A stretch of DNA of 64,000 bases from an uncultured Acidobacteriota bacterium (GCA_963745875.1 CAVUZL010000008.1:20427-84426), one strand, 5' to 3'; positions 1-64,000 are shown, counted from the stretch's first letter. Notes: generated by a model not told the origin, from the sequence alone. A program made the numbers and translations.

Positions 1-727
1 GAGGTGGTGAACCCGGCGGTGCCATCGTTCAACTGCGATGCGGCGTCCAGACACGTGGGCTGAAGCGGATCGAACGCGCGCCACACCTGACCGTCCCGGT
101 ACTGCCAGTCGAGCGGGAGCCTCGCGTCGCTGCCCTGGGTGAGATGCACCTCCACGAGCACTGTCGCAGCGCCGGACAGCGCCAGCAGCACCGGATGCGA
201 GAGGTAGAGCCGTGCGGCGTCCCTTGCGCGAGCGTGTGATCGAATAACGTAAATGGCTGGTGTGAGGCCAGCGCCGTCGTGTGATCGACGTACTCGTCGC
301 GCCCCGGCCACAGGGTCGCGGCCGACGTCAGTGCCGCGGCGCTGATATTCAGCCCCCGCTCTATCTCAAACACGATCGGCGCAGTGGCTCCGGGTGGCGG
401 CGGCGCCGCGACCTGGGTGCCAGCCGGCGCGTTCGCGACGCCGGCCTGCGGATTGAGACTGAAGACGATCGGCGCTCGCGCTTCCGCGGCCGGCGCCGCG
501 TCAAGGCCGAGGAACGAGAAGAAGGCGAGCCGATTTTTGTCGGGCGCCTGGTTGAGGCGCTTCAGGATCGCCTCGACGAGGTGTGCAAAGACCTGCTCGA
601 TCGCCGCACCCGCCGAATCGACCGGCGGATTCCATTGCGGCAGGTAGCCCGCACGCCGCGCGCGAAATTCCGCGACGAGCGCCATCTCGTCACGGTCGTC
701 GAGCACCGGTCCGCCGATGGAACTCAC
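1..727 (-). CDS. eCIS baseplate J-like wedge protein (Afp11/gp6 type), N-terminal part; gene continues past the left window edge; reading frame broken near 221
   Basis: The GTG start at 727 overlaps the gp25 stop (GTGA). 'VSSIGGPVLDDRDEMALVAEFRARRAGYLPQWNPPVDSAGAAIEQVFAHL' resembles the N-terminus of tail-like-particle baseplate J proteins. After 'FTLFDHTLAQGTPH' the tracked frame (ORF 29..1099) turns into Arg/Cys/Trp-rich junk. The -1 frame instead reads 'RLYLSHPVLLALSGAATVLVEVHLTQGSDARLPLDWQYRDGQVWRAFDPLQPTCLDAASQLNDGTAGFTT' down to position 1. Confidence 0.8.
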
Positions 728-1140
728 TGCGCCGACCCCTCCATGAGATAGAACGGGTAGACCAGGTTGTGGAGCGTGTTCGTGCTCCGCATCCGGTAGG
801 TCATCGCGATCTGCACCAGGCCTGTCTCGCTGCCGTCGACGCGCGCCTCGACTTTCAACACATCGATCCGCGGTTCCCACGTGACCAACGACTCCTGCAC
901 CCGCGTCTGAAGCTTCAAGCACGTCGTCTGGTTCAGCGGCTCGAACGTGAACTCGCGAAGGCCGGCGCCAAAATCGGGGCGCATCACGCGTTCGCCGCGA
1001 TTGGTGCCGAGAATGATCCGGATTGCCTGGCGAATATCCTCTTCGTAGCGGGCGACAGTGGTGCTGCCGTCCGGCTGTACGCCGGGGGGAAATCCCCATC
1101 CGATTCCTTGAAACGCCTTCGGTCCGATCTGGCCGTTCAT
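724..1140 (-). CDS. GPW/gp25-family baseplate wedge protein (Afp9 type)
   Basis: Intact 138-aa ORF with ATG at 1140. 'ARYEEDIRQAIRIILGTNRGERVMRPDFGAGLREFTFEP' matches the gp25/GPW signature. It sits between PAAR and baseplate J, as in eCIS and T6SS-like baseplates. Confidence 0.95.
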   Translation of the reverse strand: MNGQIGPKAFQGIGWGFPPGVQPDGSTTVARYEEDIRQAIRIILGTNRGERVMRPDFGAGLREFTFEPLNQTTCLKLQTRVQESLVTWEPRIDVLKVEARVDGSETGLVQIAMTYRMRSTNTLHNLVYPFYLMEGSAQ

Positions 1141-1144
1141 CGCG

Positions 1145-1440
1145 TCACCCTCCGATCGACACGGTCGGACAGCCGGCCGCGATGGTGTTCGGTCCGCCCG
1201 CCTCGGTAATCACGTCGCCCTGGCGCGCGGCCGCGAAACCGTTGATGGAAACCGTCAGGCTCGCCATCGTGACCACGCCTCCGACGTGCGGCTGGACGCC
1301 ATTGACGAGTGGGCACGCAGCTGATCGACATCGGCGCACCACGCCGGCTGGCTGCCGATGGTCACATCGGGACTTCCCGGTCCGGGCCCGAGCGGCGTCC
1401 CGTGACCCGTCATGTCTCCCACGCGTGCGGCAGGCGGCAT
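1145..1440 (-). CDS. PAAR-domain spike-tip protein (Afp10 type); frame broken near 1320
   Basis: ATG at 1440 is preceded by GAGGAG. 'MPPAARVGDMTGHGTPLGPGPGSPDVTIGSQPAW' (frame of ORF 1255..1533) continues as 'ACPLVNGVQPHVGGVVTMASLTVSINGFAAARQGDVITEAGGPNTIAAGCPTVSIGG*' in the frame of ORF 1145..2122. Adding one base near 1320 gives a PAAR protein of about 98 aa. Confidence 0.85.
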
Positions 1441-2142
1441 CGTGCACTCTCCTCGTTGATGTCGACGGTGAGGCCTTCGATCGTGCAGCTCCCTTCGGTG
1501 CTGAACGACGCCTCTTGGTGCCGGAAATGTCAACGTCAGCAGCTTCCAGGCTGATCGTGCCGAGTGGCGCCTTGAGGCTGATGTCGCCGCTCGTGCTCTC
1601 GATGGTGATCGACGGCGGTGGCCCGACCGCGATCGTCAGTTTCGCGGTGTCCTTGAACGCGCTGATAGCGACCGTCGTGGGGTCCATCACGATCTTCTGG
1701 GAGGTGCTCGTCGTAATCGAGACCGACTGCAGCGCATCGTCGAATTCGACGATGTGGCCGGGAGCGCTGCCGAGACCCGTCTGGATCACGCGCTTGGTCA
1801 GAAAGTCGGTGGGCGCCGTCAGTGGCGGTCGGTTCACCATGCTCCACAAACCGCCGATGATGTAGGCGTCACGCTCGTCGTTTTCGTTGAACGCGACCAG
1901 CACCTCGTCGCCGGTCTGGGGGATCCACACGAAGCCGCGAGACGACGCCGCGCCGAGGCCAACCACGCGCGCCCACGGATCGAACGACGGCAGCGACGGA
2001 ATGAGCACCTGCACTCGGCCCTCCGAAGCACATTGAGGTTGTCTTTGACGACGGCAGGCGCAATCGAATATCCGCCGCCGCCTTTCCCCTGCGAGGGCCG
2101 GCGCTCCGTCCCCGCCAACCATTCCAGGACCGCGTTGCTCAT
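1410..2142 (-). CDS. gp5/VgrG-like central spike protein (Afp8 type); frame broken near 2026 and near 1514; 3' end uncertain
   Basis: ATG at 2142 is preceded by GGAG. 'MSNAVLEWLAGTERRPSQGKGGGGYSIAPAVVKDNLNVL' continues in the -1 frame as 'SEGRVQVLIPSLPSFDPWARVVGLGAASSRGFVWIPQTGDEVLVAFNENDERDAYIIGGLW' (OB-fold spike motif). Beta-helix-like repeats follow ('ITIESTSGDISLKAPLGTISLEAADVDISGTK'). A second -1 step gives 'EASFSTEGSCTIEGLTVDINEES', and the TGA at 1410-1412 lies inside the PAAR 5' end. Confidence 0.7.
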
Positions 2143-2152
2143 TGGCTGCTCC

Positions 2153-3362
2153 TCACAGACTCTGTCCCTGCACACGCAGCAGGCTCGATTGCCCTTGGGC
2201 AGCGGAATCGACCCGAACCACACTTCCTTGCGCGCCTGAAATGTCGTTCGGTAGCCGCTGCCGTCGAACGTGTGCGTGGCGTCGGTGATGCGGTACAACC
2301 CGCTGAACTGGTCGCCGACGCCGTCGAAGTTCACGACCCGACCGGCTTTGACGGCCGGGTTGCCGATCGTCGAAGCGGTGGCGGTGAGACGGTTGTTCAG
2401 CCGTGGCAAAAGATCGGAGAGCAGATCGCGGAGCGCGCCGGGGAATCCGGTGGGTTTGATCGACAGCGTCTTCGCTGACTTGGCTCCGAGCACCATGTCG
2501 AGACTGCCGAGTCCGGGTAAATCATCAGATCAAATGCGGCGCGGTCGAAATCCCACGAGACGACGATGACGAATTCCGTCTGAAGGCTCGCGATCCACAC
2601 TCGCGCCGACACGCCGAACACGTCTCCGACGGTGGTCAGGCGCGGCGTAAAACTCATCAGAGACTGTCCCCACTTGAGCGATACGCTCGAGGAATAGTCC
2701 TGAAGGAGGAACTGAAACTTGAGGACGTAGCCTTTCGGATCCTGCGTGTGGTCGATGTACATCTCCCAGCCGTTCTCCTTCGCGATCGCTGAGAGGAAAT
2801 CGAAATCGCTCTCGCCCTCCTGACGGCGGACGCTGACCTGGCCATCCTGCGGCGTCGTGATGTAGGTCGCCAGCGTCATCAGCGCGGACAGCGCCCCGCC
2901 GATGGGATCGGGGTAGGGGATCAGGAGATTGGAGGCGCTGACGACCGCCGCGACGGCGACGTCCGGCAGCGGGAAGTGTGCGACCTTGGGTGTGCTGATC
3001 GCGAACGCGCGATCGACCTTGCCGTGAGTCAAGCGCTGCAGAAAGTCGTGCGCCGTCACCTGGATCGTCGGCATGCCGCCCGCCGGGAAGTTGACCTCGA
3101 TGCCTGTGATTTCGCCGACGAACACGAGCTCGGGCGCAGCAGGTACGTACCCAATCGACAGCTTGAATCCCTTGTCGACGACGAGCAGCGGGTGATCAAG
3201 CCATTGCAGACCCGGGTTCGCGAAGGTTACCTCGACGTGATCGGCGCCCTTCAGGCCGTCGTGATACGTGACGCTCACGACCGACGCCCGCAACGCCGGT
3301 GGCAGCGGGCTGCCGTCGATCTCGAGCTTGCACTCCGGCGCGTACTGAGGGTAGGTCGCCAT
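2153..3362 (-). CDS. Phage late-control gpD-like baseplate hub protein (Afp7/Pvc8 type); frame broken near 2516 and near 2193
   Basis: ATG at 3362 lies one nt after the LysM gene stop. 'MATYPQYAPECKLEIDGSPLPPALRASVVSVTYHDGLKGADHVEVTF' is followed, after 'AAFDLMIYP', by the -1 frame: 'GLGSLDMVLGAKSAKTLSIKPTG...GLYRITDATHTFDGSGYRTTFQARKEVW'. A further -1 step near 2193 gives 'GQSSLLRVQGQSL*'. That stop (2153-2155) sits just before the GGAG of the spike gene. Confidence 0.8.
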
Positions 3363-3363
3363 A

Positions 3364-4017
3364 TCAGGCAATCACGTCGCCGGTCTCGGGATCCACGTAC
3401 GGGAGCGCGGGTACGCGGAGTTCCTGTCCGACGACAATTGACCACGGATCGGTGACACCGTTCGCCGCCGCCAGCGGCCGCCACGTCGTCGGGTCGTCGT
3501 AGTACTGACCGGCGATGCTGCTGAGCGTCTCATTCAGCCGGACCACGTGGTACTTGCTGAAGTCGACGGTCTGCAGGTTCGCTTCTTTCGACTGCGTATC
3601 GGCGTCGAGGTATTCCTGGAAGGTCACCGACAGGCGCGCACGCGCCGGGCGGCCGTCGCCCAGAAACTTGATGAACTTCTGCGCCACCTTGGCCAGCACG
3701 CATCGAAAGAACAGTGAGCCCCAGACGACCTGCAGGATCGGGGGCGCGTGCAGATCGGAGTTGATCTGCAGGAGGGCGGTGATCTTCTGCGTCTCGTCGC
3801 GCACGTCGGTCTGCTTTTCGAAGGTGTCGAAGAACAGCTCCATGTCGAGCGTACACAGGTTGCCGTTCACGAACTGCAGCAACGGGGATGTCAGCCCGGG
3901 AATCGCCTGCGAGGCAAAGTTGTTGTCCTTGTTCAGGCTGTACTCTTCCGGATTGAACATCACGCTGTACTGGTCGCCCGTCGCTTCGTTGAGGATGCTG
4001 GCTTTCGCGAGACCCAT
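3364..4017 (-). CDS. Tube-like N-domain plus C-terminal LysM protein (eCIS tube initiator / tail protein X-like)
   Basis: Intact 217-aa ORF. The N-terminus 'KASILNEATGDQYSVMFNPEEYSLNKDNNFASQAIPGLTSPLLQFVNGNLCTLDMELFFD' is typical of contractile-system tube-fold proteins. The C-terminus 'YHVVRLNETLSSIAGQYYDDPTTWRPLAAANGV' is a LysM motif. Confidence 0.9.
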   Translation of the reverse strand: MGLAKASILNEATGDQYSVMFNPEEYSLNKDNNFASQAIPGLTSPLLQFVNGNLCTLDMELFFDTFEKQTDVRDETQKITALLQINSDLHAPPILQVVWGSLFFRCVLAKVAQKFIKFLGDGRPARARLSVTFQEYLDADTQSKEANLQTVDFSKYHVVRLNETLSSIAGQYYDDPTTWRPLAAANGVTDPWSIVVGQELRVPALPYVDPETGDVIA

Positions 4018-4026
4018 GGCCGCCTC

Positions 4027-4884
4027 CTACACCTGACCCAGGCGCTCGCGCCACGCCCGCATGCGGCGGTCGAGCTGATCGATCACGTGATCGGTGATCT
4101 GCGCCACGTTGGCTGGCAGATCCGGCGGCCGGACCTGCTGAGCGGCGGCGGTGGTCCGCGGTACGGCGACGATCGGGACGCTCTCGCGCAGTTCGTGGAC
4201 CGGCGCGGCTCGGCGAGGTTCGGCGGGAAGGACCTGCGCGACCGCCGTCGGCGGCTCGAGGCGCAGGGCCCGCTCGGTCAACCGGCGGCCGAACACGACC
4301 GCTGCTTCGCGGCATGGCATCAACGTATGGGCGTGTTCCACAACTCGCCGCGCCAACGTCCGGGTGAACAGCGTTTCGACGCGGTCCAGAGTCCGCGTGA
4401 CCGTACCAGGACTCTGGCGCGTCCGGATGTCGATCGGTTGGGCGAGTTCTTCGGAGGGGATGCCTGCCTCTCCGAGCGGTCGCGTGCAGCCTCCCGTCTC
4501 CGGACGCGTCACCGTTTGCCTGCCGGCGCCGCGTGCGACACGGAACGCAGGACGATATGCGAGAGGCTCTATCGATCGTTTCAGTATTGAGCCCCTCTGA
4601 GTCCCCGCAACAGCGTGGCAGGCAAGCACCAACTTGAGGTCGAGGCGAACATCGACCGCGAGCCGGGTGCCGGTTGTCAGCCTGGCAAGGCGAAGGAAGA
4701 TGCGATCTCCAAACGCCACCGTGGCACGCCTGGCGAGCCTTCGCGTCGCGACCGCCTGCGCCGCGCGGGTCCAGCGTGCGTACCGAGCCGGCAGCGACCC
4801 GGAAACGTTCCGGCCCGGATCCCGCCTCAGGCGCCAGGTCCGGGTGTTATGACTCGAGTTGAGCCGCATGTTCAGCGTCTTCAT
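4027..4884 (-). CDS. Putative tape-measure / tail-length determinator-like protein (Afp14 position); start uncertain
   Basis: 285-aa Arg/Ala/Thr-rich ORF in the slot between chaperone and LysM/hub genes, where eCIS and myophage tails encode the tape measure. I recognised no motif apart from the C-terminal 'ITDHVIDQLDRRMRAWRERLGQV'. The ATGs at 4884 and 4869 both overlap the upstream ORF. Confidence 0.5.
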   Translation of the reverse strand: MKTLNMRLNSSHNTRTWRLRRDPGRNVSGSLPARYARWTRAAQAVATRRLARRATVAFGDRIFLRLARLTTGTRLAVDVRLDLKLVLACHAVAGTQRGSILKRSIEPLAYRPAFRVARGAGRQTVTRPETGGCTRPLGEAGIPSEELAQPIDIRTRQSPGTVTRTLDRVETLFTRTLARRVVEHAHTLMPCREAAVVFGRRLTERALRLEPPTAVAQVLPAEPRRAAPVHELRESVPIVAVPRTTAAAQQVRPPDLPANVAQITDHVIDQLDRRMRAWRERLGQV

Positions 4885-5074
4885 TCCTTCGTCGATGAAT
4901 TGCCGAGATCTGCTCGACCCAGCTGCGCCGATCGGAGTGCGACAAGTCGAGAATCTCGTCGGCCGACCAGTGAAAGTGATAGGCGATGAAGGCTACCTCC
5001 TCGTACAGCGAGGCCAGGGGGTAGCCTCGAACCCCCCCGCCGTGACGAGCTCCACCTGGAACGTGTGGGCACAC
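4847..5074 (-). CDS. DUF6760-like small eCIS protein, probably made as a C-terminal extension of the chaperone rather than from its own start
   Basis: The conserved core 'YPLASLYEEVAFIAYHFHWSADEILDLSHSDRRSWVEQISAIHRR' matches, from memory, the small ORF that follows the tail assembly protein in eCIS loci. The only in-frame start is a GTG at 5074, 82 nt inside the upstream gene and without a Shine-Dalgarno sequence. Confidence 0.65.
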   Translation of the reverse strand: MCPHVPGGARHGGGVRGYPLASLYEEVAFIAYHFHWSADEILDLSHSDRRSWVEQISAIHRRRNEDAEHAAQLES

Positions 5075-5391
5075 TGCGGGCAGACCGCAGGCACATCCGC
5101 TTTCCCGTCGCGATTGATCCGGTTGTAGAGCTCCTGCAGGTAATTCAGATCGGCGGCATAGAGTCCCTCAATCACTTTCGGCGTCACTTGCGGAATGCTG
5201 CCGAGCCTCATCACGACCCGCGACAGCAGCACGATCACCAGATACGCCTGGTTGCTCTGCACACGCGGGTCGCGGAGTGGAAGGATCTCGTCCGCCGCCG
5301 TCGCGAGCCGCATCACGCCATCGCGATGGAGATCGCCCTGCTCGTCGACAAACCCCATCGGCAGGCGAAATTCGTACTCTGTCTGAAACAT
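4993..5391 (-). CDS. Phage tail assembly chaperone-like protein (gpE/gpG-like)
   Basis: ATG at 5391 is preceded by GAGGA; the tracked TTG at 5415 overlaps the tube gene. 'FRLPMGFVDEQGDLHRDGVMRLATAADEILPLRDPRVQSNQAYLVIVLLSRVVMRLGSI...DLNYLQELYNRIN' resembles the family annotated as phage tail assembly protein. It lies between tube and tape-measure genes. Confidence 0.75.
   Translation of the reverse strand: MFQTEYEFRLPMGFVDEQGDLHRDGVMRLATAADEILPLRDPRVQSNQAYLVIVLLSRVVMRLGSIPQVTPKVIEGLYAADLNYLQELYNRINRDGKADVPAVCPQCAHTFQVELVTAGGFEATPWPRCTRR
5032..5038 (-). promoter_or_regulatory. Candidate -1 ribosomal frameshift heptamer G_GGG_GGG at the chaperone/DUF6760 junction (or a miscalled homopolymer)
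   Basis: On the coding strand the chaperone reads ACG GCG GGG GGG TTC, so G GGG GGG fits X_XXY_YYZ in the zero frame. The zero frame stops 14 codons later at 4993. The -1 frame continues GGG GGG GTT CGA GGC TAC = 'GGVRGYPLASLYEEV'. Confidence 0.3.
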
Positions 5392-5401
5392 GTTGTCCTC
5401 G

Positions 5402-5836
5402 CTAACCCACTTCAATCCGCTCGCAGCTGAGGGTCAGAGTCTGAATCGAGATGTCGTTCCCCTTGGCCGTGAACGCAGGTCCGTCCCACTTGCTCGGCCA
5501 CGCCTGGAAGAAGTTCCATCGCAGCTTCTCCTGTCCGGTATCGTCGAGTTGCACCACCGAACCAGTCTTCCGTTGCACTTCGCCGCGGACGGCGGCGAGA
5601 TGCCAGTCGTAGAGCTCCTGCGAGTCGGTGGTGCCCCACTTCAGCGTGATGTCGGGATAGCTCACCTTGCCCGGCAGCTTCCTGACGGTCGCGGAGTCGC
5701 CGCCCTCGCGGTACTCGATGACCTCGAGGTGCGACCCGACCGCGCTGCACTCCGTGAAGCCGGCCTGCTGAATGCTGTCGATCTCGACGCGAAAGCGGAA
5801 TCCTTTGTAGGGGTCGACGCGAGCGCCATTTGCCAT
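5402..5836 (-). CDS. Contractile tail tube protein (T4 gp19-like; Afp1/Afp5 type)
   Basis: Intact 144-aa ORF. 'DPYKGFRFRVEIDSIQQAGFTECSAVGSHLEVIEYREGGD...LPGKVSYPDITLKWG' is the conserved phage-tail-region tube signature. Confidence 0.95.
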   Translation of the reverse strand: MANGARVDPYKGFRFRVEIDSIQQAGFTECSAVGSHLEVIEYREGGDSATVRKLPGKVSYPDITLKWGTTDSQELYDWHLAAVRGEVQRKTGSVVQLDDTGQEKLRWNFFQAWPSKWDGPAFTAKGNDISIQTLTLSCERIEVG

Positions 5837-5852
5837 ATCTGTGCCTCCGTTA

Positions 5853-7850
5853 TTACCCCTGTTCGTTTACGAACGAACCGCCGGGCTCCTGGATGATCTG
5901 GAAAATCACGAATTCGGCTGGTGGCGCCGGAAAGATGGTGATCTCCGCCGTCAGGATCCCGAGCGCAATCGATGCCGACGGGTTGAGCGACTCGTCGATC
6001 CGCACCCGGAACGATTTGTCGGGTGTCGCGCCCTCGAGCGCGCCAGCGGCCCAGATCCCGGTCAGGAAGTCATCGACGACGCGTTTGAGCTTTCCCCAGA
6101 GACCGACATTGTTCGGCTCGAACACGGCAAAGCGTGTGCCTTCCTGGATCGACTTCTCGATGAAGATCAGCAGCCGTCGCACGTTCACATACCGCCACTG
6201 GGTGCTGTCCGGCGGCGTGATCGTGCGCGCCCCCCAGATGCGGATCCCCTGGTTCGGGAACTGACGGATGCCGTTGATGCCCACGTCGTTCAACACACCC
6301 TGGTCGTCATCGCTCAGGGGCAGTTCGACGTCGAGCGCCATCGTGATCGGCTCGTTGGCGGGCGCCTTGAACACCCCGCGCGTGTTGTCGTTGTTCGCGT
6401 ATACGCCGGCCACGTGGCCCGACGGCGGCACCAGGATCTGCGTCGAATCGAACGGGCTCGCGATCTTGATCCAGGGGAAGTAGAGCGCCGCATAGCCGTT
6501 GTCGGAATCGAGATTGGAGCGTTGTTGCGTGATGTCCGGGTTGAAGTTGTTCGGGTCGGTCACCGGGCGCGGATCGAGAATGCCGAACCGATCCTGCAGC
6601 TTCTGGCAATGATTGACGAGTGCGGTCTGGATCGCCTGTGTATCGGCTTTCTGCATCTTCGAGCCGACCGCGTCCGGCACCGCCAGCAGGTTGACGCTGG
6701 TCGTCCGTTTCAGCGCGTCGATACCCTGGACGTACTGGACGGACGTCAACGCGTTCCTGTCCTCGTCGGCGCCGCCGGCGAGAGGCGTCGCGGCGATTGT
6801 CTTCGGCACGTTCTTCGCCGGCAGCGTGGTCGACGGTGGATCTGAAAAATCGACGCTGACGAGCGCCGACTGCACGGCGTCGAGAAAGTAGCGGCTGTGT
6901 CGCGGGTCCATCGCGAGCTTGTCGAAGACCTCGGTCGGGCTGCCGGGGCGTACGACCGTGAGCTTGAATTCCTGCGTCTGCAGCGTCACATCCGGGTCGC
7001 CGTCCTTCAACGTGTAGATGTTGGCGACGCCCTTGGTCAGCGTCACGAAGTTGTTCGTGGTGTCCACCTGCCGTACGATCGCGTCTTCCGTCACCGCGTT
7101 CTGGGCGATCGTCACGCACGTGCCGGTCTCGAACCCGACGATGCTGTCGACCCGAATGACGGTCTGCCCGACCGCGAGATCCGCAAGACGCATCGTTCCG
7201 CCTGTGTAGTCGGCCGAGAGAGCGCCGGCAAGCGTGAAGGTGGAGGTGTGCGCTCCCGCGTCCGAGGCGATGCTCGAAATCTGCGCGCGCTCGCTGCCGG
7301 CACCCTTCTCGAGCAGGACGAGGTCGGTGGGCTTGAATTTCGCCGCGTCCGCCTCGGCTCCGGTCGTGACGATGTTCTGGTTCGCGGCCGCACCGGTCAG
7401 CGCCCCGGCCGGTTTGGCGTGGACCGCCTTGGCCGAGCCCGCATGCGCCGCATCGACCTGGACCGTGATGTCCTTGCCGGCGGCCGGCTTGCCTTCCTGC
7501 AGCGCCGTGACCCGCAGCACGTTGCGCGGCGTCGCGTTCTGATCGACCAGGTTCAGCCACGCAGCTTTGCCGGTTCCGACACGAACGAACCAGCACTGCG
7601 TGCCGCCTTCGTTGAAGAATCCTTCGACGGCGTGCGTGGCATACACGCGATACGGATCCTCGATGTACGATCCGAACAACGCCGTGAACTGCTTGAAGCT
7701 CGTTAAGAACGTCGGCGTGAAAAGGGGACCCGTCGTGGCTGGCCCTGCGAACGCCGCGATGTTCGTACTGACTCCAGGAATCGGCCCGGGAACGGCGATC
7801 TCGTCGATATAGACCCCGGGAGCCTTTCCCGCCATCGTGAGTGGTGCCAT
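5853..7850 (-). CDS. Contractile tail sheath protein (Afp2-4 type)
   Basis: Intact 665-aa ORF with ATG at 7850 preceded by GAGGAGGA. The N-terminus 'APGVYIDEIAVPGPIPGVSTNIAAFAGP' and the C-terminal 'NGIRQFPNQGIRIWGARTI' are sheath signatures. A long Ala/Thr-rich middle region suggests an extra surface domain. Confidence 0.95.
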   Translation of the reverse strand: MAPLTMAGKAPGVYIDEIAVPGPIPGVSTNIAAFAGPATTGPLFTPTFLTSFKQFTALFGSYIEDPYRVYATHAVEGFFNEGGTQCWFVRVGTGKAAWLNLVDQNATPRNVLRVTALQEGKPAAGKDITVQVDAAHAGSAKAVHAKPAGALTGAAANQNIVTTGAEADAAKFKPTDLVLLEKGAGSERAQISSIASDAGAHTSTFTLAGALSADYTGGTMRLADLAVGQTVIRVDSIVGFETGTCVTIAQNAVTEDAIVRQVDTTNNFVTLTKGVANIYTLKDGDPDVTLQTQEFKLTVVRPGSPTEVFDKLAMDPRHSRYFLDAVQSALVSVDFSDPPSTTLPAKNVPKTIAATPLAGGADEDRNALTSVQYVQGIDALKRTTSVNLLAVPDAVGSKMQKADTQAIQTALVNHCQKLQDRFGILDPRPVTDPNNFNPDITQQRSNLDSDNGYAALYFPWIKIASPFDSTQILVPPSGHVAGVYANNDNTRGVFKAPANEPITMALDVELPLSDDDQGVLNDVGINGIRQFPNQGIRIWGARTITPPDSTQWRYVNVRRLLIFIEKSIQEGTRFAVFEPNNVGLWGKLKRVVDDFLTGIWAAGALEGATPDKSFRVRIDESLNPSASIALGILTAEITIFPAPPAEFVIFQIIQEPGGSFVNEQG

Positions 7851-7883
7851 GAACCTGTCCTCCTCATCCTTGCCGGCGACACC

Positions 7884-8723
7884 TCACAGGTGCGTCAGCG
7901 TGATCTGGTAGTCCTCAGCTCGTCCCGGAATCGTCAACGGCTGCAACTTGACCGCGTAGCCTGCGGCCGTCGCTCGCAGGGTGTGCGGTCCCGGCGGAAC
8001 TGTCGCGAAGTCGAACGTCCCATCGTCCGTGCTGATGGTCTGCTGCCCGGTGTCGAGCAGGTCGACCATCGCACCACTGATGCCGAGCGCGGTGTTGCCG
8101 TCGAGCACGCGACCGCCGACCTGCAGCAACTGTTCGGACGGCTGCGCGGCCGGCACGTAGCTGGTGCGATGTGTCGTGACGAGGAAGTCGGGGACGTCGG
8201 CGAACACCGGCACGCTGATCGTGACGGTGACCGTCAGGGACGCGCGCATACGATTGCCGAGCGACGTCCAGAACTCCGACATCGCCTTCAGCGAATCCGG
8301 ATGCAGCGTGACCATCGGCAGTGGTGGCGTCTGCCCGATCAGGCTGCCTTTCAGAAATGCTTCGGGCAGGGTCGGGTACCGCGACAGCACGCGGAGCGCC
8401 TGCGTGAGCAGGCGGTGTTCCTGGAGCGGCGGCTCCGCCATGCCGATCGGCCACGCCGTGACGAGGTACGAACAGTAAAGCCGCATCGGCGCGGGACGCG
8501 TGATGGCCTTGCCGTTGACGATCGTGATCTCCGGATCGTTGGAACGCAGCTCGGTGTTCTCTCTCAGCTCGTAGAGGAAAAGATTGACCGTCGGCTGACC
8601 CGGCGCATACGGGTCGGTCGGCCGATCGAACGCGATGTCCGCCGCGGCCAACTCGGGGAACTGGGCCATCTGGGCCGGGTCATGCAGAACTGCGCGCAGT
8701 GTCTCGTCGAGGTCGCGAATCAT
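7884..8723 (-). CDS. DUF4255 (Pvc16/Afp16-like) tail terminator/cap protein with a C-terminal carboxypeptidase-regulatory-like (Ig-like) domain
   Basis: Intact 279-aa ORF whose ATG overlaps the ATPase stop (ATGA). 'MIRDLDETLRAVL...PTVNLFLYELRENTELRSNDP' is DUF4255-like. The C-terminus 'GGRVLDGNTALGISGAMVDLLDTGQQTISTDDGTFDFATVPPGPHTLRATAAGYA' fits the CarboxypepD_reg pattern. Confidence 0.85.
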   Translation of the reverse strand: MIRDLDETLRAVLHDPAQMAQFPELAAADIAFDRPTDPYAPGQPTVNLFLYELRENTELRSNDPEITIVNGKAITRPAPMRLYCSYLVTAWPIGMAEPPLQEHRLLTQALRVLSRYPTLPEAFLKGSLIGQTPPLPMVTLHPDSLKAMSEFWTSLGNRMRASLTVTVTISVPVFADVPDFLVTTHRTSYVPAAQPSEQLLQVGGRVLDGNTALGISGAMVDLLDTGQQTISTDDGTFDFATVPPGPHTLRATAAGYAVKLQPLTIPGRAEDYQITLTHL

Positions 8724-17011: not shown

Positions 17012-18460
17012 TCAGCGCGGCTTGAGCGCCCCGCGAAGCTTGTCGGCAAGCGATCCGAAGCCGTCCGCCGGCGCCGAGTCCTCACGCGCTGCGTAGGCTC
17101 GCACCTCGTCGGCCTCCTGCGCATCCTTGATCGCCTTGATGCTGAGTCGAATGCGGCGGCCGGCCGGATCGGCCTCGAGTACGACGACATCGACGTCCGA
17201 GCCAACGGGAAACGCCTTGGCCACATCCGCTTCCCTCGGGATACCGGTTTCGCTCAACGGAATCAGACCGGTGCGCCCTGGCGCGAGGAACACGAACACG
17301 CCGAACTTCTCGTGACGCTCGATCTTGCCGGTGAGCCGTGCGCCGGCGGCGATGCCGGATGAAACCGGCGCCGCTCCGGCCGCGCGCGCCGAGCCTTCGG
17401 GAACAAGTGCCACGCCGATGCGTTTCTTGTCGATGTCGATGCTCAGGATCTCGAACGGCCCGGTCATCCCCGGCGTCACTGCCGCGGACCAGCCGTCCTT
17501 TCGCCCGGTGGGCGCGAAGGTCGAGGCGTGTGCGAGCGCTTCGACGCCTGGTTCGAGCTCCACGAACGCACCGAACTCGGTGAGACGGGTGACGCGACCG
17601 GTCCGCACATCGCCGACGTTGTAGGTCGCCGGAACGCTCGACCACGGATCGGCCATCAACTGTTTCAACCCGAGGGCGATCTTCTGCGTGCTCTCGTCAA
17701 CACGCAGCACCTTCACCGTGATCGCCTCGCCGGCCTTGAACATCGTCGACGGGTCCGAGACGCGGGACCAGCCCATCTCGGAGACGTGCAGCAGTCCCTG
17801 GACGCCGCCACCGAGATCGACAAAGGCGCCGAACTCGCGCACCGAAGCGACGCGACCGGTGATCACCGCGCCGGCGACGATCGACTGCCGCGCCTCGGCC
17901 GCCTGCGCCTTCTGCACCTCTTCGAGCAGCGCGCGCCGCGAGACGACGATGTTCCGGCCGCCTTCCTTGTATTCGATGATCCGGAACTCGTAGACGCGGC
18001 CTTCGTGGGCGGCCGGCTCGGTCCGCAGCGTATCGATTTGCGAGAACGGGCAGAAGGCGCGGAGGCCGGCGATGCGGACGTCGTATCCACCCTTCACGGC
18101 GCCTTCGACCTTGCCCTCGACCGGCAGGCCCGAGCGGTACGCGTCTTCCAACTGGCGAGCCGTAGCCGCGCCGCGAACCAGCTTGCGCGACAGTGTCAGC
18201 CCACCAACCGTGGAGACCACCGTCGCCTGGATTCGGTCGCCGACCGCGACTTCGAGTTCTCCGTCGGCGTTTTTCAGTTCGGCGAGCTCGATCGAGGCTT
18301 CGCCTTTGCCGCCGACATCGACGAACGCGACGTCTTTTCCAATCGCGACAATCCGGCCCTCCAGCGTCTGGCCCGACCCGAAGCGCTTCGCCTTCAGTGA
18401 GCTCTCGAACATCGCGGCGAAATCTTCGTCAGGCTCGCTCACGGCGCTCTCCTCGTCCAT
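17012..18460 (-). CDS. Multi-S1-domain RNA-binding protein (ribosomal protein S1-like)
   Basis: Intact 482-aa ORF with five to six repeats of the S1 pattern, e.g. 'GRIVAIGKDVAFVDVGGKGEA', 'GRVASVREFGAFVDLGGGVQGLLHVSEM', 'GRVTRLTEFGAFVELEPGVEALAH'. Confidence 0.9.
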   Translation of the reverse strand: MDEESAVSEPDEDFAAMFESSLKAKRFGSGQTLEGRIVAIGKDVAFVDVGGKGEASIELAELKNADGELEVAVGDRIQATVVSTVGGLTLSRKLVRGAATARQLEDAYRSGLPVEGKVEGAVKGGYDVRIAGLRAFCPFSQIDTLRTEPAAHEGRVYEFRIIEYKEGGRNIVVSRRALLEEVQKAQAAEARQSIVAGAVITGRVASVREFGAFVDLGGGVQGLLHVSEMGWSRVSDPSTMFKAGEAITVKVLRVDESTQKIALGLKQLMADPWSSVPATYNVGDVRTGRVTRLTEFGAFVELEPGVEALAHASTFAPTGRKDGWSAAVTPGMTGPFEILSIDIDKKRIGVALVPEGSARAAGAAPVSSGIAAGARLTGKIERHEKFGVFVFLAPGRTGLIPLSETGIPREADVAKAFPVGSDVDVVVLEADPAGRRIRLSIKAIKDAQEADEVRAYAAREDSAPADGFGSLADKLRGALKPR

Positions 18461-18479
18461 TGTTCAACACGAACACACC

Positions 18480-21400
18480 TCAAACGGTCACCAACATTTT
18501 CGCGTCGCGAAAATCCGGGGTGTCGAACCCCTCCGTGCACGACGTCACGAGTGCGGCCAGGTCCGCCTGAGCACCGGCGGGCCGTCCGACCTGCGCCGCA
18601 AACACTGCACGCGTCGTCGCCGCACGGAGTTCGAAGCCCCGCGCTTGCTGGTCTCGTGCGAGCAACACCGCGGTCGTCAAGAGATCGTCGATCGCGTCGG
18701 CCTCACTTGGCTCCGACGTTCCCTTCTGGATCCGAAGGTCAGCCGTCATCCTCAGAATCTCGGCCAGGTAGCAGCATTCGCCGGTCCGTTCGGCGACGCT
18801 TCGAGCGTCGCCGAGCGTTGCCAACGCCGCGTCGAGATGTCCCTGACGAGCCTGCGCGTCGGCAAGCAGCGCGAGAAAATTCGGCCGCACCAGGCTGATG
18901 CCGATGACGTCGGTGAACGCGATCGCCTGCCGGATCATCGCCTCCCCCTCTTCAGCGGCACCGGTCTGCGACAGCGCCCACCCGCGGAGGACTCGCGACC
19001 AGGCGCCGAGGTGCGGATACCCATATTGCTCGATCAGGCCGAGACTTTCGGCGGTCACACTGAGCACACCCTGGGGATCGCGCGCGTGCTGGCGTATCCA
19101 CGCCTCGAAGAACAACGCGAATGCCAGCATCAGCGGGTGATTCAGCTGCCGCGCTCGCGCAACGGTCGCGTCGATGCGGGCGCGCGCGCGATCGGGCCAG
19201 CCCAGCATCCACTCGACGCGCGCGCCCTGAAATCCGCATCCGAGACCGGCGTCGAACCCGGTCATGATCATGAAGCTGGCATGAAGTGCCGGATCGTAGA
19301 AGCTGCTGCCGCGATCGAGATGATGCAGCGCTTCAGCGAGTCCGCGGCCGAGGTGACCATGCAGCGTGCCGTACGACCACTCGGTCCAGATCGACATCAC
19401 CGGGTGACCGATCCGTTCCGACATCGACTGCATCTGATCGACGGATTGCTCCGTTCGACTCAGTTCGGCGCGCATCAAGTGAAACGCTCCGGTGCCGGTA
19501 ACGATGCCGAACAGATCGGGGTTTTCGCCGAGCTGATCGCACAGTACGTGCACACGGCGGAACGTCTCTTCGAGCTCAGGCGCCGCGTAACCGAGAACGT
19601 TCTGCGCCGGTAGCGCGATCGCCATCAGGTGCTGCAACTCACGCGGGATGCGTTCGGGTGTGGCCGGCAGCGACTGCAGCATCTCCATGCCACGGCGGGC
19701 CAGCGTCAGCGCTTCGCGGTCGGCAAACACCTGGCGCGCGCGTTCGGAGGCGATCAGGAAAAACTCGGCAGCTCGGGAAAAATCTCGAGCGCCTTCGAAC
19801 AGATACGCGAGTTCAGACGCCCGCGCATTCACCTGATCGCCATGAGCTGCGACGATCGCGGCTGCGACGGCAGCGCTCAGCGAGCCGCGGCGGCTCGGAC
19901 CGAGCGCCGTGTAGAGTGCGTTCTGGTAGAGCACGTGGACGAAACGGTAGCGAACCGACAGCGACCGATCGGGCAGCTCGACCTCGCGAACCGGCTGCAT
20001 CAGCCCATGCCGCTGGCAGAGCAGATCGAGCCGGTCCTCGACGTCAGCCTGATCGAGCGACAGCGCGCGCGACACGACGACCGAATCGAATTCGTAACCC
20101 TGAACCGCGCCAGCCGTCACCAGGCGACGATCGTTGTCCTCGAGACGGCCAATCTTCAGGTCGATCATGCTTCTGATCGAGGCCGGCATGTCGCGGTCGA
20201 TTTCCGATTCGGCCCGGGTGAGCCGCCACGCGCCGCCTTCCTCGCGAATCACCTGACGGTCGCGCAGGCTCCGCACCAGATCGCCCATGAACAGTGGATT
20301 GCCCTCGGTCCGGGCATGCACCCGCTTCGCGAACGACGCCGGCAACTGATGCCCTGGGAACTCGAGCCCCAGGTAGCGCTCGACGTCGGCTTCGCTCAGG
20401 AACCCGACATGCACGTCGCGACACAGACCGCGGCCTTCGAGCTCCAGCTTCAACGCCAGGAACGGATGACGGGCCAGTGTGAGATCCGTGGGCCGATAGG
20501 TGGCGACTACCAGCAAACGCATCGCGCCAAGCCGCGCTCCGAGATAGGCCAGCAGATCGACGGTCGACCCGTCAGCCCACTGCAAGTCGTCGAAAAACAG
20601 TACCAGCGGCCGGTGGCGTGACACTTCTTCCAGCAGCGCGACCACCTCGCGCTTCATCCACTCCTGCGATCCAGCGCGGTTGACGACGAGTGCCCGGGCC
20701 TCGGCCGACTCGTCTCCGGCCATCGGCGCGATCTGCGCGTACCAGGTCGGCGCGACGGTTTTCATCACCCGGGCGAGCGGCTGGCCGGTTTCGTCGCGCA
20801 TGGAATCGAGCGCCTCGAGCCATGGCAGATACGCTCCCGCTCCGGCTTGCCGCTCCGAGCATCGACCTCGCGCCACGAGGCAGCGGCGTCCCGACGAGAC
20901 CAGGTCCTGAATAAAATCTTCCGCCAGCGTCGTCTTGCCGATGCCTGGCTCACCGGACAAGGCGACGATGGCGCCCGCGCCACTGTCGGCGGCATCGAAC
21001 GCGTCGGCCAGAAGTGTCCGGGCGTTCTCGCGGCCGACGATATGGCGGACCGGCAATGGCGATGGACGGCGAATCGCGGCGGTTGCGCCACCGAACGCGG
21101 CGGCGAGCGCGCGATCGACGGCATCCGCGTCGGGACGGGCCCGCGGATCGCGCTCGAGCATCTGCAGAATCAGCGCATCGATCGACGCGGAGAGCTGTGG
21201 CGCGAATCGCGACGGCGGCGGCGGCTCCTCCGACATCATGCGTGCAACGATGCTCACGCCGTCTCCGGTTTGGCCGGCAGCGGCGAACGGATGGCGCCCG
21301 GTCGCGAGCTCGTAGAACACGAGTCCGAGCGCAAAGATGTCGGACGCGCTGTCCACGGCGATCCCGCGGGCTTGCTCGGGAGACATGTAAGCCACCGTCC

Positions 21401-21956
21401 CCACCACGAGCCCGCCGGGTCCCGTGATCGAGGCCGGACCGGCCTGAGTCAGCGTCGAGGCCTCGGAATCGATCTCCGGCTTGCTGGCGCGCGCGAGTCC
21501 AAAGTCCAGCACCTTGACGTATCCGTCGCCCCTCACCATGACGTTTTCCGGCTTGATATCGCGATGGACAATGCCCGCGGCGTGCGCCACGCCGAGTGCG
21601 CGGGCGACCTGCCGGCCGATATCGGCCCAGGTCTCGATGCCGGGAGTGGTGCGAAGAATGGCTCGGAGGGTGCGGCCCTCGATCATCTCCATCACGATAA
21701 ACGGGCCGGCGTCGCACTCGCCGAAGTCGAACACCGAAACGATGTTGGGATGGTTGAGAGCAGACGCGGCCTGGGCCTCGCGTGTGAAACGGTTGACGGC
21801 CGCTGGATCGCCCGCGGCGTCGGGATGGATCACTTTGATGGCGACATCACGCCCGAGCTTCCTGTCGCGCGCACGATAGACCTCTCCCATCCCGCCTGCG
21901 CCGAGCGTAGACAGAATTTCGTAGGAACCAAGACGAGCGCCAGCGGGCAGCGACAT
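18480..21956 (-). CDS. Ser/Thr protein kinase fused to an AAA/STAND NTPase and a TPR-like C-terminal region
   Basis: The ATG at 21956 ('MSLPAGARLGSYEIL') is the likely start. Kinase motifs are 'GAGGMGEVYRA', 'VAIKVI', 'HRDIKPENVMV', 'DFGLA' and 'YMSPEQ'. The P-loop 'LSGEPGIGKTTLAE' is followed by about 600 aa of helical repeats. Confidence 0.9.
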   Translation of the reverse strand: MSLPAGARLGSYEILSTLGAGGMGEVYRARDRKLGRDVAIKVIHPDAAGDPAAVNRFTREAQAASALNHPNIVSVFDFGECDAGPFIVMEMIEGRTLRAILRTTPGIETWADIGRQVARALGVAHAAGIVHRDIKPENVMVRGDGYVKVLDFGLARASKPEIDSEASTLTQAGPASITGPGGLVVGTVAYMSPEQARGIAVDSASDIFALGLVFYELATGRHPFAAAGQTGDGVSIVARMMSEEPPPPSRFAPQLSASIDALILQMLERDPRARPDADAVDRALAAAFGGATAAIRRPSPLPVRHIVGRENARTLLADAFDAADSGAGAIVALSGEPGIGKTTLAEDFIQDLVSSGRRCLVARGRCSERQAGAGAYLPWLEALDSMRDETGQPLARVMKTVAPTWYAQIAPMAGDESAEARALVVNRAGSQEWMKREVVALLEEVSRHRPLVLFFDDLQWADGSTVDLLAYLGARLGAMRLLVVATYRPTDLTLARHPFLALKLELEGRGLCRDVHVGFLSEADVERYLGLEFPGHQLPASFAKRVHARTEGNPLFMGDLVRSLRDRQVIREEGGAWRLTRAESEIDRDMPASIRSMIDLKIGRLEDNDRRLVTAGAVQGYEFDSVVVSRALSLDQADVEDRLDLLCQRHGLMQPVREVELPDRSLSVRYRFVHVLYQNALYTALGPSRRGSLSAAVAAAIVAAHGDQVNARASELAYLFEGARDFSRAAEFFLIASERARQVFADREALTLARRGMEMLQSLPATPERIPRELQHLMAIALPAQNVLGYAAPELEETFRRVHVLCDQLGENPDLFGIVTGTGAFHLMRAELSRTEQSVDQMQSMSERIGHPVMSIWTEWSYGTLHGHLGRGLAEALHHLDRGSSFYDPALHASFMIMTGFDAGLGCGFQGARVEWMLGWPDRARARIDATVARARQLNHPLMLAFALFFEAWIRQHARDPQGVLSVTAESLGLIEQYGYPHLGAWSRVLRGWALSQTGAAEEGEAMIRQAIAFTDVIGISLVRPNFLALLADAQARQGHLDAALATLGDARSVAERTGECCYLAEILRMTADLRIQKGTSEPSEADAIDDLLTTAVLLARDQQARGFELRAATTRAVFAAQVGRPAGAQADLAALVTSCTEGFDTPDFRDAKMLVTV

Positions 21957-22006
21957 GGAAAGGTTGCTGGCAATTATACCGGCGGCGGTTGAGCAGGGCT
22001 CGGGCC

Positions 22007-23590
22007 ATGGGTACGATTCGGTCGCTTCCTCATCGATTAGACACAACTGCGTCTGGGAAACAGCACTGGATTCCGCCGGCCGCGACGACTAGACTGACCG
22101 GCATTCCCGTGTCCGATCGCGATGTCTTCGACGCCATCATCCTCGGCGGTGGGCCGGCCGGCTCCTCCGCCGCGCGGCTGCTGAGCGCCTGGGGGCATTC
22201 AGTCCTGCTGCTCGACATGCCCGGCGCCCCTTCGCGGGGGCTTGCCGAGTCGCTTCCGCCCAGCACGCAAAAGTTACTGGCGCAAATCGGCGTGCTCGAT
22301 GCCGTCGAGCAAGCGGGATTCTTTCGTGCGACCGGCAACACCGTCTGGTGGGCGTCGCGCGATCGCCGAACCGAATCGTTCGGCGCAGCGCGGCAGGCCG
22401 AGGGCTATCAGGTTCACCGCACGGAATTCGATCGTGTCCTTCGAGGCTGTGCGCGCGACGCCGGTGCCGAGGTGCGGACCGCGGCTCGGGTGCGCGACGT
22501 CCGATTGCTCGAGGATCAGCTCGCGATCGTGGCCTACGACGAAGACGGACGGCGCCAGTCAGCGTCGTGCCGTTTTGTGCTCGACTGCTCCGGCCGGACC
22601 GGCCTTGTCGGCCGTCGATTCCGCCGACTCGAAAGCGGCTACCGGACGTCGGCGTTCGTCGGCGTCTGGCACAGGCCGGACGGCTGGCCGCTCCCCGACG
22701 ACACCCACACCATCGTCGAAACCTACGACGAGGGGTGGATGTGGTCGGTGCCGACCTCGAAAACGACCAGACACGTCGGCGCGATGATCGATCGATCGTC
22801 GCCGACCGCGTCCGGCGGGCGCGGGCTCGAGCGCGTGTATCGCGCCGAAACGGCGAAGGCGACGAACCTCGCGGCTCTGCTCGAGCACGCGACGCTCGAG
22901 CGCGTCTGGACGTGCGACGCGTCGCTCTATGCGTCCATGCAGTACGCCGGGTCGCAGTTCCTGCTGGTGGGCGATGCCGGGTCGTTCATCGATCCGCTCT
23001 CGTCGTTCGGCGTCAAGAAGGCGCTGGCGTCGGCGTGGATCGGTGCGATTGCCGCCCACACGAGCCTGACCGATCCGGATCGGCACGACGTGGCCATGCG
23101 GTTCTTCTCGGACTGGGAGCGGGATGTCTACGCGAAGCACCTGAACCGCTCGCGTCAGTTCGCGCGCGACGCCTACGTGCGCCATCCGCATCCGTTCTGG
23201 GCGTCACGTGCGGCAGTCCACGGCGAGCCGGATCGCGAGGTTCACGAGAACGAATCGTGGCGCCCCGCCGTTCTGGCGGCGTTCGAACGCTTCAAGCAGG
23301 CGCCGTCGATTCACCTGGCGCTCGCGGACGAGGTCCGGTTTGAATTGCGCCCCGTGATCCGCGACCACGAAATCGTCCTGGAAGAGGCGCTGGTTGCGCC
23401 GGCGAATGAGGCGTTGCGGTTTCTGGGCAACGTCGACCTGGTCAAGCTGGCCGGCATCGCCTGCCGTCATACCGATGTTCCTGACGTGTTCGAGGATTAC
23501 TGCCGGACGTGTGCAGCCGTGCCGCTGCCAAACGTGATGTCCGGACTGTCACTGCTGGTCGCCAGAGGGATTCTCCATGAGCGAGCGTAA
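22007..23590 (+). CDS. qhpG: FAD-dependent monooxygenase QhpG (quinohemoprotein amine dehydrogenase maturation); start uncertain (ATG 22007 or GTG 22109)
   Basis: The dinucleotide-binding motif 'DAIILGGGPAGSSAARLL' lies close to the N-terminus, and the fold is flavoprotein-hydroxylase-like. The stop overlaps the qhpA start. The assignment rests on operon context with qhpADCBFE. Confidence 0.8.
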   Translation: MGTIRSLPHRLDTTASGKQHWIPPAATTRLTGIPVSDRDVFDAIILGGGPAGSSAARLLSAWGHSVLLLDMPGAPSRGLAESLPPSTQKLLAQIGVLDAVEQAGFFRATGNTVWWASRDRRTESFGAARQAEGYQVHRTEFDRVLRGCARDAGAEVRTAARVRDVRLLEDQLAIVAYDEDGRRQSASCRFVLDCSGRTGLVGRRFRRLESGYRTSAFVGVWHRPDGWPLPDDTHTIVETYDEGWMWSVPTSKTTRHVGAMIDRSSPTASGGRGLERVYRAETAKATNLAALLEHATLERVWTCDASLYASMQYAGSQFLLVGDAGSFIDPLSSFGVKKALASAWIGAIAAHTSLTDPDRHDVAMRFFSDWERDVYAKHLNRSRQFARDAYVRHPHPFWASRAAVHGEPDREVHENESWRPAVLAAFERFKQAPSIHLALADEVRFELRPVIRDHEIVLEEALVAPANEALRFLGNVDLVKLAGIACRHTDVPDVFEDYCRTCAAVPLPNVMSGLSLLVARGILHERA

Positions 23591-25361
23591 GACGATGGTC
23601 AGACGGCTCGGGACAGTCTGTTTCGTGGGCCTGGTGTGGTTATGTGCGCCGGCACAGGGACGGGCTCAGACGCCGGCGGAGGCTGCCAAGGACGAGGGCT
23701 TTCCGATCCAGAGCGATCTTGTGCGATCCAAGTGCGGCTCCTGCCACCGCAGCGACGACAAAGGCCGGATGTCGCGCATCTCGTACCGGCGCGCGACGCC
23801 CGAGAACTGGGAACGAACCATCCGGCGGATGGTGACGCTCAACCACGCGGTGCTCGAGCCGGCCGACGCGCGCAACATTCTCAAGTACCTGTCGGACCAT
23901 CAGGGCCTCGCGCCTGAGGAAGATCGGCCGATCGCGTTCGATGCCGAACGCCGCACGATCGAGTACTCCTACACGGCCGATAAGGACACCGCCGATACCT
24001 GCGGTTCGTGCCACTCGATGGCGCGCGTGCTCAGCGAACGGCGCACCAAGGAAGAGTGGGAGCTGCTGGTCGCCATGCATCGCGGCTATTACCCGCTCGT
24101 GGACAACCAGCCGATGAACGGCGGTCAGGGATTCCGGCGCACGCGACCGATCTCGACCGAGCCGGACGCGGACGGCCATCCGCCGGACAATCGTCATCCG
24201 ATGGACAAGGCGCTGGCGCACATCGAGAAAACACTCCCGCTGATGACTCCGGAGTGGTCAGCGTGGGCGGCCGCGATGCAACCGCCGAAGCTGGCGGGGC
24301 GCTGGGCGATTAGCGGATCGCAGAATGGCCGCGGACCGATTTACGGCCAGTTCACCATCGCCGCAGATCCTGGCGCGCCCGACAGCTTCACCACCACCAT
24401 CAGATACGTCGTCGCGCGCACCGGCGAAACAGTGACCCGCACCGGCAAGGGCCTGGTCTACACAGGCTACCAGTGGCGCGGGCGCGGGTCGGCGGGGAGC
24501 GGCCCCTCGACCGGCCCAGGGTCGTCCCGATCCGAATCGAAAGACGATGCTTGGCGCGAGGTGATGTCGGTCGAGCGCGACTGGAGCGAAATGTCGGGAC
24601 GCTGGTTTACCGGCGCCTACGACGAGACCGGCATCGACGTGAAGCTGACGCGCCTGAGCAACGACCCGATCGTCCTCGGCGCCAGCGTGACGGCGCTGAA
24701 GACCGGCGCTTCGGGTCAGGTGGTGCGAATCTTCGGCGCGAATCTGCCGACGGCAGCGCGTCCCGAGGACATCGGCCTCGGTCCCGGCGTGACGATCGCG
24801 CGGGTGGTCACAGCGCTGCCTGATGAAACGACTGTCGAGGTGAACGTCGCCGCCACGGCGCCGATCGGCGCCCGCGATCTCTCGGTCGGCGGCACCAGGA
24901 AGGCCGCGGCGCTGGTCGTGTACGACAAGATCGACGGCATCAAAGTCCTCCCGCAAGCCGGCATGGCGCGCGTCGGCGGCAACGTCTTTCCGAAGCAGCT
25001 GCAGCAGTTCGAGGCGGTCGGGATCAACAACGGTCCGGACGGCAAGCCGGATACGGCTGACGATCTGAATCTCGGCCTGGTCACGGTGAAGTGGTCGGTC
25101 GAGGAGTACACCGCCACGTTCGGAGACGATGATGCGCAGTTTGTGGGGACGGTGGACGCCAACGGTCTGTTCACACCGAACGTGGACGGACCGAATCCGA
25201 AACGCAGCGGCAATCGCAACAACATCGGTGACGTCTGGGTGGTCGCCGAGCTGACCAGTCCGGACGCGCGACTGACTTCACGGCCGTTGCGCGCGCGCGC
25301 GCAACTGCTGGTGACGGTTCCGATTTACATGGCGTGGTTCGAGAGCGAGAGTGGCAAATGA
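23577..25361 (+). CDS. qhpA: Quinohemoprotein amine dehydrogenase alpha subunit (di-haem c)
   Basis: 594 aa with the signal peptide 'VCFVGLVWLCAPAQGRAQT'. It has two CxxCH motifs ('SKCGSCHRSDD', 'DTCGSCHSMAR') in the N-terminal third, then Ig-like beta domains. It is ATGA-coupled to qhpD. Confidence 0.9.
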   Translation: MSERKTMVRRLGTVCFVGLVWLCAPAQGRAQTPAEAAKDEGFPIQSDLVRSKCGSCHRSDDKGRMSRISYRRATPENWERTIRRMVTLNHAVLEPADARNILKYLSDHQGLAPEEDRPIAFDAERRTIEYSYTADKDTADTCGSCHSMARVLSERRTKEEWELLVAMHRGYYPLVDNQPMNGGQGFRRTRPISTEPDADGHPPDNRHPMDKALAHIEKTLPLMTPEWSAWAAAMQPPKLAGRWAISGSQNGRGPIYGQFTIAADPGAPDSFTTTIRYVVARTGETVTRTGKGLVYTGYQWRGRGSAGSGPSTGPGSSRSESKDDAWREVMSVERDWSEMSGRWFTGAYDETGIDVKLTRLSNDPIVLGASVTALKTGASGQVVRIFGANLPTAARPEDIGLGPGVTIARVVTALPDETTVEVNVAATAPIGARDLSVGGTRKAAALVVYDKIDGIKVLPQAGMARVGGNVFPKQLQQFEAVGINNGPDGKPDTADDLNLGLVTVKWSVEEYTATFGDDDAQFVGTVDANGLFTPNVDGPNPKRSGNRNNIGDVWVVAELTSPDARLTSRPLRARAQLLVTVPIYMAWFESESGK

Positions 25362-26828
25362 GCACATGGGTCGCGCGTGAACATCACCGCTTCGAGGCCG
25401 CCGGCAAACCGTTCGTGTATCTGGTGCCGAGCGCCGCGATTTTCGCGCTCGATGACGCCGCCGATTCCGTCCTGCGAACGCTGTCGGCGAGGCCGTACAC
25501 GCGCGAGGAATTGTCGATCGCGCTCGGCGAGGACCTGAGCGCGGCTTCATCCTTGACTGCCGGCGCGCTCGACGCGGCAATCGCGGAGCTGGCGCGCGTG
25601 CAGGCGATCGGTCCAGCTGCCGTCCCGGCACCGCCAACGCCCAAGGTGATTCCGCTCACGCCTTTCCCGTTGACCACAATGGTGCTGAACGTCACCAATC
25701 AGTGCAATCTGAGCTGCACCTACTGCTACGAGTACGGCGAGGACAAGATTGTCGATACGGAAAACGGCAAGCAGCCGAAGTTCATGAGTGAGCAGACCGC
25801 GCGAGAGAGCGTGGACTTCATGTTGAAGGAGTCGGGCGCCAACCGGCTCGCGCACATCACCTTCTTCGGCGGCGAGACGCTTTTGAACTTCCCGGTGCTG
25901 CAGAAGACGATCACCTACGCACGTCAGCGGGCGGCCGAGGTCGGCAAGGACGTCGACTTCAGCCTGACCACCAACGCGACGCTGCTCAGACCCGAGATCA
26001 TCGAGTTCCTCGCCGAAGAACGCGTCGGCGTCACGATTTCGATCGACGGTCCGAAGGAAGTTCAGGACAAGTTCCGTGTCTTCAACAACGGAACCGGCAG
26101 CTACGACATCGTCGCTCCCAAGATCAAGGAGCTGATTCGCCGCCATCGCAGTCGCCCGATCGGCGCCCGCGTCACCCTGACCTCTGGAAAGATGGACGTC
26201 AAGCGGATCTATCAGCACCTCACCGAAGAGATCGGCTTCTGGGAAGTCGGGTTCGCGCCGGTCACGACCTCGCCGCAGCGCGCGCACGCGATTTCGGAGG
26301 GCTGGCTACGACGAGATGCTCGGTCAGTTCCGCGACCTTGCGTTCGAGTTTCTCGAAACCACCGTCGCCGGCCGTCACCACGGGTTCTCGAACGTGAAGG
26401 AAACGCTCGAGGAGCTGCACAAGGGAGTCAGCAAGGCGTTCCCGTGCGGGGCCGGCCTCGGATTGCTTGGCGTGGCGACCGACGGCGACGTCGCGCTCTG
26501 TCATCGCTTCGCTGGATCCGATTCGCACCGGCTCGGCACCGTCACGTCGGGCATCGATCGCGAAGCGCAACAGGCATTTCTCGCGGAGCACCACGTCGCC
26601 AACAAGACCGACTGCCGCTCCTGCTGGGCGCGGCCGCTCTGTTCGGGCGGCTGCTATCACGAGGCGCACACGCGCTACGGCGATACCACCCACGCCAACC
26701 TGCACTACTGCAACTGGATTCGCGGCTGGACCGACGTCTGTCTCCAGGTCTACGGAGAATTGGCGGCGCGCAATCCAGCGTTTCTCGCTCAGTTCGATCA
26801 CGAAGATACGAAGGAGCTCGTGTCATGA
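25358..26828 (+). CDS. qhpD: Radical SAM/SPASM maturase QhpD (forms the thioether crosslinks in QhpC); frame broken near 26300
   Basis: The radical SAM motif is 'NQCNLSCTYCYEYG'. The N-terminal part ends at 'SPQRAHAISEG' and the +1 frame continues 'GYDEMLGQFRDLAFEF...', carrying the SPASM cysteines 'CRSCWARPLCSGGCYHEA' (ORF 26316..26828). The 621-aa tracked ORF 25334..27199 is an artefactual fusion with qhpC. Confidence 0.9.
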
Positions 26829-27199
26829 ACCATCTGAAGGCGATCAACACGAAAGCGGTCCGCGTCGAAGAGGCGACACTTCCACACGCTCCGGGCGGCC
26901 ACGAGTCAGGCGAAGGTGCCGGCGATCAGGACGTCGTCGCGCTGCAGCGCACCGGGTTGCCGCAGCTGCCGCATTTTCCGGTCGGCTGCTCGCTGGTCTT
27001 CTCTCCGGGCTGGGAAGCGGATCACACCGGCGGCACCGCTGGGTTGTGCCAGCCGGTCGAGCGCGATCTGTTCGACTGCCATATCGGGTGTTACTGGCCG
27101 GCGCAGGTACCGGACCAGCTGAATCACGCGCCGGACTGGACCGCCAAGTGTGCCGCTGCCCAGAAAGACTGGCGCAAGATCGATCTCATCTTCCCGTAG
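26825..27199 (+). CDS. qhpC: Quinohemoprotein amine dehydrogenase gamma-subunit precursor (CTQ and thioether-crosslinked peptide)
   Basis: 124 aa, with an ATG overlapping the qhpD stop. The core is 'PHFPVGCSLVFSPGWEADHTGGTAGLCQPVERDLFDCHIGCYWPAQVPDQLN...DWRKIDLIFP'. Its Cys, Glu, Asp and Trp spacing equals that recalled for Paracoccus QhpC (C7-E16, C27-D33, C37/W43, C41-D49). Confidence 0.9.
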   Translation: MNHLKAINTKAVRVEEATLPHAPGGHESGEGAGDQDVVALQRTGLPQLPHFPVGCSLVFSPGWEADHTGGTAGLCQPVERDLFDCHIGCYWPAQVPDQLNHAPDWTAKCAAAQKDWRKIDLIFP

Positions 27200-27209
27200 C
27201 GAGGACGGT

Positions 27210-28358
27210 ATGCACTCGACAACCTCTGGCGTGGCGCGCGCGTCCCGGGCGCGGGAACGGTTCCTGGCCGTCGTGCTCTGCGTGGCCGGTCTCGCTCTCG
27301 TGGCAGGTCGCGCGCAGGTGTACTCGGCGGAAAAGCCCAGGGTCTCGGCCGGCAACGGCACGCTGATCATCGGGTCGTATCCGAAGCAGTACTGGATCAT
27401 CGACGAGGCCACCGAGAAGGTGGTCGGGTCGATTCCGTATCAGTCCGGGATTCCCCGCCGGACCACGCTGTCACGCGACCGGAAACGGTTCTACACGGTC
27501 GAAGCCGCGATGGAGAAGATCGAGATCATCGACCTCGCCTCGCGCAAGACCATCGACACCTTCACGCTGAGCGAGGGCAACAAGAAGGTCCGCATCCGCA
27601 GCCTCGAGCCCGATCCGCAGCACCGTTTCCTGGTGATGGTGATCGCGCCGGCCACCAAGCTGATCGACCGTTTCGAGATCGGCACGCCGTCGCTGATTCA
27701 GTACGACCTCAAGGATCACAAGATTGTCCGGACCATTCCGTGGCCGAACGGCGAAGAGCGTCAGAACGCCAATATCCTGTTCTCGCCTGATGGCGGGCTG
27801 ATGTACCTGTTCAGCGACCAGGACGTGCTGATCTACGAGACCAAGGCGTTCACCCAGGTGGACAAGTGGGAACTGTCGCGGCCAATCGAAGAGGGATTCG
27901 GCCGCCTCGAGTTCGGATCGCGCGACGTCGTGAACGACGAGCCGGGCTTCTACACGACGCTGTTCAACGTGTCCGATCCAGTTCAGCACCGCCGCATGAT
28001 GGGTGTGGGCCGCGTCAACCTCGCCGCCAAGAGCGTGGACTTCTACACGCTGGGGCCATCGAACGGCGTCAGCTTTACGATGGCACCTGGCCGTAAGGTC
28101 GCCTACGGGCTGTTCGAGGATATCGGCCGCTACGAGTTCTGGAAATTCGACCTCGAGCACCACACCTTCGCCGGCCGCACCGAGTTCAAGGGGCGGCCGC
28201 GCATGGGCCTCAAGACCAGTTCGAACGGCAAGGTGCTCTACATCTTCGTCGCCGGCAACACGATCGACCTGTACGACGCGGAGACGTATCAATACCTGCG
28301 GACGATCACGATCGAGGGCGACATGACGACCGACCTGTTCGTCATGCCGCCCGCATGA
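27210..28358 (+). CDS. qhpB: Quinohemoprotein amine dehydrogenase beta subunit (beta-propeller)
   Basis: ATG at 27210 follows GAGGACGG. The signal peptide is 'FLAVVLCVAGLALVAGRAQV'. Repeated beta-blade-like segments follow. It sits directly after qhpC, as in known qhp operons. Confidence 0.85.
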   Translation: MHSTTSGVARASRARERFLAVVLCVAGLALVAGRAQVYSAEKPRVSAGNGTLIIGSYPKQYWIIDEATEKVVGSIPYQSGIPRRTTLSRDRKRFYTVEAAMEKIEIIDLASRKTIDTFTLSEGNKKVRIRSLEPDPQHRFLVMVIAPATKLIDRFEIGTPSLIQYDLKDHKIVRTIPWPNGEERQNANILFSPDGGLMYLFSDQDVLIYETKAFTQVDKWELSRPIEEGFGRLEFGSRDVVNDEPGFYTTLFNVSDPVQHRRMMGVGRVNLAAKSVDFYTLGPSNGVSFTMAPGRKVAYGLFEDIGRYEFWKFDLEHHTFAGRTEFKGRPRMGLKTSSNGKVLYIFVAGNTIDLYDAETYQYLRTITIEGDMTTDLFVMPPA

Positions 28359-30017
28359 TCGATCGCGATCTGCGCCGGGCGCTTGCCTTCATCGTTCCCT
28401 ACTGGCGGCGCCTCGTGCTGGTGCTGCTGCTCAGCGCGCTCAGCACCGCGCTCTCGCTCTACCTGCCGCTGCTCTCGCGCGACTTCTTCGATCACGCGCT
28501 GATCGGCCGGGACCTGCGCACGCTGATCCGCGTCGCCGCTGCTGTTCACCGGCATCGGCGCCGCCAGCTTCGCCGTCAACGTGCTGAGCGGACTGCGCTA
28601 CACGCGGGTCTCAGCCGACATCCTGTTCGACATGCGGCTGCAGATGTACCGCCACCTGCAGCAGTTGTCGCCGCGGTTCTACGCCAGGACGCGCCTTGGC
28701 GACGTGATGTCGCGCATCAACAACGACATCGGCGAGATTCAGCGCATCGCTGCGGAAACCGCACTGGCCTGGGTCGGCAATGTGTTGTTCCTGTGCGGAA
28801 CCACCGCGATGCTGGCGTGGCTGGACATGCGGCTGTTCCTGGTGACAATCGCCACGGCGCCGCTCGGGATCTGGCTGCTGGCGCGATATCGCACAAAACT
28901 CGAGGCCGAGATCGCCACGCTGCGTCAGCGGAGCGCGGACATCGGCAGCTTTCTGATCGAAACGCTCCAGGCGGTCAAGCTGGTGGTTGCGTCGAATGCG
29001 CAGGAACGCGAAGTCGCGAGATTCCACGAGCGTAACTCGTCCTTCGTCAGGGCGCTGATGTCGATGCAGCGGTTGACCTACTTGTCCGGCGGCTTGCCCG
29101 GCCTCGTCCTGTCCGCCGGCACGGGTCTGGTGTTCGTCTACGGCGGCTACCGCGTGATCCGCGGCGAGATCACGGTCGGCACGTTCGTCGCGTTCATGGC
29201 GTACCAGATGCGTTTCCTCCCGCCACTGCAGGCGCTGATGGGGATGTACGCCAATCTGGCGACCGTGCGCGTGTCGTTGCGGCGCGTGTCGCAGATTCTC
29301 GACGAGCCGGTCGAAATTCAGGAGTCGGTCGCGGCGGTGGCGCTGCCGTACGTCCGCGGGGACGTTGCGTTCGAGAACGTGACGCTTTCGTTCGATCGCG
29401 GCGCACCGGCGCTTCAGGATGTGTCGTTCAGCGTCCGCGCCGGCGAGGTGCTGGCGATTGTCGGCCGCAGCGGCAGCGGCAAATCGACGATCGCTGACCT
29501 GCTGCTCCGCCTGCTCGATCCGGATCGCGGCGCCGTACGCATCGACGGCCACGACCTCCGCGGCGTCCGGCTCGCCGATCTGCGGCGTCACGTCGCGCTG
29601 GTCGAACAGGAACCGTGCATGCTGCACGCGACCATCGCCGAGAACATCCGCTACGCGCGGCCGGATGCCGGCGACGCCGATGTCGCCGCCGCCGCGCACA
29701 TGGCCGCCCTCGACGACTTCATCGCGCGCCTGCCCGACAAGCTCGCGACGGTGGTCGGCGAGCGCGGCATGGCGCTGTCCGCAGGCGAACGTCAGCGCAT
29801 CGCGGTCGCCCGGGCCTTCCTGGCCGACCCGTCGATCCTGATTCTCGACGAGCCGAGCGCGGCCCTCGATCCCGACTCCGAACGACAAGTCGCTGAAGGC
29901 TACGAAGCGGTGATGCGCGGACGCACCACCATCGTCATCACCCATCGTCTCGAGCTGGCGCGCCGTGCGGACCGCGTGCTCGAGATGGACGAGGCACGGC
30001 TGCTCCATGGCGCTTGA
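28355..30017 (+). CDS. qhpF: ABC transporter (fused permease and ATPase) QhpF; frame broken near 28539
   Basis: The N-terminus 'MIDRDLRRALAFIVPYWRRLVLVLLLSAL...LIRVA' continues in the +1 frame as 'LLFTGIGAASFAVNVLSGLRYTRVSADILFDMR'. Walker A is 'GRSGSGKST', the ABC signature is 'LSAGERQR' and Walker B is 'ILILDEP'. Confidence 0.85.
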
Positions 30018-30172
30018 CGTTTTGGGTCCTTGGGGCCTGGCGCCTGGTTCTTGGTCCGTCCATGGTCCGATGTCCTCAGTCCGAATCCGACGTCGCGGCG
30101 AGACAAGGACGACGGACCAAGGACTAAGCACGGACCAAGAACGAAGGCCCAAGAACTAAGGACGGGCGACGA
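30018..30172. repeat. Heptad-periodic imperfect palindrome (TGGTCC-type left arm, GGACCAA-type right arm)
   Basis: It fills the qhpF-qhpE gap. The left arm is built from units such as ttggggcc/tggcgcc/ttggtcc/gatgtcc/tcagtcc and the right arm from aaggac/ggaccaa/gaacgaa/gaactaa. gttcttggtccgt (30048-30060) is exactly complementary to acggaccaagaac (30131-30143). Confidence 0.8.
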
Positions 30173-30184
30173 TACCCTATCAAT

Positions 30185-30895
30185 ATGACATCGTCCCCGA
30201 CCGGCCGCGGCGTCCGGATCGCCGTGATCGACAGCGGCGTGCATGCTGCGCATCCGCACGTCGGTGGGGTGGCGGGAGGCATCGCGATCGTCGAGGACGG
30301 CCGTGAGCACGACGACTATGTCGATCGACTGGGCCACGGCACCGCCGTGGTTGCGGCGATCAAAGAAAAGGCGCCCGACGCTGAGATCTACGCGGTCCGG
30401 GTTTTCGATCGGTCGCTGTCAACACGGTTGGCCACGCTGATCGCCGCGATCGACTGGTCTGCGCGTCACGGCATGCACCTCGTCAACCTGAGCCTGGGAA
30501 CGTCGCGGGCGGAGCACGAATCTGCGCTGCTCGCTGCCGTGCAGCGCGCTGCGGCGAGCGGAACCGTAATCGTCGCTGCCGCGGAGGACGATGGTGTGCG
30601 GTGGTTGCCGGGCAGTCTGCCGGGTGTGATTGCGGTGAGAATGGACGCGACTTGTCCGCGGCACGAATATCGCGTCAAGGAAATCGCCGGGGGCACGGTG
30701 TTTCAGGCGTCCCCGTTTCCGCGCGAGATTCCCGGTGTGTCGCCGGAGCGAAACCTTAATGGCGTCAGCTTCGCGGTGGCGAACATGACCGGCTTTGCGG
30801 CCCGGGTCCGTGAAAACGCGGCTGACGGATCGATCGACGAAATCGTCCGACTGCTACTCGGTGGTCATCAACGCGCCGACGCGTTGCGGAGGTAG
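30185..30895 (+). CDS. qhpE: Subtilisin-like serine peptidase QhpE (removes the QhpC leader)
   Basis: 236 aa with the S8 triad context 'IAVIDSGV' (Asp), 'LGHGTAV' (His) and 'NGVSFAVANMTG' (Ser). The small size and the position in the qhp cluster fit QhpE. Confidence 0.85.
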   Translation: MTSSPTGRGVRIAVIDSGVHAAHPHVGGVAGGIAIVEDGREHDDYVDRLGHGTAVVAAIKEKAPDAEIYAVRVFDRSLSTRLATLIAAIDWSARHGMHLVNLSLGTSRAEHESALLAAVQRAAASGTVIVAAAEDDGVRWLPGSLPGVIAVRMDATCPRHEYRVKEIAGGTVFQASPFPREIPGVSPERNLNGVSFAVANMTGFAARVRENAADGSIDEIVRLLLGGHQRADALRR

Positions 30896-31722
30896 ACCTT
30901 CACGATTTCATAGACGAATTGCTGGCAGGCCTCGCCTGACTTCGGGTCGTAGGCGTCACCGTTGGTGATGTTGTTCGACACCACGCGAATGCCGAGAAAC
31001 GGCACCTGAAACAGCGCGGCGATCTGCGCGGCCGATGCGGTTTCCATTTCCTCGGCCGTCGTGCCGAACTGTTCGTGCAGTCGCTGAATTCGGTCGAGCT
31101 CGCTGTTCCAGACCTCGCTCGAGGCGATCACACCGTCCACCACGCGGCCTTTGCGGTAGCTGTCTGTCGCCGCTCTCGCCGCCGACAGCAGACCCTCGTC
31201 GCCGCGAAAACGCCGCATCGTCCGGGCGTTCGGATCCTGACCGGCGCTGCCATCGCTCCGATTCAAGTCGAGCGGCACCCACTCGGCGAACTGACTGCCC
31301 TGCCCGAGGCCACGGTTACCGGTTTTGAACGAGCCGATGTTGACCGACTCGATGCCGAGCACGATGTCGTTGACATGGAGGTCGGGCTGATGGCCCCCGG
31401 CGGTGCCCTGGTTGATGATCGCCCGGGGATGATAGCGGTCGATGGCCAGCGCGGTGGCCGCGGCGGCGTTTTCCATGCCTTTGAGCGTCTTCGAGATGAC
31501 AACAGCATGACCGTCGATGGTGCCGCGCCAGAACGTCCAGCCGCCGATGGTTTCCTCAGTCGCGCGTTCGAGTCTTCCCGCCAGTTGACGGATTTCGACA
31601 TCCATCGCGCCCTGCACCACGACAGGACGTTCCGGATTGCCCTGAGCGCACGCGCCGGTCAGCGCCCCGATCGCACAGATCGTCGCCGTCAGAAACAAGA
31701 GAGTCGATCGTTTGGTGATCAT
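30868..31722 (-). CDS. Secreted nucleoside phosphorylase-family protein (MTA/SAH nucleosidase-like)
   Basis: The likely start is ATG 31722, giving the signal peptide 'MITKRSTLLFLTATICAIGALTGACAQG'. 'IINQGTAGG' and 'TTAEEMETASAAQIA' resemble the PNP_UDP_1 / MtnN motifs. Confidence 0.8.
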   Translation of the reverse strand: MITKRSTLLFLTATICAIGALTGACAQGNPERPVVVQGAMDVEIRQLAGRLERATEETIGGWTFWRGTIDGHAVVISKTLKGMENAAAATALAIDRYHPRAIINQGTAGGHQPDLHVNDIVLGIESVNIGSFKTGNRGLGQGSQFAEWVPLDLNRSDGSAGQDPNARTMRRFRGDEGLLSAARAATDSYRKGRVVDGVIASSEVWNSELDRIQRLHEQFGTTAEEMETASAAQIAALFQVPFLGIRVVSNNITNGDAYDPKSGEACQQFVYEIVKVYLRNASAR

Positions 31723-31759
31723 GCGAGCGAACGCGGATGGTAGCATGCGCGAATCCTCC

Positions 31760-33040
31760 ATGAACCCACTCGACGAAAAGCGCGCGCTGTACGCGGACGT
31801 GATCGGCGGTGTCACCACATTCTTCACGATGGCCTACATCGTTGTCGTGAATCCGGGGATTCTCTCGACGCCGGGGACCGGCGTGCCCTTTTCCGGCGCG
31901 CTCACCGCGACCGTTCTAATCGCCGCGAGCATGACGCTGCTGATGGGCCTCTACGCGAAGCTGCCATTTGCGGTGGCGCCGGGCATGGGCCTCAACGCGT
32001 TCTTCGCGTTCACCATCGTCCTGCAGAACAAAGTGCCCTGGCAGACCGCGCTCGGCATCGTCTTCTGGGCCGGCGTGCTGTTCGTGATCGTGTCGGCCAC
32101 GCCGCTGCGCGAGCGCATCGCCCTCGCTATTCCGCCGGCGCTCCGATCCGCGGCCGCGGCCGGCATTGGACTGCTGCTGACTTTCATCGGCCTGCGCAAC
32201 ACCGGCCTGATCGTTGCGGACCCGGCGACGATCGTCCGGATGGGGACGCTCGATCATCGCGCCGCATTCCTGCTGGTCGGAATCATGATTGCCGCGGTCC
32301 TGATGCGGCGAAACAACCCGTTGGCGTTTCTCGCCGCCATCTTCTCGGTGACCGCCATCGCCTGGACGCTGGGTTACGCGAAACCGCCAGAACAGCTGGT
32401 GAGCGCTCCCGATTTCTCGTCTGCCTTTCTGAAACTGGACATTCGCGGCGCACTCAGTCTGACGCTGCTGCCGGCGATGTTCGCGATTCTCTTCACCGAC
32501 CTGTTCGATTCGCTGTCCACCTTTATCGGCGTCGCCAGCGCCGCAGGCCTGACCGACCCCGACGGCCGGCCGATCAACCTGCGCCGCGGCCTGATCGTCG
32601 ATGCGATCGCCACGATGACGTCGGGGCTCGCCGGCACGTCGCCCGGAACGGCGTACGTCGAAAGCATCGCCGGTATCCGCATGGGCGCTCGAACCGGACG
32701 CGCGTCAGTCGTGACGGCGCTTTGTTTTGTGCCCTGTTTTTTTCTGGCGCCGCTGGCCGCCGCCGTCCCCGCCTATGCGACCGCGGCAGTGCTGGTCCTG
32801 GTCGGCGTGTCGATGTTCCAGTCCATCGCAACCATCGACTTCACGTCGATTGAGGACGCGCTGCCGGCATTCGTGACGGTGGTGCTGATCCCGCTCACGC
32901 TCTCAATTACGCAGGGCATCCTCTGGGGATTTCTGTTGCACAGCTTGCTCTACGCGGTTTCTGGTCGATGGCGGGAGGTCAGCCCGACGTTGTGGGCGCT
33001 GTCGGTTCTTTCCGCGGGACTGCTGCTGCTCGGTCACTAG
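31760..33040 (+). CDS. NCS2-family purine permease (AzgA-like adenine/guanine/hypoxanthine transporter)
   Basis: Multi-TM protein. 'GGVTTFFTMAYIVVVNPGIL' and 'GTSPGTAYVESIAGI' are AzgA-type signatures. The likely ATG is 31760; the tracked start is 31712. Confidence 0.9.
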   Translation: MNPLDEKRALYADVIGGVTTFFTMAYIVVVNPGILSTPGTGVPFSGALTATVLIAASMTLLMGLYAKLPFAVAPGMGLNAFFAFTIVLQNKVPWQTALGIVFWAGVLFVIVSATPLRERIALAIPPALRSAAAAGIGLLLTFIGLRNTGLIVADPATIVRMGTLDHRAAFLLVGIMIAAVLMRRNNPLAFLAAIFSVTAIAWTLGYAKPPEQLVSAPDFSSAFLKLDIRGALSLTLLPAMFAILFTDLFDSLSTFIGVASAAGLTDPDGRPINLRRGLIVDAIATMTSGLAGTSPGTAYVESIAGIRMGARTGRASVVTALCFVPCFFLAPLAAAVPAYATAAVLVLVGVSMFQSIATIDFTSIEDALPAFVTVVLIPLTLSITQGILWGFLLHSLLYAVSGRWREVSPTLWALSVLSAGLLLLGH

Positions 33041-33058
33041 CGCCGTTTTCTGAACGAC

Positions 33059-33142
33059 GTAGCGCGGGCCTTTCAGGCCCGCCTCTCACGCGACCCTGAA
33101 AGGGTCGCGCTACACTTCGCGTCGTCCGCCTGAAGGCGACAC
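33059..33142. repeat. REP-like cluster of three GC-rich hairpins with TGAAA/TTTCA loops, flanked by GTAGCGCG/CGCGCTAC
   Basis: The hairpins are gcgggcc-tttca-ggcccgc (33064-33082), cgcgaccc-tgaaa-gggtcgcg (33089-33109) and an imperfect gtcgtccgcc-tgaa-ggcgac (33121-33140). An outer inverted pair lies at 33059-33066 and 33106-33113. The cluster lies between convergent genes. Confidence 0.75.
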
Positions 33143-33158
33143 TACAGACCTGTTGAAA

Positions 33159-34133
33159 CTAGAACATCGTCGCAATTCGCCGTCGATCGTCTTCTGACAG
33201 ACGAATCGTCGTCGATGCGAGAGCCGATTCGAGGTGCGCGATGGTCCTCGGACCAATAATCGCTGCGTCGACGCGCGGATGATGAAGGACCCACGCCATC
33301 GCGAGGGACCCCATCTCAACGCCTCGATCCCGTGCTTCTTCGCCCAGCGACGCCAGACCGCGAAACACAGCGTCACGCTCCAGATCGCGATAAGGCTCCG
33401 GACGCAGCGTCATCCGTGATCCTGCCGGATACTCGCCGGCCGCGCGATACTTTCCGGTCAGCCAGCCGCCGGCCAGCGGACTGAAAGCCGTGAAGCCCGT
33501 CCCGACATCAGCGCAGAGCGGAAACATCTCGCGCTCGGCAGTGCGGTCGAGCAGGCTGAACGAATTCTGCACCCACTCGAAACGACTGAGATTGTTCGTC
33601 TCGCTGATCGCGAGTCCGCGCGCCAGCCGCCACGCCTCGATATTGCTGGCGCCGGTGTACAACACCTTTCCGGCCCGCACGACATCGTCGAGCGCACGCA
33701 GCGTCTCGTCGAGCGGCGTTTCCGGGTCTGGCTCGTGAATGAGATACATGTCGAGTCGATCGGTCTGCAGACGGGTCAGGCTCGCGTCCACCTGTTGCAG
33801 GATGTGCCGCCGCGACAGCCCTCGATCGTTTGGTCCCGGTCCGACCGGATTGAACACCTTGGAGCTAAGCAGCAACTGTTGCCGCGCCGCCGGGCCCTTT
33901 GCCTTCAGCCACCGTCCAATCCACGTCTCGCTGCGGCCGCCGCCGTACGCGTTCGCGGTGTCGAAGAAATTGATACCGGCGTCGAACGCGCGATCCATCA
34001 GCGCCGACGCCTGCTCTTCGGTCTCGCCCATGCCGAAGAACTCGGGCGCCGATCCGATGCCGCCGAAGTTGCCGCAGCCGAGTCCGAGACGGGAAATTCG
34101 CAGACCCGTCGATCCCAATCGCCGATAGTCCAT
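33159..34133 (-). CDS. Aldo/keto reductase
   Basis: Intact 324-aa ORF. 'MDYRRLGSTGLRISRLGLGCGNFGG' and 'INFFDTANAYGGGRSE' are AKR signatures. Confidence 0.92.
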   Translation of the reverse strand: MDYRRLGSTGLRISRLGLGCGNFGGIGSAPEFFGMGETEEQASALMDRAFDAGINFFDTANAYGGGRSETWIGRWLKAKGPAARQQLLLSSKVFNPVGPGPNDRGLSRRHILQQVDASLTRLQTDRLDMYLIHEPDPETPLDETLRALDDVVRAGKVLYTGASNIEAWRLARGLAISETNNLSRFEWVQNSFSLLDRTAEREMFPLCADVGTGFTAFSPLAGGWLTGKYRAAGEYPAGSRMTLRPEPYRDLERDAVFRGLASLGEEARDRGVEMGSLAMAWVLHHPRVDAAIIGPRTIAHLESALASTTIRLSEDDRRRIATMF

Positions 34134-34184
34134 ACGCGGTAGAGACTACTCGATGTAGCATGACCCGCTGACGGAGGACGGAAC

Positions 34185-34757
34185 ATGCGTTGGGTTGTAA
34201 TGGTCGCCGCGCTGCTGGCGGCTTCACCGGTGCTCGAGAACGCGCACGTACGGGCCTATCGGATCACCGACGGCACGCTCGGCGGTGTCGCTCATGGCCC
34301 TGGCGTCGTGATTGCGATCGCCGATGCGCCCGGCATCAAAGCCGGAACCGCCGTTTGGGCCGACGATGCCGCGCTTCCGTCGAAGCTTGGACCCAAACAT
34401 GGCGCCATCGTCATCATCGAACCGCTGCGCGTCAAACAGACGACGCCGGCGACTGGCTCGAAGCCGGGCGAGGCGCCGTTCACGGGCATGAGCTTCAAGC
34501 CAATCTTCGAAAACGACAGGGTATCGGTCATACGCGCGCGGATGGAGATCGGTGCCACAGAAGGGTTTCACACGCACGGCTCCGACACCATCGTCGTGCA
34601 CCTGTCGGGCGGTGAGATCGAGGACACCGCCGATGGCAAGACCGTCGTGAACCGGTGGAAGCCCGGCGACGTCGAGTTCGAGTCATTCGGCTCGAGCCAT
34701 TCGGCGCGAAACGTCGGCGCCGCTGTCGACGTGGTGCTGGTCTCGCTCAAGCCGTAG
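34185..34757 (+). CDS. Secreted cupin-domain protein
   Basis: 190 aa with a signal-like N-terminus 'MRWVVMVAALLAASPVLE'. The cupin motif is 'GFHTHGSDTIVVHLSGGEIE...HSARNVG'. Confidence 0.7.
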   Translation: MRWVVMVAALLAASPVLENAHVRAYRITDGTLGGVAHGPGVVIAIADAPGIKAGTAVWADDAALPSKLGPKHGAIVIIEPLRVKQTTPATGSKPGEAPFTGMSFKPIFENDRVSVIRARMEIGATEGFHTHGSDTIVVHLSGGEIEDTADGKTVVNRWKPGDVEFESFGSSHSARNVGAAVDVVLVSLKP

Positions 34758-34761
34758 CCTG

Positions 34762-36066
34762 GTGACCTCTCCGCAGCGCGGCCTCATCCGTCTCCTCGGC
34801 GTCGGCTTCGGACTGGCGGTCATCGTCGGCAGCACGCTCGGAGTCGGCATCCTCCGGACACCAGGACTCGTCGCCGGACAACTGTCGAATTCCACGACGA
34901 TTCTCGCGGTCTGGATCGTCGGCGGACTGTATACGCTGGTCGGCGCGGTCTGCCTGGCCGAACTGGGGACGATGCTGCCGGAGGCGGGCGGCTACTACGT
35001 GTATGCGCGCCGGGCTTTCGGGGAGGCGGTCGGATTCGGCGTCGGCTGGACCGACTGGCTGACCTACTGCTCGGTGCTCGGGTACGTGTCGATCGCGATT
35101 GGTGAGTTCAGCGCGCTGTTGGTGCCCTCGCTCGCCGGTTACGAAAAGCTGATCGCGCTGCTGGCGCTCGCTTCGCTGGCAGCATTGCAGTTGGCGGGGC
35201 TTCGCGTCAGCAGCCGCTTCCAGGAAGTGACGACTGTCCTGAAATGCGGCGCCTTTCTGATCCTCATCGTCGCAGCGATCGCTTTCGCGCCGGAACTCCC
35301 GGCGTCTGGCGGCGTGGTACCGAGGTCGTCGCTGTCGGGACTGATCGTCGCGCTGCAATCGGTCGTGATTGCCTATGGCGGGTGGCAGTCGGCGTTGTAT
35401 TTTTCGGAGGAAGACCGCGACCCCGGCCGCAATATTCCGCGATCCATGATTGGCGGCGTCGTTGCGGTGATCGTCGTTTACCTGCTGGTCAACATCGCGC
35501 TGCTGCGGGTGATGCCGCTCGCCGACCTGGCGCGCTCGACCCTTCCAGCGGCCGACGCCGCGCAGATCCTGATGGGAGGCCGTGGACGCCAGATCATCAC
35601 GATCCTGTCGATCGTCTCGCTGCCGCCGATGATGAACGCCATCCTGATGATCGGGACCAGAATCCTGTTCGCGATGGGGCGGGACGGATTGTTATGGCGG
35701 CGCGCCGCATTCGTCACGACCGGCGGCACGCCAGCAGTGGCTATGCTCACGACGACGGCGGTGGCGCTCGCACTCGTCGCGACCGGTACCTTCCAGCGAC
35801 TGGTGGCGGTCGCCGCCTTCTTCCTCGCGGCGAACTACGTCGTCTGCTGCCTGGCGCTGATCGTCTTGCGTCGCAGGGAACCGAATTGCGAACGGCCGTT
35901 TCGAGCGTGGGGCTACCCGTGGTCTGCTGTACTGGTGCTCGTCGGCGCAACGGTATTCCTGGCCGGTGCTACCGTCGGCGATACCGTCAACGCGTTTGGC
36001 GCCGTGCTTCTGGTCGCGCTCGGCTTGGTGATTCGCGCAGGATCGGCAGTTTTCAGACCGACGTAG
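34762..36066 (+). CDS. APC-superfamily amino acid permease
   Basis: 434 aa with a GTG start and about 12 hydrophobic segments. 'GVGILRTPGLVAGQL' and 'AELGTMLPEAGGYYVYARRAFG' are typical of amino acid/polyamine permeases. Confidence 0.9.
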   Translation: MTSPQRGLIRLLGVGFGLAVIVGSTLGVGILRTPGLVAGQLSNSTTILAVWIVGGLYTLVGAVCLAELGTMLPEAGGYYVYARRAFGEAVGFGVGWTDWLTYCSVLGYVSIAIGEFSALLVPSLAGYEKLIALLALASLAALQLAGLRVSSRFQEVTTVLKCGAFLILIVAAIAFAPELPASGGVVPRSSLSGLIVALQSVVIAYGGWQSALYFSEEDRDPGRNIPRSMIGGVVAVIVVYLLVNIALLRVMPLADLARSTLPAADAAQILMGGRGRQIITILSIVSLPPMMNAILMIGTRILFAMGRDGLLWRRAAFVTTGGTPAVAMLTTTAVALALVATGTFQRLVAVAAFFLAANYVVCCLALIVLRRREPNCERPFRAWGYPWSAVLVLVGATVFLAGATVGDTVNAFGAVLLVALGLVIRAGSAVFRPT

Positions 36067-36074
36067 CGCGACCG

Positions 36075-37487
36075 CTACATCTCCAGGTTATACGCTTCCT
36101 CGCCGTGTTCGGTGAGGTCGAGCCCTTCAGTCTCCTGACCCTCGTTGACGCGAATACCGACGACGAGATCGGTGACCTTCAGGATGACGATGGTGCCGAC
36201 CAGCGCGAAGGCCCAGGCGAGCGCGATGCCGACGAGCTGATAACCCAACTGGCCGCCGTTTCCGTCGATCAGGCCAACCGGCAGTGCGTGGTTCTGCGCG
36301 TCGTGAAAGATCGGATTGATCGCCTGGGTGGCGAACACGCCGGTCAGCAGCGCGCCGATCGTTCCGCCGGCGCCATGCACGCCAAACGCGTCCAGCGCAT
36401 CGTCGTAGCCGAAGATGCCCTTGACGAAGGTGACCATCAGGAAGCAGCCGATGCCACCGGCCAGACCGATGAGGAGCGCCGGCATCGGGGTGACGAAGCC
36501 GGACGCGGGCGTGATCGCGACGAGGCCGGCGACGGCGCCTGAAATGGCACCGAGGGCGCTCGGTCGTCCGCGTGTTACCCATTCAGCACCGAGCCACCCG
36601 ACGGTGGCGGCGGCAGCGGCGAAATGCGTGGCGACGAACGCGCTGGTCGCGAGGCCGTTCGAGGCGAGCGCACTGCCGGCGTTGAACCCGAACCAGCCGA
36701 CCCACAGCAGGCACGCGCCGATGAAGCTGAGCACCAGGCTGTGCGGCGGCATCGGATCCTTCGGGTAGCCGCTGCGTTTGCCGAGATACAGCGCGCACAC
36801 CAGCGCCGACACTCCGGAGGTGATGTGCACCACCGTGCCGCCGGCGAAATCGAGCGTCGGGAACCGGCCGCCGAGCGACGCGTTCAGCAGGCCGCCCTTG
36901 CCCCACACCATGTGCGCGAGCGGCGCGTAGACGCACAGGAACCACAGCGTCATGAACATCACCGTGCCGCGAAACGTCATCCGCTCCGCGGTGGCGCCGG
37001 TGATCAGCGCCGGCGTGATGATCGCGAACATCAGCTGGTAAATCATGAACGTCTGCTGCGGGATCGTGGCTCCGTAATCGGCGTTGGGATCGAGGCCGAC
37101 GCCGTGCAGCATCATGTGACTGAAGCCACCGATGATCGGCGTCCCCTCGCCGAAGCAGAGGCTATAGCCGACGATGCCCCACAGCACGGTAATAAGCGCC
37201 ATCATCGCGAAGCTCTGCATCATGATCGACAGGGTGTTCTTCTGCCGCACCAGCCCGCCGTAGAACAGCGCCAGGCCCGGGCCGGTCATCATCAGGACGA
37301 GCGCGGCGCTGATCAGCATCCAGGCGTTGTCCGCCGACGACTGCGCGGCGGCGATCTTCTGATCGAGCTTCGCGAGATCGGCAGCCGTGACGGTCGTGGC
37401 CGTGGTGGTGGCTGCCGGCTGCGCCAGCAGCGACGTCGCGGGCAGGAGCACGCAACAAAGAAGGAGTGCGGTGGCGATGGCCCTCAC
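36075..37487 (-). CDS. amt: Ammonium transporter (Amt family)
   Basis: The GTG at 37487 overlaps the PII stop (GTGA). The signal-like N-terminus is 'VRAIATALLLCCVLLPATSLLAQ'. 'AWMLISAALVLMMTGPGLALFYGG', 'DFAGGTVVHITSG' and 'DDALDAFGVHGAGG' are Amt signatures. The tracked 766-aa ORF is an upstream read-through artefact. Confidence 0.93.
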   Translation of the reverse strand: MRAIATALLLCCVLLPATSLLAQPAATTTATTVTAADLAKLDQKIAAAQSSADNAWMLISAALVLMMTGPGLALFYGGLVRQKNTLSIMMQSFAMMALITVLWGIVGYSLCFGEGTPIIGGFSHMMLHGVGLDPNADYGATIPQQTFMIYQLMFAIITPALITGATAERMTFRGTVMFMTLWFLCVYAPLAHMVWGKGGLLNASLGGRFPTLDFAGGTVVHITSGVSALVCALYLGKRSGYPKDPMPPHSLVLSFIGACLLWVGWFGFNAGSALASNGLATSAFVATHFAAAAATVGWLGAEWVTRGRPSALGAISGAVAGLVAITPASGFVTPMPALLIGLAGGIGCFLMVTFVKGIFGYDDALDAFGVHGAGGTIGALLTGVFATQAINPIFHDAQNHALPVGLIDGNGGQLGYQLVGIALAWAFALVGTIVILKVTDLVVGIRVNEGQETEGLDLTEHGEEAYNLEM

Positions 37488-37816
37488 CGATCGATCCTCT
37501 CGCCGGTGCGGATCCGATAGCTCTGCTCGACCGGGATGACGAAGACGCGGCCGTCGCCGATTTCGCCGGTCCTCGCCGCCTCGATAATCGCCGCGACCGC
37601 TTCGTCTACGAGCTCGTCGGGGACGACCACTTCGATTTCCATCTTCGGCAACAGGCTGACGTCGTATTCCTTGCCGCGGTAGATGGCCATGTGGCCCTTC
37701 TGTTTGCCGTGGCCACGCACCTCGGTGACCGTCATGCCTGGCAGGTTCACTCGCCCCAGTGCATCTTTCACATCGTCGACCTTGTTCGGCCGCACGATTG
37801 CCTTGATCAACTTCAT
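37484..37816 (-). CDS. Nitrogen regulatory protein P-II (GlnB/GlnK family)
   Basis: 110 aa. 'MKLIKAIVRPNKVDDVKDAL...MTVTEVRGHGKQKGHMAIYRGKEY' includes the T-loop Tyr. It lies directly upstream of amt. Confidence 0.95.
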   Translation of the reverse strand: MKLIKAIVRPNKVDDVKDALGRVNLPGMTVTEVRGHGKQKGHMAIYRGKEYDVSLLPKMEIEVVVPDELVDEAVAAIIEAARTGEIGDGRVFVIPVEQSYRIRTGERIDR

Positions 37817-40318
37817 CTATGCCTCCAGCATCCGAGGGAAATCCGCGATCAACTCGGCGATGGCCTGATCGGACAGCTTGGCGCCCGCCTGCGTGATATG
37901 GAATACGTCGATGGCCCGCTGGCCTTCGGTTGAAATCAGCACGAGACCGACGTCGCACCCGTGCGTCGAGATGATGCGGCTGACGCGATGCAGCAACCCG
38001 AGCACGTTGTCGGCGACGATGTCGAGAATCGTGTAGCGGTGCGACGATTGATTGTCCGCGTGAATCACCGGCGGCGTCGAGGTGACGCCGGGGCGGCGCC
38101 GATGCAGGACGCCACGCTCGCGGGACCGCACGGCCTCGGCCACATCGGTGCTGCCGACAATCGCCTCGCGAAGCGCAGCGAGAAACCGTTCCTGTCCGCT
38201 GGCGTTCAGCTCGAGGAACCGTTCGTGGTCGGCGAACTGAAAGACGTCGAGCACGAGACCGTTCGGGCTGGTCATCGCCTGACCGCGAGTGATGTCCATG
38301 CCGAAACTGGACAGCGTTCCGCAGATGTTCGAGAACAAGCTCGGCTTGTCGAGCGTGACGACGGTCAGCTCCCACAACGACCCCTTCCGCTGCAGGTCGG
38401 TGTGGACGTCATCAGGCTTGATGTCGCGCGACAGGCGAATGTGCCGATAGATGGCGTCCGGCGAGAACAGTCGCAGGTACCGGCGGGGCAGGCCCTCGAC
38501 GAACCGTGCGATCTCGGCGTCGGTGACGTCGGCGGGACGGCCGGCGACCAGCGCGCGCACACCGGCTTCGCGTTGTTCGATGCGGTCGTCAGCGTAGCCG
38601 AGCGTCAGGTGGTTGTAGGTGTCCACGTACAGGCGCCACAGCAGCTCCTCGCGCCACGGCGTCAGCGTTTCCGGATTCACGGCTTCGATGTCGACCAGCG
38701 TCAGCAGGCAGAGCATCTTCAGCCGCTCTTCGATGCCGACCAGGTCCGCGAGCTGACGGACCATTTCGGGGTCGTCGGTGTCGCGTCGGAATGCGATCAA
38801 CGACATCCTGGTGTGGTTGCGGATCAGGAACTCGACCAGCGCCATCGACTCGGCGGGGAGCTGCAGGCGCTGCATCACGTCGATCGCCATCCGCACGCTC
38901 TCGGCCGAGTGATTCTCGGCGTCGCGCCACTTGCCGACGTCGTGGAACAGCAGCGCCATCACCAGTAGTTCCGGATGCGCGAGGTCGGCGATCAACGAGC
39001 TGAAGCGTTCGCGCCCTTTGACCGAGCGGCTGGCCAGCCGTTCGAGATTCCTGATCGTCAGGAGCGTGTGCTCGTCTACGGTGTACTTGTGGTAGAAGTC
39101 GCGCACCACACGGCAGAAAATCGCCTGAAATTCAGGGAACATCCGACCGAGCAGCCCGCAGTCGTGCATCTCCGACAGGCGGGCGTAGAGTCCGGCACGC
39201 GGCTTGAGAAATTCGAGCAGCGCGTCGCGTTCGACCGGGGTCGGGAAGAATTCCTCGGGCGCGCGACGATCCACTCGTTGCTGAATCCAGGTGCGCGTCT
39301 CGTCGGCGACCGGCACGTTCGATTCGATCGCGGCCTGGAACAGCGACAACCACCGCTCGGGATGGTTTTCGACAGCCTCTGTGTCCACGAACCGGATGCC
39401 GTTGCCATCGCGGGAACGCACCAGGTTGACGCCAACCGGAACAGGCGCCGCCTGACGAATCCATGCGAGCGACCGACTGACGACGCGCGCGTGCCGGAAG
39501 TAGTCGCCCATCAGACGCTCGACCTGCTGGCGAGGCCCGCCGGTGTAGCCCATCACCGCCGCGACCTGTTCCTGAATCTCGTGCAGGAGATCGTTGCGGT
39601 GGCGCTTGTGCGCGACGTGCACCACGGATCGCAGCCGCTGCAGGAATTCGGCCGCCTCGTCGAGCTTGATTCGATCGCTGAGACCGCGATCGAGCAACGC
39701 CGGATCGGTCAGGGCCGCGATCGTCCGCGCGGCGAGCAGATCCCGGAGCGCCCCAGGCGCGTCTTTCACATCGGGTTCGAGCTGATAGAACGTGTCGTTG
39801 AATCGCGCGTGGCGCTCGTCGATCAGGTGCGTCAGCGCGTCAACGATACGGGCGCGCGCATCCGGAGTGCGGACGAGGGCGGAGACACGTTCGAGCAGCG
39901 CTGAGTCGCCGGCCACGGCCCGCGCGTCGAGCAGCGCGAGCAGGAACTTCGGGTTGTCGATTTCGAGCTCGATGAATTCGTCCGCCTGGCGGACCTGATG
40001 ACCGACTGAGAACTGCAGATCCCACAGAGGGTGAAGGACGGCGCGGACACGCGCCTCCTCGGCGGGACCAATGGTGCCGTCGAACAACAGCAGGATGTCG
40101 ATGTCCGAGTAGAGGCAGAGCTGACGACGGCCGTAGCCGCCGAGAGCCACCAGGACTCCAGCGCTCGCGGCTGCAGGAGCCTCGTCCCAGAGGCGCTGCA
40201 AAAGGCTGTCGACGCATCCTGAGAAGGCTTCGAGTGCACTGGCGCCGCCTTCGCCCCGTCCGCTCGCCGCGAGAAGCTCCACGCGCGCGGTTTCCACGCT
40301 GGAGAGCGACGTCGCCAT
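37817..40318 (-). CDS. glnD: [Protein-PII] uridylyltransferase/uridylyl-removing enzyme
   Basis: 833 aa. The nucleotidyltransferase motif is 'GGYGRRQLCLYSDIDILLLF' and the HD domain is 'ALLFHDVGK'. Two C-terminal ACT-like domains follow. Confidence 0.93.
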   Translation of the reverse strand: MATSLSSVETARVELLAASGRGEGGASALEAFSGCVDSLLQRLWDEAPAAASAGVLVALGGYGRRQLCLYSDIDILLLFDGTIGPAEEARVRAVLHPLWDLQFSVGHQVRQADEFIELEIDNPKFLLALLDARAVAGDSALLERVSALVRTPDARARIVDALTHLIDERHARFNDTFYQLEPDVKDAPGALRDLLAARTIAALTDPALLDRGLSDRIKLDEAAEFLQRLRSVVHVAHKRHRNDLLHEIQEQVAAVMGYTGGPRQQVERLMGDYFRHARVVSRSLAWIRQAAPVPVGVNLVRSRDGNGIRFVDTEAVENHPERWLSLFQAAIESNVPVADETRTWIQQRVDRRAPEEFFPTPVERDALLEFLKPRAGLYARLSEMHDCGLLGRMFPEFQAIFCRVVRDFYHKYTVDEHTLLTIRNLERLASRSVKGRERFSSLIADLAHPELLVMALLFHDVGKWRDAENHSAESVRMAIDVMQRLQLPAESMALVEFLIRNHTRMSLIAFRRDTDDPEMVRQLADLVGIEERLKMLCLLTLVDIEAVNPETLTPWREELLWRLYVDTYNHLTLGYADDRIEQREAGVRALVAGRPADVTDAEIARFVEGLPRRYLRLFSPDAIYRHIRLSRDIKPDDVHTDLQRKGSLWELTVVTLDKPSLFSNICGTLSSFGMDITRGQAMTSPNGLVLDVFQFADHERFLELNASGQERFLAALREAIVGSTDVAEAVRSRERGVLHRRRPGVTSTPPVIHADNQSSHRYTILDIVADNVLGLLHRVSRIISTHGCDVGLVLISTEGQRAIDVFHITQAGAKLSDQAIAELIADFPRMLEA

Positions 40319-40321
40319 TGG

Positions 40322-41714
40322 CTAGGCTACGGGCGCAGGCAGCGACGAGCTGCCCATCAGATACGCGTCAACGCCGCGGGCACTGCTGCGGCCATCGGCG
40401 ATCGCCCAGACGATCAGCGATTGGCCGCGCTGCATGTCGCCGGCGGCAAACACGCCCGGCACATTCGTCATCCAGTTCGAATCGCGCGCGACCGTGCCGC
40501 GCTCGGTGAGCGCGATGCCGAGTCCGTCGATGATGCCGTTGCGCTCCGGCCCGACAAAGCCCATCGCCAGCAGCACGAGGTCGGCGTCGAAATCGACGGT
40601 CTTTTTCGTTTCGGTCTCAATCGCGTGCAGGCGGGCAACACGGCCGTCCGCGCCGGCGGAAAAGCGCTCCGTCGCGATCGCGTAGTGTCGTTCGCCGCCT
40701 TCTTCGTGTGCGCCTGACACGCGGAAGATGTTCGGCCAGGTCGGCCACGGGTTGCTCGACGCGCGCGTGTCGGGCGGACGCTGCAGCAGTTCCAGCTGCC
40801 GCACGCTCCTGGCGCCCTGACGATGAGCGGTGCCGAGGCAGTCAGCCCCGGTATCGCCGCCGCCGATGATGATCACGTGCTTGTCCCGGGCACTGATCAC
40901 TTCGACTGCGTCACCCTCGCTGGCCTTGTTCTGAACCGTCAGATACTCCATCGCGAAATGGATGCCGGCGAATTCGCGGCCTGGCACGCGCAGGTCGCGC
41001 GGTACGGTCGAGCCGCCCGCGACCACGATCGCGTCGTATTCCTTTTTCAGCTGCTGCGCGTCCACGTTGACGCCGACATGGCTGTTGGTGCGGAAGGTGA
41101 CGCCTTCCTCGCGCATCAGCGCCAGCCGGCGCTCGAGCCAGCGCTTCTCCAGCTTGAATTCAGGGATGCCGTAGCGCAGCAGGCCGCCAATCCGATCGGC
41201 GCGCTCGAGCACCGTGACGAGATGCCCGGCGTGGTTCAACTGATCGGCCGCAGCCAGTCCGGCCGGTCCCGAACCCACTACCGCGACCCGCTTGCCGGTG
41301 CGGATCGCCGGCGGCTTTGCGACCACCCATCCCTCTTCGAAGGCGCGCTCGATAATCGCGTTCTCCGCGTACTTGATCGTGACCGGCGAGTTGTTGATCC
41401 CCAGCACGCAGGATCCTTCGCACGGCGCGGGACACAATCGCCCGGTGAACTCGGGAAAATTGTTGGTCGCGTGCAGCCGCTCGATCGCGGCGTCCCACCG
41501 GTTGCGGTAGACCAGATCGTTCCAGTCGGGAATCAGATTGCCGAGCGGACAGCCCTGATGGCAGAACGGGATGCCGCAGTCCATGCAGCGGCCGGTCTGG
41601 TCCCTCAGCGCCGACTCTTCATACGGGATCGGCACCTCGCGCCAGTCGCGGAGGCGCTCGGCAATCGGTCGCGACGCGGGCTTCTGCCGCTGGACCTCGA
41701 TGAAACCCGTGACC

Positions 41715-41722
<8 letters not shown>
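40322..41722 (-). CDS. gltD: Glutamate synthase small subunit
   Basis: 466 aa. The Fe-S region is '[24 protein letters not shown]' and the dinucleotide fold is '[18 protein letters not shown]'. The start overlaps the gltB stop by 8 nt. Confidence 0.95.
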
Positions 41723-46249
<4,527 letters not shown>

Positions 46250-46397
46250 GGAACGCCAGTTATTACAGGGCTTGAGCTAGAAGTAAAATACAATCATCCG
46301 ATTGAACCCATGCCTTTGGGGAATGGGTTCCATCATGCGTACCGCTTCTCGGTGGGATGCTCAAATCGGAGCCGGATGAGCCGGGAAGGCGACCGGC

Positions 46398-48518
46398 TCA
46401 GGGCTGGCGAATCAGTGCGTGGCCGGGCGCCGGGTGCTGAAAGTGCCGTTCGTACCAGGCGATGCTTCGTTCGATCATGTCGATGGTGTGACCGGTCTCG
46501 CGGATGCCGTGGCCCTCGCGCGGATAACGGACCATGATCGTTTCGACGCCGACATCACGTAAGGCGATGTAGAACTGCTCCGCCTCGGCGATTGGGACAT
46601 CGTTATCGTTCTCGCCGTGCACGAACATCGTCGGCGTCTTGACGCGGTTGGCGTAGCGAATGGCCGAGCGCTCCCACAACTTGTCGATGATCCCGTTCTG
46701 GTGCGGAAACCCGCCGTACTCCACCGCCAGGTAGTCGTGGTAGTACGAGAGATAGTTCTGGGTCACGAGATTGGAGATACCGGCAGTGGGAATCGCGGCG
46801 CTGAACCGGTCGGTCTGGGTGATGATCCAGTTCGCGAGCTGACCGCCGTAACTACCGCCTTCGAGGCCCATTTTCTGGCCGTCGAGCCACGGGTAGCGCT
46901 TGAGCGCGGCATCGACGCCGGCCACGACGTCCTTGGCTTCGCCGCCGTCCTGGTCGGCAAAAATCGCGTCCGTCAGCTTCTGACCGTAACCGGTTGAACC
47001 GCGGTAGTTCACCATGAGCGAGGCCCAGCCGCGAGCGGCGTACAGCTGCGCCTTGGCGTTGAATTCGGGGCCCTGCTGGCCGTGCGGACCGCCGTGCATC
47101 ATGACGATCAGCGGATGCTTCGATCCGGTGGCGATCTCGACCGGCTTGGTCAGGAATGCCTCGATCGGTGTGCCGTCGAAGCTGGCAAATGTAAACGCCT
47201 CGACGCCGCCGATTTTCTTGCCCTTCAGGAGCTGCTGATTCAATGTGGTGACCGCGACAGGGGCACTCACACTTCTCGCGATGTGGAGTTCCGACGGACC
47301 CTCCGGCGTGGCCAGCGCGTAGGCCATCGTCCAGGAACCACCCTGATCGGCGCGCGACCAGGCTCCGATCGATCCGTTGTCTCCCAGCGCGAGTTCGGCC
47401 CTGCCGCCGCCGGCGGGCACTTTGTAGAGATGGGTCTGGCCCTTCTCCTGCAGACTGAAATAGATCGTGCGGCTGTCGCCGGACCAGCGGGGCGTGCCCT
47501 GACGATTGTCGAGCGAGTCGCCGAGCGAGTGACGATCGCTGCCGTCGGCGTTCGCCACCCAGACATGCGTGTCCTCCATCGTGGTTTCCGAGGAGGTTAA
47601 CGACCGGGTCGTGCCCGAATACGCGATCCGCTTGCCGTCGGGCGACCAGCTTGGATGGTATTCAGCGTTCTTCGTCTGCGTCAGCTGCGCGATCGCGCCG
47701 TCGGCGACGCGGACCGTGAAGATGTCGTAATTGAAAAAACGATCCGGATCGGGTTCGTGATTGGACACGAACAGGATCCGATCGCCCGCAGGAGACCAGT
47801 CCAGTGAATGCTCGTAGTAGTCGCCGGTGGTGAGCTGCTTGACTGAACCCGACGCCAGATCGGCGACGAAAATATGCAGCCGCCGGTTGTCGTTGAAACG
47901 GGTCAGCCCTTCCGAAGCCGTCGGCTTGTACAAGTAGCGGGTGATCACCATCGGATCGCCGTTGGCGTCCTGCTCGGGTCCGGCGGTGGCGGACACGAAC
48001 GCGATGCTCCTGGCATCCGGCGACCAGGCGAGCTGGTCGCCAGACGATGGCAGTGGGTGGTTTGTGCTCTGGATCGGCGCGACGAACCGCGGTTGTGATC
48101 CATCGGCGCCGGCGACGAACAGCCCGAAGCGCTGGCCATCGCCTCCGACGTAGGCGATCGACCGGCCATCCGGCGAGTAGCGCGGCGTGGACGCCGAGCC
48201 GCCGGAACCGCCCAGACGGTTCGATGCGCGGGTTGACAGATTCATCACCCAGACCTGCGAGTACGGCCGGCCAGGCTTGTCGCTGTTCACCACTGCATAG
48301 GCGACACTCGAACCGTTGGGAGACAGCTGCACGTCGCCTATGGAGCGGAGATGATAAACGTCGGTCACCTGCAGTCTGTCGCCGGTCGACGGCGGAGGAA
48401 TCGCAGGGGCGGGCTGCACAATCGGCTGCGCCGAGATGTCGCGTGAAATGTGGTGATAGCCGGCAGCGGCGGCCAAACTGGCAATCAGGACGCCGATCGT
48501 CGCCGTGTACCGCCTCAT
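46398..48518 (-). CDS. S9-family serine peptidase with an N-terminal beta-propeller (prolyl oligopeptidase / TolB-like)
   Basis: 706 aa with the signal peptide 'IGVLIASLAAAAG'. WD40-like 'SPDG' repeats are present. The catalytic Ser is in 'GLEGGSYGG', Asp in 'HGENDNDVP' and His in 'YPREGHGI'. Confidence 0.9.
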   Translation of the reverse strand: MRRYTATIGVLIASLAAAAGYHHISRDISAQPIVQPAPAIPPPSTGDRLQVTDVYHLRSIGDVQLSPNGSSVAYAVVNSDKPGRPYSQVWVMNLSTRASNRLGGSGGSASTPRYSPDGRSIAYVGGDGQRFGLFVAGADGSQPRFVAPIQSTNHPLPSSGDQLAWSPDARSIAFVSATAGPEQDANGDPMVITRYLYKPTASEGLTRFNDNRRLHIFVADLASGSVKQLTTGDYYEHSLDWSPAGDRILFVSNHEPDPDRFFNYDIFTVRVADGAIAQLTQTKNAEYHPSWSPDGKRIAYSGTTRSLTSSETTMEDTHVWVANADGSDRHSLGDSLDNRQGTPRWSGDSRTIYFSLQEKGQTHLYKVPAGGGRAELALGDNGSIGAWSRADQGGSWTMAYALATPEGPSELHIARSVSAPVAVTTLNQQLLKGKKIGGVEAFTFASFDGTPIEAFLTKPVEIATGSKHPLIVMMHGGPHGQQGPEFNAKAQLYAARGWASLMVNYRGSTGYGQKLTDAIFADQDGGEAKDVVAGVDAALKRYPWLDGQKMGLEGGSYGGQLANWIITQTDRFSAAIPTAGISNLVTQNYLSYYHDYLAVEYGGFPHQNGIIDKLWERSAIRYANRVKTPTMFVHGENDNDVPIAEAEQFYIALRDVGVETIMVRYPREGHGIRETGHTIDMIERSIAWYERHFQHPAPGHALIRQP

Positions 48519-48548
48519 GTCATCACGTCCTTGGAGACGTTGTTGCTT

Positions 48549-51500
48549 TTACCTGAAACGCACGCGGAAATGGAAGGCGTTGGTCGCTTCGTCCTTGCTC
48601 TGTCTGGTCTCGTACTCCACGGTGTACTCGAGGCCTGAGCCGGTGCGAACGGTCAGGCCGAACAAACCGTTGTAGGTGTCGATCGGCACCTGCGCGCCCA
48701 CGACGTCGAACTGGCTGTTGGGCACGCCCTGGAACTTCACGTCGGCGACGTTGGTGATGTCGCCGTAGGTGTGGTGATAGCTGACGAGGATGTTCGGGCG
48801 CCAGTTGCCGCTGCGGCGGAAGGCGTGAAAATCGACGTTGGCGTCACGGGTCTGGAAGATCGTCGCGAGAGCATCGAGCGAAATCGAATCGGCACCGGTT
48901 TCAGAATACGGCTGACGATCGAGGTGCGTGGCACGGTAGCCGACCTTCGAGTCGAAGGTCCAGGTGTCCGATTTCTGGGTGCTCTGCACTTCGGTCCAGG
49001 CTTCGCGCACGTCGGCAACCTGCTCGCTGGTCGCGTCGCGATCGATACCGTTCGACAGCGGCGTTGGATTGCCGTTGACGTCGGGAACCGTCGCCGCGAA
49101 GTTGATGTTGCGAGTGGTCGACATCTTGATGTGCGCGAGGCTGCCGCCGCCGTGAATCTTGATGAAACCGAGGCCGTATCCCGAATAGCCAAAGACATGC
49201 GGCGACGTCATCGTGCTCGATCCGCTGATCTCGGTGAGCGACAGGCCACCCAGGCTCAGCGATCCGCCGCCGCCCAGGGTCAACGCCGGCGACATCTTGA
49301 AGTCGTAGCCGGCGCCGCTGCCGCCGACGTTGGCGCCGCCGGCGCTGGCGCCGTCACCTTTGAAGCTGGTATGCGACGCCGCCAACTGCAGCCACGGTTG
49401 TCCGGCGCGGCTGAACGGCTTGCCGGCGGCTTTGTCGGCCTCGGCTTTGTCGTCCATCCCATGTTCGAAGTCGGACAGTGAATCCTTGACCAGTTCGACG
49501 GTGCCCTGCGAGTCGATCTGCGTCATGCGCAGCACGCTCGAGTGAATTTCTCCCGACAGCTGTTCCAGCGCGTTCTCGAGCTGCGGTCCGCTCAACGCGG
49601 TCAGCTCTCGCACTACGGCGGCGTAGTCTCCGGTAACGCCGAACTTCGTGCGGTCGACCGCCTTGCCCACCGCGCCAGGGTTTCGACCGGTCACCGATGT
49701 AGACAAAGGCGTCGCGATGTTGAGGATCGTGACCATCAGGTCGTTGCCGTCGGTCCTCAATATGGGCAGCAGCGAAGTCGAGGGGGTGCTGACGTCGTTC
49801 TGCGTCGCAGTGACACCTTTCTGCGCGGTCAGCGCCAGATAGGTCGCGGCGCGCGACGGGTTCGGGTCGTCAATCGATACCAGAAGGTGGGTGCCGGTCA
49901 GCGTCGCGGTTCCGGCAACCTGTACCGGCGCAGCGGCGCCTTGCGCTACGGTAACCGCGAGCGTCGATCCGGGAACGGTCGTCAGGTTGCCGTTGATGAA
50001 CAACGTCGGAACTGTTTTGGCTGTGGCGGCGGTCACGATGCCGCCCGCGCCGGCCGCGAAACGCACCGCGTTGAATCCGCTCGTCGAACTGCCGGGGGCG
50101 GACACGTTCACGGTGCCGGCCAGGTTCAGGTTCCCCGTGATGGTGCCGGACAAGTTGTAGGTGCCGTTTGCTCCGAGCGTCATGTCGCCGAGCACCGCGC
50201 CGTTCATTGCGAACAGACCTTTTGAGCCAACCGAAATGCCGCCGCCGACGATACCGTTGAGGATGAAGTTGGCGCCCGACCCGACGGCTACACTGCCGGC
50301 CATGTTGCCGTTCACCGTCAACCCGCCCTCGTCTACCGTGGTCAAGCCGGTCATCGGCGTGTTGCCGTTGATGGTGACCGTGCCGGCGCCGAACTTGTCG
50401 AGTGTGCCGGATCCCGTGATGACGCCGTTGAACGTGCCGTTGTTGTCCTGCCTGAACGCCATCGCTGAGTTGTTGACGATGCCGCCCTGCAGGCTGGCGG
50501 TTGTGCCGGAGAGCGAGCCGGCCGCGATCAGCGTGCCGCCCGAGTACGAGTTGTTGCCGGACAACGTCAGGATGCCGTTGCCGTTCTTGAGCAGCGCACC
50601 GGAGCCGGTCATCGTTCCGGCGTAGGTGCCGTCCGCCGACTGCGTGAAGAGCACTGAGGCGTTGTTGACGATCGTCCCAGTCAGGCTGGTCGCGTCCCCC
50701 GCGAGCGTGCCACCCAATACCGTGGTGCCGCCGGAGTATGTGTTCGCGCCACTGAGGTTCAGCGTCCCGCCGCCATTTTTCGTAACACTGCCCGCTCCAG
50801 TGATGGTCCCGGCGAAGGCCGAGCTCGAACCATCGCCGCCGACGACGACGGTCGCACCGCCGGACAGCGCGAGTCCGCCGGCGCCAGCCAACTGATTGAT
50901 CGTCTGGTTGCCGCCGACGACGTCGAGCTCCGCGCCGGGCGAAACCGATACCAGTCCGCTCGCGCCGAGCGAGTTGTTGCCGCCGGCAATCAGGCGGCCG
51001 GCCTGAATCTGTGTGATGCCCGCAAAGGAATTGGATCCGGTCAGCGTCAGCACACCGACACCGGCTTTCGTCAGGCCGCCGGCGCCGCTGATGCCGCCGC
51101 TCAACGTCGCGTTGGTGCCACCGGAGGTGTCGACAATGAGTCCGCCGCCATTGATCACGATTGGCCGAGCTGACGAGAATGAGGCGGCGTCGATCGCGAG
51201 CGTGCCGCTGGTCGTGGCGGTGCCGGCGGTGAGGCCGGCGCCAAGCGAGCCGAGCGCCGCGTCCGCGCTCACAAGTACGGTTCCGCTGGTCAACGCCAGG
51301 CCACCGGAGAACGTGTTCGCCCCGGTGAGTGCGAGCGTGCCTCCTCCCGCTTTGGTGAGTCCGCCCGATCCGCTGATCGATCCGGCAAACGTACTACTCG
51401 ATCCATCGCTGCCTATGATCAGGTTGGCGCCGCCGATAACCACGCCTCCGCCACCTGACAAGGAATTGAACGCGCGATCGTACCCGCCGAGATCCGCGGT

Positions 51501-53480
51501 CCCGCCGGTATTCACGACCAACGACGTGCTGGACCCGAACGCTGTCGGGCTCGATCCGACCAGCGTGCCGCCGTTGACGATGGTCGCCCCGCTGTAGGTG
51601 TTGTCGCCGGACAGCAACAGTGTCCCGGTGCCCACCTTGGTCAGATTGCCGGCGCCCGAAACCTGACCGCTGACACCGGACACGAATGAGCCGAGCACGT
51701 CGAGCGTGCCGCCAGCCGCGCCGAGCGTGACCCCTCTCGGCGTGATGAAGCTCGAGCCGAAGCCGAGCGTGCCGCTGCTTGTGGTGTCTCCGAGAAATAC
51801 CGGCCCGCCGGTGCCGAAATAGGGATGGCCGAGGGCGCCGTCGTTGGTGGCGATGACCTCGCTGTTGCCGCTGACGAACGTGCCGAGGACGTAGTTGTTG
51901 TTGGTGTTCGTGAGCACGAGAGTGCCGCCACCGCTGACAGCGAGCGCGTTCGGGCCTTCGGGGTCGCCGATGGTCCCTGTCCATGTGGCGACATTACCGG
52001 GCGTCACCGCGATGCGCGCGATCACGGCTGTGGTATCGATCGAGTGGGCAAATGTTCCGGTACCCGTGATCTGGAGTGTGCCGTCGCTGATACTCACCGT
52101 GGAATTCAGCGCGCCGAGATTCTGATCCGCCGACACGCTCAGCGTGCCCGACTGGATGCTGGTGCCGAAGGAATAGTTGTTGATGCCCGTCAACACAACA
52201 GTGCCGGCGCCGTTGACGACTACCTCGCTCTCGCCGCCCGTCCCGGAACTGCCGAACTCGTCGGAAATCGATCCGTTGACCGTCATCGTCTGCCCGGCGC
52301 CTGGCTGGAATGTGACGAAGCCGAAGCCGGTGCTGAAAATCGCGCCGCCAAATGCCGATCCGTTGACCGCGCCGGCCGTGCCGGCGCCACCGAGCACGCT
52401 GGCACCGTTGATGGTGAAGGCGCCGGTGACCGTCAGGTTGCCGGAATTGAAAATGGCGCCGCCGAGCGCGCCGCCACCGCCACCGCCGCCGTTGGCAGCC
52501 GTCGAGCCGCTGCCGCCGAACAATCCAGCGGCGCCACCGGTACCGCCAACCGCGCCACCGCCGCCACCGGCGTAGCCGCCAGCACCGCCGGTCGCGTCGC
52601 CACCACCGCCGCCGCCGCCAAACCCACCGGCACGACCGGTACCACCGGCACCCGTTTGGATGCCGCCACCACCGCCGCCGTAATTTGCCGCGGACGCCGC
52701 GCCGCCGCCGGCTGCCTGCGTGCTCAGCGCGGCTCCGCCGCCGGCGTTCGCGCCGCCGTTCGGCGGTGGGCTTCCGAAATCACCACCAGCAGGCGCACCA
52801 AGCAGAATGCCGGCACCCCCGTTCCCGGGCACGCCGCCGCTGGCACCCGTCGCGCCGTTGCCGAATCCACCGCCGCCTCCCGGACCATTCACCGTGCCGG
52901 CGCCGCCCGCGCCACCGACGCCACCACCGCCACCACCGAATGTCGAAGCACCGCCACCAGCGCCACCCGCACCGCCCGTCGCCGTATTCGACAGCAGGTT
53001 GACGTTGCTGACGTTGACGGTCGCCTGCTGTCCGATGAACAGCGCGCCGCCGAGTCCTGCACCGCCACCGCCGCCGGCGACACCGCTGCCGCCGACACCG
53101 CCGGTCGCCACGGTGTTCTGAATGGTGATGTTCTGGATGTTGACGTTGATCGCGGTCGGCGTCTGCGTCGCGTCGTAACCGGCGACGACGAATCCGCGGA
53201 ACTGGTTGTTGCCGGACAGCGCGAATCCGCCGCCGTCAATCGTGAGCCCGGTCGAGACGCTCGGGAGATCGGCGGTGAGCGTGATGTTGCCGGTGAAGAG
53301 AATCGTCGTGCCGGACGCAGCCGTGGATAACGCGGCGCGCAACGCGGCTTCGTCACTGACGGTCACCGTCTGCGCTGCGGCGACCGCGGGCATGGCAAGC
53401 GCGAACAATGCGCAGGCCAGGCTGAGCCGCAGGGACCGCGGAAACGCAATGACGGCGCGAGATTGATTTGACACACCCAT
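48549..53480 (-). CDS. Autotransporter with a Gly-rich region, at least eight autotransporter-associated beta-strand repeats and a C-terminal beta-barrel
   Basis: 1643 aa with the signal peptide 'LACALFALAMPAVAAAQT'. A GGxGG-rich block spans about residues 130-370. Repeats have the form 'GGGTLxLtGaNTYSGGT'. The C-terminal roughly 280 aa has an alternating beta-strand pattern ending 'NAFHFRVRFR'. Confidence 0.9.
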   Translation of the reverse strand: MGVSNQSRAVIAFPRSLRLSLACALFALAMPAVAAAQTVTVSDEAALRAALSTAASGTTILFTGNITLTADLPSVSTGLTIDGGGFALSGNNQFRGFVVAGYDATQTPTAINVNIQNITIQNTVATGGVGGSGVAGGGGGAGLGGALFIGQQATVNVSNVNLLSNTATGGAGGAGGGASTFGGGGGGVGGAGGAGTVNGPGGGGGFGNGATGASGGVPGNGGAGILLGAPAGGDFGSPPPNGGANAGGGAALSTQAAGGGAASAANYGGGGGGIQTGAGGTGRAGGFGGGGGGGDATGGAGGYAGGGGGAVGGTGGAAGLFGGSGSTAANGGGGGGGALGGAIFNSGNLTVTGAFTINGASVLGGAGTAGAVNGSAFGGAIFSTGFGFVTFQPGAGQTMTVNGSISDEFGSSGTGGESEVVVNGAGTVVLTGINNYSFGTSIQSGTLSVSADQNLGALNSTVSISDGTLQITGTGTFAHSIDTTAVIARIAVTPGNVATWTGTIGDPEGPNALAVSGGGTLVLTNTNNNYVLGTFVSGNSEVIATNDGALGHPYFGTGGPVFLGDTTSSGTLGFGSSFITPRGVTLGAAGGTLDVLGSFVSGVSGQVSGAGNLTKVGTGTLLLSGDNTYSGATIVNGGTLVGSSPTAFGSSTSLVVNTGGTADLGGYDRAFNSLSGGGGVVIGGANLIIGSDGSSSTFAGSISGSGGLTKAGGGTLALTGANTFSGGLALTSGTVLVSADAALGSLGAGLTAGTATTSGTLAIDAASFSSARPIVINGGGLIVDTSGGTNATLSGGISGAGGLTKAGVGVLTLTGSNSFAGITQIQAGRLIAGGNNSLGASGLVSVSPGAELDVVGGNQTINQLAGAGGLALSGGATVVVGGDGSSSAFAGTITGAGSVTKNGGGTLNLSGANTYSGGTTVLGGTLAGDATSLTGTIVNNASVLFTQSADGTYAGTMTGSGALLKNGNGILTLSGNNSYSGGTLIAAGSLSGTTASLQGGIVNNSAMAFRQDNNGTFNGVITGSGTLDKFGAGTVTINGNTPMTGLTTVDEGGLTVNGNMAGSVAVGSGANFILNGIVGGGISVGSKGLFAMNGAVLGDMTLGANGTYNLSGTITGNLNLAGTVNVSAPGSSTSGFNAVRFAAGAGGIVTAATAKTVPTLFINGNLTTVPGSTLAVTVAQGAAAPVQVAGTATLTGTHLLVSIDDPNPSRAATYLALTAQKGVTATQNDVSTPSTSLLPILRTDGNDLMVTILNIATPLSTSVTGRNPGAVGKAVDRTKFGVTGDYAAVVRELTALSGPQLENALEQLSGEIHSSVLRMTQIDSQGTVELVKDSLSDFEHGMDDKAEADKAAGKPFSRAGQPWLQLAASHTSFKGDGASAGGANVGGSGAGYDFKMSPALTLGGGGSLSLGGLSLTEISGSSTMTSPHVFGYSGYGLGFIKIHGGGSLAHIKMSTTRNINFAATVPDVNGNPTPLSNGIDRDATSEQVADVREAWTEVQSTQKSDTWTFDSKVGYRATHLDRQPYSETGADSISLDALATIFQTRDANVDFHAFRRSGNWRPNILVSYHHTYGDITNVADVKFQGVPNSQFDVVGAQVPIDTYNGLFGLTVRTGSGLEYTVEYETRQSKDEATNAFHFRVRFR

Positions 53481-53782
53481 GACGATTTGAACTTTCCCCG
53501 ACGTTGATTTTTGGAGTTCCGATGATAGGGTTTTCCGCGAGCTGAAGAGTAAATAACCTCGTCAGTGCGCGCAAAAACTCAGCAGACAGTGTACCGCGTC
53601 TGTGTCGTCTTGTGGGGCATGAATGCATGAGGAGGCGCACAAAGGCGTCTGGAAATTACATTATTGCCATTCAGATGCGGCGAGCCCAACCGTATCTGGA
53701 CCCGTCGTTGAGCGCTGCACCCACTCTGCCGAGGGTCAGGACCTGGCTTGGTGAAACGTCTCCACCGGTCTAAAGTTCAGCC

Positions 53783-55186
53783 ATGCCTTCGTCCTTCTAT
53801 CGCCGAGTCGTGCTCATCGCGGTCATCTGTGGTTCGCTTCCTGGTCTCGCGGCCGCGCAGGCGCCGGAACGTCCCTTCGGCACGCTGCAAGAGCAGGCGG
53901 TCATGCAGCAGGCGTGGCTCAAAAAGCGCCTCGACACGTTTCTGCCCGCGCTGATGCGGAAGCACGGCATCGACATGTGGGTCGTGCCGATGCGCGAATA
54001 CAACGAAGACCCGGTGTTCCTGTCGATCACCGCGCCCGAAACGTTCTTTGCCCGGCGTCGAACGATTTACGTCTTCTTCGACAAGTGCGCGGCCAGCGGT
54101 GCGGCGATCGGCTCGGCGTGCGTCGAGCGAATCGCGCTCGGTGGAACCAGCCAGGGCGGTGTCTACGAGGCGCGCAGTTCGATGAAAGCGATCCCGTCCG
54201 CAGTCGGTGGCCGCCAGGCCGAGCTCTGGGGCGACGAGCAATGGATGCTGCTGAAACAGGTGATCGAAGAGCGCAAGCCGAAAGTGATCGGCATCGACCG
54301 CTCGACCACCTTTGCGTTCAGCGACGGCCTCTCGAGCGGCGAACTGCAGGGCATGAGCGAAGCGCTCGGCAAGACGTGGACGAGCCGTTTTCGCGACGCC
54401 GAGCGCCTGCCGCTCGAACTGATCGCGTCGCGTCTGCCTGAGGAAGAAGCGTTCTTCGAGAAGATGACGGCGCTCGTCTGGCAGATGACGCAGACGATGT
54501 TCTCGGACAAGGTGATTACGCCGGGCAAGACGCACACCAGCGAGCTGGTCTGGTGGTGGCGCCAGCGGACCAACGATCAGGGTCTCGGCACGTGGTTTCA
54601 ACCAAGCATCGAGGTCCAGCGCAAAGGCGTGAAGGGCGAGCAACTGGGCGAGGATCCAATCATCCTGCCGGGCGATGTCCTGCACTGCGACGTCGGAATC
54701 ACCGTGGCGCGACTCAACACCGACACCCAGCACAACGCGTATGTGCTGCGGCCGGGTGAGACCGATGCACCCGCGGGACTGAAGATGGCGCTGGCAAACG
54801 GCAACGCGATGCAGGACATCGCGATGGAAGAGACGCGGCCTGGTCGCACGGGCAACGAGATCCTCGGCGCCGTGCTCGCGCGGATGAAAGCCAAGGGCAT
54901 CAGTGGCACGATGTACTCGCACCCGATCGGGATGAACGGTCACGGCGCCGGACCGCTCATCGGCCTGTGGGACTACCAGGACGGCGTGCCCGGCCGCGGC
55001 GATGCGAAGGTGGTTCCGTCGATGTGGTTTTCGGTCGAGCTGCAGGCGACGACGCCAGTCCCGGAGTGGGATGGTCAGCCGGTACGCATCGCGCAGGAAG
55101 AGGACATGATGGTGGGCGCCGACGGCAAGCCGCGCTGGGCGCTCAAGCGGCAGGACACGCTATTTCTCGTCAGAGGGGCGAAATAG
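53783..55186 (+). CDS. Secreted M24-family metallopeptidase (Xaa-Pro aminopeptidase-like)
   Basis: 467 aa with the signal peptide 'VVLIAVICGSLPGLAAAQA'. The metal-ligand context is 'GDVLHCDVGI' and 'YSHPIGMNGHGAGP'. Confidence 0.85.
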   Translation: MPSSFYRRVVLIAVICGSLPGLAAAQAPERPFGTLQEQAVMQQAWLKKRLDTFLPALMRKHGIDMWVVPMREYNEDPVFLSITAPETFFARRRTIYVFFDKCAASGAAIGSACVERIALGGTSQGGVYEARSSMKAIPSAVGGRQAELWGDEQWMLLKQVIEERKPKVIGIDRSTTFAFSDGLSSGELQGMSEALGKTWTSRFRDAERLPLELIASRLPEEEAFFEKMTALVWQMTQTMFSDKVITPGKTHTSELVWWWRQRTNDQGLGTWFQPSIEVQRKGVKGEQLGEDPIILPGDVLHCDVGITVARLNTDTQHNAYVLRPGETDAPAGLKMALANGNAMQDIAMEETRPGRTGNEILGAVLARMKAKGISGTMYSHPIGMNGHGAGPLIGLWDYQDGVPGRGDAKVVPSMWFSVELQATTPVPEWDGQPVRIAQEEDMMVGADGKPRWALKRQDTLFLVRGAK

Positions 55187-55294
55187 CTCAGTCGTCAGTC
55201 GTCAGTCAGTCGGCAGTCATCAGTCGGCAGTCACCAGTCCGGTCAGTCGTGACTGACGACTGAAGACTCACGACTGAAGACTGGCGACTGAAGA
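55187..55294. repeat. Heptad-periodic imperfect palindrome (CNNCAGT units facing GACTGNN units) filling a convergent intergenic gap
   Basis: The left arm reads cagtcgt cagtcgt cagtcagt cggcagt catcagt cggcagt caccagt. The centre is gtcagtc-gt-gactgac. The right arm reads gactgaa gactcac gactgaa gactggc gactgaa gactac. The element runs from the M24 peptidase stop to the serS stop. Confidence 0.85.
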
Positions 55295-56578
55295 CTACTT
55301 GGTAATGACTTCCCGTCCGTCCATGTACGGCCGCAATGCGGTGGGAACGACGACCGATCCGTCCTTCTGCTGGCAGTTCTCGAGAATCGCGATCAACGTT
55401 CGGCCGACGGCGAGCCCGGATCCGTTGAGGGTGTGCACGAAATCAGCCTTGCCGGTTCCGGCGGTGCGGAATTTGATGTTCGCGCGTCGCGCCTGGAACG
55501 CTTCGCAGTTGCTGCAGGATGAAATCTCGCGGTAGGCCTTCTGGCTCGGCAGCCAGACCTCGATATCGTAGGTCTTCGCTGCCGCGAATCCCATGTCGCC
55601 CGTGCACAGCAGCATTGTCCGGTACGGCAGTTCGAGGCGCTTGAGGATTTCCTCGGCGTTCAACGTGAGCGCTTCGAGCGCCTCGTAGGACTGCTCGGGC
55701 GTCGTGAACTGCACGAGCTCGACCTTGTCGAACTGATGCTGCCGGATCAGCCCGCGCACGTCCTGCCCGTACGATCCGGCCTCGCTGCGGAAGCACGGCG
55801 TGTACGCGGTATAGCGGATCGGCAGCTCGCGTCCGTCGAGAATCTCGGCGCGGTGCAGGTTCGTGAGCGGCACTTCCGCGGTCGGCACCAGGTACAGATC
55901 CCAGTCGCCGGCGATCTTGAACAGATCCTGCTCGAACTTCGGCAGTTGCCCGGTGCCCTGCAGCGTCGCGCTGTTGGCGAGGAACGGCGGCTCGACTTCG
56001 CGATAGCCGTGCTCGCGCGTGTGCACGTCGAGCATGAAATTGATGAGCGCGCGCGACAATCGCGCGCCGGCACCGCTCAACACGGTGAAACGCGCGCCTG
56101 CGATCTTGGTGCCGCGCTCGAAATCGATGATGCCCAGCGCCGGCCCGAGATCCCAGTGCGGCACCGGATTGAAATCGAACGTCGCCGGCTCGCCAGAGCG
56201 GCGCACCTCGACGTTGTGCTCGGCGCTCTTCCCGACCGGGACGGTCGAGTGCGGCAGATTCGGCAGGTTGAGGACCGCGACCGAGCGCTGATGATCGACT
56301 GAGTCGAGCTGGAATCCGAGCTGCTTGATCTGCTGCGCCCGCAGGCGGCTGGCTTCCTGAATCGGCGCGGTGTCCTGGCCGTGACGTTTCGCGCGCGCGA
56401 TCTCGTCGCCCGAGGTGTTCTGCTGGCGCTTGAGGCCCTCGACTTCCGGGATCAACCGGCGGCGCGCGGTCTCGAGCATGGCAATCTCTTCGAGCGCCTT
56501 GTCGGGATCGAGGCCGCGGTTGCGCAGTCCGGCGCGAACTTCCTCGATGTGATCGCGAATGTATGCGGGGTCGAGCAT
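55295..56578 (-). CDS. serS: Seryl-tRNA synthetase
   Basis: 427 aa with an N-terminal coiled coil. Class II motifs are '[12 protein letters not shown]', '[10 protein letters not shown]' and '[19 protein letters not shown]'. Confidence 0.97.
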
Positions 56579-56618
56579 GCTACCTCGGACCGGTATTGTA
56601 CGTTACGATTCGGGCACC

Positions 56619-57515
56619 ATGGCTTCCGTGCGAAAGGCCGTCTTCCCCGCAGCGGGTCTGGGCACTCGCTTCCTCCCCGCGACCAAAGCGCAGCCCAAGG
56701 AAATGCTGCCGCTGGTCGACAAACCGATCATCCAGTACGGCGTCGAGGAGGCTGTGGCCTCCGGCATCGACAACATCCTGCTGGTCACCGGTCGCGGCAA
56801 GAACGCGATCGAAGATCACTTCGATGTGTCCGTCGAACTCGAGACGTTTCTCGAGGCGCGCGGCAAGCGCGATCAGCTGGCCGAGATCCGCAAGATTTCA
56901 AACCTGATCAACTTCGCGTACGTCCGTCAGGGCGAGCCGCTGGGGCTCGGACATGCCGTACTGGTCACGCGCGAACTGGTCGGCAACGAGCCGTTCGCCG
57001 TCATTCTTGCCGACGACGTGATCGACGCGGACCCGCCGGCGATCCGTCAGCTGGTCGACGTCTTCGAAAAGCTGGACGGTCCGGTCCTGGCGGTCGAACG
57101 CGTACCGCGCGAGGACATCTCGAGCTACGGGGTCATCGCGATCGAGCCCAACGCCAACCTCGGCGAGGGTATCTATCAGGTCCGCGATCTGGTCGAGAAA
57201 CCGCCGAAGGAAGAAGCGCCGTCCGACCTGGCCATCATCGGACGCTACATCCTGACGCCGGACATCTTTCCCGCGCTGGCCGCCACCAAGAGCGACCGCA
57301 CCGGAGAGATTCAGCTGACGAACGGATTGCGCGAGTTGCTCAAGACACGGCCGATTTACGCATGCGAGGTGAAGGGCGTCCGTCACGACACCGGCCACAA
57401 GCTGGGATTCCTGAAGGCGGTGGTCTATTTCGCGCTGCGGCGGCCCGACCTCGCGGACAAATTTGCGGCTTACCTCGCCTCGCCCGAAATCCAGGCGCCG
57501 CTCACCAAGCGCTGA
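56619..57515 (+). CDS. galU: UTP-glucose-1-phosphate uridylyltransferase
   Basis: ATG at 56619. 'KAVFPAAGLGTRFLPATKAQPKEMLPLVDKP' and 'VEKP' are GalU signatures. Confidence 0.93.
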   Translation: MASVRKAVFPAAGLGTRFLPATKAQPKEMLPLVDKPIIQYGVEEAVASGIDNILLVTGRGKNAIEDHFDVSVELETFLEARGKRDQLAEIRKISNLINFAYVRQGEPLGLGHAVLVTRELVGNEPFAVILADDVIDADPPAIRQLVDVFEKLDGPVLAVERVPREDISSYGVIAIEPNANLGEGIYQVRDLVEKPPKEEAPSDLAIIGRYILTPDIFPALAATKSDRTGEIQLTNGLRELLKTRPIYACEVKGVRHDTGHKLGFLKAVVYFALRRPDLADKFAAYLASPEIQAPLTKR

Positions 57516-57526
57516 CGCGCGTCCGC

Positions 57527-57937
57527 CTATTCCTTGCTCGACGAGCTGCCGGCCGGCGACGCGGCCGGCGCGCTCGGGGCGCTGGCCGCGGGCGTTGACG
57601 CCGCGGTTGGCGAGGACTCGCTCGACGAGGTGCTCTTCTCGCTCTTCGCCGGACTGTCGGCCTTGTCGGATTTCTCCGACTTCGCGGCGTCCGGCTTCTC
57701 CGCTTTCGCCGCCCGATCAGCTTTTCCCCCGTCAGATTTCGGAGCGGTTCCGCTGTCGCCCTTCGGGTAGTCGGTGATGTAGAAACCCGATCCCTTGAAC
57801 TGAATCGCCGGCGACGAGAACAGCTTGTGCACGTGGCTGCCGCAGACCGGGCAGGTGTCGACCAGCGGATCGGAAAACTTCTGTATCTTCTCGAAGCGGT
57901 GACCGCAGGCGTCACATTCGTATTCGTAGAGGGGCAT
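57527..57937 (-). CDS. FmdB-family zinc-ribbon protein with a Ser/Ala/Lys-rich tail
   Basis: 'MPLYEYECDACGHRFEKIQKFSDPLVDTCPVCGS' is the CxxC...CxxC regulatory zinc ribbon. The C-terminal 70 aa is low complexity. Confidence 0.85.
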   Translation of the reverse strand: MPLYEYECDACGHRFEKIQKFSDPLVDTCPVCGSHVHKLFSSPAIQFKGSGFYITDYPKGDSGTAPKSDGGKADRAAKAEKPDAAKSEKSDKADSPAKSEKSTSSSESSPTAASTPAASAPSAPAASPAGSSSSKE

Positions 57938-57946
57938 TTCTCGTCC

Positions 57947-59611
57947 TCAGTCCAGCAAATCGCCGCTGTCGTCGCTTCCGAGCATCAGTTGACGATGGAG
58001 CCAGAACGGCGCGGTGCCCTGGCCGAGCAACGCGTCGTGAAACGACTTGAGCGAAAATGCCTTGCCCTGCTGCTGCCTGCAGTCCTGCCGCAGCTTGAGC
58101 AGCATCAGTTTACCTACCGAGTAGACCAGATAGGTCGGGTCGAACGCGCCCCGCTCGGCCTCGCGCCGGGCGCCGCTCTCCTCGAGATACGCTTCCTCGC
58201 GGAAAAAGCGGACGCCCTGCTCGACCGACATGTCTTCGGCGTGCAGCTTGATGCAGACGATGAATCGCGCGAGGCGAATCAACGACTCGGCGAGCTGTCC
58301 GAGCTGGATGCCGTAGTCCTGGCGGCCGAATCCAGCCTCGATCATCATCTGCTCGCAGTAATGCGCCCAGCCTTCGACGAATGACGCGGGCGAAAACATG
58401 ATCGACTTGCGCGCTTTCGAGACGACCCGGCGCAGGTGCTGATAATGCAGGAAGTGTCCCGGGTAGACCTCGTGGATCGAGATCGACCAGAGCGTCGGGA
58501 AGTTGTAGTCGCGCAGGTGTTCGTCCTTGCGCTCGGCCGGCCACGACGCGTCGGCGTCGGTAAGGTAGTAGTAGGCGCGGGTCGGCTTTGGTTTCGAACG
58601 GACCGGGCGTCCACATGCTCGCGAACGACCACCGGTAAAAGTCCGGCGTTGGCGCGACCGTGATCGATTCGCCGGGCGGCAAGGTGATCAGCTGGTGACG
58701 CTGCAGGAACGTCGCGAGCTCTTCGACCTGCTGACGGCCGACGTTCACCAGCTCGCCGGGCCCTGGATGTTCGCCCTTGGTGCGGACCCACGTCGCCATC
58801 GGATCGCCGCCGTTGATTCGGCCGGCCAGCGAGCGGAACTTCTCCTGCGTCTCGGCCAGCTCGCGCTCGGCGATCGCGAGCAGGCGATCGAGCGGCACCG
58901 TGATGCCCTCGTCGAGTCGAAGCTTCGTTCGAACTTCTCGCGCCCGAGACGGAACGAACCGCGCGCTTTCGGCGAGGCTTCGACCTCGAGATACTGCACG
59001 TAGGACGCCGACCGCCTGCGACGCCTCGGTCTGCGCATCGGCGAGGTCGCCGAGCAGGTGCATGTCGTCGAGATTGGCGAACGCCCGCGGCAGCTCATCG
59101 TCGATGAACTTGAGTGCGCCGCGCATCGTTTCGATGCCGACCTTCACGAAGATGCCGGGCGGCTCCTTGACGTTGTCGCGCGCGGCCTGGACCAGCCGCG
59201 GCGTCTGGCGCAGCTTCGACAGCACGCGGCGGGCGCGTTCGGCCGGCGAGGCGTGGGAGAACAGCGTCTGGCCGGCGAGGCTGGACGCGATCAGATTCGG
59301 AGTAGTGCTGCGGATTGCGCTCCCAGGTGCGCACTTCCTCGAGCTCGAACATGCGCCCTTCGAGATTGGCGGAGAGCATCCGGTGCTCGAGCCGTTCGAC
59401 TGGCGTCAACGCGTCCTGATGGATCTCGGCGAGGCGGCGGCAGGTAGCCCGCGAGCGCGTGCGTCTCGTTGTCGACGGCGTCGCGGCTCACGTCCTCCAG
59501 CAGATCGTCATGCGTGTGCACGCCGTCCAGGGTCGCGTGTGTCGGATGCGTCTCGTGCAGGTAGCCGAGGAGATCGTCGACGAAGTGGGGAAAGGGCTCG
59601 GAAGCAATCAT
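57947..59611 (-). pseudogene. DUF885-family (metallopeptidase-like) protein interrupted by about five frame shifts between 58590 and 59445 (pseudogene or local sequence errors)
   Basis: The protein can be followed through ORFs 59291..59680 ('MIASEPFPHFVDDLLGYLHETHPTHATLDG'), 59095..59409 ('TPVERLEHRMLSANLEGRMFELEEVRTWERNPQHYS'), 58110..59225 ('LSKLRQTPRLVQAARDNVKEPPGIF'), 58745..59098 ('YVQYLEVEASPKARGSFRLGREKFER'), back to 58110..59225, and then 57947..58399 and its upstream extension ('PTRAYYYLTDADASWP...HEVYPGHFLHYQ...EGWAHYCEQMM'). Confidence 0.8.
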
Positions 59612-59696
59612 CGTTTCTAACGAAGGTCCGGTACCTCCGGACGAGTTGGGTCGGTCAATATCGATCCGCCAATGGTACAATAAATGTGCGCGTTAC

Positions 59697-60545
59697 ATGC
59701 CCGGCACGCTGTTCGTGGTCGCCACGCCGATCGGCAACCTCGAGGACATCACGGTGCGCGCACTTCGGGTGCTGCGCGAGGTCGCCCTGATTGCCGCCGA
59801 GGACACTCGACGGACGGCCAATCTCCTGGCACGCCACGCCATCGCCACGCCGACCACCAGCCTGCACGAGCACAACGAGGGGACTAAATCCGCCGCCATG
59901 ATTGCGCGGCTGCTGCGCGGGGACGATATCGCCCTGGTTTCGGATGCGGGGACTCCCACCGTGTCGGATCCCGGCGGGCAGTTGATTCGAGCGGCGATCG
60001 ACGCTGGCGTCCGGGTCGAGCCGATTCCGGGTCCGAGCGCCGTTCTGGCGGCATTGGCCGCATCGGGACTGCCAACCGATTCGTTTCTATTCATGGGGTT
60101 TCCGCCAACTAGGTCAAAAACCAGAAACGATTGGTTTGAGAGGGTTAGGGCGGTTGCTGGAACAATCGTGTTCTTTGAGGCTCCCCATCGCATCCGCATG
60201 ACGCTCGAAGAGCTGCGACGAACCGTTGGCGACCGGCCGATCCTCCTGGGCCGGGAGCTGACAAAGACTCACGAGGAATTGGTCAGAGGACCTATATCGC
60301 TTGTACTTGAAGCTTTATCAGAGCCCCGCGGCGAGTTCACGGTTGTTGTGGATGTTGGCCATTCGACCAATTATATGCCAGCGGAGCCGCCTGCCGACTC
60401 ACTATTGTTGGCAGATTTCGGTGAAATGACAGAATCAAGAACCTTCACAAGAAGGCAGGCGCTAACCGCCGTTGGCAGAAAACATGGGCTTTCTCCCAAC
60501 AAAGTCTATGAGGCTTTGGAGCGTGCCAAGAAATCTGTTGAATGA
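59697..60545 (+). CDS. rsmI: 16S rRNA (cytidine1402-2'-O)-methyltransferase
   Basis: ATG at 59697. 'GTLFVVATPIGNLEDITVRALRVLREVALIAAEDTR' and 'FEAPHRI...GRELTKTHEE' are RsmI signatures. The frame is intact despite a drop in G+C in the 3' part. Confidence 0.92.
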   Translation: MPGTLFVVATPIGNLEDITVRALRVLREVALIAAEDTRRTANLLARHAIATPTTSLHEHNEGTKSAAMIARLLRGDDIALVSDAGTPTVSDPGGQLIRAAIDAGVRVEPIPGPSAVLAALAASGLPTDSFLFMGFPPTRSKTRNDWFERVRAVAGTIVFFEAPHRIRMTLEELRRTVGDRPILLGRELTKTHEELVRGPISLVLEALSEPRGEFTVVVDVGHSTNYMPAEPPADSLLLADFGEMTESRTFTRRQALTAVGRKHGLSPNKVYEALERAKKSVE

Positions 60546-60661
60546 CATAATTGTCGTGATTCGACGACCGTCTGCAAGCTCCGCAGCTTGACCGGTCCGA
60601 GACGTTCTGTTACTTTACCCGCCGCTTCACACGCGGCGTTCTTTCACTCCGCGCGGCGCTT

Positions 60662-61324
60662 ATGGCCAAGCAGCGGCGGCCGTCTTCCCAATCGACGAAG
60701 GCTCAACTTCAGGATTCCTCTGCCCGTTCGCCTCGCGTCGGCGACGAGCCTGAGGAAACCCAGACCCCAATGACCCACCAGCCGCGCCAGCGTGCCACCT
60801 ATGTCCAGGCGGTCGCGCTCTACGAGCGCGGGGTCGAATCGCTCCAGAATCATGCGTACGAACAGGCCACCAATCTGTTCGAGTCGGTCCTCCAGCAATA
60901 TCCGGAAGAGAAGGAACTGCACGAGCGCGTGCGGCTCTACCTGAATATCTGCAGGCGTCAGGCCGCGCAGCGCGAAGCGGCGCCACAGACGATCGACGAG
61001 CGCCTCTACGCGGCGACGCTGGCCATCAACGGCGGCTCCTACGATCAGGCGATTGCCCACCTGCGCCTGGTCCGGGACGAGGATCCCGACAACGACCACG
61101 CGATCTACATGCTCGCGGTGGCGCACGCGCAGCGCGGCGAGCACGCCGAGGCGGTGGCGCACCTCGAGCGCGCCATCGCGCTCAATCCGGAGAACCGGGC
61201 GCTCGCCCGTCACGATCCGGACCTCGAGCCGTTGCGGGCCGACGCGGCCCTTCGCGCCGCCATGGATGCGCCGTCCGCCCCTATCGACCCCCGCCGAACT
61301 CTGAAGACCCGTTCGGCGCGATAA
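60662..61324 (+). CDS. TPR-repeat protein
   Basis: 220 aa with a basic/Ser-rich N-terminus and then TPR-like helices ('YVQAVALYERGVESLQNHAYEQATNLFESVLQQYPE', 'AIYMLAVAHAQRGEHAEAVAHLERAIALNPEN'). Confidence 0.7.
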   Translation: MAKQRRPSSQSTKAQLQDSSARSPRVGDEPEETQTPMTHQPRQRATYVQAVALYERGVESLQNHAYEQATNLFESVLQQYPEEKELHERVRLYLNICRRQAAQREAAPQTIDERLYAATLAINGGSYDQAIAHLRLVRDEDPDNDHAIYMLAVAHAQRGEHAEAVAHLERAIALNPENRALARHDPDLEPLRADAALRAAMDAPSAPIDPRRTLKTRSAR

Positions 61325-61330
61325 TCAGAC

Positions 61331-62713
61331 GTGGACGTTCACGTCGTCATCCTCGCCGCCGGCAAGGGCACGCGCATGAAATCCGCCCTGCCCAAAGTGC
61401 TCCATCGGGTGGCCGGACGGCCGATGATCGAACACGTGCTTGCCTCGTCGGCGGCGCTCTCGCCGCGCTCGACCACTGTCGTCATCGGTCACCAGGCGGA
61501 AACCCTCGAGCGGGCGCTGGCCGCACGGACGGGCGTCGGCTTCGTCATCCAGGAGCCGCAGCTCGGGACCGCGCACGCCTTGTCAATGACCGAGGGCGCA
61601 CTGACGGGCGCGACTGGCACCCTGGTGCTGTTGTCAGGCGACGTGCCACTCCTGAAGCGGGAAACGCTCGCCACGCTGGTCGATCGTCACGTCGAATCCG
61701 GCGCCGCCGCAACGGTCGTGACTGCCCTGCTTGACCAACCTCGCGGCTACGGCCGGATCGTCCGCGACGGCGAGCAGATTGCACGGATCGTTGAGGACAA
61801 GGACGCGACGCCGGCCGAGAAGGAAATCCGTGAAATCAACTCGGGTATTTATGCCTTCGCGCTGGCTGGTTTGTTCGACGCGGTGCGCGGCATCGCCGCC
61901 GAGAATGCCCAGCACGAGTATTACCTGCCCGACCTCGTGGCCATCTTCAGGCGGCAGGGCCGGGTCGTCGAAACCGTCACCGTCTCGAACCCGGACGAGA
62001 TTCGAGGCATCAACAGCCGCGCCGAGCTCGCGGCCGTGAGTCGAATTGTGCGCGACGACACAGTTGCGGAACTGATGGCGGCCGGCGTGACGATCGAGGA
62101 TCCGGCAACCACCTACGTCGATCTCGGGGTGACCGTCGGCATGGACACGATTGTTCACCCCGGTGTGTCGCTCGAAGGGCGAACCACGGTCGGCGGCGGG
62201 TGTGAAATTCACAGTGGCGCGCGCATCGTGGATTCCCAGATCGGGGACCGCGTCACGATTCTGGACCACTGCCTGATCAGCAACTCACGCATCGGCGATC
62301 GCGCAACGGTCGGGCCGTTTGCGCATCTGCGCAACGAAGCCGATGTTCGCGATGGTTCAAAGGTCGGAAACTTCGTCGAGCTCAAACACACCGTGCTCGG
62401 TGCCGGTTCGAAAGCGGCGCATCTGGCGTATCTCGGCGACGCCACGATTGGCGAACGCGTCAACATCGGCGCCGGCACGATCACGTGCAACTACGACGGG
62501 GTCAGGAAACACCAGACCATCATCGAGGACGAAGCGTTCGTCGGCAGCGACTCGCAGTTGATTGCGCCGGTCACCATCGGTGCGGGCGCGTACGTCGGAA
62601 CCGGTACGACCGTCCGGACGTCAGTGCCGCCCGGAGCGCTGGCCGTCAGCGCCGGGAAGCAGCGCAATATCGAGGGATGGGTGAGCGAGAAGAAGGCGCG
62701 GGCAAAAAAGTAA
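61331..62713 (+). CDS. glmU: Bifunctional GlcNAc-1-phosphate uridyltransferase / glucosamine-1-phosphate acetyltransferase
   Basis: 460 aa with a GTG start. 'VVILAAGKGTRMKSALPKVLH' is the nucleotidyltransferase motif. The C-terminal left-handed beta-helix hexapeptide repeats include 'NYDGVRKHQTIIEDEAFVGS'. Confidence 0.95.
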   Translation: MDVHVVILAAGKGTRMKSALPKVLHRVAGRPMIEHVLASSAALSPRSTTVVIGHQAETLERALAARTGVGFVIQEPQLGTAHALSMTEGALTGATGTLVLLSGDVPLLKRETLATLVDRHVESGAAATVVTALLDQPRGYGRIVRDGEQIARIVEDKDATPAEKEIREINSGIYAFALAGLFDAVRGIAAENAQHEYYLPDLVAIFRRQGRVVETVTVSNPDEIRGINSRAELAAVSRIVRDDTVAELMAAGVTIEDPATTYVDLGVTVGMDTIVHPGVSLEGRTTVGGGCEIHSGARIVDSQIGDRVTILDHCLISNSRIGDRATVGPFAHLRNEADVRDGSKVGNFVELKHTVLGAGSKAAHLAYLGDATIGERVNIGAGTITCNYDGVRKHQTIIEDEAFVGSDSQLIAPVTIGAGAYVGTGTTVRTSVPPGALAVSAGKQRNIEGWVSEKKARAKK

Positions 62714-62767
62714 GAAGTCTGAAGTACGAAGTGAGAACGTACGAACGCAGAACGACGAACTTAGAAC
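62710..62767. repeat. Direct array of about eight 7-8-nt units (GNNNGAA / NNNGAAC) between glmU and glmS
   Basis: The units are gtaagaa gtctgaa gtacgaa gtgagaac gtacgaac gcagaac gacgaac ttagaac. The array starts at the glmU stop codon and ends 16 nt before the glmS ATG. No complementary arm is present. Confidence 0.75.
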
Positions 62768-62782
62768 CTCGGTACATCACCT

Positions 62783-64000
62783 ATGTGCGGAATCATCGGC
62801 TACATCGGACCGAAAGAAGTCGTCCCCGTGCTCATCGAGGGACTGCGAAAGCTCGAATACCGGGGGTATGACTCCGCTGGCGTCGCGGTGGTTCGCGACG
62901 GAGTGATGGACCTGCGACGCAGTGCCGGGAAGCTGGCCAACCTCGAGCAGGTGATTCGCATCAACCCGATTACCGGCGGGTATGGGGTCGGCCACACCCG
63001 TTGGGCGACGCACGGACGACCGACCGAGGAGAACGCCCACCCGCATCGCGACTGCACCGGCAAGATTGTGGTGGTGCACAACGGCATCATCGAGAACTAC
63101 CTCGATCTCAAGCAGCAGCTTCAACGCGAGGGTCACACCTTCGTTACCGAGACCGACACCGAAATCGTCGCCCATCTCGTCGAGCGCGAGATGAAAGACG
63201 ATGGCCTGGAAAACGCGGTGCGGCGGGCGCTGGCGCTGATGCGTGGGTTGTTCGCGCTGGTGCTGATCTCCGCCGACGACCCGGAAAAGATTGTGACCGT
63301 GCGCAACGGACCGCCGATCGTCGTCGGTCTCGGCGACGGGGAGTTTTTCGTCGCGTCCGACATCCCGCCAATCCTGAGCCATACCCGCGACGTGGTGTTC
63401 CTCGGCGACGAGGAAATGGCGGTCATCACGCGCACCGGTGTCGAGTTCACGGATTTCTTCGGCCGGCCGGTTTCCAAAGCGACGCAGCGCGTGCTGTGGG
63501 ATCCGATCATGGCGGAGAAGGCGGGCTACAAGCACTTCATGCTCAAGGAAATCTTCGAGCAGCCGACCGCCGCGCGCGAAACCATTCTCGGCCGTCTCTC
63601 GCAGGACACCGGCAAGGTGTTCCTCGACGAAATGAAGATCACCGACGCCCAGTTCGCGGCGGTGGAGAAGGTGACGATTCTGGCGTGCGGCACCTCCTGG
63701 CACGCTGGACTGGTCGGCAAGTACATGATCGAGCGGCTGGCGCGTGTGCCGGTCGAGGTCGATTACGGATCGGAGTATCGCTATCGGAGCCCGATCGTTC
63801 CGCCGCAGACGCTGGCGGTGGTGATCACGCAGTCCGGCGAGACCGCCGATACGCTCGCGGCGCTGCGCGAAGCGAAACACGGTGGTGCGCAAAGCCTGGC
63901 GATCTGCAACGTCGTCGGCAGCATGGCCACGCGCGAGACCGACGGGACCATCTACACGCACGCCGGCCCGGAAATCGGTGTCGCTTCGACCAAGGCGTTC
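62783..64000 (+). CDS. glmS: Glutamine-fructose-6-phosphate aminotransferase, N-terminal 405 codons (runs off the right edge)
   Basis: It is absent from the ORF track because it has no stop in the window. ATG at 62783 gives '[37 protein letters not shown]' (Ntn Cys2). The frame then stays open to 64000, with 'HTRWATHG' and SIS-domain sequence '[11 protein letters not shown]'. Confidence 0.95.

Follow-up and report, generated by a model that had tools for sequence, protein, structure and literature searches.

The quinohemoprotein amine dehydrogenase (QHNDH) systems of Paracoccus denitrificans and Pseudomonas putida are encoded by qhpADCBEFGR and are represented by solved structures (1JJU, 1JMX, and 7CTQ). 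The locus described here lies in a 64,000-nucleotide stretch of DNA from an uncultured Acidobacteriota bacterium (the window). It shares with these systems the seven components and the A-D-C-B core of the gene cluster, as well as the cross-link and CTQ residues of the gamma subunit, the two CXXCH haem sites, the radical-SAM/SPASM cysteines, the subtilisin triad, and the leader motifs MxHL..N.KA and [DE]VVA[LM]. It differs from them in that qhpG comes first and is co-directional with the other genes, qhpF precedes qhpE, and the AraC-type QhpR is missing. The proteins have also diverged: QhpA is approximately 30 per cent identical and about 100 amino acids longer, QhpB is 17 per cent identical to the solved beta subunits, the leader of the gamma precursor has about 48 amino acids (and varies in length within the lineage) instead of 28, and the gamma subunit has Tyr in place of Trp42 and an extra Cys61.

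The order and strands of qhp genes are already known to vary (Oozeki et al.), as two proteobacterial plasmids illustrate. On Paracoccus pantotrophus pPAN2 (NZ_CP044425), as in our locus, peaA-peaB-qhpC-peaD are followed by the peptidase and ABC exporter genes, and a QhpG-like flavoprotein is encoded upstream of qhpA; however, qhpG is located on the opposite strand (divergent), qhpE precedes qhpF, and an AraC regulator and an aldehyde dehydrogenase are encoded after the cluster. On Cupriavidus basilensis pRK1-2 (NZ_CP062806), accessory genes are likewise situated upstream of qhpA with qhpF before qhpE, but the genes are arranged as F-E-G / A-D-C-B, with a divergent aldehyde dehydrogenase gene between qhpG and qhpA and a sigma-54 regulator nearby. 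The closest proteobacterial relative that we found is a megaplasmid of Novosphingobium sp. RL4 (NZ_CP141945; 41 per cent identity for QhpA, 52–59 per cent for QhpD, 54 per cent for QhpC, and 53 per cent for QhpE), where qhpF precedes qhpE and QhpC contains the extra Cys found in our locus, but where qhpG is absent from the 9 kb upstream and approximately 1 kb separates qhpB from qhpF. The qhp region of this megaplasmid is unannotated in the plasmid collection that we used. The oxidases LodA and GoxA also have CTQ as their cofactor, and a QhpG-like flavoprotein (LodB or GoxB) assists in its formation, but these oxidases are single-subunit enzymes without radical-SAM thioethers, a haem subunit, or an exported gamma peptide.

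Components and layout of the operon

The order and near-exact coordinates of the seven genes (Table 1) match those that the earlier note had read from the window sequence, and the assignments are backed by family models, matches to solved structures, and predicted fold. In the NCBIfam search, each of the seven proteins matched a Qhp family or its expected class. The alpha, gamma, and QhpE proteins scored above equivalog cut-offs, whereas QhpB and QhpG fell below the curated ones. Sequence searches link QhpA, QhpC, and QhpG to Qhp proteins of known structure. The set of seven proposed in the note is present, and its alpha, beta, and gamma proteins match QHNDH families or structures.

Table 1. 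Features of the qhp locus, in positions counted from the first nucleotide of the window.
Feature	Coordinates	Strand	Assignment	Evidence
qhpG-A-D-C-B-F-E operon	22109-30895	+	Seven genes, one strand	
Upstream DNA element	22066..22096	+	CTGGATT-N17-TAGACTG	Contiguous DNA blocks conserved in the six closest loci
qhpG	22109..23590	+	FAD-dependent monooxygenase, by family predicted to dihydroxylate QhpC Trp43	NF049967, motifs, PDB matches
qhpA	23577..25361	+	Di-haem c alpha subunit, N-terminal signal peptide	TIGR03908, 470.6 bits (cut-off 274)
qhpD	25358..26828	+	Radical-SAM/SPASM maturase, by family predicted to form three Cys-to-Asp/Glu thioethers	TIGR03906; split at 26303
qhpC	26825..27199	+	Gamma precursor: leader of about 48 amino acids and core of 76 amino acids	NF037958, 118 bits (cut-off 50)
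qhpB	27210..28358	+	Beta subunit, seven-bladed propeller, signal peptide	Fold; TIGR03907
qhpF	28355..30017	+	ABC exporter, fused TMD-NBD, predicted to export the processed gamma subunit	MsbA-like; split at 28539
qhpF-qhpE spacer	30018..30184	.	167 nt, sole long gap in the operon	ORF coordinates
qhpE	30185..30895	+	Subtilisin-like leader peptidase	NF049966, 173.5 bits (cut-off 165)

QhpA matches 1JMX_A (E-value 6e-62) and 1JJU_A (1e-53), and both of its CXXCH haem sites read CGSCH (C53–H57 and C142–H146). The sequence of QhpB is less telling: it covers positions 4–328 of the 338 positions of TIGR03907 with 64.3 bits (E-value 1e-17), which does not reach the cut-off of 223.2, and its match to 1JMX_B is weak (E-value 0.0045) and ranks second to 1L0Q_A. 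In the AlphaFold model of QhpB (pLDDT 86.9, pTM 0.81), by contrast, 1JJU_B (E-value 1e-19, TM-score 0.72) and 1JMX_B (E-value 2e-17, TM-score 0.73) are the two top PDB matches among at least 500. By its predicted fold, QhpB is the beta propeller of QHNDH.

The accessory proteins carry the motifs of their classes. QhpD has the CNLSCTYC motif and the SPASM cysteines, and TIGR03906 (cut-off 453 bits) matches it in two pieces: model positions 2–295 in frame 2 (331 bits) and 298–462 in frame 0 (232 bits). No Qhp-specific family model exists for QhpF, which was assigned by its likeness to MsbA (364 bits, model positions 74–547 in frame 0, with the first 62 amino acids in frame 2), by its similarity to the product of the ABC gene of the Paracoccus cluster (31 per cent identity, E-value 2e-50), and by its conserved position among relatives. 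In QhpE, the triad residues D16, H51, and S195 were found in the motifs IDSG, GHGT, and GVSFA.

For QhpG, the top NCBIfam family is NF049967 (QhpG; 233.5 bits, cut-off 240), while the LodB and GoxB models match at 105 and 86 bits, respectively. The protein has the motifs GGGPAG (FAD) and GWMWSVP, and qhpG adjoins qhpA in relatives as well. PDB matches include flavin halogenases and CmlS alongside QhpG itself (7CTQ); in pairwise comparisons, flavin halogenases are nearer (141 bits) than 7CTQ (52 bits), and the position of the halogenase-type Lys appears from the alignment to be taken by Ala. The earlier note placed the qhpG start at ATG 22007, in a reading frame that opens at 21989. GTG 22109 is the more likely start, because relatives have a stop codon or divergent sequence upstream of it, and because the conserved stretch that precedes it is kept as DNA blocks without codon periodicity. 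A GTG or TTG start of qhpG is retained in relatives.

Within this stretch lies the element CTGGATT-N17-TAGACTG, for which a single copy was found both in the window and across the 6.09-Mb genome. It was not called by a sigma-70 consensus scan, and sigma-70 and terminator scans of the operon gave nothing above shuffled controls. It may serve the operon as a promoter or operator. As a marker of a wider regulon it was ruled out by its single copy genome-wide.

The junctions between the genes are mostly tight: qhpG and qhpA overlap by 14 nt, an ATGA overlap is found at each of the qhpA/D, D/C, and B/F junctions, and the 10 nt between qhpC and qhpB contain GAGGA. Apart from the gap between qhpF and qhpE, these junctions support translational coupling, in agreement with the note's description of the genes as mostly coupled.

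In the gamma precursor, a gapless alignment of QhpC to 1JJU_C and 1JMX_G retains all eight residues C7, E16, C27, D33, C37, C41, W43, and D49. Realignment therefore does not remove the CTQ and cross-link residues, which are also invariant in 35 orthologues. By this alignment, the thioether partners Cys7–Glu16, Cys27–Asp33, and Cys41–Asp49 and the CTQ pair Cys37–Trp43 are all present (the numbering of Cys37, Cys41, Trp43, Asp49, and Asp33 was checked against PMC7876137).

Gene order and distribution in Acidobacteriota

We found at least 79 related loci in public genomes, nearly all of them from Acidobacteriota. The full G-A-D-C-B-F-E order is present in 38 of the 79, and most of the remaining loci have some of the genes, likewise in this order; qhpA is placed after D-C-B in a single exception (L013), and qhpE never precedes qhpF. 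G-A-D-C-B-F-E is therefore the usual qhp order in Acidobacteriota, and the earlier note's description of it as rearranged holds only relative to the Paracoccus model. The note was right that the neighbouring genes are not proteobacterial, as the host belongs to the order Vicinamibacterales (Acidobacteriota) and the flanking genes show synteny, at 85–96 per cent identity, with those of Vicinamibacterales MAGs. Its expectation that the locus would broaden the known distribution of the system did not hold up: besides the loci counted above, qhpA or QHNDH has already been reported in Acidobacteria MAGs in two metagenome studies (bioRxiv 10.1101/445817; 10.1101/2021.04.09.439258), and QhpA is present in 17 of 36 sampled Vicinamibacterales genomes. 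Among the 10 best-ranked of 378 papers, none connects QHNDH with Vicinamibacter, Luteitalea, Bryobacter, or Solibacter.

The 79 loci have no conserved neighbour gene or QhpR-type regulator in common, and no gene family recurs in more than eight of them. A divergently oriented Ser/Thr kinase-STAND-TPR gene was considered and rejected as a general qhp regulator, as it is full-length in the two nearest relatives only.

Frame breaks in qhpD and qhpF

As sequenced, qhpD and qhpF are each split over two frames by a single extra base (T at 26303 and C at 28539, respectively), and the system that the earlier note called complete is thus complete in gene content but frame-broken in two of its genes. 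Both extra bases are absent in seven relatives and in all spanning metagenome contigs (three runs at qhpD and four runs from three studies at qhpF), one of which has two mismatches in 281 nt. None of these runs holds more than 29 per cent of the sampled words, so none was taken as the source sample, which counts against reading the breaks as errors. The habitat labels of the runs (soil and mine) are only suggestive. Past the breaks, differences from relatives are concentrated at codon position 3 (35 of 38 in qhpD compared to L002 and 129 of 180 in qhpF; L021 was left out of the qhpD comparison because its own indels misalign), indicating strong purifying selection past both sites. The gltB gene in the same window has four one-base insertions and one deletion in 0.55 kb compared to short-read relatives. 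Within the genus, QhpD is intact in seven genomes and split in this genome and in one other contiguous assembly (55 per cent complete), in which the site of the split differs. Given the relatives and contigs without the extra bases and the clustered indels in gltB, the most likely origin of both breaks is an erroneous consensus in a long-read MAG, and not gene decay.

If the two insertions were instead true mutations, the cluster would be real but inactivated, a recently decayed pseudo-operon. Two independent breaks of the same sign in one operon, neither of them in a long homopolymer (which also counts against assembly error), would fit such a history, as would the single qhp copy in the genome and the absence of detectable QhpD from four of twelve same-genus genomes, which indicates that loss occurs in the genus. 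However, because divergence past the breaks is biased toward codon position 3 with almost no amino-acid change, inactivation would have to be very recent; moreover, near-identical environmental contigs are intact, the five one-base indels in gltB come from the same assembly, and the low completeness of this genome despite few contigs (84 per cent in 18 contigs) suggests indel errors. We therefore consider decay unlikely. Programmed frameshifting in qhpD and qhpF was also rejected, since neither site has a slippery run and every relative reads through both without a change of frame. In our assessment, the locus is probably a lineage-typical qhp operon for a periplasmic QHNDH in a soil bacterium of the Vicinamibacterales, in which both frame breaks are consensus errors. 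Besides the points against assembly error given above, the scores of QhpB and QhpG under their cut-offs and the negative search for a QhpR-type regulator or a conserved neighbour weigh against this reading.

Proposed pathway and divergence of the lineage

Homology, motifs, and gene order were observed directly at this locus, whereas we infer the mechanism and substrate from what is known of the systems of Paracoccus and Pseudomonas. In the cytoplasm, QhpD would bind QhpC via its leader and install the three Cys-to-Asp/Glu thioethers, after which Trp43 would be dihydroxylated by QhpG, the leader removed by QhpE, and the cross-linked peptide exported by QhpF. In the periplasm, the peptide would join the Sec-exported QhpA, with its two haems, and the QhpB propeller, and CTQ would be completed. 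The resulting enzyme would convert primary amines to aldehyde and ammonium, with electrons passing via the haems to a carrier in the periplasm.

The divergence of the proteins raises the question of whether the Acidobacteriota-type CTQ enzyme is a functional variant, with a substrate or role unlike that of the Paracoccus and Pseudomonas primary-amine dehydrogenase. The low identity of QhpA, whose clade is located on a long branch, would be in line with such a variant, as would a QhpB far under its family cut-off, the altered gamma subunit, and a locus with neither an AraC regulator nor an aldehyde dehydrogenase gene. Nevertheless, the catalytic and cross-link residues of the gamma subunit are all retained, including Asp33, the proposed catalytic base; all seven components are present; and three of them exceed their equivalog cut-offs. 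A changed function is consequently very unlikely in our view, and the conventional amine dehydrogenase remains our preferred reading.

A narrower proposal concerns the gamma subunit itself. In this lineage, QhpC has an invariant fifth cysteine, Cys61, and Tyr or Phe at the position of Trp42. Cys61 is situated six residues ahead of the invariant Asp67, a spacing equal to that of the Cys27–Asp33 thioether. The Acidobacteriota-type QHNDH may thus be a distinct, uncharacterized sub-lineage whose gamma subunit carries either a fourth modification (a Cys61 cross-link made by QhpD) or a functional free thiol, although we give this idea only a small chance of being correct. The AlphaFold model of QhpC was unusable for assessing a Cys61–Asp67 cross-link (mean pLDDT 38, with low confidence in helix 105–118). 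Enzymes of this lineage have yet to be characterized biochemically; if the proposal were true, a fourth gamma modification, combined with the strongly diverged beta subunit, could give these abundant soil bacteria an enzyme that acts on a different range of substrates.

As an annotation, the locus adds little beyond the correct description of a known and widely distributed enzyme system, carried by approximately half of the sampled genomes of the same order. In practice, the breaks in qhpD and qhpF should be treated as errors of the assembly rather than as evidence of decay. By analogy with the characterized systems, abundant soil Acidobacteriota would possess, in one self-contained module of seven genes, the means to draw nitrogen, carbon, or electrons from primary amines.

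Gene content and upstream region of the qhp operon

Using NCBIfam models with curated bit cut-offs, we assigned seven co-directional ORFs to the genes of a quinohemoprotein amine dehydrogenase (QHNDH) system (see table). The qhpG and qhpA genes overlap by 14 nt, the A/D, D/C and B/F junctions are ATGA overlaps, the 10-nt gap between qhpC and qhpB contains GAGGA, and 167 nt separate qhpF from qhpE; as read from the sequence, these junctions support predicted translational coupling. Family assignments and junctions thus show that the seven-gene order qhpG-A-D-C-B-F-E described in the earlier note was read correctly.

Features of the qhp region (window positions; scores in bits)
Feature	Position	Strand	Match or remark
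Seven ORFs	21989-30895	+	ORF reading of the sequence
qhpG		+	QhpG family, 233.5 (cut-off 240)
qhpA		+	QH_alpha, 470.6 (cut-off 274)
qhpD		+	quino_hemo_SAM, 331 (model 2-295) and 232 (model 298-462), two frames (cut-off 453)
qhpC		+	QH_gamma, 118 (cut-off 50)
qhpB		+	QH_beta, 64.3 (cut-off 223)
qhpF		+	MsbA-like ABC exporter, 364; Qhp-specific model absent
qhpE		+	QhpE, 173.5 (cut-off 165)
CTGGATT-N17-TAGACTG	22066-22096		DNA element just 5' of likely qhpG start
Cys61-Asp67 segment	27149-27169		QhpC residues 109-115
kinase-STAND-TPR gene	18480-22046	-	Ser/Thr kinase-AAA-TPR protein, 1188 aa; divergent from qhpG

Translation of qhpG probably starts at GTG 22109, which puts the GxGxxG motif at residues 13-18; GTG or TTG is kept at the equivalent position in relatives, some of which have stop codons upstream of it. 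The adjacent DNA element is a candidate promoter or operator that may serve the operon. Its conservation takes the form of contiguous blocks shared by the six closest Vicinamibacterales loci, and the 6.09-Mb genome has a single copy of it; a consensus promoter scan did not call it. Neither an AraC-type QhpR nor a conserved neighbour gene was found in a survey of the surroundings of 79 related loci. The kinase-STAND-TPR protein was rejected as a conserved qhp regulator: a full-length, syntenic copy of its gene is confined to the two nearest relatives (L002 and L021), which makes it a genus-level neighbour.

Frame breaks in qhpD and qhpF

The system had been described as complete; all seven genes are indeed found, but qhpD and qhpF are each frame-broken as sequenced, near 26300 and 28540, respectively. 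Compared with seven close relatives, each gene carries exactly one surplus base (T at 26303, in GGC-T-GGC, and C at 28539). These breaks are very likely consensus indel errors of a long-read metagenome-assembled genome (MAG), the less probable alternative being a true, very recent inactivation. Logan contigs were drawn from three studies, with four soil or mine runs in all, and aligned to this stretch; no contig spanning a site has the surplus base (three runs for qhpD, all four for qhpF), and one break-spanning contig had 2 mismatches in 281 nt. Downstream of the breaks, divergence from L002 is nearly all synonymous: 35 of 38 differences in qhpD (2 of 175 residues altered) and 129 of 180 in qhpF fall at codon position 3.

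As a control on assembly quality, a gltB segment was compared with its counterparts in three congeneric genomes assembled from short reads. Relative to these, window 43967-44509 has five single-base indels (four insertions, one deletion), a localised run of consensus errors within a gene that is otherwise conserved and essential. The window's genome comprises 18 contigs, yet is just 84% complete. QhpD is intact in seven genomes of the genus and split only in the window's genome and, at a different site, in G408 (4 contigs, 55% complete). Together with G411 (10 contigs, 66% complete), the G408 pattern looks like a general indel problem of this genus's long-read MAGs.

Subunits compared with the model enzymes

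QhpA matches the solved alpha subunits 1JMX_A (E 6e-62) and 1JJU_A; its residues 53-57 and 142-146 each form a CGSCH motif. The alignment of QhpC with 1JJU_C and 1JMX_G is ungapped. The earlier note had considered that CTQ or cross-link residues might be lost on realignment; all eight (Cys7, Glu16, Cys27, Asp33, Cys37, Cys41, Trp43 and Asp49) are in place, and they are invariant across 35 orthologues. This numbering is confirmed in PMC7876137 for five residues (Cys37, Cys41, Trp43, Asp49 and Asp33); neither of the pairings Cys7-Glu16 and Cys27-Asp33 was found in that paper. At sequence level, QhpB is the weak link, with 17% identity to solved beta subunits, an unrelated propeller (1L0Q_A) as top PDB match and 1JMX_B at just E 0.0045. 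For an AlphaFold model built from 41 orthologues (pLDDT 86.9), however, the two top PDB matches are both QHNDH beta subunits, 1JJU_B (E 1e-19, TM 0.72) and 1JMX_B. In pairwise sequence comparison, QhpG resembles CmlS and other flavin halogenases more than it does 7CTQ, the solved QhpG; the QhpG paper names CmlS as the closest structural relative and describes a conserved Trp-x-Trp, and GWMWSVP is present in the window protein.

The lineage differs from the models in several respects. The QhpC leader retains the N-terminal MxHL..N.KA and DVVAL motifs; it also contains a variable insert, and the whole leader is about 48 aa long in the window versus 28 aa in the models. Position 42 is Tyr or Phe instead of Trp. 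A fifth cysteine, Cys61 of the mature subunit, and Asp67 show no variation among 35 Acidobacteriota-type sequences and are present in Novosphingobium RL4, whereas Cys61 is missing from the Paracoccus and Pseudomonas sequences. Because these two residues are spaced exactly like the thioether pair Cys27-Asp33, a fourth thioether is conceivable; the QhpC structure prediction was too poor to inform on this link.

Gene order, host and distribution

QhpA relatives among species-representative genomes are nearly all Acidobacteriota MAGs, with 66-92% identity in Vicinamibacterales and 55-58% in Bryobacterales and Solibacteraceae; the others are one Longimicrobiales MAG and one labelled Actinomycetes. 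A QhpA tree places the window as sister of L002 within a well-supported 22-row clade of Vicinamibacterales and unclassified Acidobacteriota MAGs; a long branch sets the QhpA clade of this lineage apart from Paracoccus and Cupriavidus. The neighbouring genes for a kinase, a nucleosidase and a permease are syntenic and 85-96% identical in L002 (Vicinamibacterales SMAG_U5226) and L021. Tree and flanks thus bear out the suspected non-proteobacterial surroundings.

Searches of the 79 loci with the seven window proteins (tblastn) recovered the full G-A-D-C-B-F-E order on a single strand in 38 loci; of the 48 loci with room for all seven genes, 33 show it. The remaining loci hold subsets in the same order, with the sole exception of L013 (A after D-C-B), and E never precedes F. 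The order taken earlier to be rearranged is therefore the normal arrangement of this lineage. Reduced variants also exist, since qhpA is directly followed by qhpC and qhpB, without qhpD, in two Vicinamibacterales MAGs (L018, L074), and qhpE follows qhpB without qhpF in three loci (L055, L078, L040). The Actinomycetes-labelled locus (L079) has just qhpG and a partial qhpA, with D, C, B, F and E absent from 10 kb downstream, and the Longimicrobiales locus (L065, Gemmatimonadota) has G-A-D-C-B-F; both hint at transfer or remnants outside Acidobacteriota.

Published work already describes the order and strands of qhp genes as variable. Two annotated proteobacterial clusters are arranged as G(-) A D C B E F R(-) on Paracoccus pantotrophus pPAN2 and as F-E-G, aldDH(-), A-D-C-B on Cupriavidus basilensis pRK1-2. 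Of the proteobacterial replicons compared, the Novosphingobium RL4 megaplasmid (A-D-C-B-x-F-E) shows the highest identity with the window. Its cluster (L082, 9001-17018), unannotated in the plasmid collection searched, is of the Acidobacteriota type (41-59% identity), much closer than Paracoccus-type clusters.

The qhp operon is found in more than 1300 species (Oozeki et al.), and its presence in Acidobacteria (qhpA/QHNDH) had already been reported in two papers based on genome-resolved metagenomics; the literature searched contained no biochemical study of the Acidobacteriota-type enzyme. Sampling of 401 Acidobacteriota genomes found QhpA in 32, the window's own included. With that genome set aside, 17 of 36 Vicinamibacterales genomes carry it, versus 14 of 364 elsewhere in the phylum. 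Given this frequency and the two papers, the proposed broadening of the known distribution fails. The window carries a real, ordinary qhp operon, typical for its lineage.
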